Of a DNA stretch of 64,000 nt, positions 1 to 64,000 are shown in pieces. Location: NCBI GenBank assembly GCA_046725285.1, contig JBKOYG010000047.1:1024-65023 (forward strand). Reading direction: 5' to 3'. The notes under the pieces are model-generated. The model saw nothing but the letters and a program-made list of their open reading frames with translations, searched no databases and had not been told where the DNA came from. Source of the stretch: Verrucomicrobiota bacterium. Its GTDB lineage: Bacteria; Verrucomicrobiota; Verrucomicrobiia; Chthoniobacterales; UBA10450. Made by a program: the position numbers and the translations under genes. The stretch's first letter is position 1; each line of letters begins with the position of its first letter.

Positions 1-2623
1 GGTCCTGGTTGTACGGTTTGCGGCTGGCGTAATAGCGATCAATGCGGAGCCAGTGCATGATTCGGCCATGAGACACCTGTAGCTTGCCGACGACGGGGAC
101 GTTGTTTTCGGCCTGGCAGGCGATCACACACGCACTACATCCGGTGCACACATTCAAATCGATACTCATTCCCCACTGCTGCGGTGCGTCCAACGGTGGA
201 TGGGTGTAGATGCTCGGCGGCGGATGCGGCAGTTCCTCCTCTCCCGGAATTTTTTTCGCGAACTCATTATTTTCACGGTACCCATCCAACGTCGCTTCGC
301 GCACAAGACCGCGGCCCTCAATGCTGAACTGCTCCTGTGTAATTGAGAACGGATACGTGCGACCGACTTTCGTCACCCTTACGCTCTCGATCCCCTGCCC
401 TCCCGCGACGGCGAAGTGCGGATTTGCGGCCGTGAGCAGGAAGTAGCCATTAAAACCACTCTGCTCGGCAATCTTTGGCAATTCTTTCAACGCCCCCCCA
501 GCATATGGCAGCGAATCGAACTGTGGCATTTTTCGGGCATAGCCAAGTGAGACAGTAACGGAATTTTCGGCGTGGCCCGGCGATACGAGCGCCGCGATAA
601 CCAGCTCGCGTCTGACCGGCTGGCCGCCGGCGCTCTTTTCATTAATTGTGATCTGCAGCAGATCGCCGGTCAGCACGCCAAGTTTTTTAGCAAAAGCAGG
701 ACTCATTAGCGCAGCATTGTCCCACGTCAGCTTTGTAATTGGATCGGGCAATTCCTGCAGCCAGCCGTTGTTTGCATAGCGGCCATCGTCCATGGCGTAG
801 CTGCCCGTGAGCACTATCTCCGGTGATTCTGCTGTCGGCACCGACGACAGTGTCCAGGAGTTTCGCATCAGCATCGCGGCTGCACCCGCATTAAATGAAG
901 GCGATTGATCGTGGGGCTGGACGTGAGCTGCAAATCCATCGTGGAGAAAGCGTGACCAGGCGGTTTGAAAATCCCCGGGGGGATTTGTCGCGCGAAATGT
1001 TTCCTGGACCAACTCTGGCCCTTCTGTTTTCGCGAAACCGAGCACCCAGCTGAGTAATTCGCTTTCCGAGAGACCGCCGAAGATAGGCAAAATCATCGGT
1101 TGGATTGACAAGTAATCGCCATTAGCGGTGAGGGCGTCGCCCCACGATTCGAGGTAATGTGCAGCAGGAAGATGCCATTGGCTCAACGTTGATGTGACGT
1201 CCTCGTGATAACCAAGCCGCACAATTTCCGGTACGCGGTTTTGCAGCTCAGCCCAATCGAGCGGCAGGCTTTTTTGTTTGTCCTCCACCAGGCCGCGGGG
1301 TGCGTTGTAGACCGGATCGCCGCCGAGAATGAACAGGTGTTTGATCCGGCCGTCGTTAATGTCCCTGGCCAGCTGCGAAATGTCGATTGTTCGGGGATTG
1401 TGTTGAAGCTGGCGAACAACCAGCGTCTGGCCGAGATTCTTGAGCGCGGCGTTAATGGCGTACGCGAGCAATTGCACTGAGACCGGCTGGCTGGGACCGG
1501 CCAGCACCAAACTCGCTCCCGGTTTCGCCATCAGATCGTTTGCTAAGCCAGTGATCCATTGCTCGTCGAATGTGTCACCGCCGAATGCCGCCGAGCCTTG
1601 GACACTTCCCATCACCGATCCAAGAGCGGAATCATTTGTTCCTGCGAGAATTTTAGCTGCAAGCGCGTGCGTTACCGCGGCGACCTGGCTCGCAGGACAA
1701 CGTAGCCGATGGTCCGCCATCGCGCCTGTGAGCGTGAACCGATTTTCTATGACATAAAGCCGGTTCATGCTGTCTTTGGGCGCACTAACGCGGCGACGAG
1801 AGGTAAATGCGCGCACTGACGCGAGATCCCCCTGGCCGCAATCGAGAAAATCGCTGTCCAGTGCAACGATGATATCGGCGCGATCGAACTTGGGAATCGC
1901 TCGCGCCCCAGGTCCGAAAGCAGTCTGCGCCGCCACGCTTGTTCGTTGACTCAAGAAAGGCTCATAAACGCACCAGCGCATCTCCGGGAGTTTTTTTTCC
2001 AACTCTCCCCGCAAACGCTCGCGTGTGGGCGAATTCGTTTCCTCGACAAGAAACGCCAGCCCATCGCCGTGATCGGCCATAACCTTATTGTGAAGTTCTG
2101 TGATGTAGGCTTCGAAATGTGTGCGCTTACTCGTTTTCCCATTGCGGACAAATCGCTTCGAACGGGTCGGGTCGTAAAGGTCGAGAATCGACGCCTGAAT
2201 GAAAGTGTCGGTTGCCCCCGCGCTTGCTGGATGCAACGGATTGCCCTCCAGCTTAATCGGGCGGCCATCGACCGTCGTGGCGAGGAGCGGAATGGCTCCG
2301 GTGCGGCGCGGCATCGCGGTTGCGTAATACAGAAATTTTCCGGGAATCGTCCACTCAACGTTCCTTGTGAACGGAACGAGATGCAGCTCCGGCCTGCGAC
2401 AACTCGTTAGGCCAACCCCTGCCAGCGCCATGGATGCCCCCATTAATTTCAGGAAATCCCGGCGTGACCACTCGTTGCCTGTCAGCTCCGCGATACCTTG
2501 TGGAAATTCGCGCTCGAGCCATTGCCGGAATTCGGGCGAATCGCTGTATTCGCCCAGACTGCGCCAGTAACGCTTGCCCCCGCTACTGCGGGACTCCGGT
2601 GGATGGTGGAATACGCGTTTCAT
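1..2623 (-). CDS. actB: Alternative complex III subunit ActB (molybdopterin-like domain fused to a 4Fe-4S ferredoxin domain). The 3' end runs off the window.
   Basis: Absent from the ORF track because there is no stop inside the window. My reverse translation from the ATG at 2623 gives MKRVFHHPPESRSSGGKRYWRSLGEYSDSPEFRQWLEREFP..., a twin-arginine-like SRRDFLKLMGASMALAG, and CTGCSACVIACQAENN near the window edge. ATGA start/stop overlap with actA. Confidence 0.85.
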   Translation of the reverse strand, partial: MKRVFHHPPESRSSGGKRYWRSLGEYSDSPEFRQWLEREFPQGIAELTGNEWSRRDFLKLMGASMALAGVGLTSCRRPELHLVPFTRNVEWTIPGKFLYYATAMPRRTGAIPLLATTVDGRPIKLEGNPLHPASAGATDTFIQASILDLYDPTRSKRFVRNGKTSKRTHFEAYITELHNKVMADHGDGLAFLVEETNSPTRERLRGELEKKLPEMRWCVYEPFLSQRTSVAAQTAFGPGARAIPKFDRADIIVALDSDFLDCGQGDLASVRAFTSRRRVSAPKDSMNRLYVIENRFTLTGAMADHRLRCPASQVAAVTHALAAKILAGTNDSALGSVMGSVQGSAAFGGDTFDEQWITGLANDLMAKPGASLVLAGPSQPVSVQLLAYAINAALKNLGQTLVVRQLQHNPRTIDISQLARDINDGRIKHLFILGGDPVYNAPRGLVEDKQKSLPLDWAELQNRVPEIVRLGYHEDVTSTLSQWHLPAAHYLESWGDALTANGDYLSIQPMILPIFGGLSESELLSWVLGFAKTEGPELVQETFRATNPPGDFQTAWSRFLHDGFAAHVQPHDQSPSFNAGAAAMLMRNSWTLSSVPTAESPEIVLTGSYAMDDGRYANNGWLQELPDPITKLTWDNAALMSPAFAKKLGVLTGDLLQITINEKSAGGQPVRRELVIAALVSPGHAENSVTVSLGYARKMPQFDSLPYAGGALKELPKIAEQSGFNGYFLLTAANPHFAVAGGQGIESVRVTKVGRTYPFSITQEQFSIEGRGLVREATLDGYRENNEFAKKIPGEEELPHPPPSIYTHPPLDAPQQWGMSIDLNVCTGCSACVIACQAENNVPVVGKLQVSHGRIMHWLRIDRYYASRKPYNQD

Positions 2624-3345
2624 CGGTGGCACCCCTGACAATTTGTCGGCGGATTGACGTTCCAGTGCTCTTTCAATGTCTGGCCAATCTCTGCCTGGGT
2701 AAGTTTCTTCTTCTTCGAAAAATCCTCGCGCGCGTCGTGCGGCTGTCCGTACTTCGCGACAAATTCCGCCGGGTTCACATCGTCCGGTTTCCAATCGAGA
2801 TTGAAAACCTGATCTTCCGGCCGCAGAAAATTCTCCGGGTGCCGATGGCATTCGAGGCACCACGCCATGCTATGCGGTTGGGCCAAATACACCGTCGACA
2901 TATGATTAACGGGGCCGTGACAACTGAAACAACTAATGCCGCGGTTCACGTGCGCCGAGTGATTGTAGTAAACGTAATCGACGGTGCGATAGATCCACAC
3001 CCACTCCACCGGGTTACCTGTTTTCCAGCTCGCCCGCACCGGCTCCAGTTTCGGATTATCTTTTTGCACCTGCGTATGACAGTTCATGCAGGTCTGGGTA
3101 TTCGGCACATTGGACTGGGCCGCCATTTCTACAAAGCTGTGACAATAGCGGCAATCCATTCCCAGTTGCGTCACATGGATGTCGTGCGGAAACGGTACCG
3201 GCTGGATCGGTTCGTAGCCAATCTTTGTGTATTTGGGAGTCACGTAATACCAGGTCGCTGCGCTCAATCCGCAGACCGCAATGATGCCGCAGATTACCAG
3301 TTTGAGCGGTATCCAGTTGGTCCAGCGTGGAAAGAAGTTGGCCAT
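2620..3345 (-). CDS. actA: Alternative complex III subunit ActA, membrane-anchored pentaheme cytochrome c
   Basis: 241-aa ORF with an N-terminal TM helix and five CxxCH motifs (CRYCH, CMNCH, CFSCH, CLECH, CQGCH). Sits immediately upstream of actB. Confidence 0.85.
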   Translation of the reverse strand: MANFFPRWTNWIPLKLVICGIIAVCGLSAATWYYVTPKYTKIGYEPIQPVPFPHDIHVTQLGMDCRYCHSFVEMAAQSNVPNTQTCMNCHTQVQKDNPKLEPVRASWKTGNPVEWVWIYRTVDYVYYNHSAHVNRGISCFSCHGPVNHMSTVYLAQPHSMAWCLECHRHPENFLRPEDQVFNLDWKPDDVNPAEFVAKYGQPHDAREDFSKKKKLTQAEIGQTLKEHWNVNPPTNCQGCHR

Positions 3346-3636
3346 GGGATATCAGATTAATGCGGCCCGGCGGGATAAAACCAGCCACCAAAATGAATCA
3401 ATATTGAAATCGAAATGCGCTGCGTTCAGACGGTCCAAAAGGGTTAAGGTTTCTTGTTCGCCTGAGGGGAGGCCAAGATTCTATGAATCTGTCTGGCGGT
3501 AGCAAAATAAAATTCATTACCCAATCTCATGCTCACAAAGCGTTCGCCTTTTCCGATACAGAAAAGCAAACAATTGGCAAAAACTGATGACGTCAAAAGT
3601 TCGGCAGCGCGTCAAGTCTGGAAGCACGACATTTGA

Positions 3637-5354
3637 TTGTGCAGGGGAAGCTGTCAGCATCATTGCTGCAACATTCCGGTAGAACGTTCTGTGAACTCAG
3701 CACGAAAACGACGACTGGTTTTATTTGTGGCTGGATTTTTCATTGGGGTAATGGCGTGCGCGGAAGAGGCCGATGTTCTTTTCACGAACGGCAATATTTA
3801 CACGGTTAACGATCGCCAGCTGCACGCTGAAGCCGTGGCGGTAAAAGGCGCCAGGATCGTTTTCGTTGGCTCAGATGAACACGCAAAGAAATTTCATGCA
3901 GGGAAGATTGTCGATCTTCACGGTCGCACCGTCGTGCCGGGCTTCACTGACTCGCATTGCCACATCTTCGGCATCGGCGAGCGCGAAATGCGATTGAACC
4001 TCGAAGGGACAGATTCACTTAAAGATTTTCTGGTTAGGGTGAAGGAGCGTGTCGACAAAACGGGCCCCAGTAAATGGATCACTGGACGGGGTTGGATCGA
4101 AACGTTTTGGAAACCGCCGCAATTTCCAACGTGTCATGACCTCGACAAGATCGCGCCAAACAATCCTGTATTTCTCACACGCGCGGATGGCCACGCCTCA
4201 GTTGCTAATTCGGCCGCGCTAAAAATCGCCAAAATCGATAAGAACACGCCGAATCCGTTTGGCGGACAAATTCTAAAAACCAACGGCGAGCCAAACGGGA
4301 TGCTGGTCGATAACGCACGAGGAACATCCCCAAACCCACTGAAGGCGAGCGCGGAGAGGCGTTGCTGCGCGGAATCGACCGCGAGATTAAGCTCGGCTGG
4401 TGCGAAATCCAGAACGCTGGCAGTCACAAACAAGATATCGACATTGTCCGGAAAGCATTCGACGCCGGCAAAATCAAAATTCGATTCGTCAACGCCGTCT
4501 ACGGTCCCGGTTGGGATGCACAGAATTTTTTGCGCGACGGACCTACGATTAACGCGTTCGATCATCATTTCACCCAGCGCACGGTCAAAGTGATCTTCGA
4601 CGGTGCGCTCGGCTCCCGCGGCGCGGCGCTCTTGAAGCCGTACAGCGATGCGCCCGAAACGTCTGGTTTTCTCACGGAAAAACCCGAAGACCTGCAGCCA
4701 ATGTTTGCTGAAGCGCTGCGCCGCGGCATCCACATTGAAACGCACGCGATCGGCGATCGCGCTAACCGATTGATCCTCGACCTCTACGAGCAGGCGTTTA
4801 AAGCCGTGCTGCCTGAGGATCGAAAAATTCGTGAACCGCGCTGGCGGATCGAGCACGCGCAAATTGTCGATCCAGGCGATATCCCCCGGTTTGCGAAACT
4901 TGCTGTCATCCCTTCGATGCAGCCGTCACACGCAATCAGCGATCTGTTTTTTGCGCCGCATCGACTTGGAATGGATCGCCTCGTCGGCGCGTATGCGTGG
5001 CAAAGCTTCATCAAGAGCGGCTGCATCATCGCCGGCGGGTACGATGCGCCGGTCGAGCGAGGCGAACCAATGATCGAATTCTACGCCGCCGTCGCACGCA
5101 AAAGCATCAAGGGCGAATCAGGCGAAGGCTGGCATCCCGAGCAAGCTGTCTCGCGTGAAGACGCGCTCAAAATGTTTACGATCTGGCCAGCTTACGCCGT
5201 GTTCGAAGAAAAGGATAAGGGCTCAATTGAAGTCGGCACACTTGCCGATTTCACGGTCCTGTCTCAAGACATCATGAAAATTCCCGAGATGGAAATTCTT
5301 GAAACACAGAACGAAATGACAGTGATTGGCGGTGAGATTATTTACCCGCACTGA
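3637..5354 (+). pseudogene. YtcJ-like metal-dependent amidohydrolase, split by a 1-nt frameshift near 4318-4322
   Basis: ORF 3637-4593 carries the N-terminal half (VPGFTDSHCHIFGIG ... GMLVDNA). ORF 4362-5354 carries the C-terminal half (IETHAIGDRA, RIEHAQIV, GGYDAPVE). Frame 3 already reads NIPKPTEGERGEALLRGID from 4323, directly after DNA in frame 1. A likely signal peptide follows the GTG at 3691. Confidence 0.7.
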
Positions 5355-5374
5355 ACCGGAAAATCTTGGCTTTC

Positions 5375-6001
5375 ATGAACCACGAACACGCCCACCGGCT
5401 CTTGAGAGCGAGTCACCCGCGAATGGCTGAGTTGATTGCTCGCTCGCGTCGTTACAACATCACGCCGGCGGTTTCCATTCGACCATTCGACGCACTCGCC
5501 GAATCAATCGCCTACCAGCAGTTGAGCGGCAAAGCCGCGGCCACTATTTTTGGCCGGGTGCGAGCTCTCTATCCGAAGAAAAAATGGCTCGACCCTGAAC
5601 GACTTCTGGCAACGCCGGATGAAACACTTCGCGCGGCTGGTCTTTCACGCGCAAAAACCGCTGCGTTAAAGGATCTCGCGGCAAAGACAATCGACGGCAC
5701 CGTGCCATCCGGCCGCGCGCTCATCCGCATGAGCGACGACGAGATCATCGAACGTCTGACTGCGGTGCGCGGAATTGGCCGCTGGACCGTCGAGATGCTT
5801 CTCCTTTTCGATCTCGGCCGACCGGATGTCTGGCCCGTCGATGATTACGGTGTGCGCAAAGGTTTCGCGAAAACTTTCGGTCGAAAACTCCCCACTCCAA
5901 AACAGCTCATGAAGTTCGGGGAGAAATGGAGGCCATACCGCTCAGTGGCTGCCTGGTATTTCTGGCGAGCGCTGGACCAAAAAGAGAAGGTAGAAAGTTA
6001 A
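5375..6001 (+). CDS. DNA-3-methyladenine glycosylase II-like base-excision repair protein (HhH-GPD family)
   Basis: Motifs SIAYQQLSGKAAATIF, LRAAGLSRAKTAALKDLA, VRGIGRWTVEMLLLFDLGRPDVWPVDDYGVRKG. ATG at 5375 is preferred over the TTG at 5366. Confidence 0.75.
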   Translation: MNHEHAHRLLRASHPRMAELIARSRRYNITPAVSIRPFDALAESIAYQQLSGKAAATIFGRVRALYPKKKWLDPERLLATPDETLRAAGLSRAKTAALKDLAAKTIDGTVPSGRALIRMSDDEIIERLTAVRGIGRWTVEMLLLFDLGRPDVWPVDDYGVRKGFAKTFGRKLPTPKQLMKFGEKWRPYRSVAAWYFWRALDQKEKVES

Positions 6002-6099
6002 AAGAGTTAGAATGGATTCCCCTTCTAACGTTGTAACTTTGTAACTCTTTTACCATTTAACTTGCGGTCGACGCCGCGCCTCATTAGAAGGAGCGCATT

Positions 6100-6960
6100 A
6101 TGGCGATGATTCACGTTAACCGGGGCGCAACAAGTTTGGGGGCATTTTCCGAAGAAGAAGTTCGCGAAGGTCTGCGTACTGGCCGTTTCGCTCCCACGGA
6201 TATCGGGTGGCGCGAAGGAATGGCGAACTGGGAGCCCCTTTTGCAGTTCCCAGAGTTGGGCGCCGCTGCACCCGTCGCGCCGCCTGCGCACATTGGCCCA
6301 ACCGCAACGCCAGAAGCGGTCGCCCCGCGCAGCGGTTTGCCGTGGGATCATCGGCAAGAGCGCGGTTTTTTTAATGCGTTTATCGAGACCCTGGTGATGG
6401 TGCTTACGAAACCGAGCGAGGCTTTCACAGCCATGAAGCGCGAGGGCGGTCTGGGCGAACCGCTCATTTACGCACTCATCGGTGGATGTATTGGAGGGCT
6501 GGTCTCGTTTCTGTTCTCCATAGGCTTACAATCCGTCGGCCTCTTCGCTGATCGCCACGACACATTCGCTGCGATGGCTGGGATGGGCATCGGCTCCGCA
6601 GCATTTATTGTTCTGCTACCTCTGTTCGTTGTGATCGGCCTGTTCATCGGTAGCGCTATCGTGCACCTCTGTCTGATGATCGTTGGCGGCGCGAATCATT
6701 CCTTTGAAACCACTTTCCGCGTCCTCGCTTTTTCTCAAGGCTCCACCGGTCCTTTGCAGATGGTCCCAGTTTGTGGCGGACTGATTGCCGGGGTTTGGGC
6801 GCTCGTCTGCAACTGCATCGGGTTAGCGCGCGCCCATGAAACCGACACCGGCCGCGCTGTTCTTGCCGTCTTTCTGCCGCTGATTGTTTGCTGCGGCGGC
6901 GTACTGCTCATTGCGTTCATGTTCGGTGCAATGGGCGCTTGGAGCGGGTCACACCATTGA
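6100..6960 (+). CDS. Membrane protein with an N-terminal GYF_2 (DUF4339)-like domain and a C-terminal Yip1-like multi-TM domain
   Basis: N-terminus IHVNRGATSLGAFSEEEVREGLRTGRFAPTDIGWREGMANWEPL, then FFNAFIETLVMVLTKPSEAF followed by about 5 hydrophobic helices. Confidence 0.6.
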   Translation: MAMIHVNRGATSLGAFSEEEVREGLRTGRFAPTDIGWREGMANWEPLLQFPELGAAAPVAPPAHIGPTATPEAVAPRSGLPWDHRQERGFFNAFIETLVMVLTKPSEAFTAMKREGGLGEPLIYALIGGCIGGLVSFLFSIGLQSVGLFADRHDTFAAMAGMGIGSAAFIVLLPLFVVIGLFIGSAIVHLCLMIVGGANHSFETTFRVLAFSQGSTGPLQMVPVCGGLIAGVWALVCNCIGLARAHETDTGRAVLAVFLPLIVCCGGVLLIAFMFGAMGAWSGSHH

Positions 6961-6971
6961 CTTCCGTCAAA

Positions 6972-7394
6972 ATGCGACTGCGCGTCCAGTGCCTTGCTCC
7001 GGGTGAAATCGATCATGAGTTAATCTGGCTAAGCGTCTCGCTTCTATCGCTGGGCCTGGCGGCAGCCTGGCTAACAGTTGGTTTGCCATGGCCGCGCTGC
7101 GCGTTTCATGCGATCACTGGTCTGCCATGCGCCACGTGCGGCATGACGCGGTGTGGGATTCGATTCTTTCACGGTCATTTTCTCGCTGCATTGAAATGGA
7201 ATCCTCTCGTGTTCATGGCACTCTGCGGTCTGACAGCCTTTGACCTCTACGCCTTTGCGACGCTCGTAACGCGCGGGCCGCGTTTGCGGATCTGTTGTTA
7301 CAAGCAAACGGCGAAAACATTTGTGCGCGTCGCGGTCATCTCGGCGCTCACGCTAAACTGGATTTATCTGCTGATGCACTGGCGCAATTTTTAG
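6972..7394 (+). CDS. DUF2752-like small membrane protein
   Basis: Motif CAFHAITGLPCATCGMTRC followed by TM helices. The ATG at 6972 avoids overlap with the upstream gene. Confidence 0.55.
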   Translation: MRLRVQCLAPGEIDHELIWLSVSLLSLGLAAAWLTVGLPWPRCAFHAITGLPCATCGMTRCGIRFFHGHFLAALKWNPLVFMALCGLTAFDLYAFATLVTRGPRLRICCYKQTAKTFVRVAVISALTLNWIYLLMHWRNF

Positions 7395-7396
7395 AC

Positions 7397-7446
7397 GGTA
7401 GGGCGTTTCTCCGAAACGCCGGGCGTCTGACACAGACGCCCTGCAA
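7397..7446. repeat. REP-like palindromic element (GTAGGGCG...CGCCCTGCA) with two internal 7-bp hairpins
   Basis: Hairpins GGCGTTT-ctccg-AAACGCC and GGGCGTC-tgacaca-GACGCCC, directly after the stop of the DUF2752 gene. Confidence 0.6.
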
Positions 7447-7508
7447 TGCCAGGCAATCACAATTTTCTTCGTGCACTTCTTGTGCTTCGTGATTGAACTT
7501 CTGACGAC

Positions 7509-8462
7509 ATGAGAATCCTAGTCACAGGCGGGGCTGGTTTCATCGGCTCCCATCTCGTTGAACGCCTGCTTGCGGCGGGACACGCAGTCGTCATCCTCGA
7601 TGACTTCAACGATTTTTACGATCCACAAATCAAGCAGGCAAACATTAGCGGTTTCGCCAAAGATGTGGCCGTTCACCATGTCGATCTTCGAGATGGCGCG
7701 TCAGTCCGAAATTTGTTTCATCGCGAGAAGTTTGAAGTGATCGCGCATCTGGCCGCTCGTGCAGGCGTTCGGCCATCGATTCAGCACCCGCAGCTCTACT
7801 ACGACACCAATGTCACTGGCACATTGCATCTGCTCGAAGCCGCGCAAATGACCGGAGTTGAGAGATTCATCTTCGCCTCCAGTTCATCGGTTTACGGGGC
7901 CTCGAAGACGGTACCCTTTTCTGAGGATCAACATCTGACTCAGACACTCAGTCCGTACGCTGCGACAAAAATTGCAGGCGAATTTCTTTGCTCGACTTAC
8001 TCACACCTTTACCAACTCCGCGTCGTGGCACTCCGTTACTTCACTGCGTACGGACCGCGGCAACGGCCGGATCTGGCAATCCATCAATTCACCAGGCGCA
8101 TTCATGCTGGCCAGCCGATCGAGCAATTTGGCGACGGCACCACGCGGCGCGATTATACTTACATTGATGACGTAATTCAGGGAACGATCGCCGCATTTCA
8201 ATACGAAGGACTGCTCTTCGATATCTTTAATCTGGGTGAGAGCGAGACGATCCAACTCAAAGACTTGATCGTTGCGATCGAAAATGCGCTCGGGAAAAAA
8301 GCGAAAATCAATCAGCTGCCAGAGCAGCCCGGCGATATGCCCTTCACTTGCGCGGATATTTCGAAAGCGAGAAAACTTCTCGGCTACAAGCCAACCATCC
8401 GGCTGAACGAGGGATTGCCGCGTTTCGTAGCGTGGTTTTTGGAGTCTCAAAATCGAAAGTAG
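7509..8462 (+). CDS. NAD-dependent nucleotide-sugar epimerase/dehydratase (UDP-glucuronate 4-epimerase-like)
   Basis: Rossmann motif VTGGAGFIGSHL and catalytic YAATK (SPYAATKIAGE). Length 317 aa. Confidence 0.8.
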   Translation: MRILVTGGAGFIGSHLVERLLAAGHAVVILDDFNDFYDPQIKQANISGFAKDVAVHHVDLRDGASVRNLFHREKFEVIAHLAARAGVRPSIQHPQLYYDTNVTGTLHLLEAAQMTGVERFIFASSSSVYGASKTVPFSEDQHLTQTLSPYAATKIAGEFLCSTYSHLYQLRVVALRYFTAYGPRQRPDLAIHQFTRRIHAGQPIEQFGDGTTRRDYTYIDDVIQGTIAAFQYEGLLFDIFNLGESETIQLKDLIVAIENALGKKAKINQLPEQPGDMPFTCADISKARKLLGYKPTIRLNEGLPRFVAWFLESQNRK

Positions 8463-8521
8463 CCGAGCGCCGAAGCGTTTGGCTATTATCATTTTACCGC
8501 TAGCTATAGTAAGCTCCCTCG

Positions 8522-9529
8522 ATGACTTCGAGATTGCCATTCGAGCAGCGGGCTTGCTTCATCGCAGGGCAGGCGAAATCCGGCACGACACTTTTGGTGG
8601 CATTACTCGACAATCATCCCGAGTTACTCGTGTTGCCCGAAGAAACGGCCTATTTCCCCACAGTCCTCACCAAATATGCGCCACGCGGTCGCCGCGCGCA
8701 GTTCGATTATTTGACCAAACAATCGCTGTCGAATGTGCTCTTCGGCGGACCGTGCAAATGGGGCAAGCGAAATTATGCGACGTTCCCGCGCGAGAAATTT
8801 TTGGGGACATTCGAGCGCGCGGCATTCGATCCCGCCAATGCCCACGAAGATCTGCTCGTGGTAATGGTGGAAGCGTACGCGGCAGCGCTGGAACGTCCGC
8901 TCGACACTATTGGACGGTGGGTGGAAAAGACGCCGGCCAATCGCAATCACATTCCGGAGATTCTCAGGCGTTTTCCGCACGCGAAAATTCTGGTCACCAT
9001 GCGCGATCCGCGCGCCATTCTCGCGGCGCAAATCGCGCTGGAGAAAACAAGGCAAACAGGAAGGTTCTCGACCTATTACGTGATCGCCCATTGGTTGGTC
9101 GCTGCGAAGCTGGCGAGCCGTGTACGCAATGGTGAAATTCCAGGTCTTGTAGTGCCGTACGAGCGATTGGTCCACGAACCGGCCAGGACGATGGAAGAAG
9201 TTTGCGCCTACCTAGAGATCAGCTTCGATCGGGAAACAGTACTTACACCGACAAAAGTGGGCCGGTTTTGGAGCGGCAACTCAGCGGCGCGAATCAACTT
9301 TTCACAGATCAGTGCGGAGCCGGCGACGCGCTGGCAGCGGGAACTGTCAGAAGACGAAATCGGATGGGTGGAATGGCATTGCCGCAATCTGATGCCGGAA
9401 TTCGGCTACGCGCCAAAACTGAGCCGGCGCGAGCTGCGATCTTTTGTGCGGCCAATTCGCGGCGAACGCCCCCGAGAATACATAAAGTCGCGCGCTTATT
9501 CTCTGCGCGATGATTGGATTCGACGGTAA
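8522..9529 (+). CDS. Sulfotransferase family protein
   Basis: PAPS-binding loop GQAKSGTTLLVALLDNHPE and a later TMRDPRAILAAQ region typical of sulfotransferases. Confidence 0.65.
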   Translation: MTSRLPFEQRACFIAGQAKSGTTLLVALLDNHPELLVLPEETAYFPTVLTKYAPRGRRAQFDYLTKQSLSNVLFGGPCKWGKRNYATFPREKFLGTFERAAFDPANAHEDLLVVMVEAYAAALERPLDTIGRWVEKTPANRNHIPEILRRFPHAKILVTMRDPRAILAAQIALEKTRQTGRFSTYYVIAHWLVAAKLASRVRNGEIPGLVVPYERLVHEPARTMEEVCAYLEISFDRETVLTPTKVGRFWSGNSAARINFSQISAEPATRWQRELSEDEIGWVEWHCRNLMPEFGYAPKLSRRELRSFVRPIRGERPREYIKSRAYSLRDDWIRR

Positions 9530-9550
9530 GATCGATATTGGGAAGTGATT

Positions 9551-9607
9551 CTGGATGCTCGATCCTGGATGCTGAACCTCTTTTATCCAGCATCAAGCAT
9601 CCAGTAT
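9551..9607. repeat. Stuttered imperfect inverted repeat (CTGGATGCTCGATCCTGGATGCTG / CCAGCATCAAGCATCCAG)
   Basis: Seen by eye in the 440-nt ORF-poor leader upstream of the RRM gene. Confidence 0.5.
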
Positions 9608-9970
9608 CCGGCGTCTGGTCGCCACCCGGGAGACGCGCATTTTCGTAAGCGAACTTGCAATCGCACTGAAACAAGCCATAGTCCGGCGAGATACCGGGAA
9701 TGTTATTCGATATTCCGAGCCTCCGTTTTCTACGACGATTCAGATTTTTCGATGCCACGGCGCGAGCTTTAACGCGTTGGCTGTTTCGTTGGTTGAGTGC
9801 GTCGGCTCGCGGTTTGAGACAAGTGCAATCCCGGCTCAACGAGGCGGAGTTTCCAACGGCGTCGCGGAGGGTCTTGTTTGAATGGACTCCGGATGATTGG
9901 CGCGCTGCGGACGGTGCATCGTTTGATGCGCTCCGCCGATTCAACAATTGGACTAAACGTAAGGATCAAC

Positions 9971-10462
9971 ATGAACTCTTATTCAACTGGGAGACGCTCG
10001 CACCGTTCGCGCGGCGGCTCCCGACGCCGTGGCAACGGCCACTCACGTCGTCAGCGAGGAGAAGCGAAAACGCAAAAAAAGACATTCTGGCAGCGAATCG
10101 CCGCATTTTTTGGGAATGGCACAACAAAGGCGACAGCAGGCGCGCGCAATGGCGCGCAGCCTTCGCGACCAGCACGCAAACCTGAACGGATTGAAGTCAC
10201 TTCGCCACGTCTGTACGTTGGCAACTTGTCCTTCGACGCAACCGAGAGCGATCTTTTTGAGTTGTTCAACGGAGTCGGACACGTTCAAAATGCGGAGATC
10301 GTAAGTTATCGCCACAACCAACGCTCAAAAGGGTTTGCCTTTGTACAGATGCAAACCATTGAGGAGGCGAAACGCGCCGTGGAAGAATTGCACGATAAGG
10401 AATTCCTCGGCCGCAGGTTGGTGGTAAGCGGCGCCAAATCCGGCGAGCATCGCGCGCGCTGA
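9971..10462 (+). CDS. RNA-binding protein with one RRM domain and an Arg-rich N-terminal tail
   Basis: RNP-2 LYVGNL and RNP-1 KGFAFVQM. AAGGA lies 7 nt upstream of the ATG at 9971. The track ORF 9878-10462 shares this frame. Confidence 0.75.
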   Translation: MNSYSTGRRSHRSRGGSRRRGNGHSRRQRGEAKTQKKTFWQRIAAFFGNGTTKATAGARNGAQPSRPARKPERIEVTSPRLYVGNLSFDATESDLFELFNGVGHVQNAEIVSYRHNQRSKGFAFVQMQTIEEAKRAVEELHDKEFLGRRLVVSGAKSGEHRAR

Positions 10463-10481
10463 CAACCGGAATTATCTCATC

Positions 10482-10520
10482 GGGAGAGAACGCGCTTGGT
10501 GCGCGGCTCTCCCGGTATGT
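10482..10520 (+). terminator. Probable intrinsic terminator of the RRM gene
   Basis: GGGAGAGAACGCGC-ttggt-GCGCGGCTCTCCC hairpin followed by GGTATGTTTT. Confidence 0.55.
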
Positions 10521-10594
10521 TTTGGGTCATATGGGGCATATGCGTCACATAAGTCTCGTTTTGGCCCTCTACAAACTTGGACAACGCAGCGTCT

Positions 10595-11260
10595 CTACTT
10601 CTTAATCTCCAGATAGGTTCGCGAGAGCACGTGATTAGTACCGGGCTGAAGTTCTTCGATGCGCATTTGTTTTAAAAACCAGCGGCCTTCGATTTTCTGC
10701 GCGGAGACCACTTCGAAGCGCTTGGCCAGCTTAGCGTTCCAATCGTAGCCCTCCATTCGCATCAGCGCGCCGCTAGCCTTATCAACCCACAGCAGCACGT
10801 TGGAGTATTGCGATTCGCGCGAGGGCGCGCGCAGTTGCAATTTCCAGCAGTTGCGAGTGCGAACATTTTCCTCACCCAAGACGCGGGCGCTCGGCCAGTA
10901 GAGAAATTTGAACGCCAGGTCCTCGTAGCTCACACCGGTGCCACGAATTTTTTGGTTAAGCTTTGATGCCGCAACCTTTTCGGTTTCACCGCCGGTCACA
11001 AGATCAAGGCGCGAGCTGTTTTCTCCGAGACGCAACTGCAAAATCTCATCGGGATTTTCGAATGAATAGCGAATCAGCGGACCGTTTTGGACCAGGTGAA
11101 ACGGAAGCACCACGTCATTTTGACGAAGTTGTCCCTGAAGATCGATTTGCTGTCGCGACTCAATCATGCGTACCGAGTTGAGAATATCTTTGGCTGACGG
11201 TGGCAGGTCGGCGAAGATCGGCAGTGAAAACAGCAAGAAGAACGCGGCAATTTTTCGCAT
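10595..11260 (-). CDS. LolA-like outer-membrane lipoprotein-sorting family protein (secreted)
   Basis: Signal peptide MRKIAAFFLLFSLPIFA. The overall pattern (YEDLAFKFLYWP, CWKLQL, RWFLKQMRI) resembles the LolA_like / DUF4367 fold family. Confidence 0.55.
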   Translation of the reverse strand: MRKIAAFFLLFSLPIFADLPPSAKDILNSVRMIESRQQIDLQGQLRQNDVVLPFHLVQNGPLIRYSFENPDEILQLRLGENSSRLDLVTGGETEKVAASKLNQKIRGTGVSYEDLAFKFLYWPSARVLGEENVRTRNCWKLQLRAPSRESQYSNVLLWVDKASGALMRMEGYDWNAKLAKRFEVVSAQKIEGRWFLKQMRIEELQPGTNHVLSRTYLEIKK

Positions 11261-11331
11261 AACTGAGTTTTAAGTTTTAAGTGTTAAGCTTTAAGAACGT
11301 TCCCGAACATCTAATACTTAACCCTTAACAT

Positions 11332-12018
11332 TTGGATCAAACCCTCCTTCACCTTATCAATCAACAATGGACGAGTCCGGCATTCGACCTGTTCATGGCG
11401 GCGCTGAGCGATAGCGCGATTTGGGAACCGTTGTTTATCGCTATTGGAGTGAGCGCGCTCTTTCTTGGCGGATTCAGGGCGCGTGCGTTCGTCGTATGTC
11501 TGGTCTTGTCTCTGCTGATCACGAGTCAGGTCACAGGTTTCTTAAAATCGGCAGTGGATCGCCATCGGCCAAAACACGTGGAAAAGGTGCGGATGGTAAA
11601 GCTGCAAAGGACGCGTCCGGCCTTCCTGACTCTGTTTAGGAAGCCGACTATTCGGTTTTCCGATTCGTCCGATCGCAACCGGTCGGGACCAGCGTTTCCA
11701 TCCGGACACGTAACCACCAACAGTGTGATTGCTGTTTTCTGCATGCTGTTTTATCGACGCCGCGGTTGGCTTTACTGGTTCGTCGCCTTGGCCGTTGGTT
11801 ACTCCCGGATTTATCTGGGTGCACACTGGCCCAGTGACGTGATCGCGACGTTCTTTCTGGCAGGTGGTGAAGCACTGCTCCTGCTCGGCTTGTTCGAATT
11901 GATTTGGAGGAGCGCAGGCCGGAAATGGGCGCCGCAGCTTTTTGCGCGGTATCCAAGTTTGATCGCTGATCCCAACGTTCGGACGCGATCGCCAGGCCCG
12001 CCGCAGGACCCTATATGA
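11332..12018 (+). CDS. PAP2-family lipid phosphatase
   Basis: All three PAP2 motifs are present: KSAVDRHRP, PSGH, SRIYLGAHWPSDV. TTG start. 4-nt overlap with the next gene. Confidence 0.8.
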   Translation: MDQTLLHLINQQWTSPAFDLFMAALSDSAIWEPLFIAIGVSALFLGGFRARAFVVCLVLSLLITSQVTGFLKSAVDRHRPKHVEKVRMVKLQRTRPAFLTLFRKPTIRFSDSSDRNRSGPAFPSGHVTTNSVIAVFCMLFYRRRGWLYWFVALAVGYSRIYLGAHWPSDVIATFFLAGGEALLLLGLFELIWRSAGRKWAPQLFARYPSLIADPNVRTRSPGPPQDPI

Positions 12019-13592
12019 GCACAACCCGCGCGGTCTGGCTCTTCGTTATCGTCCTGACAGCAATTCGATTGTCGATGTTGACAACAACCGATCTCGAATT
12101 TGACGAGGCGCATTACTGGATGTGGTCGGAGCGGCTTGCCCCAGCCTATTTCAGCAAAGGACCGGTCATCGCGTTTGCCATTCGCGCAAGTACTGCGGTT
12201 TTTGGACCGAATGAATTCGGAGTGCGCTTTTTCAGTCCCTTGCTCGCGGCTGGAACGAGCCTGCTCCTGTTTTATTTTGCGCGCCGATTGTTCAACGCCA
12301 CGGCTGGTCTGTGGGCCGTCATCGTGTTAAACGTTACGCCCATTTTCAACATCGGCGCGTTCCTGATGACGGTTGATACGTTGTCGATTTTTTTCTGGCT
12401 GGCGGCAATGTTCGCCTTCTGGCTTGCGTTGGAAAAAAGTCCCCAGTTCTCCTGGCATTGGCTGTTGACCGGGCTGCTGATCGGGCTCGGGTTTCTCTCC
12501 AAATACACTAATGCGCTTGAGCTTGTTTCGATTGTGTTGGTGCTGGCCCTGGCGCCCCGGCTCAGGCGCGAATTCAAGCGTCCTGGATTTTATCTATTGC
12601 TTAGCATGTTCGCTGTTTGCACGGTTCCGCCAATCGTGTGGAATGCACAGCACGCATGGGTCACGCTTGCGCATCTGCGATCGCGCGGCGGCATCGAGCA
12701 CGGCTTTGGTTTTCACCCGGTCGAAGTTCTTGCATTTATTGGCGAACATTTTCTGGTTTATTCGCCGCTTCTATTTTTGGTGTTGGCATGGGGCGTTGTT
12801 GGAAGCTGGCGACGGGTGAATCGGCAATTTAAGGTTTTGTTCCTGATGTGGTTTGGGCTGCCCGTATTTCTCTTCTATTTGTTTGTTTCGTTCAACAAGG
12901 CTGCGGCGCCAAATTGGGATGGGCTCGCCTTCCTCAGTTTCGGATTGTTGGCAATTTATTATTGGTGGGAGCGTGTTGAGGCGAGTGCCCTCCTACGGCT
13001 CGGCGCGGCCATCGCGATACTGGTTGGGTTGATTATGAGTGCAGTGGCACTCGATACAGACTTGCTGCGCGTGGTTGGATACAAGCTGCAGCGAAGCGAC
13101 CCAAGCGACCGGATGCGCGGCTGGAAAAGCGCCACGAGCGCGTTGGAAACAATGCGCAACGATCTTGAAACGAAATCGGGGGAGAAACTTTTCCTTATTG
13201 CCGACGCGCGTGATCGTGCATCCGAAATTTCCTTCTACCTTCGCGAGAAAAGAACGGAAGGGCCGGGTCACCCGCCCGTTTATATCCCCGAGTCGCAGGA
13301 CATGGTGAATCAATTCTCGTTTTGGCCGCGCTATGATGAATTTGTTGAGCTAAAGCCCGGCGCGCCGCGGCCAGACAGCGAAGTTTATACTGAAGAGGCC
13401 GGGATCAATTTGTTCGTTGGGCGCAACGCCCTCTTCGTTCGAGACGGCGAAAAGCAACGCGTACCGCACAATATTAAAGCCGGCTTTCAATCGACGGAGC
13501 TGGTCGGCACGATTCAAGTGTGGCGCTACGGCAAGGTGCTGCGAACCTGGCAAGTGTTTCTCTGTCGAAATTACCGCACACTTCCACTATGA
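12015..13592 (+). CDS. ArnT/PMT-like glycosyltransferase (GT39/GT83-type, polytopic membrane protein)
   Basis: N-terminal DEAHYWMWSERLAPAYFSKGP motif, many TM helices, 525 aa. Confidence 0.75.
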   Translation: MSTTRAVWLFVIVLTAIRLSMLTTTDLEFDEAHYWMWSERLAPAYFSKGPVIAFAIRASTAVFGPNEFGVRFFSPLLAAGTSLLLFYFARRLFNATAGLWAVIVLNVTPIFNIGAFLMTVDTLSIFFWLAAMFAFWLALEKSPQFSWHWLLTGLLIGLGFLSKYTNALELVSIVLVLALAPRLRREFKRPGFYLLLSMFAVCTVPPIVWNAQHAWVTLAHLRSRGGIEHGFGFHPVEVLAFIGEHFLVYSPLLFLVLAWGVVGSWRRVNRQFKVLFLMWFGLPVFLFYLFVSFNKAAAPNWDGLAFLSFGLLAIYYWWERVEASALLRLGAAIAILVGLIMSAVALDTDLLRVVGYKLQRSDPSDRMRGWKSATSALETMRNDLETKSGEKLFLIADARDRASEISFYLREKRTEGPGHPPVYIPESQDMVNQFSFWPRYDEFVELKPGAPRPDSEVYTEEAGINLFVGRNALFVRDGEKQRVPHNIKAGFQSTELVGTIQVWRYGKVLRTWQVFLCRNYRTLPL

Positions 13593-14302
13593 ACGAGGTG
13601 AAAAGCTCGCCTGCATTATCTGTGGTCGTGCCGCTTTATAATGAGGAAGAGAACTTGCCGATTCTGCAGGAAGAGTTGCGCGTCACATTAGGCGGAATCG
13701 ATCACGAGATCATTTTTATCGATGACGGGTCGATCGATCGCACGGCGGAGCGGATCGAAACTGCGCCGAATATCCGCGTCATTCGTTTCGAGAAAAATTC
13801 CGGGCAAAGCGCTGCCATTTATGCCGGTGTCACAGCAGCGCGCGGCGCGACATTGGTTGTCATTGACGGTGATTTGCAGAATGATCCCGCCGATATTCCA
13901 AAACTGCTCGCTGAAATTACACACGGCGCCGATCTTGTCTGTGGTTATCGCGTCAAGCGCCGGGACACAGTGGTAAAGCGGTTGACGAGCCGGATTGCGA
14001 ACGCCGTGCGCAGCCGGTACACGAGAGACGGGGTACGCGACACCGGTTGCACCCTTAAAGCGATGCGGCGCGAGTGCGTGACCGCGCTGTTTCCATTCAA
14101 AGGCATGCACCGTTTCATTCCTGCGCTGGTCAAAGCCGCCGGCTATCGGCTCGTTGAAGTCCCAGTGAACCATCGTCCGCGTCGCTTCGGCCGAAGCAAA
14201 TACGGCCTCGGAAACCGCGCCCTGCGCGCGACCATAGACATGTTCGGTGTGCGCTGGCTGCTTTCGCGGCGACTGACTTACAAAATTCGCGAGAAGGTAT
14301 GA
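13589..14302 (+). CDS. GT2 polyprenyl-phosphate glycosyltransferase (ArnC/DPM1-like)
   Basis: LSVVVPLYNEEENLP, IDDGSIDRT, VIDGDLQNDP. ATGA overlap with the upstream ArnT-like gene. The track ORF starts earlier (13520) in the same frame. Confidence 0.8.
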   Translation: MNEVKSSPALSVVVPLYNEEENLPILQEELRVTLGGIDHEIIFIDDGSIDRTAERIETAPNIRVIRFEKNSGQSAAIYAGVTAARGATLVVIDGDLQNDPADIPKLLAEITHGADLVCGYRVKRRDTVVKRLTSRIANAVRSRYTRDGVRDTGCTLKAMRRECVTALFPFKGMHRFIPALVKAAGYRLVEVPVNHRPRRFGRSKYGLGNRALRATIDMFGVRWLLSRRLTYKIREKV

Positions 14303-14398
14303 CAGATGCGATCGATGCGACGCATGGCAGCGTGTTCAAATCGCGCTTGTCAACTTAGGCGCTCCCGCTAAGCTTGCCCTCCCGTACCGGGAATTCGC

Positions 14399-14857
14399 AT
14401 GTCGCTGGCCAATTTACTTTCTGACGAGCAAATCATCCCCGAGATGAAAGCAACCGAGCGCTGGGCCGCAATCGTTGAGCTGATCGATCTGCTGGTAGGT
14501 CTGGGTAAAATCAAAACGGAAGACCGCGACCCCATCCTCGCTTCACTGAAACAGCGCGAGGAAACAATGAGCACAGGCATCGGATTCGGAATCGCCATTC
14601 CACATTGCTCTTCCGACCGGCTCGAGGAAGTGGTGGCCGCGTTCGGAAGATCGACGACCGGCATCGAATTCGATGCGCTCGACAATGCGCCGGTCAAGTT
14701 CGTCGTGCTTTTTATCGTCCCGAAAAATCAATTTCAAACGCACCTGCGCACGTTGGCCTCGATCGCAAAATTTCTAAACGATCGTTCTGTGCGCGAGAGC
14801 CTGGCCAGCGCAAAATCGGCCGACGAAATTTTGTCGATCTTTCGCGACCGTTCGTAG
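14399..14857 (+). CDS. ptsN: PTS EIIA-Ntr-type nitrogen regulatory protein
   Basis: EIIA type-2 signature GIGFGIAIPHC with the active-site His. 152 aa. Confidence 0.75.
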   Translation: MSLANLLSDEQIIPEMKATERWAAIVELIDLLVGLGKIKTEDRDPILASLKQREETMSTGIGFGIAIPHCSSDRLEEVVAAFGRSTTGIEFDALDNAPVKFVVLFIVPKNQFQTHLRTLASIAKFLNDRSVRESLASAKSADEILSIFRDRS

Positions 14858-14956
14858 CTTGTAGTCGTTGACCTCCGGGCGACGCGGCGTGCAGATGCAA
14901 AAGCCCTCAGCGACGCGCCTCGCAGAGTGAGGCAGCTACAAATTGACCTCTTACCG

Positions 14957-16663
14957 ATGGAAACTTTTCAATCACTTCTCGCAAAGAAGCTTTCCGATGC
15001 CTTGGCCGCCGTCGGCTTGCCGGGCGCAGGCGAATTAACGCCAGCAACCGATCCGCGCTTCGGCGATTACCAGACGAATGCTGCTCTGGTGCTCGGAAAG
15101 CAGCGAGGCGAAAATCCGCGAGAAGTTGCGGAGAAAATCGTCAGGCACCTTCACGTGGGCGATCTTTGCGAACCGCCAGTGACCGCGGGCCCCGGTTTCA
15201 TCAATTTTACATTGCGTCCTCGCGTAGTAGCCGAAAAAACCGCCAGCATCCTAGGTGACGAAAGACTCGGCGTCGCGGAGACAGAATCGCCTCGGCGCAT
15301 CGTGATTGATTTCGGCTCGCCCAACGTGGCCAAGCCGATGCATGTCGGCCACATCCGCAGCACTGTCCTGGGTGATGCGTTGGCACGCGTCGCAATCTTT
15401 CTCGGGCACGAAGTGATCCGCGACAATCACATTGGCGACTGGGGGACTCAATTTGGCATGGTGATTTACGGGTGGAAAAATCTGCTGGATCAACGCGCGC
15501 TTCAGCAAAATCCGCTGGCAGAGATCGTCCGCATTTACAAGGAGACGAACGCGTTGGCAGCCATCGATCCGCAGGTTCGAGAAGCCTGTCGCCAGGAGCT
15601 GGTAAAACTACAAGCCGGCGACAAGGAAAACATCGACATCTGGAACGAATGCGTTGCGTTCTCCATGCAGGATTTCGAGCACGTATACGAATTGCTCGAT
15701 ATTCATTACGACATCCAGTGCGGCGAAAGTTTTTACAACGACCGGCTACCGGGCGTAGTCGAACGTTTGCTAAAATCCGGGATTGCTGAAATCAGCGAGG
15801 GCGCGGTTGTCGTCTTCTTTCGTGATATTCCGGAGCTGGCCGACAAGCCATGCATCATCCGTAAACGCGACGGCGGATTTAATTACGCCACCACCGATAT
15901 CGCCACGATCGATTATCGCCTCGACGATTTGAAAGCGGATGCTGTTTGGTACGTGGTGGGCGCCCCGCAGACCTTGCATTTCAAACAAATTTTCGAGATC
16001 GCACGGCGACAGGGATATAAAGCCGATCTTCGGCACATCACGTTTGGCAGTATTCTCGGGGAAGATCGCAAACTGATGAAAACCCGGTCGGGCGAAAACG
16101 TGCCGTTGCGCGAGCTACTCGAGGAAGCATGCAGGCGCGCACGCAAAATTATCGAAGAAAAAAATCCGGACCTGAGCGAGGCAGAGAAGATCGACGTCGC
16201 ACAGAAGATCGGGATTGGTGCAGTGAAATATGCCGATCTATCACAGTATCGGATGACTGATTACGTTTTTTCATGGGATAAGATGTTATCGTTGCAGGGA
16301 AATACTGCGCCTTATTTACAAAACGCATATGTGCGAATTCGCTCCATTTTTCGTAGAGCCGGCGAATCTGCGCCGAATATCGACAACTTGGTTCTCGGCA
16401 GTTCCCCTGAAATCAATCTCGCAAAACGCCTGTGTCAGCTCGCAGAAATCGTTCCCCAAGTATTGAACGACTTCCGTCCAAATATTCTGGCAAATTATCT
16501 GTTCGAAGTGGCGAATAGCTTCCACACATTTTACGAGGCTTGTCCGGTCTTGAAATCGGAGGAACCGGCGCGCAGTTCGCGACTGGCTTTGTGCGATCTT
16601 ACCGGGCAAGTGCTGTATCGCGGCCTCGACTTGTTAGGCATCAAGGTGCCGGAGAAAATGTAG
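14957..16663 (+). CDS. argS: Arginine--tRNA ligase
   Basis: PNVAKPMHVGHIRS (HIGH-type motif), DHIGDWGTQFGM, C-terminal anticodon-binding region. Start taken at METFQSLL. Confidence 0.9.
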   Translation: METFQSLLAKKLSDALAAVGLPGAGELTPATDPRFGDYQTNAALVLGKQRGENPREVAEKIVRHLHVGDLCEPPVTAGPGFINFTLRPRVVAEKTASILGDERLGVAETESPRRIVIDFGSPNVAKPMHVGHIRSTVLGDALARVAIFLGHEVIRDNHIGDWGTQFGMVIYGWKNLLDQRALQQNPLAEIVRIYKETNALAAIDPQVREACRQELVKLQAGDKENIDIWNECVAFSMQDFEHVYELLDIHYDIQCGESFYNDRLPGVVERLLKSGIAEISEGAVVVFFRDIPELADKPCIIRKRDGGFNYATTDIATIDYRLDDLKADAVWYVVGAPQTLHFKQIFEIARRQGYKADLRHITFGSILGEDRKLMKTRSGENVPLRELLEEACRRARKIIEEKNPDLSEAEKIDVAQKIGIGAVKYADLSQYRMTDYVFSWDKMLSLQGNTAPYLQNAYVRIRSIFRRAGESAPNIDNLVLGSSPEINLAKRLCQLAEIVPQVLNDFRPNILANYLFEVANSFHTFYEACPVLKSEEPARSSRLALCDLTGQVLYRGLDLLGIKVPEKM

Positions 16664-16671
16664 CGGCGTTT

Positions 16672-16770
16672 TGTCATTCCACGCGAAGTCGAAGAATCTC
16701 TCGAATCTCTGTTTGACCAAGCTATCGAAGGAGAAGATTGAGAGATGTTTCGACTTCGCTCGACATGACA
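16672..16770. repeat. MITE/REP-like long hairpin (TGTCATTCCACGCGAAGTCGAAGAATCTCTC ... GAGAGATGTTTCGACTTCGCTCGACATGACA)
   Basis: Two about 31-nt arms in inverted orientation. The right arm contains the probable treY start codon. A half copy lies at 43663-43691. Confidence 0.65.
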
Positions 16771-19605
16771 AGGATTCCAACCTGCACCTACCGATTGCAA
16801 TTCAATCGCTGGTTCACTTTTTCGCTAGCACGCGACATCGTCCCATACCTCGATGCGCTGGGAGTAAGCGACGTGTATGCATCGCCATATTTCCAGGCGA
16901 GCCCGGACAGTCTGCACGGCTATGACATCACCGACCACAGCAGGCTCAACGCAGCGATCGGCTCGCGCGAGGATTATGAGGCGTGGGTCGGGGAGCTCCA
17001 TGCACATGCGATGGGCCAGGTACTCGACTTTGTGCCCAACCACGTGGGGATCGCGGAACCGCTCAACGAGTGGTGGATGGACGTGCTCGAAAACGGGCCC
17101 AGCTCCAGGTATGCGCCTTTTTTTGATATCGACTGGCAGCCGCTGAAATCGGATCTCCACGACAAGGTTCTACTTCCGATCTTGAGCGATCAATACGGAC
17201 GCGCCCTCGAGCGTGGCGGGCTGCAGGTGCGCTTTGAAGAAGGAACGTTTTATCTGGTCTACGGCGAGCGGAGGCTGCCGATCGCTCCCGGGACGTACCG
17301 TTACGTTCTCGAAATCGCGTTGCGAAATCTCTCTGAACACAAGGAAGAGGACTTCTATGCGGAACTGCAAAGTATTCTGACGGCGCTCGAATATTTGCCA
17401 AAACGCACTGAGACCGATCCAAAACGCATTACGGAACGCATCCGTGAAAAGGAAATCATCAAACGGCGCCTCGAACGTCGCTGCGCAGAAGCGCCGCAAG
17501 TCCAACAGGCTATTGAAAAGGCGCTGGTTCAAATCAACGGGGAGCCCGGCGACCCGCGCAGCTTTGATGTGCTGGATGCACTGCTCAACGCGCAGTCTTA
17601 TCGGCTGGCGTTTTGGCGCGTCGCCGCAGAGGAAATTAATTACCGCCGCTTCTTTGATGTAAACGACCTGGCCGCAATTCGGGTCGAACTCCCCAAGGTC
17701 TTTGACGCCATTCACAAGTTTACTCTGGAGTTGGTGAGCAGTGGTGCAGTGACAGGTCTCCGGATCGATCATCCCGACGGTCTTTATCTGCCGCGCGAGT
17801 ATTTTGAAAAGCTCCAGCAGCGTTGCGCCAAAGCGCTCGCGATCCCTTTGCCGAAGGACGGCCGCGCCATTTACCTGTTGGCGGAAAAAATTCTCACTGG
17901 CGCCGAAACGCTGCATAAGGATTGGCACGTGCACGGAACCACGGGCTACGATTTTGCGAACCAAGTGGCGCAGTTGCTGGTCGATTCGTCGGCCGAAACG
18001 GTCATCACAAAAACGTTCCATCGTTTCATTGGTCACTCAGTCCCGTTTGGCCACCTGCTGTATGCAAAAAAACTGCAGGTCATGAAATTGTCACTGGCCA
18101 ACGACGTCGATGTGCTGGGCAACATGCTCGACCGACTTTCCGAGCAAAACCGGTGGTATCGTGATTTCACGCTCGAGGCGCTCTCGCGCACGGTGCGCGA
18201 GACCATCGCTTGTTTTCCGGTCTACCGAACGTACCTGGCGCCGGGGCAGCCGGTGACTGAGGAAGACAAACAAATTGTCGAGCGCGCCATCGCCGCGGCG
18301 AAGCGGCGCAATCCAGCAATGGAAGAATCAATTTTTAATTTTCTCCGCGACGTGTTGCTCTTGCGTTTTCCGCCAAACCTCGACGCCAAGGCCCGCGCCG
18401 AGCACACCCATTTCGTTCTGAAGTTTCAGCAAGCCACAGGACCGATCATGGCCAAGGGGCTCGAAGACACGGTATTTTACATTTACAACCGCCTCTCGGC
18501 CCTGAACGAAGTAGGCGGCGAGCCGCAACAGTTTGGATTGAGCGTTGAGGCATTTCACGAGCGGAATATTGATCGACAGCGCAATTGGCCAGCGACGTTG
18601 CTGCCCACTTCGACACATGACACTAAACGCAGCGAAGATGTGCGCGCTCGAATAGTGGCGATTTCCGAAATCCCAGAGCTTTGGCGGCGCTCGTTGCAAC
18701 GATGGCGCGTTTCTAATCGTCGCTGGAAGCGAACGATCAACGACGTCGAAGCGCCGGACGCCAATGAAGAATATCTGCTCTACCAAACTCTGTTAGGCAC
18801 GTGGCCAATTCAGACCGATGGCGAGCCGGAAACGACAGCAACCCCGGACTACATCGAACGAATTCAAATGTACATGGCCAAGGCCCTTCATGAGGCAAAA
18901 ATCAATACGAGCTGGATTCAGCCAAACGAAGAATGGGACGCAGCAATGCGCGATTTCGTCGCTAAAATTCTGGATTCATCGCCGCGAAATAAGTTTCTGC
19001 CAGTGTTCGTTCCAGTCGCGAAGGAGATTGCGCGACTCGGCGGCGTTAATTCTCTCACGCAAACGTTGCTGAAGCTTACTTCCCCGGGTGTGCCCGACAT
19101 CTACCAGGGAAACGAGATTTGGGATTACAGTCTGGTCGATCCCGACAATCGCCGCCCGGTCGATTACACGCGTCGTCGTGACATGCTGGAATCGCTTGCA
19201 ACAGCCAATCCACAGGACCTTGTGCGCAACTGGGCTGATGGCCGGATTAAGATGCTTCTAACACAGCGCGTCTTGCAATTTCGGCGCGAGCACATTGATC
19301 TTTTTCAGCAGGGAGAATATCTGCCGCTCAAGCTGAGCGGCACATTTATGGAATGCTGCATCAGCTTCGCTCGACGGCTGGCAGACCAATGGGTTGTTGT
19401 AATCACCCCGCGACTTTCTTCTCGCGTTGGTTTTCCCCCGATTGCTGAGAGCTGGAAAGACACGATAGTCGAATTCCCCGAAGCGCTTTCACTGGAGCAC
19501 GCGCACGACCTCTTTACCTGTCGTCCTGTTCCTGTGCAGGATCGACGAGTGAAACTTGCCGACGCATTGTTGATCTTGCCGTTCGCTGTGATCACGAATT
19601 TGTAG
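16765..19605 (+). CDS. treY: Malto-oligosyltrehalose synthase (GH13)
   Basis: N-terminus TYRLQFNRWFTF...LGVSDVYASPYFQA..SLHGYDITDH, plus GLRIDHPDGL and TSTHDTKRSEDVRAR. About 945 aa. Confidence 0.85.
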   Translation: MTRIPTCTYRLQFNRWFTFSLARDIVPYLDALGVSDVYASPYFQASPDSLHGYDITDHSRLNAAIGSREDYEAWVGELHAHAMGQVLDFVPNHVGIAEPLNEWWMDVLENGPSSRYAPFFDIDWQPLKSDLHDKVLLPILSDQYGRALERGGLQVRFEEGTFYLVYGERRLPIAPGTYRYVLEIALRNLSEHKEEDFYAELQSILTALEYLPKRTETDPKRITERIREKEIIKRRLERRCAEAPQVQQAIEKALVQINGEPGDPRSFDVLDALLNAQSYRLAFWRVAAEEINYRRFFDVNDLAAIRVELPKVFDAIHKFTLELVSSGAVTGLRIDHPDGLYLPREYFEKLQQRCAKALAIPLPKDGRAIYLLAEKILTGAETLHKDWHVHGTTGYDFANQVAQLLVDSSAETVITKTFHRFIGHSVPFGHLLYAKKLQVMKLSLANDVDVLGNMLDRLSEQNRWYRDFTLEALSRTVRETIACFPVYRTYLAPGQPVTEEDKQIVERAIAAAKRRNPAMEESIFNFLRDVLLLRFPPNLDAKARAEHTHFVLKFQQATGPIMAKGLEDTVFYIYNRLSALNEVGGEPQQFGLSVEAFHERNIDRQRNWPATLLPTSTHDTKRSEDVRARIVAISEIPELWRRSLQRWRVSNRRWKRTINDVEAPDANEEYLLYQTLLGTWPIQTDGEPETTATPDYIERIQMYMAKALHEAKINTSWIQPNEEWDAAMRDFVAKILDSSPRNKFLPVFVPVAKEIARLGGVNSLTQTLLKLTSPGVPDIYQGNEIWDYSLVDPDNRRPVDYTRRRDMLESLATANPQDLVRNWADGRIKMLLTQRVLQFRREHIDLFQQGEYLPLKLSGTFMECCISFARRLADQWVVVITPRLSSRVGFPPIAESWKDTIVEFPEALSLEHAHDLFTCRPVPVQDRRVKLADALLILPFAVITNL

Positions 19606-19682
19606 CCGCTTCGCTGTGCGAAGCGCGGCGCTGGCGTGAATATCCATCGTGCGAAGCGTCGCCCACAGGGCGACGGCTACAG
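19601..19682. repeat. REP-like element TGTAGCCG...CGGCTACA with two internal hairpins
   Basis: Hairpins CGCTTCG-ctgtg-CGAAGCG and GTCGCC-caca-GGCGAC. The TAG stop of treY (19603-19605) lies in the TGTAG terminus. Confidence 0.65.
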
Positions 19683-19683
19683 T

Positions 19684-20493
19684 TTACGCGCCCAGTTTTC
19701 CGAAAACATCGACCAGCCACCGCGCAAAGTTGCCGAGATTCGTCAGTAGATCTGAGCCGAAACCTGCAAAAGTAATTTGGGGAGACGCAAGAATGAGCAT
19801 CCCGCTTAGCAATAGCAAGTTTATCAAATAGATCACGACGAGCGAGAAGAACGTGCCTTGATCGCTTAGATCAGTCTGATTTTTCGTGATCATCCAACAC
19901 GTGAACGTGAAGTGGAACGCCCAGGTCACGCCGATCACGGCGTAAAGCCATCGGCCGTATGGCTGCATATTCACGAAAAGGCTAAGCGCGCCATAGATGG
20001 CGATTGCCAGAATGCTGTAGAGCGGAAAAAAATATGGCGCCAGCGCGATCCAAAAGTTGGCCTTGTCGGTAACTACATGGCCACCGTCACGGCCAACGCG
20101 AAATCGGCTCACGCGTCCACCCATCAACCAAACCCAGAGCGCGTGGGTCAATTCGTGTCCGAAGACATAAATGAGGATCGGACGCGGAAGACCGAAAAAC
20201 GCGATCAGCCACAGAATTGCGCCCAAGGAAAAAAACCAAAATTCTTCGGCCGCCCAAAAGCGTTGCGTCACGGTCGCGCGCGTGAAAGCGGTAAAAAATG
20301 TCTGACTGAGAATTGCGCAGATCGGCAAAAGGAAAATCGCAACAACGAATTTCACCCAGCGCGTCGGAACGGTGAGCGGATCCGACACTGGAACAAATGT
20401 TCGCGCACGAGCGACGTTGCGGACAACCCTCCGGCCGCGCTTGGAATTGCGCTTTCCGCGATTGTTTCTCGATCTTCTCTTTCTTGCAGCCAA
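19684..20493 (-). CDS. Polytopic membrane zinc metallopeptidase-like protein (M50B/DUF3267-like) with an Arg/Lys-rich N-terminus
   Basis: HExxH motif in FGHELTHALWVWLMGGRV, at least 5 TM helices, N-terminal MAARKRRSRNNRGKRNSKRGRR. Confidence 0.5.
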   Translation of the reverse strand: MAARKRRSRNNRGKRNSKRGRRVVRNVARARTFVPVSDPLTVPTRWVKFVVAIFLLPICAILSQTFFTAFTRATVTQRFWAAEEFWFFSLGAILWLIAFFGLPRPILIYVFGHELTHALWVWLMGGRVSRFRVGRDGGHVVTDKANFWIALAPYFFPLYSILAIAIYGALSLFVNMQPYGRWLYAVIGVTWAFHFTFTCWMITKNQTDLSDQGTFFSLVVIYLINLLLLSGMLILASPQITFAGFGSDLLTNLGNFARWLVDVFGKLGA

Positions 20494-20550
20494 AGTTGCC
20501 GGAGATTACGCAGAGTTAGCTAGCTAAAATCAAGACGGAACCGCGCGCAG

Positions 20551-20678
20551 GAGAAGCTCCAAATCCCAAGCTCCAACGTCCAGAGAAAGCCGAAACTTCA
20601 ATATTCAAGCGTCAAACACCCAATCTTTGGCTTTTTGAAGATTGGAGCTCCTTTGGAGCTTGGATGTTGGAGTTGGGG
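20551..20678. repeat. Stuttered imperfect inverted repeat (AAGCTCCAAATCCCAAGCTCCAAC ... TTGGAGCTCCTTTGGAGCTTGGATGTTGGAG)
   Basis: Lies just downstream of the EF-P-like gene stop (minus strand). Arms share the CCAAGCTCCAA / TTGGAGCTTGG core. Confidence 0.5.
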
Positions 20679-20683
20679 ACTTC

Positions 20684-21241
20684 TTAGGCGCGTCCCATGT
20701 AGGCGCCGGTGCGCGTGTCGATCTTAATAGTTTCGCCTTCTTTGATGAAGAGCGGGACGTTAATGGTCTTGCCGGTTTCCAGGGTTGCCGGCTTCGTTAC
20801 GTTGCTCGCCGCATCGCCGCGCACTCCCTCTGGCGATTCGACGACTTTCAAACCCACCGAGGCGGGCAACTCCACTTGCACCGGTTTGCCTTCTGCATAG
20901 AGGACCTGCACGGAAAGATTTTCCACCAGATAATCCTTGGCGTCGCCGATCAGATTTTCCTGCAATGTGATCGTATCGTACGTCTCTGAATCCATGAAAT
21001 GGTAGCCGTTGCGGTCTTTGTAAGAAAACTCGAGCTGCTTTCGCTCGATCTCGACCAGCTCCACCTTATCAGTTGAACCAAAACGAACATCGGCGCTTTT
21101 GCCGGTGTTGATGTAGCGGATGATCGCCTGGACGAAGGCGCGCAAATTTCCCGGCGTCCGATGATGGACTTCGAGAACAATGGCGGGATTACCATTGTAT
21201 TTTATGGCCATTCCTCTGCGAAGATCGTTTGCTGCGGGCAT
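20684..21241 (-). CDS. Elongation factor P family protein, closer to the YeiP/EfpL type
   Basis: 185 aa. N-terminus MPAANDLRRGMAIKYNG and C-terminus TRTGAYMGRA resemble E. coli YeiP (MPRANEIKKGMVLNYNG ... RRYMGRAD). The tip loop reads TPGNLRAF instead of KPGKGQAF. Confidence 0.75.
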   Translation of the reverse strand: MPAANDLRRGMAIKYNGNPAIVLEVHHRTPGNLRAFVQAIIRYINTGKSADVRFGSTDKVELVEIERKQLEFSYKDRNGYHFMDSETYDTITLQENLIGDAKDYLVENLSVQVLYAEGKPVQVELPASVGLKVVESPEGVRGDAASNVTKPATLETGKTINVPLFIKEGETIKIDTRTGAYMGRA

Positions 21242-21344
21242 GATTGAAGACGGGATTAGTTAAAAGGTTTTACAGCGTCACAACGTAACCGTCGCAACGT
21301 GAACGAGGGACGCGAATCTTACATGCGCTCTGTGATTTTGCAAT

Positions 21345-21394
21345 TGTAGGGCAGGCGCATCGCCCGCCAAGGCAACCGACGCGGTTGCCCTACA
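21345..21394. repeat. REP-like element TGTAGGGCA...TGCCCTACA
   Basis: Outer 9-bp inverted termini plus an inner GGCAACC-gacgc-GGTTGCC hairpin. The kdsD stop codon (CTA at 21390-21392, minus strand) lies in the terminus. Confidence 0.6.
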
Positions 21395-22361
21395 GCAGCT
21401 TCAAACGCGTGAGGTCTTGTGAATCAACAATACCAACCGGCACACTTTCATCATCAACCACGACCAAATCATCGATGCGATGGCGTTCGAGCAGATTAAG
21501 AACTTCAACGGCGAGCTTGTCTTTGTGCACCGTGACCGGGTTTAACGTCATCAGGTCCGCGACGAGCCGTTCGCCGATCTTCGGATCGATTTGAAAATGC
21601 CGAACGAAATCGCCATGCGTGAAAATCCCCAACAATTTTTGATTTTCGTCGGTTACAACGGCCGCGCCGGCGCGCACTCCGGTCATTGCCTTTAGCACAT
21701 CACGCACGGGCGTATCGGTAGAAACAATCGCCATGGCTTCGCGTGGCCGCATGATTTGGTGCACACGCATAAGCATGCTCCGGCCGATCATTCCGCCGGG
21801 ATGAAACTTCGCAAAATCTTCCTTGTTGAAACCGCGCGCCTCCAGCAACACCATGGCCAACGCATCACCCAACGCCAGCATCACTGTCGTGCTCGACGTC
21901 GGCGCCAGGTTCAAGGGGCAGGCTTCCTGTTCGATATTTACGTCGAGAAACAGGTGCGCGTTTTGTGCGAGCGTTGATTTCGGATCCCCGCACATGGCGA
22001 TAATCCTGACTTGGAAGCGAGCGATCGCCGGCAGAATCCGGACCATTTCTTCCGTCTCCCCGCTTGCGCTCAAAGCAAGCACAACGTCGCCATCGGCAAT
22101 TACGCCGAGGTCGCCGTGCAACGCGTTCGAGGAATCGAGCACCACCGCCGGTGACCCGGTGCTGGTGAGCGTGGCTGCAATCTTCGCGCCGATGTGCCCG
22201 GATTTTCCAACTCCCACGACGACGACTTTGCCCCGCGCATCGACCGTCTCCCTGATCAATTCAACGGCTCGGGAGAAATTTTCGCCCAGACGTTCCCGTA
22301 ATCGCTTTAACTCAAAAATTTCTATGTCCAGAACACGTCCGGCCTTTTCAAGGTAGTCCAT
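21390..22361 (-). CDS. kdsD: Arabinose-5-phosphate isomerase (SIS domain plus two CBS domains)
   Basis: VVVGVGKSGHIGAKIAATLTSTGSPA and two CBS repeats at the C-terminus. Start taken at MDYLEKAGRV (M31 of the track ORF). Confidence 0.8.
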   Translation of the reverse strand: MDYLEKAGRVLDIEIFELKRLRERLGENFSRAVELIRETVDARGKVVVVGVGKSGHIGAKIAATLTSTGSPAVVLDSSNALHGDLGVIADGDVVLALSASGETEEMVRILPAIARFQVRIIAMCGDPKSTLAQNAHLFLDVNIEQEACPLNLAPTSSTTVMLALGDALAMVLLEARGFNKEDFAKFHPGGMIGRSMLMRVHQIMRPREAMAIVSTDTPVRDVLKAMTGVRAGAAVVTDENQKLLGIFTHGDFVRHFQIDPKIGERLVADLMTLNPVTVHKDKLAVEVLNLLERHRIDDLVVVDDESVPVGIVDSQDLTRLKLL

Positions 22362-22429
22362 CGAAGTATATAATGTGGGCAGGCGTTGTGACGGGCAAGA
22401 ACTTGCACGGCGCGAACGAAAGGAAAAAT

Positions 22430-22729
22430 ATGAAAACATTAATGATCGCAATGCTGGCCGCGCTCGTTACAACCGCGTGGGCACAAGAATTCAGGGCACC
22501 AATTGGTCCGCAAAAACCGGTGCGAGCAATGCCCACACCGCCGCCGATTTCAGAACGCCCAGCCGTTGAGGGCGTGGTTCCGCGAGCGTTTAGCCCGGGG
22601 CGCAATCCATTTCAAATGCTCAATCCGTGGGCGCCGGCACGCTATGGTACCTGGGTAGACAGTACGTCGTTCGATCCCAACCATCCCGGAAAATGGAACG
22701 GGATTAAGCTGTTTGAAATTATTTTTTGA
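22430..22729 (+). CDS. Small secreted Pro-rich hypothetical protein
   Basis: Signal peptide MKTLMIAMLAALVTTAWA. No recognisable domain. Confidence 0.4.
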   Translation: MKTLMIAMLAALVTTAWAQEFRAPIGPQKPVRAMPTPPPISERPAVEGVVPRAFSPGRNPFQMLNPWAPARYGTWVDSTSFDPNHPGKWNGIKLFEIIF

Positions 22730-22756
22730 TTCCCAGTGGTCATGTCTCCTCGACGG

Positions 22757-23809
22757 CTAGGAAGCCGTCGCTCCTTGGAACTGAGCAAAAAAGTTTGCTA
22801 ATTGCGAACGCACCGCTTGAAACGAAAGCCGTTCTGCTGCTCGCTCCTCTGATTCGGTCACAATGGCGCCGCGTAAATCGGCGTTTTTCAACAAATCGAG
22901 CGCCATCGAAGCAATCTCGGTAATCGTCCGGCCCTCGCCGCAAGTTCTCGAAAATGCAATTCGTTCGATCGCGCCGTCGCCACCGACACAGGGGATCCGA
23001 CAGAGGAGAGCATCGCCCGCTACCTGGCCTGGCACATGGCTGCGATCTAACTGCAAGACGATCTTATGCCGCGCCACGTCCCGTAGATAATCCGGATAGG
23101 GTTTCCATTTCTCAATTACACGGAGCATTCCTTCCGGAAATTTCAGCTCGGAAAGCAAGCGTCGCGCCTTATATTCATCCAGATTAACGACGGTGACTGG
23201 TTCACCCGTCGCGCCACAAAGCTGACGCGCGACCAGTAGCGCCGCGAAATGATTGCGCGATGGCACGTCCCACTCGCGCGTGCCAACAAAGATTCCAGAT
23301 TGCTCGCCCGGGGACAGGCAGAAATTCCATCTCTGATCTTCAATAGGATAAGGCGTCGGAATGAATGCTACCCGCCTGAGGCGCGAGCGAGCGCTCTGAC
23401 AGATTTCCGCAGCTTCCGGAGTTGTAGCGATGCATCCATCCGCTTCTGCGACAATTCTCATGAAGCGCGATAATCTGGCACGGTCGCATAGCTGTTGTGC
23501 GATTTGGTGAAGTCCAGTCTCCTTTAACGAAACAACGACAGTGCGACCATGTTTCTTCAGGTCGGCCAATGCGCGCTCTGAAGCGCGAAAATCACCGCGC
23601 AAAAGCAGAAGAACCGGTGTGTTCTCCGCGATTGCGCGATGCGGATTATGATGAAAGGCTCCCTGCGTACAGGCAGCGAAGGCGTGGAAGTTGATTGGCG
23701 GGTGCGCGCCCTCGCCTGGCGCGGGCAGCGAGCGAAACTCCTGCTCCGCATCATGCCCCCTTGGATTGAGAACGGTAAGCCGAAAGCCGTCTACGTCGTG
23801 AGACGTCAT
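22757..23809 (-). CDS. Putative GT-B fold glycosyltransferase-like protein
   Basis: The C-terminal GQVAGDALLCRIPCVGGDGAIERIAF resembles the E(x7)E region of GT4 enzymes. Weak call. Confidence 0.4.
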   Translation of the reverse strand: MTSHDVDGFRLTVLNPRGHDAEQEFRSLPAPGEGAHPPINFHAFAACTQGAFHHNPHRAIAENTPVLLLLRGDFRASERALADLKKHGRTVVVSLKETGLHQIAQQLCDRARLSRFMRIVAEADGCIATTPEAAEICQSARSRLRRVAFIPTPYPIEDQRWNFCLSPGEQSGIFVGTREWDVPSRNHFAALLVARQLCGATGEPVTVVNLDEYKARRLLSELKFPEGMLRVIEKWKPYPDYLRDVARHKIVLQLDRSHVPGQVAGDALLCRIPCVGGDGAIERIAFSRTCGEGRTITEIASMALDLLKNADLRGAIVTESEERAAERLSFQAVRSQLANFFAQFQGATAS

Positions 23810-23812
23810 GGT

Positions 23813-26443
23813 CTATCGCCCGTCGTCGATCTTGCTTGGAGGCGGTATTGCCGATTTCAACAGCGTTTCATCCTCACCTTCCTGGTCCAGAGGTTTGACG
23901 GGTATTGCGCGCCGGATTTCGACCGGCTTCTTATCCTGCGGTTGGACCGGGATTGCTTTCCTGATCTCCGGAGCAGATTCCGCCGTTTGAGTACTGGATC
24001 CGGTTCCGCTGGCATTCGCCGTTTTCACTGCGCTGTCTCCCGTTACGCTGTCGGTCCTTTGATTTGCGACTGTTTCGGCTGCCGGCTGCGGCGCAGGCTC
24101 GGGTTTCAATGTTGGCTTAAGAGAATTGTAAGGATCCTTGTCGGCTAATAACGTGGGACTTTTTACGGCGATTGGCGTCACCTCACTCAGATCTACGGCC
24201 AATGCGGCGCGCGGCAGATCGCTCGAAGAGAAAAAGCGAGCAAGACGGGCGCGCGGTTCACCGTGGACATTGCAAGGCTCAGTTGGGACCTGCGACTGCG
24301 TGCCAATCTCCATGTAAGTGGTACGTAGCTGAACGGTATCGCCGTTCGCGGTCTTGACGGCGTCATAACATTTGTCGGTGGCAAGCAATCCGGATCTCGA
24401 ACAAATCTCCACTTGCTTGAGTCCGCCTGAGGCGGATGTGGGTTGCTTGATTTCTCGCGGTGGATAGTGGTCAGCCGCGGCATTCATGATGTCCACCCAG
24501 ACAGGCAGCGCCAGCTCGCTTCCAAATGCGCCGCGATAAATCTTTTGCGGCTTGTCGAAACCCGCCCAAACGGTGCAGGTGAAATTGGAATCATATCCGG
24601 CAAACAGCGCATCGGTAAAATCATAGGCGGTTCCGGTTTTACCGGCGGCGGGAATTTTCTTGAGACCAAATTGCGTGAAGGCAGCTTTTCCTGTCCCTGA
24701 TTCAAGCGCGTCAGAGAGGCAGGAGTGCACTTCGTACGCGGTTTCAGGTTTTGTAACGAGCTTGCGGATACTCTCCCGTTTCGCATCCCAAACCAAAGTT
24801 CCGTCCTTTTCTTCGATGCGCTCCAAAATATGCGACACGTTTGGTCGCCAGCCGCCGTTTGGGAACATCGTGTATGCGAGAGCGAGCTCGGCCAACGTGA
24901 CTTCGCTGCTCCCGAGAAACGTGGCCGGATAAGGACGAAGCGGGGAATGAATTCCCGCCGCAGCGCAAAGCTGCAACACTGCATCAACTCCCGCATCCAT
25001 CCCAACTCGGACGCTTGCGCCATTTTTTGATTTCGCCAGCGCTTGTCTGGCCGTCATCGCGCCTTCGTAACGATTCTCGGCGCTTTCAGGCCCCCATTCG
25101 CCCAGAATTCCGGTTGTGCCACCGATCATCACTGCGCGATTATCCAGTGGCGAATCCTCTACCAGTGAACCGGGATACATTCCTTTTTCGAAAGCCGCCG
25201 CGTAAACAAATGGCAACATCGCCGTCCCAGCGGGCCGGCGCGCTTGCAACGCGCGATCGTATTGGTTGTGCTCGAAATCGCGTCCACCGACCAGCACGAG
25301 AATATCGCCCATTGCATTGTCCAGTCCGATGACCGCGCCCTGCAAATACTCAGGTGGGGGCTGGTCAGATATTTTCCCGCTTGCTTTGGCCTTGCGAAAC
25401 GATGCTGCGTACTGGGCGTAAGTCTGGTGATTGTAATCGGGACGTTGTTCGATTCGTTCGAGATTCGTTCGCAGGGAATCTTCGGCAACCTTTTGCAGAT
25501 CGACATCGATTGTAGTGTGAATCCGATAGCCTTCGTTGATTGCCCGATCCCATCCGACGGCTGCGATAACCTGCTGACGAATGTAGTCGACTGCATACGT
25601 CTGTCCCTGCGCGTTTTGCCGGCTACCCACGACGATTTCCTGGGCTCGTGCATTGGCGAATTGTTCGCGGTTGATAAAGCGCAGCTCGCGCATCCGATCG
25701 AGCGCGTAGTCGCGCGCCTCCCGTGAAGTCGCGCGATCGGCCCACGGCGACAATCTGTTTGGGCTCTTGATCAGGCCCGCAAGCGTGGCGCATTCTGCCA
25801 GCGACATCTCACGGGCTGGCTTGCCAAAGTATCCCCGCGACGCTGCTTCCCCTCCGTACAGGCCACCGCCGAAATAGATCCGGTTCAGATATAACTCCAG
25901 GATTTTCTGCTTGCTGAAGTTGTCTTCAATCCGTTGTGCCAGGAAAATCTCCAGCAGCTTGCGTCGGAACGTTTTTTCCTTGAGCGAAAAACTGTTTCGC
26001 GCCAGTTGCTGCGTAATCGTGCTGGCGCCCTGGACCACGTGACCAGCGATCAAATTTCTCAGCGCTGCGCGGATAATTCCAAACAAATCGTAACCGTGAT
26101 GTTGGTAAAATTTTGCGTCTTCAACTGCGATGACCGCGTTAATGAGATCGGGAGGCAACTGGTCGTACGGCACGGTCTCGCGGTTCTCGACATAGATTTG
26201 GCCGAAAATCTTGCCGTTGCGATCGAGGATCACACTCGCCGATTCCATTTGTTCGAGCTTGTTTAGGTCGAACGCTTTGGCCTGCGCTTTGAGATCGGCG
26301 ACAAGACTGGAGATGTAGACTGCTAAGACGACGACAAGCACCGCAACGCAGGCAATTGGCACGTAAAACCACGGTCTCAAATACCAAGGCGGCCGAAAGC
26401 GATAGCCCGGTGGGGGCCTCAGATATGTGGCAGTCGGTCTCAA
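23813..26443 (-). CDS. mrcA: Class A penicillin-binding protein (transglycosylase + transpeptidase) with a low-complexity C-terminal tail
   Basis: GT51 motifs AVEDAKFYQHHG and GASTITQQLARN. Transpeptidase motifs KTGT and SxN region. The tail contains a near-repeat EIRKAIPVQP / EIRRAIPVKP. Confidence 0.85.
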   Translation of the reverse strand: MRPTATYLRPPPGYRFRPPWYLRPWFYVPIACVAVLVVVLAVYISSLVADLKAQAKAFDLNKLEQMESASVILDRNGKIFGQIYVENRETVPYDQLPPDLINAVIAVEDAKFYQHHGYDLFGIIRAALRNLIAGHVVQGASTITQQLARNSFSLKEKTFRRKLLEIFLAQRIEDNFSKQKILELYLNRIYFGGGLYGGEAASRGYFGKPAREMSLAECATLAGLIKSPNRLSPWADRATSREARDYALDRMRELRFINREQFANARAQEIVVGSRQNAQGQTYAVDYIRQQVIAAVGWDRAINEGYRIHTTIDVDLQKVAEDSLRTNLERIEQRPDYNHQTYAQYAASFRKAKASGKISDQPPPEYLQGAVIGLDNAMGDILVLVGGRDFEHNQYDRALQARRPAGTAMLPFVYAAAFEKGMYPGSLVEDSPLDNRAVMIGGTTGILGEWGPESAENRYEGAMTARQALAKSKNGASVRVGMDAGVDAVLQLCAAAGIHSPLRPYPATFLGSSEVTLAELALAYTMFPNGGWRPNVSHILERIEEKDGTLVWDAKRESIRKLVTKPETAYEVHSCLSDALESGTGKAAFTQFGLKKIPAAGKTGTAYDFTDALFAGYDSNFTCTVWAGFDKPQKIYRGAFGSELALPVWVDIMNAAADHYPPREIKQPTSASGGLKQVEICSRSGLLATDKCYDAVKTANGDTVQLRTTYMEIGTQSQVPTEPCNVHGEPRARLARFFSSSDLPRAALAVDLSEVTPIAVKSPTLLADKDPYNSLKPTLKPEPAPQPAAETVANQRTDSVTGDSAVKTANASGTGSSTQTAESAPEIRKAIPVQPQDKKPVEIRRAIPVKPLDQEGEDETLLKSAIPPPSKIDDGR

Positions 26444-26486
26444 GCTTTACGAAGGACTAGGTCGCCCAAGGTACGCGCCAAACGCC

Positions 26487-26627
26487 CAACGCTCAACCCG
26501 CCTGCGCCGAGGCTCCAGCGTGGCAAGCGATGAACGACTAATTGCCCGCCGGGCGTCATCGCAGTTGAATGTCGAGCGTGGACCGCTTGCCACACCGCGG
26601 CTTTCAGCGTAGGCGGGTTGAGCGTTG
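26487..26627. repeat. About 140-bp imperfect palindrome in the divergent PBP / methyltransferase intergenic region
   Basis: Outer arms CAACGCTCAACCCGCCTGCG / CGTAGGCGGGTTGAGCGTTG and inner arms CAGCGTGGCAAGCG / CGCTTGCCACACCG. Confidence 0.55.
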
Positions 26628-27728
26628 AGAACCCAAACGGGAGACCCCGCTCTGATTGAGCTTATCCGAACCGAGATTCGGAATCGCGGGCCACAACCAT
26701 TCGACTGGTTCATGGAGCAGGTGCTTTACCATCCTGAGCACGGATACTATTCCTCGGGCCGCTGCGCGATTGGCCGAAAAGGTGATTATTTCACTAACGT
26801 CAGCGTAGGCCCCCTCTTTGGGCAACTGATGGCGATGCAATTCTCTGAGATCTGGGCGCAACTCGGCAAGATCAAAAATTTTGTCATCGTTGAGCAGGGC
26901 GCACACAATGGCGAGTTCGCGCGCGACGTTCTGCAAGCTTTGCAAGAACACATGCCGGAATTCTTCGAAGCTTCACACTACCGAATAATCGAGCCGTTTC
27001 CGATTTTGCGAGAACGGCAATTGCAAATGCTGCAACCATTTCGAAATAAGATTGAATGGCACGATTCACTCGAGCCATTCACCGGTGTCCATTTTTCGAA
27101 CGAATTATTGGACGCAATGCCAGTACGGTTGATCAGCGGCGGCGTGGAAAAACTTGTCGACCTTCAAGCCGACAGGTTTGTGTTTATCGACCGTCTATCC
27201 TCAAGCGCGGCGTTTAATCAGGCTGCGCTGGATTGGGTGGACAGCATTGCGGCAAATTTGCAGCGAGGTTATGTGATCATCATTGATTACGGCCGCTCGC
27301 GCGATGAATTCCAGGGAAATGTTCAGGTTCGCGCTCGCCATCAACACCTCGACTCGGCCTTTGAGCAAATTGGCCAAGCGGACATCGCGATGCAAGTCGA
27401 TTGGACAAGCATTGCCCGTCGCGCGGAGGCAAATGGATTGCGCGTCGCAGGATTCACTGATCAACATCACTTCCTGACCGGAATCATTTCTGAATTTGGT
27501 AGGTGCGGTTCACCCGAACCGCCCGCTGGCAATTGGGGTCAATCGCCCCTAGCTGATTCACCCAAAACTAAACGCGCGCTGCAAACGTTGCTGCACCCCG
27601 AAATGCTCGGGCGCGCTTTTCAGGTACTCGCGCTCGCCAGGAACGTTGATTCCGACTCTCCGCCTTTGTCGGGTTTCAAATTCGCGCGCGAGGGCGCGCT
27701 CAGCGCTCGAAGTCTGAAATCAAATTAG
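26625..27728 (+). CDS. Class I SAM-dependent methyltransferase, MidA/NDUFAF7 (COG1565, DUF185) family
   Basis: PFDWFMEQVLYHPEHGYYS, GDYFTNVSVGPLFGQL, NELLDAMPV, IIIDYG. Confidence 0.7.
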   Translation: MRTQTGDPALIELIRTEIRNRGPQPFDWFMEQVLYHPEHGYYSSGRCAIGRKGDYFTNVSVGPLFGQLMAMQFSEIWAQLGKIKNFVIVEQGAHNGEFARDVLQALQEHMPEFFEASHYRIIEPFPILRERQLQMLQPFRNKIEWHDSLEPFTGVHFSNELLDAMPVRLISGGVEKLVDLQADRFVFIDRLSSSAAFNQAALDWVDSIAANLQRGYVIIIDYGRSRDEFQGNVQVRARHQHLDSAFEQIGQADIAMQVDWTSIARRAEANGLRVAGFTDQHHFLTGIISEFGRCGSPEPPAGNWGQSPLADSPKTKRALQTLLHPEMLGRAFQVLALARNVDSDSPPLSGFKFAREGALSARSLKSN

Positions 27729-27928
27729 TAAGCGGTTCAGGATGCATTCGGCCGATGTGAGCGCTGATTGCAGGCGTCGCAGCCCTCTTCCGTGCCCGAT
27801 TTATTTGCGAAGACGAAACTTTAGCTTTCATGGCCAAGCCCTTCTCGCACGCACGAATAATTGTCACATGATCGTAACTTGCCATTCAAAGCGACAGGCA
27901 AGTTGAATGACGTGTGAGCTCTGCTCGC

Positions 27929-28170
27929 TCATACGCCGTCAGTTCGGAGAATGATGAAACCCGTTTCAAAATCTCGACAAGCGAACCAATTCTCCCTCAG
28001 CGCTCGATGCGGGCGATATAAAGCGGCCCGAAAACGCTGGCAAAACTCCATGCCGTCAGCATCAACCCATAGATCGGTCCAACGTTTTTCGGTCCGAAAT
28101 ACATGTGATCGCAGTCGTGATGCTCCTTTCCATTTTGTTGCCAATCATTGTCCGACCGCCACGACGTGAA
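27929..28170 (-). pseudogene. Possible degenerate transposase (rve/DDE C-terminal) remnant, frameshifted
   Basis: Minus-strand frames give IGNKMERS (compare NGKxERF) and then, in another frame, FCQRFRAALYRPHRALRE (compare YNxxRPHxAL). Motif-level only. Confidence 0.3.
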
Positions 28171-28355
28171 CAAGCAATCTGAATTATCCGAACGCGTTTG
28201 TTTTTGCTGGCTTGGCTTACTACGCTATGACAACTTCAACCGACTGAAATTCGCTCCAGGCGCGAAACTGGATGGAGAATATGTTTGCGTTGCTTTCGAA
28301 ATGGCCGCTCGTTAGGCAAATCCGCGAACGCAAGGACGGCACCGGCCTTGAGTCG

Positions 28356-31300
28356 ATGTCGGACAAGACGCGAGCGCTGCGAGCGAGGACAGATAATGCT
28401 CAGGTCGCGCGCTCCATTTGTCCATATTGCGGTGTCGGCTGCGGGCAGCTGATTTATCACAAGGACGGGAAACTGATTTCCATCGAGGGCGATCCGGAAA
28501 GTCCCATTAGCCAGGGGAATCTTTGTCCGAAAGGCGCGGCTTCCTATCAGCTGCTAACACACAATCGCCGCGAAATAAGAATGAAATATCGCGCGGCGCG
28601 CGCGAGGGAATGGCAGGAGATGCCGCTCGACCGCGCAATGGACATGGTGGCGGATCGCGTTTGGGAATCGCGCAAGCGCACCTTCGTGCACAAGCGAAAT
28701 GGTGTGACGATCAATCACACGACGGCAATCTGTCATCTTGGCGGCGCCACTCTCGATATTGAAGAGAATTATCTAATTCGAAAACTGTTCACACTTGGCC
28801 TGGGAATGGTGTGTATATCCAACCAGGCGAGGATATGACATAGCAGCACGGTGCCCGGTCTGGGCACCTCCTTTGGCCGGGGCGGAGCTACGACTGCGCA
28901 ACAAGATCTCGCCAACGCCGATTGCATTTTAATCGAAGGCTCGTCGATGGCCGAAGCACACCCGGTTGGATTCCGCTGGGTCATGAAAGCGAAAGAGCGG
29001 GGCGCGACGATCATTCATGTGGATCCGCGGTTTTCGCGTACCAGCGCGCTGGCAGACATTTGTGTTCCGATCCGAGCGGGTAGCGACATCGCGTTTCTTG
29101 GCGGTCTGATCAGGCACATTATTGAGAACAACCTTTTCTTCCGCGACTACGTTGTTCATTACACAAACGCGTCCTGCATTCTGCGTGAGGATTTCCGGGA
29201 CACCGATGAGGGAGCGACTGGCCTGTTTTCCGGCTTCAATCCCGACAAGCGGACCTACGACAACAAAACGTGGCTCTACGAAGGAGCAGATCGCCTTAGC
29301 TTTCCAAAGCGCGATCTGACGCTGCAACATCCCCGTTGCGTGTTTCAGGCGTTGAAACGGCACTTCGCCCGTTACACGCCTGAGATGGTGCAGGAGATCT
29401 GCGGCATCGCACCGGCACTGTTTCACAAGGTAGCTGAGGTACTCGTTAAAGCGTCAGGGCCGGACAAAACCGCGGCGATTTGTTATGCGGTGGGATGGAC
29501 CCAGCAGTCGAAGGGGGTTCAGATCATTCGCAGCGCGTCGATTTTGCAACTTCTGCTCGGCAATATCGGTCGACCAGGCGGCGGAATCCTTGCCTTGCGC
29601 GGTCATGCGTCAATCCAAGGCTCAACTGACGTTCCAACGCTCTACGATATTTTACCGGGATACTTGCCGATGCCGCTCGGTGACGGCACTGAGGAAACAC
29701 TGCGCGATTATTTGGTCAAGAACACAAAGCCGACCGGTCTTTGGAACAACACTCCCGCTTATTTCATCAGCTTACTCAAGGCTTACTACGGGAAAAACGC
29801 GACCGCAGAAAACGACTTTGGCTACAAATGGGTCCCGAAGATCACCGGCAACCATTCCTTCTTCGAATACCTCTACGACATGGCCGATGGAAAAATGGAG
29901 GGCATGTTTGTCATGGGCCAGAATCCGGCTGTGGCCGCGCCAAACTCCCGCTTTCAGCGAAGGGCGCTCTCAAAGCTAAAATGGCTGGTCGTCCGCGACA
30001 TGGTGGAAATCGAAACGGCTTCATTTTGGGCCGATTCACCTGAAATCGAACGCGGGGAACTGAAATCCGACGAGATTGAAACCGAAGTCTTCTTTTTCCC
30101 ATCGGCTGGTCACGCAGAGAACGACGGCACGTTTACGAACACACAGCGGCTTTTGCAATGGCGTCAGCCCGCAGTACCGCCTCCTGGCGATTGTCGGTCC
30201 GACGAGTGGTTCATGCATCAATTGGCGATCCGGTTAATCGCCAAGGCAAAGGAATCGACCGACCCGATCGACGACCCCTTACGCAACCTTGATTGGTGGT
30301 ATCCACAAGATGAAACCGGCATGCCGCCTACCGAAGCAATTTTGGCCGAGATCAATGGGTGGCACACTGACCCAGCAGCGAAAAGTACCGGCCCGGCTGA
30401 GACTGATGGCGTCGTCTGCGGGCTTGATCGCAACGGCGTGCTGCATCACGGACCGCAGATCGACGGTTACCCGCAACTGAAGTCAGACGGTTCCACCGCC
30501 TGTGGTAGCTGGATTTACTCGGGTGTTTTCGGGCCGGACAAGGTCAATAAGGCGAACTCACGCCATTCGAAGGATTATCTTGGCCATGGCTGGGGCTTTT
30601 CCTGGCCGGGAGACCGCCGCATCATATATAATAGAGCGAGCGCGAGGCCGGACGGACGACCTTGGGACGAACGCAAAAAGCTCATTTGGTGGGACGCAAG
30701 CCAAGGGAAATGGCTTGGTGGCGATGAACCCGATTTCCCGCTGCAAAAAGCACCCAGCTACCAGCCCCAGGGTATTGAAACCGGGCTCGATGGCATTTCC
30801 GGTGACGCGCCGTTCATTCTGCACGAGGATGGACTTGGTTGGCTCCATGTGCCACGCGGTCTGCAAGACGGTCCCATGCCTACGCACTATGAACCACTCG
30901 AATCCCCAGTGCGTAACAAGCTTTACGGCCGCGACACGAACCCTGTGGCCAATTGGTTTACGGCCGATGAAAACCGCTTTGCGCCGCCCGGTGATCCGCG
31001 GTTCCCTTACGTTCTAACGTCCTACCGCCTTACGGAACATCATACCGCCGGTGGAATGTCGCGCTTTCTCCCGCATTTGGCCGAACTGCAACCTGAAATG
31101 TTCGCCGAAATGTCTCCTGAACTAGCCAACACGTTAGGTGTAACAAATGGCGATTATGTTTCGGTCATCAGCTTACGTGGCGCGATCGAGGCACGGGCCC
31201 TCGTCAGTCGCAGAATCCGACCCGTGCAGTTGGATGGCCATACAGTTCATCAAATCGCGTTGCCTTTTCACTTCGGGACAGCCGGTCCGGTGAAGGGCGG

Positions 31301-31550
31301 TGCTGCCAACGACTTATTCGCCATCTCCGGCGAACCGAACGTTACGATCATGGAAACCAAGGCGGCCTGTTGCAACGTTGTGCCCGGAAAGCTACCGCGC
31401 GGCCCTGCATTCGAGGAATGGATCAAAAATTACGTGCCGGAAGGCGGCCCACCAAATTTGCACCCCGAACAACCGCCGCCGGGTGCCGGCGCGTCTTCAG
31501 GTGCAGGTGCCGGCGGTCAGAGTCAACACGGCAAGATCGACGATCGATGA
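28356..31550 (+). CDS. fdnG: Formate dehydrogenase-N-type catalytic alpha subunit, selenocysteine-containing (UGA at 28836-28838 read through)
   Basis: Track ORFs 28272-28838 and 28851-31550 share one frame and are joined by ISNQARI-U-HSSTVPGLGTSFGRGGATT, which matches E. coli FdnG DNQARVUHGPTVASLAPTFGRGAMTN. N-terminal CPYCGVGCG cluster. Close collinearity with FdnG throughout. Start uncertain (28272 or 28356). Confidence 0.9.
28836..28868 (+). promoter_or_regulatory. Selenocysteine UGA plus bacterial SECIS-type hairpin
   Basis: UGA, an 11-nt spacer, then GGUGCCC-GGUCU-GGGCACC (28850-28868). The GGUCU apical loop resembles that of the E. coli fdhF SECIS. Confidence 0.8.
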
Positions 31551-31653
31551 ACGATCGAAATCGAGTGATGGAGTTTTGGAGTGCGGGAGTAATCCCGAAG
31601 ACACCGCCTGATTCCACTACTCCATTGCTGCATTGCTTCATTACCCCGGGGTT

Positions 31654-32523
31654 ATGATCGGTGAAGGAACTCAGAGCACGAACCAGCGGCTCCACATGTA
31701 CGTTCAGGAGCACGTTGAGGTTGGCTTTTTCACTGACCCAACCGTTTGCATCGGATGCAAAGCTTGCGAAGTCGCATGCAAAGAATGGAACGAAGTGCCT
31801 GACGACGGCTTCACCTGGTCGGGAAATTCTTACGACAACACCGGCCATCTCGGTGCTTCCACATGGCGGCATGTCTTGTTTCTCGAACAGGACCGACAAA
31901 AAGGAAATCAGGTCGTCGGCTCCCACTCGTTAGGCAACGGTGATGGAGACGATCCGTTTCGCTGGGTTTTTCTTTCCGATGTTTGCAAGCATTGCGAGGA
32001 AGCGGGCTGCCTAGAAGCGTGTCCAACCGGCTCAATCGTGCGAACGGAGGTCGGTTCTGTGTTGGTCCAGAACGACGTTTGCAATGGCTGCGGATACTGC
32101 GTTGTCTCCTGCCCGTTCGGCGTCATCGATCGCCGCCCGGAACCGCTGCTTAACGCTGGCGGCGCTTTCAAGTGCACGTTTTGCTACGACCGGCAGAAAA
32201 GTGGACTCGTGCCCGCCTGCGCGAAGGTTTGTCCAACCGAATCGATTGTTTTCGGGCGGCTCGATGATTTGCGCGCGCGAGCATCGCAACGCGTGCAGCA
32301 GCTCAAACAGAACGGATATGACGATGCGCAACTCTACGATCCTCTGAACACTTCAGTTCGCGGAATTCACGCATTCTTTCTGATTCTAGGCGAACCGGAG
32401 GCATACGGGCTTCCGCCAAAACCACAGGTGCCGACAATTTATTTGAAATCCGCATGGACAGCGGCAATCGCGACCGCGATCGGCGCATTCATCGCGATAT
32501 CGTGCGCGTTCGCTTTTCTATGA
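31654..32523 (+). CDS. fdnH: Formate dehydrogenase beta subunit (four 4Fe-4S clusters, C-terminal TM anchor)
   Basis: CIGCKACEVACKEWN, CKHCEEAGCLEACP, CNGCGYCVVSCP, CTFCYDR...CAKVCP. C-terminal AAIATAIGAFIAISCAFAFL. Confidence 0.85.
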   Translation: MIGEGTQSTNQRLHMYVQEHVEVGFFTDPTVCIGCKACEVACKEWNEVPDDGFTWSGNSYDNTGHLGASTWRHVLFLEQDRQKGNQVVGSHSLGNGDGDDPFRWVFLSDVCKHCEEAGCLEACPTGSIVRTEVGSVLVQNDVCNGCGYCVVSCPFGVIDRRPEPLLNAGGAFKCTFCYDRQKSGLVPACAKVCPTESIVFGRLDDLRARASQRVQQLKQNGYDDAQLYDPLNTSVRGIHAFFLILGEPEAYGLPPKPQVPTIYLKSAWTAAIATAIGAFIAISCAFAFL

Positions 32524-32542
32524 GCCAAACAATTCAAGAGGT

Positions 32543-32620
32543 TGTAGCCGGGGGCGTTGGCCCCGGCCGCACCGGACATTTGCACTCTGACAGCCGCCGC
32601 GGTCAGCGCCCGCGGCTACA
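32543..32620. repeat. REP-like element TGTAGCCG...CGGCTACA
   Basis: Hairpins CCGGGGC-gttg-GCCCCGG and GCCGCGG-tcagcgc-CCGCGGC. The 3' 25 nt are identical to the copy at 35690-35714. Confidence 0.7.
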
Positions 32621-32625
32621 CGCGT

Positions 32626-33648
32626 ATGCCTAACGAACAGCGCCTCGAACAACTGCGCGAGCAAGCGTGGGACAAAGGAGTCGTTTCCGGTCGCGGCATA
32701 GATGTCACTGGAGGACCCATCCCGCGCAAGCTCGCCACGGCGAGTCCGTCCGGCGGCGAACCGGGTTACTACGGCGAACCAGTCGTCAAACCGCCCGTGT
32801 GGACCTGGGAAATTCCGCTCTATCTTTTCGCCGGCGGGTTTTCCGGGATGGCGGCGGTTATCGCGTTCGGCGGACTGATTTTTCACGGGAGCGACCTTAC
32901 GCGCACAGCAATGTGGCTCGCAGTGATCGGTGCGATTCTGTCGCCAGTGCTGCTCATTTTGGATCTCGGACGCCCGCGCTTGTTTCTAAACATGCTGCGC
33001 GTTTTTAAGTACCAATCGCCGATGTCGGTCGGCGCGTGGATCCTGTTTGTTTTTGGCGGCTGCGCCATTCCCGGTTTAATCGCGCTCGAGCTTCACGCGC
33101 AGCGAATTTTCACCGGCGGTTTCGACCACTTTCTTCAAGTCATCGCGTTTCTGCTGATTCTGGGCTCGGCCTTTTGGGGAATGTTCCTTTCTACTTACAC
33201 AGGCGTTTTAGTCGGCGCGACGGCGATCCCCGCGTGGTTTTTGCATCGCACGCTTCTGCCGATTCATTTCGGCGTTGCAGGTTTGGGATCCGCCGCGGCG
33301 TTGCTTGAATTGCTTGGCCATCGAATCGCACCGCTTGCGGCGCTTGGATTTCTCGCCTCGAGCATCCAGACCGTGCTTTGGATTTGGCTCCGGATCGATA
33401 AACACGGCGCAGCCGATCGTGCGCTGCACGAAAAGGGCTCCGGCTGGCTCATTCGCTGCGGTGAAATCCTGATCGGGCCGCTTTCTCTGATTTTACGCCT
33501 GACAAATTTGGTTCCGCTCGCCGGAGTTTCATTTTTGGTCGGTGCATTAATTAGCCGCTTCGGCTGGATTTGGGCGGGAAAAGTCTGCGCGCGCGATCCT
33601 GAAGCGGTGTTCGCCTCGCAGCGCTCAGGCCTTAGCCGCGAGCGCTGA
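32626..33648 (+). CDS. NrfD/PsrC-family integral membrane quinone-interacting subunit
   Basis: VWTWEIPLYLFAGGFSGMAA and about 8 TM helices. Start moved to MPNEQRLEQL because the track N-terminus runs through a REP element. Confidence 0.7.
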   Translation: MPNEQRLEQLREQAWDKGVVSGRGIDVTGGPIPRKLATASPSGGEPGYYGEPVVKPPVWTWEIPLYLFAGGFSGMAAVIAFGGLIFHGSDLTRTAMWLAVIGAILSPVLLILDLGRPRLFLNMLRVFKYQSPMSVGAWILFVFGGCAIPGLIALELHAQRIFTGGFDHFLQVIAFLLILGSAFWGMFLSTYTGVLVGATAIPAWFLHRTLLPIHFGVAGLGSAAALLELLGHRIAPLAALGFLASSIQTVLWIWLRIDKHGAADRALHEKGSGWLIRCGEILIGPLSLILRLTNLVPLAGVSFLVGALISRFGWIWAGKVCARDPEAVFASQRSGLSRER

Positions 33649-33712
33649 CCGCGGTCGTGCGCGTGGATACATTTCAGCTTGCCGAGATCGGCGCGCCGGC
33701 TACAGCGCCGTG

Positions 33713-34519
33713 CTACTGGAGGATCACGCGCTCGATGTGCGAATAAATGTTGAATGAAGGCGGACGCAAAAATCCGACCAACGTTTGATTGCTTTGTCGC
33801 GCAAAATCGACAGCCAGCGTCGAAGGGGCTGAAACCGCCGCGACGATGGGAACACCAGCAGCCAGCGCCTTTTGGACGATTTCAAATGAGGCGCGGCCGC
33901 TGACAAGAAGAACATGCCGATTCAGCGGAAGCAATTTATCGAGGAACGCGCGGCCGATCGCTTTGTCCACGGCGTTGTGGCGTCCGATATCCTCGCGAAC
34001 AATTTTCAATTCACCACTCGAATCAAAAATTCCTGCGGCGTGAATTCCGCCGGTGCGCGCGAAATCGCTCTGTGCCTTTTGCAATTTCTCCGGAAGCGAT
34101 AGCAACGTTCCGATATCGATTCGAACATTGCCCGACTCGATCGCAGAAAAATTTTGCCGAATCGCATCGATACTCGTTTTGCCACAAAGTCCGCAGCTAC
34201 TGGAAATCGTCCCAAAGCGTTGCGTCGAGTTCAGCTTCAATTTCACACTGCCGGCGAGATCAACGATGACTCTGTTGTCACCATCTCCCGAAATTTTCGC
34301 GATCGCGCTTCGATCGCGCACGATTGCTTCGGAAACGAGAAAACCAGCGGCGAGTTCGTCGTCGTGACCGGGAGTGCGCATCGTCGTGGCCAAAGGTTTA
34401 TCGCCAATTCGGATTTCCAGCGGCTCTTCGATCGTCAGATCGTCCCGCAAATATTCGAGCGAGCCGTCTTGTTTTCGCCGGATGATTCTTCCCGGACCGA
34501 TGCTCGAGGCTTCTTTCAT
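33713..34519 (-). CDS. fdhD: Formate dehydrogenase accessory sulfurtransferase FdhD
   Basis: MRTPGHDDELAAGFL, SSCGLCGK, GGIHAAG, GRHNAVDKAIG. Start at M36 of the track ORF gives 268 aa and removes the overlap with the divergent MOSC gene. Confidence 0.8.
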   Translation of the reverse strand: MKEASSIGPGRIIRRKQDGSLEYLRDDLTIEEPLEIRIGDKPLATTMRTPGHDDELAAGFLVSEAIVRDRSAIAKISGDGDNRVIVDLAGSVKLKLNSTQRFGTISSSCGLCGKTSIDAIRQNFSAIESGNVRIDIGTLLSLPEKLQKAQSDFARTGGIHAAGIFDSSGELKIVREDIGRHNAVDKAIGRAFLDKLLPLNRHVLLVSGRASFEIVQKALAAGVPIVAAVSAPSTLAVDFARQSNQTLVGFLRPPSFNIYSHIERVILQ

Positions 34520-34537
34520 CAGTGAGGATTTCAGATA

Positions 34538-35077
34538 TTGTTGCAGCCGGTGGAAATCTGTCACTTGTACATTTCGCCAGGGCACAATTTCGTCGGCCAT
34601 CACGGTCTCGAGCCGGACACGCATCCCATGATTGAAGTGCCCGGGATCGAATGTGTCGCGGGCCGTGGGATTCGCGGCGATCGTTACTTCAATTTTAAGG
34701 ACGACTACAAAGGCCAGATCACATTTTTTTCGCTGGATGTTTTCGATGAGCTTTGCGCCGCACTCGGCTTACACGATTGCTCGCCCGCTGCGGCGCGGCG
34801 CAATGTGATCACACGCGGCGTTGATCTGAACGAGCTCATCGGGAAAGAATTTGAGGTTCAAGGCGTTCATTTTTATGGAACGCAGGAGTCCGCCCCTTGC
34901 TACTGGATGGATCGTGCATTCGCGCCAGGCGCGAAGGATTTCCTGAAAGGGCGCGGCGGTCTTCGCGCGAAAATTCTTTGTGATGGCGAGCTGCGCTCGA
35001 TCGCGCTCGTTCCGGCAGGGTCGGCGCGCTGCGCCGACGGGACGCTGCAGCGCGCCGTCTCTACCATTTCCAGATGA
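34538..35077 (+). CDS. MOSC domain protein (Moco-sulfurase C-terminal-like)
   Basis: ICHLYISPGHNF...VAGRGIRGDRY...ITFFSLDVFDEL...RRNVITRGVDLN...C-YWMDRA. ATGA overlap with mobA. Confidence 0.65.
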   Translation: MLQPVEICHLYISPGHNFVGHHGLEPDTHPMIEVPGIECVAGRGIRGDRYFNFKDDYKGQITFFSLDVFDELCAALGLHDCSPAAARRNVITRGVDLNELIGKEFEVQGVHFYGTQESAPCYWMDRAFAPGAKDFLKGRGGLRAKILCDGELRSIALVPAGSARCADGTLQRAVSTISR

Positions 35078-35643
35078 ACATCAGCGCGGTATTGCTCGTC
35101 GGCGGCGAATCGCGCCGGATGGGCAAAGACAAAGCGACGCTTCTGGTTCGCGGAAAAGCGCTCTGGCAAATTCAACTCGAGCTGTTGCGGAAATTGGCGC
35201 CGAAAGAAATCTTCGTTTCCGCACGCACCGATCCCGTCTGGCGCCCTGCCGATGTGCAATTTGTCTCGGACGATCCTCCATCACGCGGACCGCTGAGCGG
35301 TCTGGCTGCATCGCTGGCACAGATGCGAACTAACCATCTGCTCGCGCTTGCGATCGACATGCCATTCATCACCGAAAAATACCTGAGGTTTCTCTGCAGT
35401 CAGATAAAGCCGGGCTGTGGCGTCATTGCAAAAATCGACGACCACTTCGAACCGTTGGCGGCGATTTATCCACAAGAAACGCTCGCGAATGTTCAGAGCG
35501 CACTTTCTGGAACGGATTTTTCGTTTCAAACAGTCACAGGCTGCCTTGCCGCAACGGGAAAACTTCGGGTGGTACCCGTTACGCCGCAGGAAAAAGAACT
35601 ATTCCGAAATCTGAATGAGTTGGTTGACTTCGCGGCGCTGTAG
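35074..35643 (+). CDS. mobA: Molybdenum cofactor guanylyltransferase
   Basis: N-terminus AVLLVGGESRRMGKDKATL, GPLSGLAASL, DMPFI. Confidence 0.8.
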   Translation: MNISAVLLVGGESRRMGKDKATLLVRGKALWQIQLELLRKLAPKEIFVSARTDPVWRPADVQFVSDDPPSRGPLSGLAASLAQMRTNHLLALAIDMPFITEKYLRFLCSQIKPGCGVIAKIDDHFEPLAAIYPQETLANVQSALSGTDFSFQTVTGCLAATGKLRVVPVTPQEKELFRNLNELVDFAAL

Positions 35644-35714
35644 CCGAGGGCGTTGACCTCGGCCCCACGGGATCTGTCATGCAGTAACTGCCGCGGTCAG
35701 CGCCCGCGGCTACA
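35639..35714. repeat. REP-like element TGTAGCCG...CGGCTACA
   Basis: Hairpins CCGAGG-gcgttga-CCTCGG and GCCGCGG-tcagcgc-CCGCGGC. The mobA TAG stop (35641-35643) lies in the TGTAG terminus. Confidence 0.7.
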
Positions 35715-35797
35715 GCTGAAGTTTACGCGCGAATGAAAGCTGCTCTTGCAAGTTAGCTACGATTGCTCGATTATATCCGCTTCAATTTTGGATTGAG

Positions 35798-36610
35798 ATG
35801 AGCTTGTCAATCTTGCGGGCTGCGGCTTTGTTTTTTTCTATTCCGGCGTGCGCCTTCTCTGCCAGCAACGTAGTGAATCTTTCCCATTACGACATGATGC
35901 GGCCGGATTTCACTGCGATGAAACGTGAAGGCATTATCGGAGTGATTCATGAAGCCACTTATCCGCGGCTTGAGCGCGATGCGAAATATCTCGACCGTCA
36001 AATGGGAGCGCTCCAAGCCGGCCTGCTGTGGGGCGCGTATCATTATGCCGATGGGACTGATCCTGTCCGACAGGCCGACCATTTTCTCAGCGTTGTATCC
36101 AGTGCCTGGTCGCAAGCCGGTTCGGTGGCGCGAGCTCCGGGCGTTCTGCTGGTGCTCGATTTCGAAAAGAATGGACATTATCCCGGTGGCACGATGCGGC
36201 CTGACCAGGCCGTTTCTTTTGTCGAGCGAATCCGTCAACGCACCGGCGTATATCCAGGAATTTATTCCGGCGAATACCATCTGCAGCAGGTGTTGAACAG
36301 TCCCAGGGTCAGTAACGCGCAGAGAAATGTGCTCACGAATTGTTGGTTATGGATCGCAAATTATCACAAAGAGCCGCGAGCCACCGCGCCATGGAATTTT
36401 TGGTCTCTTTGGCAATACTGTGGTGACGGCAAATGCGGTCTGCCGCGTTCATCTTACCCCATAAGTGTTGCCAATATAAAAAAGGCGGAACGCAATATTT
36501 TCCGCGGGAATCAATCGGACCTGCAAGAGTTCTGGCAAAGACGCGCCTGGCAACCGAATGGTGGAAAGCCTCGCCGGGGAAGCGAGCGTACCCTCACAGC
36601 CGAATTGTAA
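35798..36610 (+). CDS. GH25-type lysozyme/muramidase-like secreted protein
   Basis: Signal peptide, then VNLSHYD...GVIHEATYP, WGAYHYA, VLDFE, IYSG, LWIANY, WSLWQY. This is the GH25 strand pattern. Confidence 0.6.
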   Translation: MSLSILRAAALFFSIPACAFSASNVVNLSHYDMMRPDFTAMKREGIIGVIHEATYPRLERDAKYLDRQMGALQAGLLWGAYHYADGTDPVRQADHFLSVVSSAWSQAGSVARAPGVLLVLDFEKNGHYPGGTMRPDQAVSFVERIRQRTGVYPGIYSGEYHLQQVLNSPRVSNAQRNVLTNCWLWIANYHKEPRATAPWNFWSLWQYCGDGKCGLPRSSYPISVANIKKAERNIFRGNQSDLQEFWQRRAWQPNGGKPRRGSERTLTAEL

Positions 36611-36617
36611 AGGCGTC

Positions 36618-37763
36618 TCAAGGCGCTGCGGTTTTCGATGCGTCCGTGGACTCCTGCGACGCAGTCGCTACTTCTTTTTGGATGCCGCGTTGTGTTGTGA
36701 GGTAAACCGCAAAACTGCCGAGCCAATGTCCACCTTCGTAATGCGCGCCCGTGACCGCGGCGAGTCCCGCGCGCCGATGTGCGTCTGCGGCAGCCTGGAG
36801 CGCCGCTCTGCGCCGATCATCGTGCGGTAGCGCCGACAGAATTCCTTCCAGCATCCAGGCGCGGCTCAGATTTAGCCCATCGAGATGGGCAAGCTTGGGA
36901 TCGCTCGGATCGGGCGAGACAACCGGTTTCAACCAATCGCCGTTTCCCGTCATCGGAATCTGCGGCATGAAATCACCAAGCCATTTCGCGAATTCCGTTT
37001 GCGGCAAGACGCGACGCATCACGTCTGCTTCGCCCAGGCAGGGAGAAAGAAAATCTTCGCCCGAGGGTTCGTAATTGAGCGGACAATCCTTGTCAGCGAG
37101 GAAGAACTTTTTCGCTGAATCCGCAACCAGCGTGGCAAAAGAATCATTTTTGGTCGACCGCGCATAATCAAGCATCAGGCCGAGTCCGAACGCTGTTTGA
37201 TCATGCTCGCCGATGCGCACAGGATTCGAAAGTTTCGGCAGCCACGTCTTCAATCGCTCGATTGCTGCCTGTTCAAGTGGACGCAGGTTCGCTGACATCT
37301 CTCGCGCCTGGTCGTCGTCCCACTCGCGCAACTCGGCGCATAATTGAAGCAGCCACGCCAATCCATACGGGCGTTCGAAACTCATCCGGCCTTCTCCGCG
37401 AAGATAGGCAGCGTCCTGTTTCAAATTCTCCGCAGTAAGACTTTTGCGCAGCGCATCGCGCGCTGCTCGGGCAAACGATGCATTCGGAAAAGTGCGCAGC
37501 AGTCTAACAAGCAACCAATGTCCGTGCACTGATGAATGCCAGTCGTAACATCCGTAAAATGTCGGCGTGAGTTTGCGCGGCGGCGCCACGTCCGCATCGC
37601 TGTTCAGCACATGACTGATTTTGTTTGGGTATTCTTTGGCCACGCACGCCAGCGCCAATTTTGCGAACCGTTCTGCTGCCTTTTCGTCGAAGATCGGGGC
37701 CGTGTTGGCTGCCGCCGCTGCGACAGACGGCATCAGCAGCAAGATTGCGAAACAACATTTCAT
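36618..37763 (-). CDS. DUF2891-family secreted protein
   Basis: YPNKISHVLNSDADV..P..LTPTFYGCYDWHSSVHGHWLLVRL. Start at MKCCFAILLL (signal peptide). Confidence 0.6.
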   Translation of the reverse strand: MKCCFAILLLMPSVAAAAANTAPIFDEKAAERFAKLALACVAKEYPNKISHVLNSDADVAPPRKLTPTFYGCYDWHSSVHGHWLLVRLLRTFPNASFARAARDALRKSLTAENLKQDAAYLRGEGRMSFERPYGLAWLLQLCAELREWDDDQAREMSANLRPLEQAAIERLKTWLPKLSNPVRIGEHDQTAFGLGLMLDYARSTKNDSFATLVADSAKKFFLADKDCPLNYEPSGEDFLSPCLGEADVMRRVLPQTEFAKWLGDFMPQIPMTGNGDWLKPVVSPDPSDPKLAHLDGLNLSRAWMLEGILSALPHDDRRRAALQAAADAHRRAGLAAVTGAHYEGGHWLGSFAVYLTTQRGIQKEVATASQESTDASKTAAP

Positions 37764-37823
37764 GCCTGTGCGCGACCGTAATCGCTGTTGCCTCCCAGCG
37801 CGAGCACGCGGAAAATCCGAACC

Positions 37824-40061
37824 ATGCATGTTCGTTTCTGTTCGGTGGTAAAATCGATATCTCCTGAGGCAGCGCTCGGCGTAATTCTGGTAATCACGCA
37901 CATCGCAGCTATCTCTGTCATGGCTCAAACGTCACCCGTGCAAAATCCTGATATGGCAGATAACCCATTGCTCACTGAAAGCTCGCTGCCGTATCACATC
38001 CCGCCGTTCGATAAGATCAAGGATCAACACTTCGCGCCCGCAATCGAGGAGGGCATGCGCCAGCAACTCAAGGAAGTTGAAGCGGTGGCGAGTAATTCTG
38101 AAAAGCCAACCTTCGACAACACCATTGTCGCGCTGGAACGCACCGGCCGTTTGCTCGATCGCGCCGAGCGCACCTTTTCGAACCTTAACGCCTGCAACAC
38201 CAATCCTGAGATGCAGAAAATCGAAAAGGAAATGGCGCCAAAGCTCGCCGCTCATCGCGACGCAATTCATCTCAACAGCAAATTGTTCGCGCGGATCCAG
38301 GAGCTTTACGACAATCGCGACAGTCTCGGACTCGATCCCGAATCGGCTTATCTAATCGAGCGCTATTATAAGGATTTCGTCAGGGCCGGCGCGAAACTCT
38401 CCGATGCGGACAAGGAAAAGCTCAAGAAAATCAATGCCGAGCTCGCAACGTTGCAGACCCAATTTGAACAAAATGTTTTGAAGGAAAAGAACGCATCCTC
38501 GGTGGTCGTCGATCGCAAGGAAGATCTGCGCGGTCTTTCCGATAACCAGATGGCAAGCGTTACCGCGGCAGCGAAAGCGGAGCACAAGGAAGGGAAATTC
38601 GTCATTCAAATGCAGAACACGACCGGACAGCCGCTGCTTGGGTCGTTACAAAACCGGGAGTTGCGTGAGCGCATCATGGAAACCTCTCTCGCGCGCGATA
38701 GCCGCGGTGGCGAGTTCGACACGCGCAACATCGTGATGCGAACGGCGCAGTTGCGAGCGGAAAAAGCGAAGCTGCTTGGCTATGCGAATTGGGCCGCATA
38801 TCAGCTGGAAGACCAGACTGCCCACGATGTTCCTACCGTGAATAAGCTCCTGAGCGACCTCGCGCCGCCTGCCGTCGCAAACGCAAAACGCGAGGCGGCT
38901 GACATGCAGAAGATTGTCGACCAGGAAAAAGGCGGTTTCCAGATCGCGTCATGGGATTGGCCTTCTTATTCGGAGAAAGTTCGCAGGGCGCGTTACGCTT
39001 TCGACGAATCGGAGCTGCGCCCGTACTACGAGCTGAATCACGTTATTCTCGACGGCGTATTCTTCGCCGCCGGAAAACTCTACGGTCTCACCTTCAAGGA
39101 GCGTCACGACATTCCCGTTTATCAGCCGGACGTGCGCGTATTCGAAGTTTACGATCGCGACGGTAAACCGCTGGCGTTGTTTCTCGGTGACTATTACGCG
39201 CGCCCATCGAAACGCGGCGGCGCGTGGATGAACGCGTACGTGCAGCAAAGCGATCTGTTCGGGACAAAACCGGTCGTTGCCAATCATCTCAATATTCCAA
39301 AGCCGCCACCGGGCGAACCGACGTTGCTGACACACGATGAAGTGCGCACTGCTTTCCATGAGTTCGGCCACGCGCTGCACGGGATGTTTTCGAACGTAAA
39401 ATATCCGCGCTTCAGTGGAACAAGCGTGCCGCGTGACTTCGTAGAGTACCCGTCGCAGGTGAACGAAATGTGGGCGACATGGCCCGAAGTGCTCAAGAAT
39501 TATGCGAAACATTACAAGACCGGTGAACCAATCCCGCAGGCGTTGCTCGACAAGGTGATCGCTGCGGAAAAATTCAATCAGGGCTACAAAACAACCGAAT
39601 ATCTGTCGGCGTCACTTCTCGATCAGGCGTGGCATCAACTCAATCCATCTGATGTTCCGAAAGACGCAGTAGCCTTTGAAGCGGAAGCGTTGCGCAAGGC
39701 CGGGGTCGATTTTCCACCGGTGCCGCCTCGTTACCGCAGCTTTTATTTTTCACACGCGTTCGCTGGCGGTTACTCGGCCGGTTATTACTCCTATATCTGG
39801 AGCGAAGTACTCGACGCCGACACGGTCGAGTGGTTCAAAGAACACGGCGGATTGAAACGCGAAAACGGTGACCGCTTTCGTGCCATGTTGCTGTCGCGCG
39901 GCGGATCGGCTGACGCCCTCGGGCTGTTTAAGAATTTTGTGGGACGCGATCCTTATGTCGAGCCGTTGTTAAAGCGGCGTGGGCTCGATCGCCCGCCGGG
40001 CGAGGATGGAGCAAGCCGGCGCGCAAAAAGCGATGGACTACCGCAGGGCGGCGTCCGCTAG
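37824..40061 (+). CDS. dcp: M3-family peptidyl-dipeptidase (Dcp-like), probably exported
   Basis: Zinc motif HEFGHALHG and collinearity with E. coli Dcp from LPYHIPPFDKIKDQHF onward. Hydrophobic N-terminal leader. Confidence 0.8.
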   Translation: MHVRFCSVVKSISPEAALGVILVITHIAAISVMAQTSPVQNPDMADNPLLTESSLPYHIPPFDKIKDQHFAPAIEEGMRQQLKEVEAVASNSEKPTFDNTIVALERTGRLLDRAERTFSNLNACNTNPEMQKIEKEMAPKLAAHRDAIHLNSKLFARIQELYDNRDSLGLDPESAYLIERYYKDFVRAGAKLSDADKEKLKKINAELATLQTQFEQNVLKEKNASSVVVDRKEDLRGLSDNQMASVTAAAKAEHKEGKFVIQMQNTTGQPLLGSLQNRELRERIMETSLARDSRGGEFDTRNIVMRTAQLRAEKAKLLGYANWAAYQLEDQTAHDVPTVNKLLSDLAPPAVANAKREAADMQKIVDQEKGGFQIASWDWPSYSEKVRRARYAFDESELRPYYELNHVILDGVFFAAGKLYGLTFKERHDIPVYQPDVRVFEVYDRDGKPLALFLGDYYARPSKRGGAWMNAYVQQSDLFGTKPVVANHLNIPKPPPGEPTLLTHDEVRTAFHEFGHALHGMFSNVKYPRFSGTSVPRDFVEYPSQVNEMWATWPEVLKNYAKHYKTGEPIPQALLDKVIAAEKFNQGYKTTEYLSASLLDQAWHQLNPSDVPKDAVAFEAEALRKAGVDFPPVPPRYRSFYFSHAFAGGYSAGYYSYIWSEVLDADTVEWFKEHGGLKRENGDRFRAMLLSRGGSADALGLFKNFVGRDPYVEPLLKRRGLDRPPGEDGASRRAKSDGLPQGGVR

Positions 40062-40262
40062 CGCACCAATATGAAACGCAGTCTCGTCCTCATAGCCTTC
40101 AGGAGCCCCAAGCAGTGCGCCCAGCAGCACGAATAAAGCGAAAACGCTGACAAGGGCATTAAACAGGATGCCAAAGCGCATTATCAGATCGTACTCAACG
40201 CGGGCAACGCTCACCCAAACCATGATCAGAAAAACAAAGGCGATCACGAATTTCGCTTTCAT
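40038..40262 (-). CDS. Small two-TM hypothetical membrane protein
   Basis: MKAKFVIAFVFLIMVWVSV... plus a second helix. Converges on and overlaps the dcp 3' end by 24 nt. Weak. Confidence 0.35.
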   Translation of the reverse strand: MKAKFVIAFVFLIMVWVSVARVEYDLIMRFGILFNALVSVFALFVLLGALLGAPEGYEDETAFHIGALADAALR

Positions 40263-40626
40263 AGTTTTCTGATGCCCAAGCGGTTGTAACGTTCTGACAA
40301 ATAACATTCGGGAGTGATTCCAAAGCTGGTTGTATGCTGCTAAACTTTCCGAGTGCATGACGCAAGTTCGGGTCGTGTGCGCGCAAGTGAGCTCGCACTT
40401 TACCGGTGATTCCACCGTCGCCAATCAGGAAAATGCGTCTGGGCGGAAATCTCAACGGGCAAAGTCCGTGAAGGGGTGTAGAGGCGGCCGTGCTTGCGAC
40501 GCCGTAGCTGCCGCGAAGGCGGGTCAGCCGCATGGCCTTGATTCCCTTGCGCACGGGGACACGCGCCACTACACCACCTCAATTGCCGGTGGAATGCTGC
40601 TCCAATTCTGTTAGTTTTATAATCCC

Positions 40627-42597
40627 GTGAATGAAACTCCTGTTGTGACCCAAGGCGATGGCGCTACCGGCGCCACTCCTACTTCCAGCCCCACTCCGGC
40701 TTCTAGTGCCAGTTCGGCTTCGGAACGCGCCGACCTGCGCCCTGAAAAAATTCAAGACGCTGTAATTCGTCTCGCCGGAAATTCGCAGGACGGAATTCAA
40801 ACCGCCGGCGCCTTTCTTGCCCGACTCGCGGGGCGCAGCGAACACGACGTCATGACCTACATGACCATTCCGGCCACGATCTCCGGCGGCCCCTCAATTT
40901 TCCAGGTGCGCATCGGTTCTGGCGAAGTGTTGTCAGCAGGCGACGAAGCCGATTTCCTGGTTGCGTTTTATCAACACAGTTATCAAGACCACATCCATTT
41001 CCTGCGTGACGGCGGCGTTTTGCTTTACGATTCCGATAACGTCGAACCGAACCTAGACGACAAACGTTTCGTCTATGTCGGCGTCCCGATCACGGGTCTG
41101 ACCGTCGAGGCGCTCGGCGGCACCGCGAAGGACAAGGGCAAAAACATTTTTGTCCTCGGATTGATCTCGAAAATCTTCAACCTCGACGCCGACAAACTGA
41201 AAAGACTGATTAGCGAAAAATTCGCAGGCAAAAACGAGAGCGTGGTGAACACGGCATTGATGGCTTTTCAGGCCGGCTACGCGTATCCCGTCGGCAATAT
41301 CCTGACAAAGCATTATCGATTCGAGCACATCCCGAGAGCGAGCGGCCGCGCCCAGATCTGCATGGACGGCAACCAAGCGCTCGCGTACGGACTCATTGCC
41401 GCGGGCGTTCGCTACGGCGCCGGTTACCCGATCACGCCGTGGTCGTCCGTGATGGAAGTTTTACGGCGTGAGCTGCCGAAGTATGGAGGCATCTTTGTCC
41501 AAGCCGAGGACGAGCTGGCATCGGTATCGATCGCCATCGGATGTTCGTATTCAGGATATCTTGCGGTGACCGGTAGCGCTGGTCCGGGCATTTCGCTCAA
41601 GGCCGAAGCGATTGGCTGGGCGTCGATGGCCGAGATCCCGCTGATCATTTGCAACATTCAACGCGGAGGCCCAAGCACGGGCCTGCCTACCAACGTCGAG
41701 CAAAGCGATTTGCATCAGGCAATCTTTGGCAGTCACGGCGATAGCCCGCGCGTGGTGCTCGCGCCATCGACTGTGGAAGATTGTTTTTACATCGCGCTCG
41801 AAGCAGCACGCATCGCCCGCAAATACAGCACGCCCGTATTCATTTTGAGCGACACCTCCCTGGCCACGCGCATTGAGGCGTTCGATGAACCCGATCTGCC
41901 GAAGCTGATGCAAAATCCAAAGCCCGATCTGACGCCGCGACAGACACACAAGCCGTATCCCATCGATCAAATCACGCAGCACGTCCCGCCGGGCACGCGC
42001 ATTCTCGATGGAAAATACCCGCTTCTCGCCGGACTCGAGCACGACGAGATGGGACACCCGACCGGCAGTCCGAAGTTGCACATGGCCATGACCGCAAAGC
42101 GTCGCAACAAATTGCGCAAACTCGCCGAAGAAATTCCGGTGCCGGAAGTCTATGGCGATCCAGAGGGCGGCACCTTGCTCGTCGGCTGGGGTTCAACTTA
42201 CGGGCCCATTCACGACGCGGTGGCGCGTGCGCGCGAACACGGCGAAAAAGTCGGCGCGCTGCACTTGCGACATCTCCATCCGTTGCCAAACGGACTCGAG
42301 AAAATTTTCGAAAAGTTCAAGCGCATCGTCACGGTTGAAATGAACGACCAGGGACTCTATGGCTATGGCCAGCTGGCCACGATTTTGCGAGCGCGCTACT
42401 GCGAACCGAAAATCACCAGCTTCACCAAGACCGACGGGCTCACCTTCCGGGTGAAAGAAATTTTGGACGGCGTGTTCCATGGCCACTCGTTCGCTGCGCG
42501 ACATATTCCGCGTGACGGCGCACCGATCGTTCACGAAGACACCGGCGCGGAAAACGTGAAATCATTGAGAGAAATCGTGCCACAGGGAGTGGGATGA
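40627..42597 (+). CDS. korA: 2-oxoglutarate/2-oxoacid:ferredoxin oxidoreductase alpha subunit
   Basis: GNSQDGIQTAG, GYPITPWS, typical KorA length, followed by a TPP-binding beta subunit. GTG start. Confidence 0.8.
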   Translation: MNETPVVTQGDGATGATPTSSPTPASSASSASERADLRPEKIQDAVIRLAGNSQDGIQTAGAFLARLAGRSEHDVMTYMTIPATISGGPSIFQVRIGSGEVLSAGDEADFLVAFYQHSYQDHIHFLRDGGVLLYDSDNVEPNLDDKRFVYVGVPITGLTVEALGGTAKDKGKNIFVLGLISKIFNLDADKLKRLISEKFAGKNESVVNTALMAFQAGYAYPVGNILTKHYRFEHIPRASGRAQICMDGNQALAYGLIAAGVRYGAGYPITPWSSVMEVLRRELPKYGGIFVQAEDELASVSIAIGCSYSGYLAVTGSAGPGISLKAEAIGWASMAEIPLIICNIQRGGPSTGLPTNVEQSDLHQAIFGSHGDSPRVVLAPSTVEDCFYIALEAARIARKYSTPVFILSDTSLATRIEAFDEPDLPKLMQNPKPDLTPRQTHKPYPIDQITQHVPPGTRILDGKYPLLAGLEHDEMGHPTGSPKLHMAMTAKRRNKLRKLAEEIPVPEVYGDPEGGTLLVGWGSTYGPIHDAVARAREHGEKVGALHLRHLHPLPNGLEKIFEKFKRIVTVEMNDQGLYGYGQLATILRARYCEPKITSFTKTDGLTFRVKEILDGVFHGHSFAARHIPRDGAPIVHEDTGAENVKSLREIVPQGVG

Positions 42598-42666
42598 TGA
42601 ACTGCAGAATGCTGATTTCGGATTGCGGATTTTCGATTTAACGAGTTAACGATTTAACGAACCCCA

Positions 42667-43647
42667 ATGAGTGAAGAAACAACAGGCAACGGCGACGGCA
42701 CCACAACTGTAGCGGCAGGCGTGTCGCCGATCGCGGAACCGCCACGCGAAAAACTAACCAAAAAAGCCATCACCGCGGATCACCCGACGTGGTGTCCCGG
42801 CTGCGGAGATTTTGCGGTCCTCGCCGCGTTCTACAAAGTCCTGGAGAAACGTAATCTCGAGCACGAAAAGATCGTGACTCTCGCAGGCATCGGTTGTTCG
42901 TCGCGCTTTCCTTATTTCGTTAACGGCCACGGCGCGCACTTCATCCACGGCCGCGCCGTGCCGCTCGCGTCCGGCATCAGCCTCGCCCGGCCCGATCTCC
43001 ATGTGTTTCTGTTCGGCGGCGACGGCGACGGTTTCTCCATCGGCGGCAACCATCTCGATCACGGAGCGCGCAAGAACATCAACATGACTTATTTCATCAT
43101 GGACAACTTCGTTTATGGACTGACGAAGAAGCAGACCTCGCCCACGTCGCCGATCGGATTCAAGAGCAAGACCGACCCCACGGGCGCAATCGATCAGCCG
43201 GTCAATCCGATGAAAAAATTGATCGCTGGCGGGGCGACCTTCATCGCGCGCACCCACGCTGCGAATGTCAATCACATGATCCAGATGATCGAGCGCGCGT
43301 TCGATCATCAGGGCTTCAGCGTCATCGAGTGCTTGAGCGAATGCGTGGAATTTTTCCCGGACGTATTCGATCCAGCCAACCCGCGCAAAGGCGGAAGCTT
43401 CGAAGTGATCCAGGAAAAGAAATGGGACGGCACACCAGAAGACGAGTTACGACATGACGTGACGGATGAGTTGGCCGCGTACAAGTTGGCGTCGCTCCCG
43501 TTCCCAGGCGTCTTCGGCGTGTTCTACGAAACCGATCGCCCTACCAAAAACGCGCTGGAGAAAAAGTGGATCGAAACCACACGCGAAAAGACCAGCGAAG
43601 CAAGCGATCTCGAGATTCTGCAAAAAACGTTCGACAGAATGAAGTGA
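42667..43647 (+). CDS. korB: 2-oxoacid:ferredoxin oxidoreductase beta subunit (TPP-binding)
   Basis: WCPGCGDF, GIGCSSR, GGDGDGFSIGGNH, MDNFVYGLTKKQ. Confidence 0.85.
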   Translation: MSEETTGNGDGTTTVAAGVSPIAEPPREKLTKKAITADHPTWCPGCGDFAVLAAFYKVLEKRNLEHEKIVTLAGIGCSSRFPYFVNGHGAHFIHGRAVPLASGISLARPDLHVFLFGGDGDGFSIGGNHLDHGARKNINMTYFIMDNFVYGLTKKQTSPTSPIGFKSKTDPTGAIDQPVNPMKKLIAGGATFIARTHAANVNHMIQMIERAFDHQGFSVIECLSECVEFFPDVFDPANPRKGGSFEVIQEKKWDGTPEDELRHDVTDELAAYKLASLPFPGVFGVFYETDRPTKNALEKKWIETTREKTSEASDLEILQKTFDRMK

Positions 43648-43667
43648 CAATGCCTGTGGCATTGTCA
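43645..43667 (+). terminator. Perfect 10-bp hairpin at the korB stop codon
   Basis: TGACAATGCC-tgt-GGCATTGTCA. No U-tract follows, so terminator function is uncertain. It runs into a half copy of the 16672-type element (43663-43691). Confidence 0.4.
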
Positions 43668-43774
43668 TCCTGAGCGTAGTCGAAGGATCTCATGGACAGC
43701 GCGGCGTCTCTCGCTCCCGCTTCTTAATTCTTTTTCGCTACTTTCTTGATCCAGCTCTGGTTAACCATTAAGAC

Positions 43775-44872
43775 ATGAAAATTATGAAACTGCGTTCCTT
43801 TGTTTTTGCCGCATTACTATTTGTTAGCTTACCGTTGGCGTCCTCGCACGCCCAGGTAGGCATATCGGTCAATTTCGCTCCGCCGGTTCTGCCAGTATAT
43901 GAGCAACCGCCCTGCCCGGTTGCAGGTTATATCTGGACTCCGGGTTACTGGGCGTGGGGTGACTGGGATTATTACTGGGTGCCGGGCGTCTGGGTCCCTC
44001 CGCCATCAGTGGGTCTGCTTTGGACACCGCCGTGGTGGGGCTGGAACAATGGCGTTTACGTCTTTAACCAGGGCTACTGGGGACCGACTGTCGGTTTTTA
44101 TGGAGGCATTAATTACGGTTATGGCTACACCGGAAACGGCTACTGGGGCGGACGATGGAGTGGAAACACGTTCCAGTACAACACCGCTGTGACGCGCGTG
44201 AATACGAACGTTGTCCATAATACCTATGTCAATAAGTCGGTGACCAATCAGCTGAACGCTAACCGCGCCAGCTTTAACGGTCTTAATGGAGTAAACGCGC
44301 AGGAGACGGCGGCACAAAAAGCCGCTGCGGCGAACGCTAAAAAAGTGCCGCTAACCTCACAGCAGCTTGCGCGTCAGGAAGCGGCGAGCAAGGATCAAAA
44401 TCTCCGCGCCTCAGTCAACAAGGGCAAACCGAATGCCGACGCCATCAAGTCATTCAACAAGGATGAAGGCACGGGCCAAGGCAAGGGCGCGCAGGGACTC
44501 GAAGCTGGAGCAGGAAAAGGTGGAAACAAACCGGGGAACATAACTGAACATAATCTTCAGGGAGCAGGAGCAGGTAATAAGGCGGGAGCAAACGGGAACA
44601 AGCTCAAGACCGGAAATCAAGGGAACATGCGAAAGGTTGGAGGAAACCAAGCCAAAATGCACTCTGGCAAGATGGCTGGACCCGGAGGTGGTGCTGCTCA
44701 CGGGCCATATCGGATGTCTCAAAGATCGGGCCAACCCAAAATGGCTGCGCATGGTCCCCAAATGGGAGGGAAGCATCCGCAAATGGGAGGAGGAAATCGC
44801 GGCCCTGCGACCGGACAACAGCAAGGCAAGAAAAAGTCAGGCAAACCCGAACAGCAGCACGGCAACCGTTAG
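43775..44872 (+). CDS. Secreted WXXGXW/YxWGxW-repeat protein with a Gly/Lys/Asn/Gln-rich tail
   Basis: Signal peptide MKIMKLRSFVFAALLFVSLPLASSHA, then GYIWTPGYWAWGDWDYYWVPGVWVPPP...WTPPWWGWNNGVYVF. Confidence 0.6.
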   Translation: MKIMKLRSFVFAALLFVSLPLASSHAQVGISVNFAPPVLPVYEQPPCPVAGYIWTPGYWAWGDWDYYWVPGVWVPPPSVGLLWTPPWWGWNNGVYVFNQGYWGPTVGFYGGINYGYGYTGNGYWGGRWSGNTFQYNTAVTRVNTNVVHNTYVNKSVTNQLNANRASFNGLNGVNAQETAAQKAAAANAKKVPLTSQQLARQEAASKDQNLRASVNKGKPNADAIKSFNKDEGTGQGKGAQGLEAGAGKGGNKPGNITEHNLQGAGAGNKAGANGNKLKTGNQGNMRKVGGNQAKMHSGKMAGPGGGAAHGPYRMSQRSGQPKMAAHGPQMGGKHPQMGGGNRGPATGQQQGKKKSGKPEQQHGNR

Positions 44873-44882
44873 AGGCGCCTTT

Positions 44883-45701
44883 TTAGACCGCGACCGTAAC
44901 GCGCAGGAAGGTTGCAGGAATCGAGGTCGCAGGCTGACTCTTGTTTTGCCTGTTGAACAACTCTTCCAATTCTTTCTGTAGCTCAGTCGCTCGACCTTTT
45001 TTTTCCGCGGCTTCGAACGCATTCATGGTCGGCCCATAATATTTCCTGAATTCGTCCACGAACGCCGAGGGCGTGCCCGGGAAGTTGAAAGTGAACGTGT
45101 CCCGCGCGAACGAGATTTTCTCCGCCGGAACTCCTGCCGCGCCAAAACGCTCAATTACATTGCTCTCAATGCCCCATGTCATTGGGCTAACGAAACCTTC
45201 CGGCGGTGGCGGCGTGTAGTTTGAACTGATCTTCAAAATCTGCGCCACGAGTGTCGGATCATTGGGAATCCAGTTGCCCATCACGATACGACCTCCCCGT
45301 CGCGTCACGCGCACCATCTCTTTTGCGACCTCGAACGGCTTGGGCGCAAACATCGCGCCGAAGACACTGACGACCAGATCAAAGGTCTTGTCCGGCAACT
45401 GCTCCAGATTGGATGCATCTCCTTCTTGAAACTTTAAGTTGTTCAGGCCTTGTTTCGTAGCCCGTTTGTTCCCAGCCTCGACCAGGTTTCGTGCAATATC
45501 GACGCCCAGCACGTCTGCGCCGAGTTTCGCCTCGGGCAACGCCGTGGTGCCATCGCCGCAGCAGAGATCCAGCACCTTGAGTCCTTTCGTGATTCCGAGT
45601 CGCTGCACAAGCGCCTCCCCGCTTTCACGCATGGTCTCGGCAATACGCGTGAAATCGCCTTTTTCCCAGAGTGCTTTGTTTGGATTCGCAGGAGCATTCA
45701 T
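44883..45701 (-). CDS. Class I SAM-dependent methyltransferase
   Basis: Motif I VLDLCCGDGT, then DLVVSVFGAMF and GGRIVMGNW. Confidence 0.75.
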   Translation of the reverse strand: MNAPANPNKALWEKGDFTRIAETMRESGEALVQRLGITKGLKVLDLCCGDGTTALPEAKLGADVLGVDIARNLVEAGNKRATKQGLNNLKFQEGDASNLEQLPDKTFDLVVSVFGAMFAPKPFEVAKEMVRVTRRGGRIVMGNWIPNDPTLVAQILKISSNYTPPPPEGFVSPMTWGIESNVIERFGAAGVPAEKISFARDTFTFNFPGTPSAFVDEFRKYYGPTMNAFEAAEKKGRATELQKELEELFNRQNKSQPATSIPATFLRVTVAV

Positions 45702-45810
45702 AATGTGAGCTTATAGGTTGGCTTGTGTGGTCGCCGTTAATTTGAAGCCGTGACAAAACATGACAATCGAGCCAGCCGCAAGCGATCCGATCATACTTCT
45801 GTAGCAATTC

Positions 45811-45834
45811 TGTAGCGGCGGTCTATGACCGCCG
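45811..45834. repeat. Short REP hairpin TGTAGCGGCGGTCTATGACCGCCG
   Basis: GGCGGTC-tatg-GACCGCC. A near-identical copy lies at 56264-56287 (one loop difference). Confidence 0.65.
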
Positions 45835-45919
45835 AAACCTTGGCGAAGGCGAATGTCACCGAAATGACTCTCGCGTTTCGTTCGCGAAAGAGTTTAGTAC
45901 AGTTTCTTGTTCTCCTGCC

Positions 45920-47326
45920 ATGAAAGAGGAACCGCTCGATACCCATTCAAAGGCGCTCCGGATCAATCTTGATCCGCGCTGGTACGGCACCTTTGCCGAG
46001 ATCGGCGCGGGACAGGAAGTGGTGCGCTGGTTTTTCCGGGTTGGCGGCGCCGCGGGGACGGTCGCGAAGAGCATGTCGGCTTACGACATGAAAGTGAGCG
46101 ACGCCATCTACGGCCGCGCTGACCGCTACGTTTCGCGCGGCCGGCTCCAGGCGATGCTCGATCACGAATTTGAGCTCAACATGGAGCGACTGGGGCAGGA
46201 GCGCGGCTATACCACTTCATTTTTCGCCTTCGCCGATACGGTAATGGCGCGGAGCTATCGCGGCACACCCGAGTGCCACGGCTGGATGGGAATCAAGTTT
46301 CAGAGCCGCGTCAACGATCAGCCCAGCCAGATCGTGATGCACGTGCGCATGCTGGACGAGGAAGCATCGGCGCAACAAGAGGCGCTCGGCATTGTGGGCG
46401 TGAACCTGTGCTACGGCGCGTTTTTCCTAAGTCATGTACCGGAGGAACTCATCGAATCGCTGCTCGATAATCTCACCACGCGTCGCATCGAGATTGACAT
46501 GCTCGAGTTCAGCGGAATCGAATTTCGCAACGTGGACAACCGCATCATGGCGCTCAAGCTCGTGCAGCTGGGGCTAAGCCGTGCCGCCATGTTCGGCCCG
46601 AACCGTGACGTGCTGCAGCCGTCCGACGTGATGCACAACAAGGCCGTCCTGGTCGAGCGCGGCAGTTTTCGTCCGGTCACGAACGTCAGTATCGACATGT
46701 TGGAGGCCGCCCTGGCGAAGTTTAAACAAGACCCTGCCGTAGTGGACAAGCCTGTCGTCTCGTTCATGGAACTGACCATGCGCAATCTGCTGGCAGGCGG
46801 CAAAGAGGTTGACCTTCGCGATTTCCTTGCGCGCGCAGAGACCCTGGCCGCGTGCGGCATGACTGTGATGATCTCGGATTACTTTCGATACTACAGACTC
46901 GCCGGCTATCTCTCTTGGCGGACGCGCGAACGCATCGGCATCGTCATGGGTGTGCCGAGCATTTATGAGTTATTCGACGAAAAATATTACACCGAACTAC
47001 CCGGCGGAATTCTTGAGAGCTTCGGCCGCCTCTTTAAAAACGACTTAAAAGTTTACGTGTATCCGCTGCAGCGAAGTCCCGCCGACGAGATACAAACCAT
47101 TCACACCGTGCAGGTGAAACCTGAGCTGCAACCGCTCTACGGTTATCTGGTCGGTCGCGGCAGTTTCGTGCAGCTCGATAACTACAATCCCAAATATCTG
47201 CCGATCTTTTCACGGGACGTGCTCAAGCGCATCGCCGCCGGCGACGAAAGCTGGGACAAGATGGTGCCGCCGCAAGTTGCCGAGATCATCCGCCGTCGCG
47301 GCTTCTTCGGCTACCAGAAACGGTAA
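45920..47326 (+). CDS. Conserved hypothetical protein (468 aa) of unknown function
   Basis: Long clean ORF. The N-terminal RINLDPRWYGTFAEIGAGQEVVRWFFRVGGAAGTVAKSMSAYDM looks familiar as a conserved uncharacterised family, but I cannot name it. Confidence 0.6.
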   Translation: MKEEPLDTHSKALRINLDPRWYGTFAEIGAGQEVVRWFFRVGGAAGTVAKSMSAYDMKVSDAIYGRADRYVSRGRLQAMLDHEFELNMERLGQERGYTTSFFAFADTVMARSYRGTPECHGWMGIKFQSRVNDQPSQIVMHVRMLDEEASAQQEALGIVGVNLCYGAFFLSHVPEELIESLLDNLTTRRIEIDMLEFSGIEFRNVDNRIMALKLVQLGLSRAAMFGPNRDVLQPSDVMHNKAVLVERGSFRPVTNVSIDMLEAALAKFKQDPAVVDKPVVSFMELTMRNLLAGGKEVDLRDFLARAETLAACGMTVMISDYFRYYRLAGYLSWRTRERIGIVMGVPSIYELFDEKYYTELPGGILESFGRLFKNDLKVYVYPLQRSPADEIQTIHTVQVKPELQPLYGYLVGRGSFVQLDNYNPKYLPIFSRDVLKRIAAGDESWDKMVPPQVAEIIRRRGFFGYQKR

Positions 47327-47336
47327 AGGTAAACCG

Positions 47337-48275
47337 GTGAAACTAGCCGCTGTGGTGCTGCTATCGCTGGTGATGGCGTTACCGGCCATTCCCCAGGCCC
47401 CGGTTATACCAAAACGTCTGACGAACGTAATCGATTCTTATCCGCAGTTATCTAAAGACGGGAAGCTGCTTGTTTTTCAATCTAACCGTTCCGGCACGAT
47501 GCAGATTTATATAAGTAAGGCCGATGGAACCGATATTCGCCAACTTACACATCTTGATTTTCCCGCCCACGGCCCGTGCTGGTCGCGCGATATGAAACAA
47601 ATTGTTTTCGCCGGTGAACCTTCCGGTCACTCGGAAATCTTCGTTATGAATGCAGACGGCAGCGGTATTCTGCAACTAACCCACACGGGCGGCGATGATT
47701 CGCACCCGCACTGGTCGATCGACGGTTCGCGCATCATGTTCAACTCTTCGCGAACTACGCCAGACGCTAAGGCCGATTGGTCGAAGCAATGGCATGAACT
47801 TTTCAGCATGAAACCGGACGGGAGCGACGTGCAGCAGCACACGCATTTTCACACCGTGTGTACGTTTGGATCGTTCTCCCCCGATATGAAACGCATCGTT
47901 TATCGAAAGGTGATCGATGGACCGGCCTTTCAGTGGGACCTCGCAACCATCGGCCGCAACTCCGAAGTGTTTGTGGCAAATGCCGACGGATCGAATGAAG
48001 TTAATTTGTCGAAGAGCGCGGCCTTTGACGGGTGGCCCGCATGGTCACCCGACGGCAAACTGATTGCATTTAGTTCTAATCGCGCCGGTCCTGCGAATAT
48101 CGGCCAAATTTTTGTGGTCAATCCAGACGGCTCGGGGTTGCGCCAATTAACCAACGGGCCGGGCGGATTTGCCCAACCATCATGGTCATGGGACGGACGG
48201 CAGGTCCTTGCCTACCAGAATTGGGAGACCGCTCAGTATGAGTACGGAAACATTGCCGTAATCGAGCTCCACTGA
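47337..48275 (+). CDS. TolB-like periplasmic beta-propeller protein (PD40/WD40-like repeats)
   Basis: Repeated SxDGKxIxFxSNRSG...IYxxNxDGSxxxQLT units. GTG start at 47337 followed by a signal peptide. Confidence 0.7.
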   Translation: MKLAAVVLLSLVMALPAIPQAPVIPKRLTNVIDSYPQLSKDGKLLVFQSNRSGTMQIYISKADGTDIRQLTHLDFPAHGPCWSRDMKQIVFAGEPSGHSEIFVMNADGSGILQLTHTGGDDSHPHWSIDGSRIMFNSSRTTPDAKADWSKQWHELFSMKPDGSDVQQHTHFHTVCTFGSFSPDMKRIVYRKVIDGPAFQWDLATIGRNSEVFVANADGSNEVNLSKSAAFDGWPAWSPDGKLIAFSSNRAGPANIGQIFVVNPDGSGLRQLTNGPGGFAQPSWSWDGRQVLAYQNWETAQYEYGNIAVIELH

Positions 48276-48313
48276 AACCAGTCACGATCTTTCCGGATCT
48301 AACAAAAGACGCC

Positions 48314-48336
48314 AGCTTCGAAGTGATCCAGGAAAA
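48314..48336 (+). other. 23-nt exact copy of an internal korB segment (43396-43418)
   Basis: AGCTTCGAAGTGATCCAGGAAAA is identical at both sites. Weaker gapped similarity extends about 30 nt upstream. Confidence 0.8.
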
Positions 48337-48392
48337 AAACACGCCCCTCAACCAGGAAAGATTTTCCGGGTTTTCTTCCTAATTCTTCCTTC

Positions 48393-49763
48393 TTACTTCT
48401 GACTTTCTACCGCCGCTTCCAGTTCGGCGCGCATCGCCGACAAACTGACCTCGGACGGCATGATACCCGTGTCGGAGTAGGTGATGTTCACGCTCTGCCC
48501 GTTTTCTTTTGAGAATAAGAGTGTGCCGGCCATGCGTTCGAGTGACGCGACGTCTTCTTTCCAACCCGCTTCGCGAAACTGTGTCCGCAAAGCTTCGACA
48601 GCCGCTTTAGCTTTCCCCTTGCCGACAGTGAACTTGATCTCGTCCTTCGTCTGCTTCACGTCTTTGGCGTCCGCAGGCAGGGTGACGGCGACTTTCGGCA
48701 CCTTGTTTCGTTCGGCCAACTCGGCTGCTTCCTTTGCTGCTTTCGCTTCGGCGGCAGCGCGCAGCTTGGGCGCCTCCTCTTTTATTCTGCGATCGAGCTC
48801 GGCGATTTCCGCCGCGCTTTGAAAACGAACCGATACGCCAAGCTTGCCGCCATAAACGCTGGGCATCGAAAGCGTGATCATATCCTTCGCGGGATTGCGA
48901 AAGATCATGGTCGGCTTCTCATCGACATCGACCAACTTATCTAGGGTGGATTTCCAGCCCGCGCTGGCCAGACTCTTTCGATAGAAATCAACGATCGCAT
49001 CCTGGTTTGCCGTGGTTGCGAAAGTTAATTCCGGCGGCTCATCAACGTAACGCAAATCCGCGACGTCCTGCGGCGCGGGAATATCAGCCGAAATTAGCTG
49101 GTTCGTATACTGGATCGCGGTCTTCCCGCCTTGCGCCGGCGCGGACGAGACAGTCGCCGTAACAAGGATTGCGTTTTGTTTGAACATCGCGGAATCGCCG
49201 GCGTTGCCGTACGGCACCCAGCTTTGCGCGACGAAAAGATTGCGACAGGCGTCTGCGGTCGCGGGCGCGCCGGCCTCGGTGGTATACATTGCGGTGGAGT
49301 CGCCTTGATAGACGGGCTTTGCTCCCGGGGGAACGGGGAGTTTGCCGGGTTTCACGTTGCCCTGATTCAGCAACCTGACATACAAGCTGCCGTCGCCATG
49401 TGGAGTGACCGAGACAAAAACCACAAACCCGTTACGCGAGAACATCGCGCTGGCGTATTGGTCGGTGACGGAGCTGTTCGGCAATTCTTTCCAACCTTGG
49501 GCGACGAGCGCCTTCCGGTTAAATTCGAACGCCGTCTTCACATCGCCGGTTGCGAGATAAGAAAGGTTGGCGACGTGACGCGACTCCAGCGGCTTCGCAC
49601 CGTCCATGAGTGGGAACGTTGATAGATCCAGGATCTGAGCCGCCTGTTCGACTGTGGCTGGCGTTTTGATCGCGTCGGCAGACGTCGTGTCTTCCACTGC
49701 CCGGTTTTTCGCTCCACATCCGAACAGACAAGCAAATGCGCACGCCACGAAGGCGTTTTTCAT
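48393..49763 (-). CDS. Hypothetical lipoprotein
   Basis: Lipobox in MKNAFVACAFACLFGCG. About 456 aa. No recognisable catalytic motifs. Confidence 0.55.
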   Translation of the reverse strand: MKNAFVACAFACLFGCGAKNRAVEDTTSADAIKTPATVEQAAQILDLSTFPLMDGAKPLESRHVANLSYLATGDVKTAFEFNRKALVAQGWKELPNSSVTDQYASAMFSRNGFVVFVSVTPHGDGSLYVRLLNQGNVKPGKLPVPPGAKPVYQGDSTAMYTTEAGAPATADACRNLFVAQSWVPYGNAGDSAMFKQNAILVTATVSSAPAQGGKTAIQYTNQLISADIPAPQDVADLRYVDEPPELTFATTANQDAIVDFYRKSLASAGWKSTLDKLVDVDEKPTMIFRNPAKDMITLSMPSVYGGKLGVSVRFQSAAEIAELDRRIKEEAPKLRAAAEAKAAKEAAELAERNKVPKVAVTLPADAKDVKQTKDEIKFTVGKGKAKAAVEALRTQFREAGWKEDVASLERMAGTLLFSKENGQSVNITYSDTGIMPSEVSLSAMRAELEAAVESQK

Positions 49764-49865
49764 CACGGTGCGAGGGGAGACATAAACTACTTTGTCCATA
49801 GGCCGCGATAATATTGAAAATGAGCGGCAGACTTCGAGCGCGATCTTCGCGACGACCGGCAAAGC

Positions 49866-50294
49866 TCAATCCAATGGATGCCGCCACTTCAGGCCGGGGA
49901 ATCGCGCAAACCCACGATCGAGCGTTAACCATTCGCAACCAAGCTCGATCGCCAGCGCGGCGTGGAAAGCGTCCGGCACAAGATTGCCTCGCGCGTCGCT
50001 TCGCCGACAGAGATCCACGAAAATTTTCCAGTGTCCAGCTCCAGGCCCCAGAAGATGCACCTCTTCACGCGAACGAAAGTCTTCCAAAAAATCGAGCGCC
50101 TGATTCAGTGGCGTCGGTTTCTTGAAAGTCTTCGGATGCGTGATCACGCGCAGGCAGCCACTCAAGGCGAGTTCCGATACGGCGACTCCAGCGGGAGCGC
50201 GCAGGGCTGCTTCCAGCCACGACTTGATTTCACGGTGTTGATCGGCGTCCTCGCGATGCGCGCTGACCAGAATATTGACGTCCAGGAGAATCAT
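49866..50294 (-). CDS. vapC: PIN-domain toxin, VapC family
   Basis: MILLDVNILV... (first acidic residue) and ...DAFHAALAIELGCEWLTLDRGF. 4-nt overlap with the upstream antitoxin gene. Confidence 0.75.
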   Translation of the reverse strand: MILLDVNILVSAHREDADQHREIKSWLEAALRAPAGVAVSELALSGCLRVITHPKTFKKPTPLNQALDFLEDFRSREEVHLLGPGAGHWKIFVDLCRRSDARGNLVPDAFHAALAIELGCEWLTLDRGFARFPGLKWRHPLD

Positions 50295-50533
50295 CGCGAT
50301 TCCATCGCGTCCAGGAGCGCCGCGGAGGAGTTGAGATCGATCCCCGGTTGAACTCCCGTGCCCTTGAATGTCTTCAACGGACGGTGCGAGCTGGACCGGG
50401 TCGTCTTTTGTCCTCTAGCAAATGCCGCACGGAGCGCGTCCTCGATTACTTCCCGGAGCGAACTCCGGCGTTCGTGAGCAATTTTCTTCGCCTTTTGCAA
50501 AAGCGAATCCTCGATCGAGATTGTCGTCCTCAT
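50291..50533 (-). CDS. vapB: Antitoxin of the VapBC-type module
   Basis: 80 aa. MRTTISIEDSLLQKAKKIA... is typical of small DNA-binding antitoxins. Translationally coupled to vapC. Confidence 0.65.
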   Translation of the reverse strand: MRTTISIEDSLLQKAKKIAHERRSSLREVIEDALRAAFARGQKTTRSSSHRPLKTFKGTGVQPGIDLNSSAALLDAMESR

Positions 50534-50627
50534 GCATCAAAGCATATCGAGACTGCATCATGATGTCAAAGTACCTGCTTCAGTTCCATTTCTCAACCAT
50601 CACTCTCAACTATCAGCTTCCCCCCAA

Positions 50628-50667
50628 GAGATCATCCGCCGCCGCGGTTTCTTCGGATACAAAAACG
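50628..50667 (+). other. Relic copy (R2) of the last ~14 codons of the gene ending at 47326
   Basis: GAGATCATCCGCCGCCGCGGTTTCTTCGGATACAAAAACG versus 47282-47322 GAGATCATCCGCCGTCGCGGCTTCTTCGGCTACCAGAAACG. About 36 of 41 positions match. It encodes EIIRRRGFFGY. Confidence 0.75.
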
Positions 50668-50691
50668 TTTTGGGGGCCGAGCATCGCTCGC

Positions 50692-50715
50692 TGTAGTGGC
50701 GGCTGTGTCGGCCGC
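50692..50715. repeat. Short REP-like hairpin TGTAGTGGCGGCTGTGTCGGCCGC
   Basis: GCGGC-tgtgtcg-GCCGC, with the TGTAG terminus. Sits directly after relic R2. Confidence 0.45.
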
Positions 50716-50730
50716 GGATCAAATCTTCAT

Positions 50731-50976
50731 TTACATCACTTCTTCACCGGTAGGAACCTGCCCCGTTCGCAGGAACGTCTTAATCAGCGAGCCCTCTCCG
50801 CAGACAATCATCTCGGGAAATCGTTTGAACCATCGACCCTCCGGCACTTCCGGATCTTTAGCGAGCCAATATGTGAGCAGCCCCAGTTGCGAAGTCGAAA
50901 TTTCGCGCTGTCGAACTCGCCTGATGAGGTGCGCCATCAGCGGCTCGGGGATGCATTCGCGTCGAATGCGAGGCAT
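50731..50976 (-). CDS. Hypothetical protein, second gene of an uncharacterised two-gene (TA-like) module
   Basis: 81 aa, 3 nt downstream of the 50980-51192 gene. No domain recognised. Confidence 0.45.
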   Translation of the reverse strand: MPRIRRECIPEPLMAHLIRRVRQREISTSQLGLLTYWLAKDPEVPEGRWFKRFPEMIVCGEGSLIKTFLRTGQVPTGEEVM

Positions 50977-50979
50977 CGC

Positions 50980-51192
50980 TCAACGGCCGTAAAAGCCCGC
51001 AAGAATCTTTTTTTCCAGTCGGTCTGCCTCTTCAGGGTCTTTGGTCGCCACCATCTGATCTGCTAATGCCACGAGTTCGTCTGGCGTTAGCTGGCGCTTC
51101 GCCGTTTGCGAACGAAGCAATGCGGTCAGCACCTCGGCTTTTTCTTTCGAAGGGAGCCGCTCGATTTCTTCGATGATCTGAGTCGCGGTCAC
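50980..51192 (-). CDS. Putative addiction-module-component-like small protein
   Basis: MTATQIIEEIERLPSKEKAEVLTALL resembles the N-terminus of 'putative addiction module component' antitoxin-type proteins. Confidence 0.45.
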   Translation of the reverse strand: MTATQIIEEIERLPSKEKAEVLTALLRSQTAKRQLTPDELVALADQMVATKDPEEADRLEKKILAGFYGR

Positions 51193-51345
51193 ACCGAGAT
51201 TGTAACGCGCCAGTTCGACCCAAGCAAAAGGCGGATTATACGCACTAGATCCAATCGGCGGAGCCCGATCCTTTTACTTCGTCTCTCTTAAATCTTACTT
51301 TCCGTGCGCCTCCGCTCCCGCCAGGAAAAGGCTGATCATCTCTTT

Positions 51346-52854
51346 TCAACTCGAAGCCGCACATAGCCCTCTGAGTTGCCGAACCGCGGCAGGAATCTGA
51401 TTCGCACGCGTGTTGCCGAAGCCGAGCACGAAGCCCCGACGCGGCGATTTACCAACATACGAAGCGGACAGTGGTGATAACCACAATGATTCTTTAGCAG
51501 CACGGGCGGCGAGCTGTTGATCGTTGCGGAGTTGCGGAAGCAACAGGGCGACGTGCAGGCCGGCTTCGTCGCCGATGATCTCGGCGCCTTCGCCGAATGC
51601 GCGCGCGAGCTCGGCAGCGAGAACTTCGCGGCGTTCGGCGTAAATCGGACGCATCCGCCGAATATGACGAGCAAAATGACCTTCGCGGATGAATTCGAGC
51701 ATGACCGCTTGCGGGATATGCGACGGACAGAGATCCATCGATTGGCGCATGGCGGCGAAGCTTTCCACCAGAGCAGATGGAATAACAATGTAACCGAGCC
51801 GCAAAGCTGGGAACATAACTTTGCTGAAACTGCCGATGTAAATGACGCGATCGTGCTGATCCATTCCCTGCAACGACGCGATCGGTTTGCTGTTGTATCG
51901 ATACTCGCTGTCGTAATCGTCCTCAACAATCCACGCGGCGGCGCGCTGCGCCCATTCCAACAATTGCAGGCGTCGCGTCGCGCTCATCGTCACGCCTAAT
52001 GGATATTGGTGCGACGGCGCGACGAACGCGGCGCGCGCTTTGCGGTTGAGCCTGATCCCGGCGGCGACGTTCAGACCTTCGGCATCGACGGGCACTGGCA
52101 CAGAGCGACAACCAGCCGCGCGCAAAACATGATGCACAAGCCAGTAACCCGGTTCCTCGACCCAAACGGCAGCGCCAGGATCGACAATTACCCGGGTCGT
52201 CAGGTCAAGCGCCTGTTGTGAGCCGCTCACGATCATGATCTGATCAGCTTCGCAGCGCACACCGCGCGCGGTACGGAGATATACCGCGATGGTTTCGCGC
52301 AGGTCCGGTAATCCCATGGGATCGCCGTACTGCAATCCTTTCACTTGTACGCGACGCGAGTAACGCGCGATGAGCTTCGACCAGATGTCCATCGGAAAGG
52401 AATGAAGATCCGGTTGGCCGATTTGGAACGGGCCGAGATTTCCCGCCCAGACCGGGCGCTCGTACCGAGGCATCGCTGCAGCGCGCGAAGAAATTCTGCG
52501 CGACGTATGGTCGATCCTGATCGCCGCTGCGCCTAACGAGTGGTGCTGCGCCGGCAGCGAAGTTGCAATGAATGTGCCGGCGCCGACACGACTCTCAAAA
52601 TATCCTTCCGCGAGAAGCTGCGCATAAGCATTCAGCACCGGCAGACGCGACACACGCAGCTCGCGCGCAAGCCGACGGCTCGAGGGCACCAGTTCCCCCG
52701 CGCGCAACTCGCGCTGAATGATGCGGTGACGGAAGGAATCGTAGATCTGCTGATGGAGCGGTTTTCGTGCGCGGCGATCGACGCTGATTAGCGCCACGAC
52801 ACCCCGTAATTCGGTTTTCAAAGTGGTCATGTCGAAATCACCAAGAGTGGTCAT
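51346..52854 (-). CDS. MocR/PdxR-type regulator (GntR wHTH fused to a fold-type I aminotransferase-like domain)
   Basis: N-terminus PLHQQIYDSFRHRIIQRELRAGELVPSSRRLARELRVSRLPV and a C-terminal PLP-domain pattern (SFSKVMFPALRLGY). Confidence 0.8.
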   Translation of the reverse strand: MTTLGDFDMTTLKTELRGVVALISVDRRARKPLHQQIYDSFRHRIIQRELRAGELVPSSRRLARELRVSRLPVLNAYAQLLAEGYFESRVGAGTFIATSLPAQHHSLGAAAIRIDHTSRRISSRAAAMPRYERPVWAGNLGPFQIGQPDLHSFPMDIWSKLIARYSRRVQVKGLQYGDPMGLPDLRETIAVYLRTARGVRCEADQIMIVSGSQQALDLTTRVIVDPGAAVWVEEPGYWLVHHVLRAAGCRSVPVPVDAEGLNVAAGIRLNRKARAAFVAPSHQYPLGVTMSATRRLQLLEWAQRAAAWIVEDDYDSEYRYNSKPIASLQGMDQHDRVIYIGSFSKVMFPALRLGYIVIPSALVESFAAMRQSMDLCPSHIPQAVMLEFIREGHFARHIRRMRPIYAERREVLAAELARAFGEGAEIIGDEAGLHVALLLPQLRNDQQLAARAAKESLWLSPLSASYVGKSPRRGFVLGFGNTRANQIPAAVRQLRGLCAASS

Positions 52855-52887
52855 TTACTATGACCACTTTCGCAACGACAAAGCAAG

Positions 52888-53964
52888 ATGATCAAAACAG
52901 TATGGCAGTTTTCGGCAGTGGCGGCGGCGGTGTTGGCAAGCATCGCGACAGGAACAGCAACAATGGCAGCGGAGCCGTTACCAGCTCCGGCGTCGGTCCA
53001 CGACGGCCAGCACGACTTCGATTTCGTGATCGGCACCTGGAAGTCGCACGTGCGTCGCTTGCAGAAGCCACTGACAGGATCAACATCCTGGATTGAAGGC
53101 GATGCCACGGTGTCGGTTCGAAAGATCTGGAACGGCCGCGGTAATCTGGAAGAGATTGAGCTCACAACGCCCGCGGGCCATCTGGAGGGACTGACGCTGC
53201 GCTTGTACGATCCACAAGCGCGCCAATGGAGACTCTACTGGGCAAATGCGGCTCAGGGCGTGCTGACCTCGCCCGTGTCGATCGGCGAGTTCAGAGACGG
53301 TCGCGGCGAGTTTTACGATCAGGAAACATTCGACGGCAAAATTATTCTGGTCAGGCACAGGTTTTCGGAAATCACGCCGAATTCGTATCACTTTGAACAA
53401 GCTTTTTCGGCGGACCGCGGCCAGACCTGGGAAGCGAATTGGATCGCGGACGTAACGCGCACGAGCGACGAGCCGATTGCCCCGTCACTCAGCGCGGAAG
53501 ATCGCAACCGCGATTTCGATTTCAACATCGGCCACTGGGACGTGGAGTTGAAACGTCTCACAAATCCGTTGAACGGTAACTCGAGGTGGACCGACTGGAA
53601 AGGCACGGGCGAGGTCGCGCCCGTATGGAACGGACGCGGAAGCGTCGCTCAGTTCGAGCTCGACGGGCCGACTGGTCATCTCCAGGGCGTCGGACTGCGT
53701 CTTTACAATCATGAAGCGAAACAATGGACAATCAGCTGGGCAAACAGTCGCAACGGCGCGATGGGCGTGCCCATCGTGGGCGAGTTCAAGGGCGGTCGCG
53801 GCGATTTCATCGACGCGGAGGAATTCAATGGCCGGCAGATTTTCGTGCGCAACAACTTCTCGAAGATCACCGCGGACTCCTGCTACTTCGAGCAGGCGTT
53901 CTCAGGCGATAACGGCCGGACCTGGGAAGCGAACTGGTTGATGACGTTCAAACGACGCAAATGA
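52888..53964 (+). CDS. Secreted protein made of two tandem ~165-aa DUF1579-like domains
   Basis: Each half has HDFDF.IG.W...L..PL.G...W....G...V..VWNGRG...E......GH..G..LRLY......W...WAN...G....P.VGEF..GRG.F.D.E.F.G...VR..FS.IT..S..FEQAFS.D.G.TWEANW. Confidence 0.6.
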   Translation: MIKTVWQFSAVAAAVLASIATGTATMAAEPLPAPASVHDGQHDFDFVIGTWKSHVRRLQKPLTGSTSWIEGDATVSVRKIWNGRGNLEEIELTTPAGHLEGLTLRLYDPQARQWRLYWANAAQGVLTSPVSIGEFRDGRGEFYDQETFDGKIILVRHRFSEITPNSYHFEQAFSADRGQTWEANWIADVTRTSDEPIAPSLSAEDRNRDFDFNIGHWDVELKRLTNPLNGNSRWTDWKGTGEVAPVWNGRGSVAQFELDGPTGHLQGVGLRLYNHEAKQWTISWANSRNGAMGVPIVGEFKGGRGDFIDAEEFNGRQIFVRNNFSKITADSCYFEQAFSGDNGRTWEANWLMTFKRRK

Positions 53965-54494
53965 TCCGTGGATTTTTGGGTTTGTTGCTGATCGTGAGCG
54001 CAGTCGGCGCGCTCGCGCAGGAAAACTCGAGTGGGCAACATGATTTCGATTGGGAATTTGGAACCTGGCACACACACCTGTGGAGACTGAAGCAGCCGTT
54101 GAGCGGGTCTAACGAATGGTTGGAGTACGACGGCACGACGGTCGTGCGAAAAATCTGGGACGGCCGCGCCAATTTGGTGGAACTGGAGGTCAACGGACCC
54201 GCTCACATCGAGGCGCTCAATCTGCGCCTGTATAATCCGGAGACGCACAAGTGGAGTTTGAATTTTGCGAGCAGCAAAACGGGCACGCTCGGCACGCCGA
54301 CGGTTGGCGAATTCAGTAACGGCCGGGGCGAATTTTACGATCAGGAGGATTTCAACGGACGCCCGGTCCTGGTGCGCTTCATTATCTCGGACATCAAACC
54401 AGAATCCTGCAAGTTCGAGCAATTTTTCTCGACTGACGGCGGCAAGACCTGGGAGGTAAATTGGATTGCGATCGACACGCGAGTGAACGAATAA
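53961..54494 (+). CDS. Single-domain paralogue of the 52888 protein (DUF1579-like)
   Basis: Same motif string (GQHDFDWEFGTWHTHL...WDGRANLVELEV...FEQFFSTDGGKTWEVNW). ATGA overlap with the upstream gene. Confidence 0.6.
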   Translation: MIRGFLGLLLIVSAVGALAQENSSGQHDFDWEFGTWHTHLWRLKQPLSGSNEWLEYDGTTVVRKIWDGRANLVELEVNGPAHIEALNLRLYNPETHKWSLNFASSKTGTLGTPTVGEFSNGRGEFYDQEDFNGRPVLVRFIISDIKPESCKFEQFFSTDGGKTWEVNWIAIDTRVNE

Positions 54495-54740
54495 CAAAAC
54501 GCCATCGAGGAGCATTTCTATTTCCTAGCTCATCCTTATTACTTCGTAATTCTTCCTTGGTCGTACATCCGATCCGCACTTGAAGTGAATCCCTTCCTGG
54601 CGATTTCGGCTCTGACAGAACGCATTGTCGAAAACATCATCGCCTCGCTGGCTCGTTGACCAGACAAGTCCGATAAACTCTATATCTTGTGTCGAAACTA
54701 CTTGCGCTGCCATACATCTTGCGCAAATCTGTCAAACCAG

Positions 54741-55037
54741 ATGGACCGGCCTATTGACCTTACCGGCCGTAAGTTTGGAAAATGGATAGTTCTGCCTCGC
54801 GACGGGTTTGAGTCGATCCATCGGGATTGCAAGTGGTTGGTTCAGTGCGAGTGCGGAAGGCTTAGGCTCGTCCCCGGAGAGGACCTCTTAAATGGGCGGT
54901 CTTCATCTTGTGGCTGCGCATCGCGTCGCAAAAACAGTGATGACCGGAAGACCTCAGTGCGCGGTGAAGCGCTGCGAACGCGATTGCAGCGTGTTATGAA
55001 CGAGCTTCGACCCGAGGGAGCAGGACCAGAAATCTGA
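54741..55037 (+). CDS. Small Cys-rich hypothetical protein
   Basis: MDRPIDLTGRKFGKWIVL...WLVQCECGRLRLVPGEDLLNGRSSSCGC. This LTGxxFGxL...CxCxCG...SCGC pattern is seen in phage/mobile-element-associated small proteins. Confidence 0.45.
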   Translation: MDRPIDLTGRKFGKWIVLPRDGFESIHRDCKWLVQCECGRLRLVPGEDLLNGRSSSCGCASRRKNSDDRKTSVRGEALRTRLQRVMNELRPEGAGPEI

Positions 55038-55183
55038 GGGTGCGCGGGAACCTGATTTGTTTGATGAGGATACACAATCGGATCGGCGGATGATTGTCTA
55101 ATCACATTAAATCCTACAATAGCCCTGACACGCGAATTCTTGGCAATGCCTCTGCGCGGGGGTGGGTTGCATGGTCGGCAACC

Positions 55184-55936
55184 ATGATCCGCAACACAAA
55201 CGGAAGCACCTCGAGGCTGGGCTGGAAATTCGCTCTCGACGTCACGTGCATTTTGCTTGCGCTGCCAGTTTGGTTGCCGGTGATGATCTTGCTCATGCTG
55301 ATAACACGATTCGCTTCGCCTGGTCCGATCTTCTATCGGCAGGAGCGGGTTGGTCTTGGAGGAAGGCCTTTCTTTATCTGGAAGTTCAGAACGATGCAGG
55401 AAAGTGCTGAGACACAAACTCACGAACATTACTTCCACGAATTGATGAGGGTCGATCGTCCAATGACGAAGCTGGATGCTTATGGCGATCCACGCCTCGC
55501 CCCTTTTGGCCGATTTCTGCGTGCGAGCGGCCTGGATGAGTTGCCGCAAATCTTCAACGTGCTTTGCGGCGAGATGAGTCTGGTTGGTCCGCGGCCCTGC
55601 ACACCAAATGAATTTGCTCATTACGAGCCGTGGCAACGGCAACGTGTAAATGGTCTGCCGGGGCTTACCGGACAATGGCAGGTAAACGGCAAGAATAAAA
55701 CGACGTTCAACGAGATGATCATGATGGATCTCTTCTACCTCGAGAACATGTCGATCTTACTCGATCTAAAAATTATGCTTAAGACCGGCGCCGTTATCGC
55801 CGGGCAACTCTTGGAATTTCAGCAGGCGACACGACGCTGTCGTTCCGGCGCAAACCATACACAGCTCGAAGCTGTAGTGACCAGCATCGTAGGCACTGCG
55901 ACCCAAACCGGATTCGAAACCGCATCGCCCGACTAA
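55184..55936 (+). CDS. Bacterial sugar transferase (polyprenyl-phosphate hexose-1-phosphate transferase, WbaP/EpsL-like)
   Basis: FALDVTCILLALPVWLPVMILLMLITRFASPGPIFYRQERVGLGGRPFFIWKFRTM, DELPQIFNVLCGEMSLVGPRP. Confidence 0.8.
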   Translation: MIRNTNGSTSRLGWKFALDVTCILLALPVWLPVMILLMLITRFASPGPIFYRQERVGLGGRPFFIWKFRTMQESAETQTHEHYFHELMRVDRPMTKLDAYGDPRLAPFGRFLRASGLDELPQIFNVLCGEMSLVGPRPCTPNEFAHYEPWQRQRVNGLPGLTGQWQVNGKNKTTFNEMIMMDLFYLENMSILLDLKIMLKTGAVIAGQLLEFQQATRRCRSGANHTQLEAVVTSIVGTATQTGFETASPD

Positions 55937-55962
55937 CGCAATGGAATCGTCCGGGTGCGATT

Positions 55963-56250
55963 CTACTTCGGCGGAACCGTTATCCAGCCGCCGACACCAA
56001 GCGCAGTCAGCACGATTTCCACTGCCAGCGAACAAAGGATGAGTCCCATTACACGGACAAGGACGGACGCGCCCTGCCGACCGATCACCCGCAGAATCGC
56101 ATCCGAAAAAAGCAGCAGGAGATAGGTCAGGAAGAGCACCACCAGAAGGACAACGCCAGTTTCGATCCGCTCCGGCACCGTATAAACATCGTTATCAGTT
56201 AAGACAATCACGGCCATCATCGCGCCCGGCCCGGCGATGACGGCCCGGCC
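55963..56250 (-). pseudogene. marC: marC (MarC/UPF0056 family) 3' fragment
   Basis: Reads ...AVIAGPGAMMAVIVLTDN...SVLVRVMGLILCSLAVEIVLTALG. There is no N-terminal half upstream, where a REP hairpin and hicBA follow instead. Confidence 0.7.
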
Positions 56251-56263
56251 CGAACATCTGTGC

Positions 56264-56287
56264 TGTAGCGGCGGTCTCTGACCGCCG
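56264..56287. repeat. Short REP hairpin TGTAGCGGCGGTCTCTGACCGCCG
   Basis: Near-identical to 45811-45834. Located exactly at the upstream break of the marC 3' fragment. Confidence 0.65.
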
Positions 56288-56324
56288 AAATGTCCGGCGA
56301 TCAGTCGCCATGCAGAGAATCTTC

Positions 56325-56562
56325 TCAGCCGAAGAGCCGCTGAATCAATTCGTCGCGACTAATTTCAAAATGCGCGGCCGCGTCGCCAAGAATTCCGGCC
56401 AGCGTTCCCACTTTAAGTGGATCTGGGAATCGTGACATGATGCTGCCCGCGCTCAGTGGTCGTCAGCCGCAGATGGCTGCCGGTTTGCCGCGTGACTTCG
56501 TAGCCCAAGCGCCCCAGCCGTTTGGCAAGATCCGCTCCCGAAATGTCTCTCGGCAATTTCAT
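56325..56562 (-). pseudogene. hicA: hicA toxin gene, frameshifted
   Basis: My translation from the ATG at 56562 gives MKLPRDISGADLAKRLGRLGYEVTRQTGSHLRLTTTERGQHHVTIPRST*. The +1 frame continues PDPLKVGTLAGILGDAAAHFEISRDELIQRLFG* (stop at 56325). The shift lies near 56415-56425. Confidence 0.7.
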
Positions 56563-56592
56563 CTTACCAACGAGAGCGGTGTCAACTGGCAC

Positions 56593-56799
56593 TCAGCCCG
56601 CAAGCACTTCGTCGCGGACAAAATGCAAACGAATCACCTTCGGGGCGTTTCCCTCATCGAAATGGCAATTCACAGCATCGCGAACCTGTTGCCGAAGCGT
56701 GTCCAAAGTGTCCGCCTCGGTAAAGATCGACTCACCCAAGGCTCGCGCCGTAAAGCCGCCTTCCGCCGCATCCTCGATCAAGAAAATAATTTCGTTCAT
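56593..56799 (-). CDS. hicB: HicB-like antitoxin (HicB_lk_antitox type)
   Basis: MNEIIFLIEDAAEGGFTARALGESIFTEADTLDTLRQQVRDAVNCHFDEGNAPKVIRLHFVRDEVL. Confidence 0.75.
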   Translation of the reverse strand: MNEIIFLIEDAAEGGFTARALGESIFTEADTLDTLRQQVRDAVNCHFDEGNAPKVIRLHFVRDEVLAG

Positions 56800-56898
56800 G
56801 CGTTGCGGGCCAAAAGCGTGTTTCAATTACGCCGAGAGTCTCTGCGATTCGGAGTTCATTGGCAAGAATTGTCGCAGTCCGTTGATTACCGCGTCGAG

Positions 56899-56981
56899 AA
56901 TCGAGCTGAGGGGGTCAGCGAGATAGAAGGTAAAGTCGCGAGGGTAGCGACGAGCGAGCTGGGCAGCGAACGAGTTTCAAT
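56899..56981 (+). repeat. Structured repeat, single A-type unit (locus 1)
   Basis: AATCGAGC-[GCTGA ggggg TCAGC]-GAGATAGAAGGTAAA-[GTCGC gagggta GCGAC]-GAGCGAGCTGGGCAGCGAACGAGTTTCAAT. Abuts the truncated marC 5' fragment. Confidence 0.8.
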
Positions 56982-57173
56982 GACCTGGCCAGCGGTCATG
57001 GCGGCCACGAGGATGATGGCGGCGTAAATCACAGCACGCAGCGCCGTCAGATGCCGCTCTGACCGGGTAAGCGCAGCGGTCAGCCCGGCAAACAACGCTA
57101 CGTTGCCAATTGGATCAATCGTCTTCCAAAGCGTCGCAAAATCCTTGCTGATTTTAATTAACAGAGGCGACAT
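56982..57173 (-). pseudogene. marC: marC 5' fragment a (codons 1-64), truncated by the repeat
   Basis: MSPLLIKISKDFATLWKTIDPIGNVALFAGLTAALTRSERHLTALRAVIYAAIILVAAMTAGQVI, after which the track ORF continues into repeat-derived sequence. Confidence 0.7.
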
Positions 57174-57367
57174 GGGTAAATGTGCGCTGTCGTTTTAAAC
57201 AAACCGCAGATCAAAGGCGAGACAAAGCTATGCGCGGCCGTTCGCGGATGGAACGCGTGAAATGATTTCTTTGGATTCAACGCTTTAACGATTCAATTCG
57301 CCGCTGGACGAATTCGCCGTGGCGGACGCGTTAACGATTCACCGAATCAAACTACGACAGTGGTGCG

Positions 57368-57616
57368 AATCGAGCTGAGGGGTTCAGCGACATAGAACAC
57401 GTCGCGATCGGGTATCGCGCGGGTAGACGGCAGCGCAGCTAGGTAGCTGGCGCAAGCACGGGGCCGTGCGAGTGATCAACGTAAAAGTGACGAGGGTAGG
57501 AGCGAGTGAGCGTGGGCAGCAAACGAGTTTCAATGGAGCGAGTGGGATGAGCGACATAGAAGGCAAAGCTGCGAGGGTAGCAGCGAGTAAGCGTGGGCAG
57601 CGAGCGAGTTTCAAAT
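57368..57616 (+). repeat. Structured repeat array (locus 2): B unit, C block, degenerate A, full A
   Basis: The B unit has GCTGA-ggggt-TCAGC (57374-57388). The C block 57415-57485 is about 90% identical to 61024-61096. The last A unit has GCTGC-gagggta-GCAGC (57568-57584). It ends in GAGTTTCAAAT, fused to codon 12 of a second marC 5' end. Confidence 0.8.
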
Positions 57617-57819
57617 CTTTGCTAATCTTGATCAAAAGCGGAGACATATGCCGGAGCGTGCGTTTTATCCTGATACGAACGAAGGATCAAGCACGAGCAA
57701 AGTTGGCGGTGTGAAATGGGCCATTGCTGACCTCAAAGAGATTATCGAGTTTCTCGCGGAAGATATGACCGACGAACGGCTTGTCTCTACCTGCGCGACA
57801 CCGCTACAATTTGGTTTCG

Positions 57820-58074
57820 ATGGGCAGAGCCGAGAAACTCGCCGCGAAGATTCTCAGTGGAAAATCAGACAAAAATTTTGCCTTCAACGATCTTTGTTAC
57901 ATTCTTGAGCGCGCTGGGTTCCAGCTGCGTCCCGGAAGAGGAAGTCATCGGATTTATTACAAAGAGGGAGTCATCGAAATCGTCAACATTCAACCTCGCG
58001 ACGGAAAAGCGAAACCGTATCAAGTAAAACAGGTGCGCGAACTGCTTTTAAAGTATAAGATCGACATCGAATGA
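57820..58074 (+). CDS. hicA: HicA-family toxin (YcfA-like)
   Basis: MGRAEKLAAKILSGKSDKNFAFNDLCYILERAGFQLRPGRGSHRIYYKEGVIEIVNIQP. 4-nt overlap with the downstream hicB. Confidence 0.7.
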   Translation: MGRAEKLAAKILSGKSDKNFAFNDLCYILERAGFQLRPGRGSHRIYYKEGVIEIVNIQPRDGKAKPYQVKQVRELLLKYKIDIE

Positions 58075-58283
58075 CGACGCGTTACGAACTGATCATTTAT
58101 TGGAGCAAAGAGGACGACAGTTTTGTCGTCGAAGTCCCGGAGCTACCCGGCTGCATGGCCGACGGCAAAACTTACGCCGAAGCCGTGAAGAACGCCGAGC
58201 AAATTATCGACGAATGGATCGAAACCGCGCGTAAACTTGGGCGCCCGATTCCCGAGCCGCGCGGCAAGCTCGCCTACGCCTGA
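58071..58283 (+). CDS. hicB: HicB-family antitoxin (short form)
   Basis: YELIIYWSKEDDSFVVEVPELPGCMADGKTYAEAVKNAEQIIDEWIETARKLGRPIPEP. Confidence 0.75.
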   Translation: MTTRYELIIYWSKEDDSFVVEVPELPGCMADGKTYAEAVKNAEQIIDEWIETARKLGRPIPEPRGKLAYA

Positions 58284-58349
58284 GATCTGCGTTTCATCGC
58301 CGATCACTTATCACTTCTTTCCGACCAACGCTTCAACGACCCGCTCGCG

Positions 58350-58433
58350 AATGGAGCCGAGGGGACACGAGCGACATAGATGGGCAAACCCGCCTAAGGC
58401 AGGTCGAAATGCGCGGGAGCGCATGAGTCAAAG
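58350..58433 (+). repeat. Degenerate unit of the structured repeat (locus 3)
   Basis: AATGGAGCCGAGGGGACACGAGCGACATAGATGGGCAAA... ends in GAGTCAAAG. It retains the 5' half and an ATGCGC-ggga-GCGCAT hairpin. Confidence 0.55.
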
Positions 58434-58604
58434 CTTTCGGAGTCAACCCTCAACAATCAACTCTCAACCATCAACTGCTTTAATGAAGAGAGACATGTGT
58501 CAGAAATGTCGCTCTAGATTTATACGAACGGTCAATCAATCGCGAGGCAGGGTTCGCCTAATTCCTACTTCTTAATTGGTATTTTTTACTTCTGACTTTC
58601 TTCT

Positions 58605-58637
58605 GGCCGCGGTTTCTTCGGATACAGGAAACGTTAA
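58605..58637 (+). other. Relic copy (R3) of the 3' end, including the stop, of the gene ending at 47326
   Basis: GGCCGCGGTTTCTTCGGATACAGGAAACGTTAA encodes GRGFFGYRKR*, versus RGFFGYQKR* at 47300-47326. It shares 20 exact nt with R2 (50642-50661). Confidence 0.7.
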
Positions 58638-58876
58638 AACGCAGATCAGCAAGTTCGCCCTGCTGGATTAAGCCTTCCTCGTTTTCGTCGAATGAAGCCA
58701 TAGACCATGCAAGGTTTGGGATCACCAACTCGACCATTAGCAAAGTGACGATCGGGCCAAATTCGGTCGAAATGGTGCGAAACCCCTCATGCCAATGAGA
58801 GTTTAATACGTGAATTACGGGGATTAACTGGGATGCACGGAGGGCCTGTCTAACCTTGATAGAAGGGGAATCGCAA

Positions 58877-60253
58877 ATGCGCGCTCTCGGCGCGACAGCC
58901 TGTACAGCGCACCCCAAGGTCTTAAAAAATATTGCAGAGCAGCTCGAGGAGCACAACGTCCTCTCCACTCAAGAGCTGCAAATTGCGCGGCGCATGGGGA
59001 TCGTCGCGACTACCCCCGTCGGGCGAGCCGGCTTTAATGACGGACTTCTTTTTCCGTACGAGCTCTTGAGCGGTGGACTTGGTTCGGCCTCGACTATTCC
59101 AGAAGCGGCGCTCGCTCCAGTCGAGCCGAAGAGACCGGAAAAACGAAAGGTGCACGCCATTGCACTGCTGGTCGATTTTTCTGACAACCGGGGAATGCAG
59201 CGGACGACGGATTTTCAGAACCTCCTCTTTGGCAAAGGGAACCCGAATTCCATGGCGAATTTTTACCGACAACTTTCCTACGGCGCGTTGGAGCTGACCG
59301 GGGAAGTAATCGGCTACGTGCGCGCGCCTCAGCCTTACAGCTATTACACAGCAGCCGAAAGCGGCACTGGAACCACTTATCCGCAAAACACGCCTGGGCT
59401 GCTCCATGACGCGCTGACGATTTTTTGTCGGAATGATAACCTGGCGCGTTTTGACACGGACAATGACGGGTTTGTAGATGCGATTTTTCTGATCCATGCT
59501 GGCAGAGGTGCGGAGGCGGAACCAAATCCCACGAAGCGAAAAAACATGATCTGGTCGCATAAGTGGACCCTTCCGCAGCCGTTCGTAAATCAGGGAGTCA
59601 AAGTATTTGCCTACTCCACCGAACCGGAAGACGGGCGCGTCGGTGTTTTTTCGCACGAATTCGGTCACCTACTTGGATTGCCCGACCTCTACGACACGAC
59701 GTTTCGATCTCATGGAATCGGTGATTGGTGCCTGATGGCAGGCGGGTCTTGGGGAGGCGAAGGAAATCGTCCCGCGCGAATGTCGTGTTGGTGTCTCTCG
59801 AAACTCGGTTGGATCAAGCCGACGGTGGTTACCAGAAAAGAATCGATTCAACTCAACACGCTGGAAGAAAAAAAGACCGAGTGCTATCGACTTTGGACAA
59901 AAGGAGCAACCGGGCCAGAATATTTCCTTCTCGAGAATCGCCAGGCCAAAGGGCTCGACGCCGCGCTTGCCGGTTCAGGCCTTGCCGTCTGGCATATCGA
60001 CGAGCGGCAATCAAACAATGACAGTCCGCTCGCCTATCTCGTGGCACTCTTACAGGCGGATGGAAACAAGGATCTGGAACTACTCAAGAATTCAGGCGAC
60101 GGCGGGGATCTTTTCCCTGGCGATAAATGTGTCGCGGCGGTTGACGACAATACTACGCCATCAACACGAGCAAATACGGGGGCTCCTTCAGGCGTAGCGC
60201 TTACCAATATCGCAATGAGTGGAGGTATCATGACCTTACAGGCAGAGGTCTAG
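58877..60253 (+). CDS. M6-family (immune inhibitor A-like) zinc metalloprotease domain protein
   Basis: HEFGHLLGLPDLYD zinc motif, preceded by ALLVDFSD, FYRQLSYG and FLIHAGRGAE. No obvious signal peptide. Confidence 0.7.
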   Translation: MRALGATACTAHPKVLKNIAEQLEEHNVLSTQELQIARRMGIVATTPVGRAGFNDGLLFPYELLSGGLGSASTIPEAALAPVEPKRPEKRKVHAIALLVDFSDNRGMQRTTDFQNLLFGKGNPNSMANFYRQLSYGALELTGEVIGYVRAPQPYSYYTAAESGTGTTYPQNTPGLLHDALTIFCRNDNLARFDTDNDGFVDAIFLIHAGRGAEAEPNPTKRKNMIWSHKWTLPQPFVNQGVKVFAYSTEPEDGRVGVFSHEFGHLLGLPDLYDTTFRSHGIGDWCLMAGGSWGGEGNRPARMSCWCLSKLGWIKPTVVTRKESIQLNTLEEKKTECYRLWTKGATGPEYFLLENRQAKGLDAALAGSGLAVWHIDERQSNNDSPLAYLVALLQADGNKDLELLKNSGDGGDLFPGDKCVAAVDDNTTPSTRANTGAPSGVALTNIAMSGGIMTLQAEV

Positions 60254-60260
60254 CTCCCAA

Positions 60261-60551
60261 TCAAGCCTGATCGGACAGGGGATCGAGTTGTTCGAGAACC
60301 GTACGCTCGCCGAACGGACCAGCCAGTAATCGCGCTTGCACACGAACGCGATCGCCTATCGTCACATCTGGCGCTTGGGCCGCAAATAGAATTAGGGACT
60401 GCCCCTCTGCGGGCTGGATAAAGTCGTCACTTCGGCCACGCGAGAGATTACGATACACTTCGATTTCGATCTCGTGTCCTTGACCCTCGCTTGCTGGCAC
60501 GATCGCTCGAACAGTGCCTTCAACCACCGTCTTATTTGGCTTCGCCAGCAT
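60261..60551 (-). CDS. Small hypothetical protein convergent with the M6 protease gene
   Basis: Clean ORF (the track gives 60261-60635; the ATG at 60551 gives 96 aa). No domain recognised. Confidence 0.35.
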   Translation of the reverse strand: MLAKPNKTVVEGTVRAIVPASEGQGHEIEIEVYRNLSRGRSDDFIQPAEGQSLILFAAQAPDVTIGDRVRVQARLLAGPFGERTVLEQLDPLSDQA

Positions 60552-60761
60552 ATTCAAAGCTAATCGCCCGCCCCTATGAACGTGACCGCGATACGCAAGC
60601 GATAAAAATTGCCGCTCACGGGCCGAGAATGACAAAGATCACATAAAGAGCGAGCTTTTATTCGCACGTCAACCCGGTTTGGTGGCAGCGCTCACCAGTA
60701 TCCCTTTCCCCTTACTTTCTACGGAAACAGCCAGGCGAAGTTTCGAAACCTCAATTTTTTT

Positions 60762-60818
60762 CAGAAAACGACCGGCCACTTTGAGCGAGTGCATGTGAAT
60801 GCCGATCGCGTCGAGAAT
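60762..60818 (-). pseudogene. marC: marC internal fragment
   Basis: The minus strand reads ILDAIGIHMHSLKVAGRFL. This matches the MarC region that follows GQ(L/V)(V/I) (E. coli ...[23 protein letters not shown]), i.e. the expected continuation of fragment a. It starts exactly at the end of repeat locus 4. Confidence 0.55.
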
Positions 60819-61110
60819 GGAGCAACTGGGGGGAGCGACATAGAAGGTAAAGTCGCGAGGGTAGCGACGAGCGAGCTGGGCAGCGAGCGAGTTTCAATGG
60901 AGCTGACGGGTTCAGCGACATAGAACACGTCACGATCAAGGGAATGGAGCTTTGGGGAAAGCGACATAGAAGGCAAAGCCGCAATGGGTAGCGGCGAGTG
61001 AAGTGGGAAGCGAACGAGTTTCAATCGCGCGGGTAGACTGCAACGCTGCTAGGGTAGCTGGCGCGAGCACGGGGTCGTGCGAGTGATCAACGTAAAGGAG
61101 CGAGTGCAGA
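60816..61110 (+). repeat. Structured repeat array (locus 4): A, B, A', C block
   Basis: A has GTCGC-gagggta-GCGAC (60852-60868). B has GCTGA-cgggt-TCAGC (60902-60916). A' has GCTTT-gggg-AAAGC (60949-60962) and GCCGC-aatgggta-GCGGC (60978-60995). C block at 61024-61096. Lies 56 nt from the stop of the nuclease-ATPase gene. Confidence 0.8.
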
Positions 61111-61165
61111 CGTGGACTACTTTGTGCTCACGGTGTAGCTGCACATACTTAGCGCATTCGTAGAC

Positions 61166-63609
61166 TTATACCCGCCGGCTTCTGGCGACGTTAGCTGCTG
61201 CACTTTGTTCAACCTTATCACATTCAGACAAACCCCTTGTGATTACGTTTTGGCACATCTGTTTCCCCTCTGCATCTGAGAGGTCATTGACACAAGTTCG
61301 TAAGTAATTCAGGAAGGCTCGAGTCCTAGCCAGTCTCTCGTCCAGAAGGGTCGTCTCAACAATTTTCGGCCGGACCGACGCATCCGTGATTGGCGTGTCG
61401 ATGCACATTGCATCCAAGTATTGAAACTCGGTGACCAAATTGTTGATATGGTAAGATCCGCGGGTAGTGATTCGAAGCGTGGACACCTTCATCTCGTCCT
61501 GAGTTACCGCAGAACTTGTTTCTAACGAGCCGTTTTCGACCAGAGTAGTTAGGTGCCTCTGGATTGTAGCAACGTCAAAGTAAAAAGACTCGAGATAAGA
61601 AGCGACAGCCATGTATGTGACCCAGTTGCCGGTCTCATGCTGATCGTGGAATCGGCTGAGATATTCAAGCATCAAAAGTCGAATGAAATGCTCCTTTGGG
61701 TCGGCATGGTAGATGTCGAAAAGATTAACAAAGATCGAAAACTTAGGGTCATACTGATCGTAGTCACCGTACAAAAGTGTTTTTACGGCTTCGAAGCTCG
61801 GCAGAAAATACGTGCCTGACTCTTTTATTTTGCCGAGTATTTTGCCCGTATCCAGATGGCCGCTTGTTAAAACGCGTTTCGTCAAATCGAGTAGCGTGCG
61901 GACGTTCCCGTTCGATATCGCCGCTAACATGTGGATAGCACTTGTATCTTTGCGAGCTGAAAATTCACAGCATGCGAAAATCTTAGCTACACTCGGAAGT
62001 CGAAAAGAAATATCCTTGTTCTTCATGGCGTCCTGAAGGACAGGCGTGTCGATTTCGCCAAGCGCAAGCTTTTGCGCAAACTTAAACCTTCGCTTAAGGA
62101 CAAGTGGCAGATCGGGAGAACCAATCGTGAACGTCTTCGGTGCAATTGAATCGAGAACGCCGCTGCGGAAAGACAGATAAAATGTTGTCGGCCTTAAACA
62201 AATGAACACCACGCACTCCCAATCGCGTGCAATCGCGGACGCCTTGAGAAAGGCTGCTTCTTGAATCGCGGGGTCGCGGCGATCTAAATTATCGAAAAAA
62301 CAGCAATCGAGCGTCCACGTCCGCGCTTCAGGTGTCGAATAACTGCTTGGTAATAGCTGTGACGATCCTTTAAGTGTTCCTGAATAAATGCCTTCTCCTC
62401 CTGTTTCGTTGCAGTGAGGTCGTCGCCATGAAGCTTGTACCTGGAACTACGATGAAATCGCTCAATTTGCGAATGAAGTGCGCCACGGACGATTGAGTCT
62501 TCGAGAATATCGATGTTGTGACGGTCGAGCAATTGAGCCTCAAGCTGGGCATATATAAAATCATTTACCTCCGCTGCGCTGTCGGGACGATCGAGGAAGT
62601 TTGCTTCGAGCTGTATGTAGCTCGACAGCGTGTCGCTTGCACCGACTAACCGGAGGTAATTCAAAAATGTCGTCTTACCTTGACCAACATCCCCTAGCAA
62701 GATAAAGGGCTTTTCGTTATCGTAGCCGATGATCGTGTTCGTTACCTGCCCTGTGTCGGCGCTCATCACATTTCTGGTCACAAGTTGGTCTGCCGCCGAG
62801 CGACGGCGTAACATATCCTTAGCGAATGCAATCAGGTGCTCGTTCGCTTGTGGAGACACATAGCATTTTTCCAAAAACAGAAGAGTATTCTCGGTCCGCG
62901 ACAGGATATCCCAGACTGTTTGTAGAATGTAAGAGAGTTCATTTATGAATCGGTTGCGCTCAGAAGTGATGGGATACCCGGGAATGCTCAAGCTGAGCTT
63001 TGCTGGTGCCGGCTTCTTTCGGCTCTCCATCAGCAGTGGATAAATCTCATTTGCTGCTACCGCAGTTTTGCTGAAGCACATCCAGTAACGACGGAAGTTG
63101 TCGCGAATCCTTGACAATGAGTCGAAGACGATGACCTCGCGTTCCTCGATGTTTTGTGATTGGACATATGTCAAAGCGATAATCCATTGATGTCCGTTTG
63201 AGATCGCTATGTACCGCGCTCCTAGTGACGCGGCGTAACCAAGCGCTTGCCGAAGTGCGGCACCTGATTCGGGTGTTTCTTTCTCAAGAAGGGCGAACGC
63301 GACTGGTTCTGGATCGAACACTATCTCCTGCACAACGAAGGAGATGTCCGCGCGCTTCGCTTCAACAACTAATGCAATGCTATTTGCAACGGAAAAGACG
63401 TAATCAGCGTATCCCACCGCTCGGCAATAGTGCTCTGCATCGACGTCAGTTTTTTCCCAATCCAACACGTCGAACAGCAAGACGTCCAATACTTTCAGTC
63501 GCGTGTCTGCTTCGTTAGCGCGATTCGACACTGCTGTTAGTTCGTCAAAACGATTCTGTAACTCTGCGAACGCAGCTTCGGGCGTCCAAGGAATAGTCCG
63601 AACAAGCAT
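61166..63609 (-). pseudogene. PD-(D/E)xK (HsdR-N/Mrr-like) nuclease domain + ORC/Cdc6-like AAA+ ATPase + winged-helix protein, interrupted by a frameshift in an A6/T6 run
   Basis: Nuclease motifs NEADTRLKVLDVLL...YADYVF...ALVVEAKR...YIAISNGHQW. Walker A LLGDVGQGKTTF. With one extra T at 62295-62300 the reading continues SIAVFFDNLDRRDPAIQEAAFLKASAIARDWECVVFICLRPTTF, which gives a Walker B and joins track ORFs 62284-63714 and 61166-62212. Sensor-2-like NGNVRTLLDL. Confidence 0.7.
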
Positions 63610-63783
63610 GGCTGCAATCGTACAGCCCAAGGGGCTCAACGAAAGTTTTTTCCTTCTCGTAAGTGTAACAGCATTTTCAGCTAAGAACCGCTGGAATCTG
63701 CACCGCTGTCGCAACCTCAGTGAAATTGCGTGTCGCAGCCGCCTTCATTCGGAACTGCCGGTGTTCGGGTGCAATCGACATAA

Positions 63784-64000
63784 TCATGGAACAAATCGAT
63801 CAAACACTTCCTGCTTGTGCCACGCGAGAGCATCTGGATGGGGCCAATAGTGTTCGTCCGCAGGCAGTACGATCTTTCTCCGGTCGATTTCTAGTGCCGG
63901 GAATTTTGATACGCTAGCGTTTGCAATCTTTGGATTCACTATGACTTCGTACTGGTCCGAAATAGTGAATATCCCGCGGTCAAATGCCCAATGAGCTGAC
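63784..64000 (-). CDS. HNH endonuclease (HNH_2-like) C-terminal part. The 5' end lies beyond the window.
   Basis: My reverse translation from the window edge gives SAHWAFDRGIFTISDQYEVIVNPKIANASVSKFPALEIDRRKIVLPADEHYWPHPDALAWHKQEVFDRFVP* (stop at 63784-63786). The HxAFDRG...I pattern is typical of HNH_2. Confidence 0.6.
   Translation of the reverse strand, partial: SAHWAFDRGIFTISDQYEVIVNPKIANASVSKFPALEIDRRKIVLPADEHYWPHPDALAWHKQEVFDRFVP

Follow-up and report, generated by a model that had tools for sequence, protein, structure and literature searches.

A candidate single-gene defence protein joining an HsdR-type nuclease to an ORC/STAND-like ATPase, frameshifted beside an HNH nuclease gene in a Verrucomicrobiota genome

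The high-coordinate end (positions 61166-64000) of a 64,000-nucleotide stretch of a Verrucomicrobiota contig (the window) is best read as the end of a variable island acquired by horizontal transfer and carrying two independent single-gene nucleases. The larger would be a lone protein in which an HsdR-type nuclease is governed by an ORC/STAND-like switch ATPase, and its gene is interrupted here by a one-base deletion; taken as a whole, together with the mechanism proposed below, we regard this account as evenly poised. A sequence-only reading of the same DNA had instead proposed one module made of both genes, a pairing that the genomic neighbourhoods of the homologues do not bear out (see below).

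The block is AT-richer than the rest of the window, as had been estimated by hand, with a G+C content of 0.490 versus a mean of 0.553 (sd 0.012, minimum 0.529) in same-size windows across positions 1-55000, which is consistent with horizontal acquisition. It holds two co-oriented minus-strand genes at the window edge, separated by 174 nt that showed neither a convincing promoter nor a terminator in a consensus scan, and it adjoins TA modules (two HicA/HicB pairs) and the mobile-looking repeats that had been noticed before. The latter are copies of a dispersed ~85-nt repeat, clustered at the low-coordinate border of the block together with a duplicated stretch that recurs at 57368-57647. Because the ~85-nt element recurs among unrelated flanking genes in at least 120 soil contigs, it is a dispersed REP/MITE-like repeat; an integron/attC-like identity was ruled out, as neither a significant fold nor an Rfam match was detected. 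The features of this region are:

60807-61096, plus strand: clustered copies of the ~85-nt intergenic repeat and the duplicated stretch
61166-63609, minus strand: nuclease-ATPase-winged-helix gene, 814 aa once restored, with a -1 frameshift inside (ORF map, 290 homologues)
62295-62300, minus strand: T6 homopolymer with one base missing, where an added T restores the frame
63610-63783, minus strand: spacer from the HNH gene to the large gene (ORF map)
63784-64000, minus strand: 3' end of an HNH_2 endonuclease gene, 71 codons and stop (translation, model matches), with the 5' part past the window edge

As found, the large gene consists of two ORFs (62284-63714 and 61166-62212), giving a 441-aa N-terminal product from the ATG at 63609 and an out-of-frame remainder. 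The ~815-aa protein of the earlier reading is obtained, at 814 aa from the same ATG, only if one T is inserted at 62295-62300; the window contains no intact ORF for it. The restored protein is collinear with 290 full-length, uninterrupted homologues of ~800 aa each, the best of which is 93% identical and likewise 814 aa long. Compared with the closest relative (locus L001), the gene has a dN/dS of 0.070 ahead of the frameshift and 0.077 beyond it, and because purifying selection is strong on both gene halves (dN/dS 0.07), the frameshift is recent or artefactual. The window copy is either a very recent pseudogene or the result of a homopolymer sequencing error, with one base lost from a T7 run. 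A programmed frameshift or phase variation at this run was ruled out, since T7 is present in the closest relative only and the runs of the others are interrupted.

The N-terminal domain of the restored protein is a PD-(D/E)xK nuclease of the HsdR-N/type IIG class. In a 64-sequence alignment E33, R37, D69, Y70, E83, A84, K85, Q121, Y125, N138, G139 and Q141 are invariant, and these columns include the complete PD-(D/E)xK core (E33, D69, E83, K85, Q121, Y125). The model of the domain has a pLDDT of 90, and Foldseek matched it to the nuclease domain of BpuSI (E 5.5e-3, prob 0.99), to V. vulnificus HsdR (3h1t), to EcoR124I HsdR and to a phage HsdR-N protein (prob 1.0). Pfam HSDR_N scores above its cut-off in the distant family members P0240 and P0252, with the window protein at E 0.075. 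The HsdR-N/Mrr-type signature noted from the letters alone is thus confirmed by located motifs and by fold, and the domains and motifs of the whole protein, all on the minus strand, are arranged as follows:

63040-63609, minus strand: PD-(D/E)xK nuclease domain, residues 1-190 (invariant motifs, domain model, Foldseek)
63499-63516, minus strand: NEADTR motif (verified coordinates)
63403-63405, minus strand: D69, catalytic motif
63355-63363, minus strand: E83-A-K85 (EAK), catalytic motif
63235-63249, minus strand: QxxxY, catalytic motif
63184-63198, minus strand: NGHQW (verified coordinates)
62725-63039, minus strand: conserved helical linker from nuclease to ATPase, residues 191-295 (model secondary structure)
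62111-62724, minus strand: P-loop ATPase core, residues 296-500 (alignment, model, Foldseek)
62671-62694, minus strand: Walker A GDVGQGKT, with G306, G309, G311 and K312 invariant
62282-62304, minus strand: Walker B AVFF/DNLD, crossing the frameshift
62189-62200, minus strand: CLRP of the ATPase core, with invariant R473
61721-62110, minus strand: helical lid, residues 501-630 (alignment, model)
61883-61909, minus strand: sensor-2-like GNVRTLLDL, with N567 and R571 invariant
61436-61699, minus strand: winged helix-turn-helix domain, residues 638-725 (model secondary structure H638-652, H666-674, H680-693, E696-698, E711-714)
61166-61435, minus strand: C-terminal helical tail, residues 726-814, with an invariant F-x-Y-x-D-(4)-D-T-P and the stop codon at 61166-61168

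With HsdR (EcoR124I, V. vulnificus 3h1t) and BpuSI the large protein shares the fold, the E-x-x-T-R helix, the D, the E-x-K, the Q-x-x-x-Y and the N-G; unlike in these enzymes, its nuclease is joined to an ORC/STAND-like switch ATPase rather than to an SF2 translocase or a methyltransferase, and its gene lacks HsdM/HsdS partners. An HsdR-type nuclease would also suit a single-polypeptide, nucleotide-dependent restriction enzyme of type IV-like or McrBC-like logic that reads modification or sequence and cuts foreign DNA only, without cell death, particularly as the winged helix could read DNA and a conserved methyltransferase partner is missing, as type IV predicts. We nevertheless consider such an enzyme unlikely, since the large protein has no recognisable SRA, EVE, YTH or ASCH modified-base reader and its ATPase is not of McrB or helicase type. 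As in McrBC, an AAA+ NTPase would govern a PD-(D/E)xK nuclease with no cognate methyltransferase, but McrBC comprises two proteins, of which McrB hydrolyses GTP, translocates as a ring and bears a modified-base reader at its N-terminus, and no sequence or fold match to McrBC was seen with PADLOC or Foldseek. Family members are annotated as 'hypothetical' in the source records, except that JGI and one plasmid record name relatives 'predicted type IV restriction endonuclease'; these labels, which favour the restriction enzyme, derive from the N-terminal domain alone.

The nuclease is followed by the linker, in which P200, P202, K204, Y212, P213, R218, N219 and W233 are conserved, and by the ATPase. 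The sequence-only reading had proposed an ORC/Cdc6-like AAA+ module with Walker A GDVGQGKT, FDNLD, GNVRTLLDL and a probable winged helix, and this description held: nearly all of the quoted motifs sit on invariant columns of the 64-sequence alignment, and GDVGQGKT conforms to GxxGxGK[ST]. The structure model shows strand 331-337, a helical insert (345-431) and strand 434-440 in that order, such that the helical insert after strand 2, the lid with a sensor-2 Arg (GNVR, R571) and the winged helix (638-725), a set of hallmarks taken from PMC12839542, are all present. The Walker B motif departs from the hhhhDE consensus with its catalytic Glu, as AVFFDNLD carries Asp440-Asn441, which is invariant in 64/64 aligned sequences and in distant members from E. 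coli, Klebsiella and Shewanella. From this invariant pair and textbook AAA+ enzymology we infer that the ATPase acts as a switch rather than a motor. An Asn at this position is in itself no proof of lost hydrolysis, and D443 could substitute for the Walker B Glu, as in NACHT-type D-x-x-D/E motifs.

Foldseek ranked Orc1/Orc4/Cdc6 first among PDB structures, ahead of Apaf-1, NLR resistosomes, RdrA and TnsC. The best 14 matches were all ORC/Cdc6 (E 5.6e-5 to 2e-4, prob 1.0), yet their TM-scores were low (0.16-0.40), and the ORC/Cdc6 matches covered ~470-540 alignment columns against entire Orc1/Cdc6 chains, which are 366-440 aa long and consist of AAA+ and winged-helix domains. At the level of sequence, Pfam ORC-CDC6-like reached E 0.017 in the window protein (14 bits versus a cut-off of 27), and sequence and profile searches of the PDB returned no ORC, only uninformative P-loop matches to IF-2. 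AAA_16 scores above its cut-off (32.6 bits) in P0240 (42.7 bits) and P0252 (38.3 bits), with no match in the window protein, and NACHT and nSTAND5 stay below cut-off in distant members. The large protein resembles Orc1/Cdc6 (1fnn, 2qby, 2v1u; E 5.6e-5 to 5e-4) in its AAA+ core with a post-strand-2 helical insert, its G-x-x-R sensor-2 lid and its C-terminal winged helix, whereas it differs in having D-N rather than D-E in Walker B, Arg-Pro at the sensor-1 position, a fused N-terminal restriction-type nuclease and a C-terminal tail with an F-Y-D…DTP motif, and in belonging to a sporadic, mobile family rather than being a core replication gene. ORC/Cdc6-centred 'capture' systems, known from comparative genomics and predicted to act against invaders (PMC10853773), likewise combine an ORC/Cdc6-family ATPase, restriction-fold domains and a wHTH in mobile neighbourhoods; theirs, however, is an inactive REase between ATPase and wHTH, accompanied by HerA/FtsK and other partners, whereas the REase of the large protein is N-terminal and predicted to be active, and has no partner.

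The order of nuclease effector, NTPase and winged helix is also that of Avs (AVAST) and bNACHT proteins, and the large protein could accordingly be an abortive-infection sensor of that type, that is, a true STAND that binds a phage protein and oligomerises (e.g. into a tetramer), whereupon the nuclease attacks all cellular DNA. Avs/bNACHT genes are likewise single genes on islands or mobile elements whose one polypeptide joins an N-terminal PD-(D/E)xK-type nuclease to an ORC/STAND-lineage P-loop NTPase and a winged helix, and the Walker B D-x-x-D and the Arg-Pro after strand 4 of the large protein resemble NACHT/NB-ARC motifs. Apaf-1 and plant NLR resistosomes among the fold matches, as well as AAA_16 and the weak NACHT/nSTAND matches of distant members, point in the same direction. 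Several findings make this sensor improbable in our view. ORC/Cdc6 structures rank above STANDs (NLRs included) in the fold search, and the sensor-2 GNxR is Cdc6-like, the Cdc6 motif being GDAR. No PADLOC Avs or bNACHT model matched, and no Pfam NACHT match exceeded threshold. Moreover, because the chain ends only ~90 helical residues past the winged helix, the ~814-aa protein is without an obvious large sensor domain, and Pfam detected no TPR, WD40 or LRR, whereas defence STAND sensors usually measure 400 aa or more (PMC12803255).

The HNH gene is represented in the window by its last 71 codons, exactly as had been stated (71 codons and a stop in the minus frame 63784-63999). PADLOC recognises this fragment with its HNH model PDLC04132 (E 1.8e-9), and NCBIfam NF045808 matches it through its C-terminal end (E 9.6e-11). 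For the sequence past 64000, an exact 61-nt search of metagenome contigs gave no match and a HicB look-up gave short related contigs only; the full-length features were read from the L001 orthologue as a proxy. The orthologue is complete (330 aa, gene at 6688-7680), matches the PADLOC HNH model at E 2.4e-19 and carries PF13391 (HNH_2), as do 120/120 of the homologues listed. Against NF045808 (phosphorothioate-DNA-binding restriction endonuclease) the HNH protein scores 91.9 bits, below the curated cut-off of 180 bits, and this score comes from the HNH half alone (positions 156-283 of 284). A profile built from 26 HNH homologues aligned with TagI (SRA-HNH, PDB 6ghs) at a weak E of 9.3e-4 (profile positions 94-277, TagI residues 85-272), a region that takes in the HNH_2 nuclease and the latter half of the reader domain, with an SRA in the N-terminal half unconfirmed by Pfam. 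The two proteins are of similar length (330 versus 311 aa), although the similarity is weak (E 9e-4) and 71 codons alone lie within the window. Judged from sequence, the ~330-aa HNH protein is presumably a TagI-like SRA-HNH, modification-dependent (type IV) restriction endonuclease.

A cooperating two-gene defence system of HNH nuclease and nuclease-ATPase is suggested by their common orientation, the 174 nt between them, their shared low G+C and the presence of the same pair in the closest relative, L001. This pair, however, was found in only 1/39 loci (L001 itself). In L002, from an 86% identical relative, a PLD protein and a Schlafen-like helicase take the HNH position, L003 has type I RM, Abi_C and a relaxase as neighbours, and the neighbours in distant relatives are unrelated. 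An all-against-all comparison of the 39 loci revealed no conserved partner gene and no neighbour family common to more than 4 loci. Furthermore, when the window end was aligned to L001 by blastn, the L001 spacer proved ~150 nt longer, with one copy of the ~85-nt repeat in it, placing a mobile repeat between the two genes; the HNH family is far commoner and better conserved than the large-gene family; and the SRA-HNH layout is self-sufficient in TagI. Septu-like HNH + NTPase logic does not fit either, as the co-occurrence is not conserved. We therefore read the block as two adjacent single-gene systems, on the basis of the single HNH adjacency, the repeat between the genes and the self-sufficiency of an SRA-HNH-like enzyme, and the cooperating pair seems to us very improbable.

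The homologue neighbourhoods were surveyed, as the earlier reading had called for. Within 10 kb of family genes PADLOC matched AbiEi/Eii, PLD-helicase, MADS mad1/5/6, a type I S subunit, a type III MTase and PDC candidates, and mobile genes adjoin some copies, but several loci (L005-L007, L013) have no defence neighbours. Distal genes, scanned as the intended control, likewise matched defence models and so are unusable as a clean background. The family occurs on 31 plasmids, 14 of them conjugative (Klebsiella conjugative plasmids among the carriers), with one copy adjoining a type II RM and others beside RepB and IS30; integrases or transposases adjoin some copies, and in E. coli the gene occupies an accessory slot of a Qin-like lambdoid prophage, flanked by replication genes and hokD. 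Together with the ORC/Cdc6, TnsC and similar folds, the copies beside RepB/IS30, beside integrases/transposases and directly after prophage replication genes could instead indicate a non-defence factor for mobile-element maintenance, replication initiation or target selection, in which an ORC/DnaA/TnsC/IstB-like ATPase would be coupled to a nicking or cutting nuclease. Such a role is quite unlikely, given that the family has no conserved transposase, integrase or replication partner, that many copies sit in ordinary chromosomal settings without mobile genes, and that the nuclease is of restriction class (HsdR-N/type IIG) with a complete catalytic set. The gene is frequently disrupted (2/8 E. 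coli copies) and patchily distributed, as would suit a costly accessory gene. From its genomic context, an anti-phage or anti-plasmid defence role of the large-protein family is plausible.

At E ≤ 1e-3 the family comprises 3181 clusters (50% identity), and at E ≤ 1e-30 it comprises 932; nearly all are of ~800 aa and share one layout, and the architecture and the catalytic, Walker A and sensor motifs are kept from 93% identity down to ~23-26% tblastn identity. Its members are scattered sporadically over Verrucomicrobiota, Planctomycetota, Bacteroidota, Acidobacteriota, Desulfobacterota, Nitrospirota and Proteobacteria. As the earlier reading had anticipated, no named system could be assigned to the large protein: for the restored protein, its close homologues and ten distant members, Pfam, NCBIfam and PADLOC hold no family model, with sub-threshold or single-domain matches only. 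PADLOC gave no family for the window protein or for the family members P0001 and P0014, two others matched the PtuA ATPase model marginally (E 0.02-0.03), and the ten distant members showed weak ATPase or nuclease domain matches. No experiment or published characterisation was found by family, accessions or peptide strings in papers and in the DefensePredictor supplements, some of which were covered in part. A tblastn search of 50,697 phage records revealed no phage-borne homologue, and BFVD gave no full-architecture match. Nuclease-less relatives (~540-570 aa) were rejected as instances of effector swapping; the one that was checked (P0233) is probably a truncated call, because its start lies 68 nt from the contig end.

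In the mechanism that we favour for the large protein, the ORC/Cdc6–STAND-like ATPase and winged helix would form an ATP-bound switch, not a motor, with an Asn in place of the Walker B Glu. An encounter with invading DNA, or with an intermediate of replication or transfer, would lead the protein to oligomerise and thereby join the N-terminal HsdR-type PD-(D/E)xK domains, which would then cut DNA, so that the invader is restricted or the infected cell killed. Avs/bNACHT and ORC-type assemblies are the models for this proposed activation of the nuclease by oligomerisation. A more specific and rather speculative version holds that the ORC/Cdc6-type module, locked in the ATP state by Asp-Asn, senses invading DNA directly, be it phage or plasmid origins of replication, their DNA ends or intermediates of their replication or transfer, and assembles HsdR-type nucleases there. 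If true, this would amount to 'origin-recognition turned into restriction', one 800-aa polypeptide serving as the DNA-sensing counterpart to Avs, which senses proteins.

For this genome the consequence is modest, as the copy at the edge of the variable island is frameshifted or mis-sequenced and stands beside an ordinary type IV-like HNH enzyme. For the family, if it is indeed a defence enzyme, it would be a compact, self-contained and widespread system (~930 clusters, at least seven phyla) that is absent from PADLOC 2.0, Pfam and NCBIfam, and the E. coli and Klebsiella orthologues make it directly testable. With an ATPase placed between ORC/Cdc6 initiators and STAND/NLR switches, it could show how an origin-binding module was turned into an immune trigger and whether a hydrolysis-impaired (Asp-Asn) AAA+ can control a nuclease purely as a switch for its assembly.

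At the high-coordinate end of the window, 2.8 kb (61166-64000) have a G+C content of 0.490, against a mean of 0.553 (sd 0.012, minimum 0.529) for windows of the same length in 1-55000, and are filled by two minus-strand reading frames. Both the AT-richer block and the two co-oriented genes at the window edge had been picked out by an earlier, sequence-only reading, and both are borne out. The features of this block are as follows:

61166-63609, minus strand: large gene, from ATG at 63609 to the stop at 61166-61168 once its frame is restored
62284-63714 and 61166-62212, minus strand: the two ORFs into which the large gene is divided as found
62295-62300, minus strand: frame break in the large gene, at a run of six T
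63784-63999, minus strand: 3' end of an HNH endonuclease gene (HNH gene), 71 codons and a stop

Adding one T at the frame break (to give ...SIAVFFDNLDRR...) yields a protein of 814 aa, so that the ~815-aa protein described earlier is recovered in length but is not a single ORF in the window; every sequence motif attributed to it was located where that reading had placed it. The closest relative, at locus L001 (large gene 87.6% identical at the nucleotide level), has seven T at this site compared to six in the window, and other relatives have TTTTCTTC-type codons there, hence there is no conserved slippery site. Comparison of the restored gene with that of L001 gave a dN/dS of 0.073 overall (0.070 before the break, 0.077 after it), indicating equal past purifying selection on both halves. 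The frameshift is thus either a homopolymer sequencing error or a very recent lesion, and the copy in the window is broken or mis-sequenced. Broken copies, split into 2-3 ORFs, also occur in five of 39 other loci (L017, L025, L028, L034 and L048). Three of these five come from assemblies named MFD, which we believe to be long-read MAGs and hence error-prone at homopolymers, so the apparent pseudogenisation may be inflated.

The restored protein is genuine and one of a large family of uniform layout that has no name. It matched 290 homologues, nearly all of 790-830 aa and collinear, the best being 93% identical and exactly 814 aa long, and all are labelled "hypothetical" except two that are named from the N-terminal domain. 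A profile search of 1.84 billion representatives returned 3181 clusters at E ≤ 1e-3 (932 at E ≤ 1e-30), almost all of ~800 aa. The family is scattered patchily over seven phyla: Verrucomicrobiota, Planctomycetota, Bacteroidota, Acidobacteriota, Desulfobacterota, Nitrospirota and Proteobacteria. Neither the window protein nor its close homologues gave a significant match in Pfam, NCBIfam or PADLOC, in keeping with the earlier statement that no named system could be assigned. In distant members Pfam AAA_16 and HSDR_N barely exceed their cut-offs, and the PADLOC matches are weak and single-domain only (type IIG REase N-terminus, DrmMI N-terminus, mad8 ATPase).

Residues invariant in an alignment of 64 sequences define the nuclease domain (E33, R37, D69, Y70, E83-A-K85, Q121, Y125, N138-G and Q141), the P-loop (G306, G309, G311 and K312), Walker B (D440-N441-L-D443), three further positions (R473, N567 and R571) and a C-terminal motif (F729-x-Y…D738-T-P). 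The motifs are kept in distant members (~23-26% tblastn identity) carried by Klebsiella and Shewanella plasmids and an E. coli prophage; the E. coli member is assigned to this range on the strength of its similarity to the Klebsiella one. An AlphaFold model of the large protein (pLDDT 84, pTM 0.70) has this layout:

Residues 1-190: α/β nuclease domain, followed by a helical linker
Strands 331-337 and 434-440: flanking a long helical insert in the P-loop α/β core
Residues 638-725: winged helix, preceded by a helical lid and followed by a helical tail

Searched against the PDB, the whole model matched Orc1, Orc4 and Cdc6 best (E 5.6e-5 to 5e-4), followed by Apaf-1, plant NLR resistosomes, RdrA and TnsC, while the isolated N-terminal domain (pLDDT 90) matched the nuclease domain of BpuSI, a type IIG enzyme (E 5.5e-3, prob 0.99), with HsdR fragments, SPARDA and Cas4 as further fold matches. 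Motifs and fold matches together support the nuclease, ORC/Cdc6-like ATPase and winged helix proposed earlier. Beside these restriction-type nuclease matches, we considered that the protein might itself act as a type IV-like restriction enzyme, which seems to us unlikely. Two refinements concern the ATPase: Walker B is Asp-Asn rather than Asp-Glu in every member, and strand 4 is followed by an invariant Arg; the next residue is Pro in most members, the window protein among them, and Glu or Gln in others. The D-x-x-D and Arg-Pro at these positions are reminiscent of NACHT/NB-ARC STAND NTPases, and the GNxR of the lid resembles the GDAR sensor-2 of Cdc6, placing the ATPase within an ORC/Cdc6–STAND continuum; it fits neither class cleanly. 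As to the STAND side of this continuum, an Avs-like switch, in which a protein trigger would set off abortive infection, is again a doubtful alternative.

The HNH frame matches PADLOC PDLC04132 (E 1.8e-9) and the C-terminal end of NCBIfam NF045808 (E 9.6e-11, under that family's cut-off), so translation and HNH models agree with the earlier call of an HNH_2-type nuclease of which the last 71 codons are visible. In contrast, the proposal that the HNH and large genes form one module was wrong: an all-against-all comparison of predicted neighbours at 39 loci (query excepted) revealed no neighbour family common to more than four of them. In L001 a 330-aa HNH_2 gene likewise precedes the large gene, with a copy of a mobile ~85-nt repeat between the two that is absent there in the window. 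At L002, a locus with 86% protein identity, a PLD protein and a Schlafen-like helicase stand in place of the HNH gene (PLDc_2 and AAA_16/DUF2075-type, 5040-7796), and different nuclease systems may be exchanged at this site, upstream of the large gene. A third locus (L003) has a type I RM system, Abi_C, a relaxase and an HTH protein beside the large gene, and at the remaining loci the neighbours are unrelated or housekeeping genes. The HNH protein has 553 matches, with 68-92% identity among the 120 listed, in soil Verrucomicrobiota; these homologues (P0267-P0386) form more than 100 clusters, mostly from soil Verrucomicrobiota metagenomes. Such abundance and conservation are more like those of a lineage-wide gene than of a sporadic defence gene. 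Since its family profile aligns to the reader-domain end and HNH domain of the SRA-HNH enzyme TagI (E 9.3e-4), we read the HNH protein as a putative type IV-like restriction enzyme in its own right, for which an SRA domain is only moderately supported. Upstream of the HNH gene of L001 (1827-6653) lie genes for an 830-aa DEAD/Helicase_C protein and a DUF2726 protein and several small unassigned ORFs; this set is probably what follows just past window position 64000 and may add to the defence cargo.

On its low-coordinate side the block adjoins a variable part of the window, whose features are given here together with the repeat sites of L001:

55963-56220: C-terminal piece of marC (Pfam MarC 128-199)
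56413-56592: HicA, with an adjacent 77-aa ORF without Pfam match, presumed to be the antitoxin
56886-57173: N-terminal piece of marC (Pfam MarC 4-61)
About 57615-57647: duplicated second marC start (MSPLLIKISKD), synonymously diverged
58856-60253: Peptidase_M6 (immune inhibitor A-like) gene, between repeat clusters
60261-60635: 124-aa ORF without family match, between repeat clusters
56890-56982, 57368-57647, about 58370 and 60807-61096: sites of the ~85-nt repeat
L001, about 1483-1547, 4373-4460, 7746-7830 and 11005-11216: sites of the same repeat

The marC pieces are thus separated by HicA and its neighbour, and beyond the second marC start lie a second HicA/HicB pair, the Peptidase_M6 gene and the 124-aa ORF. 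The last two are missing from L001, which is otherwise syntenic and has marC immediately after the large gene. Another NCBI contig (L054) shows the order seen at marC in the window. The split and duplicated marC, with this recurrence, suggests a site of repeated insertion or recombination. The repeat (gAATGGAGC…AGCGACATAGAAGGtAAAG…CGAGGGTAG…GAGTTTCAA) has seven copies within 56.9-61.1 kb and none elsewhere in the 64-kb window. The toxin-antitoxin modules and mobile-looking repeats noted earlier beside the block are both present. Copies of the repeat were also detected in at least 120 contigs from soil metagenomes, where their borders are sharp and the genes around them unrelated; it gave no significant fold and no Rfam match. 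A cassette recombination site was rejected on account of the missing fold and unrelated flanks; the repeat looks like a dispersed REP/MITE-like element of an abundant soil lineage.

Full-length relatives of the large gene were found by tblastn on 31 plasmids, 14 of them conjugative and Klebsiella IncF plasmids included, and on a Shewanella plasmid the gene is flanked by IS30 and a type II RM system. WP_047062017.1 is an intact orthologue from a Klebsiella plasmid. In E. coli, a copy is present in eight of 5426 complete genomes, chromosomal in all eight and disrupted in two (one by a frameshift or stop, one by IS1). In the two E. coli genomes inspected (WP_001349602.1 / WP_112869014.1; L050 12001-14505, L052 7001-9505), the gene is part of a lambdoid prophage resembling Qin, with the replication genes (replisome organizer, DUF977) on one side and hokD on the other, which we take to be a typical accessory-gene slot. 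A search of 50,697 phage records returned no homologue. A factor for mobile-element maintenance or target selection is a further alternative, somewhat less probable than the type IV-like and Avs-like readings. At metagenomic loci, integrases, transposases, DUF2726 and a conjugative-element methylase-helicase adjoin the gene. Among the two nearest genes per side (142 proteins), PADLOC detected AbiEi/Eii, PLD-helicase, MADS mad1/mad6, PDC-S41/S26/S01, a type II MTase and others, and 6.5-10 kb off a type III MTase, a type I S subunit, AbiEi and mad5. These settings fit mobile, defence-island-type cargo; the enrichment, judged from raw matches and with several loci free of defence neighbours, is suggestive only.

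We propose that ATP-dependent assembly on invading DNA would juxtapose the nuclease domains and lead to cleavage, which is the most economical model. The nuclease, with its complete invariant catalytic set, is the likely effector, and the ATPase is predicted to bind nucleotide through its intact P-loop and sensor Arg residues; with Asn in the catalytic-base position, it would serve as a switch and not as a motor. ORC/Cdc6, TnsC and STAND relatives share oligomerisation in the ATP-bound state, on DNA or on a ligand. The winged helix, the helical insert and the conserved C-terminal tail are the sole candidate recognition elements of the protein.

The architecture is matched by none of three described sets: the ORC/Cdc6-centred anti-invader systems from comparative genomics, which unlike the large protein have HerA/FtsK partners and an REase that is inactive and placed ahead of the wHTH (PMC10853773), the BrxC/DUF499-type ORC-like ATPases of BREX (PMC12839542), and a census of defence STAND proteins centred on those with sensors of ≥400 aa (PMC12803255). 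The literature and the available text of the DefensePredictor supplements gave no match to the accessions or peptides of the orthologues from E. coli and Klebsiella. We therefore rate the family as an uncharacterised variation on the nuclease-NTPase defence theme rather than something new in kind, and a role of the large protein in defence is plausible.
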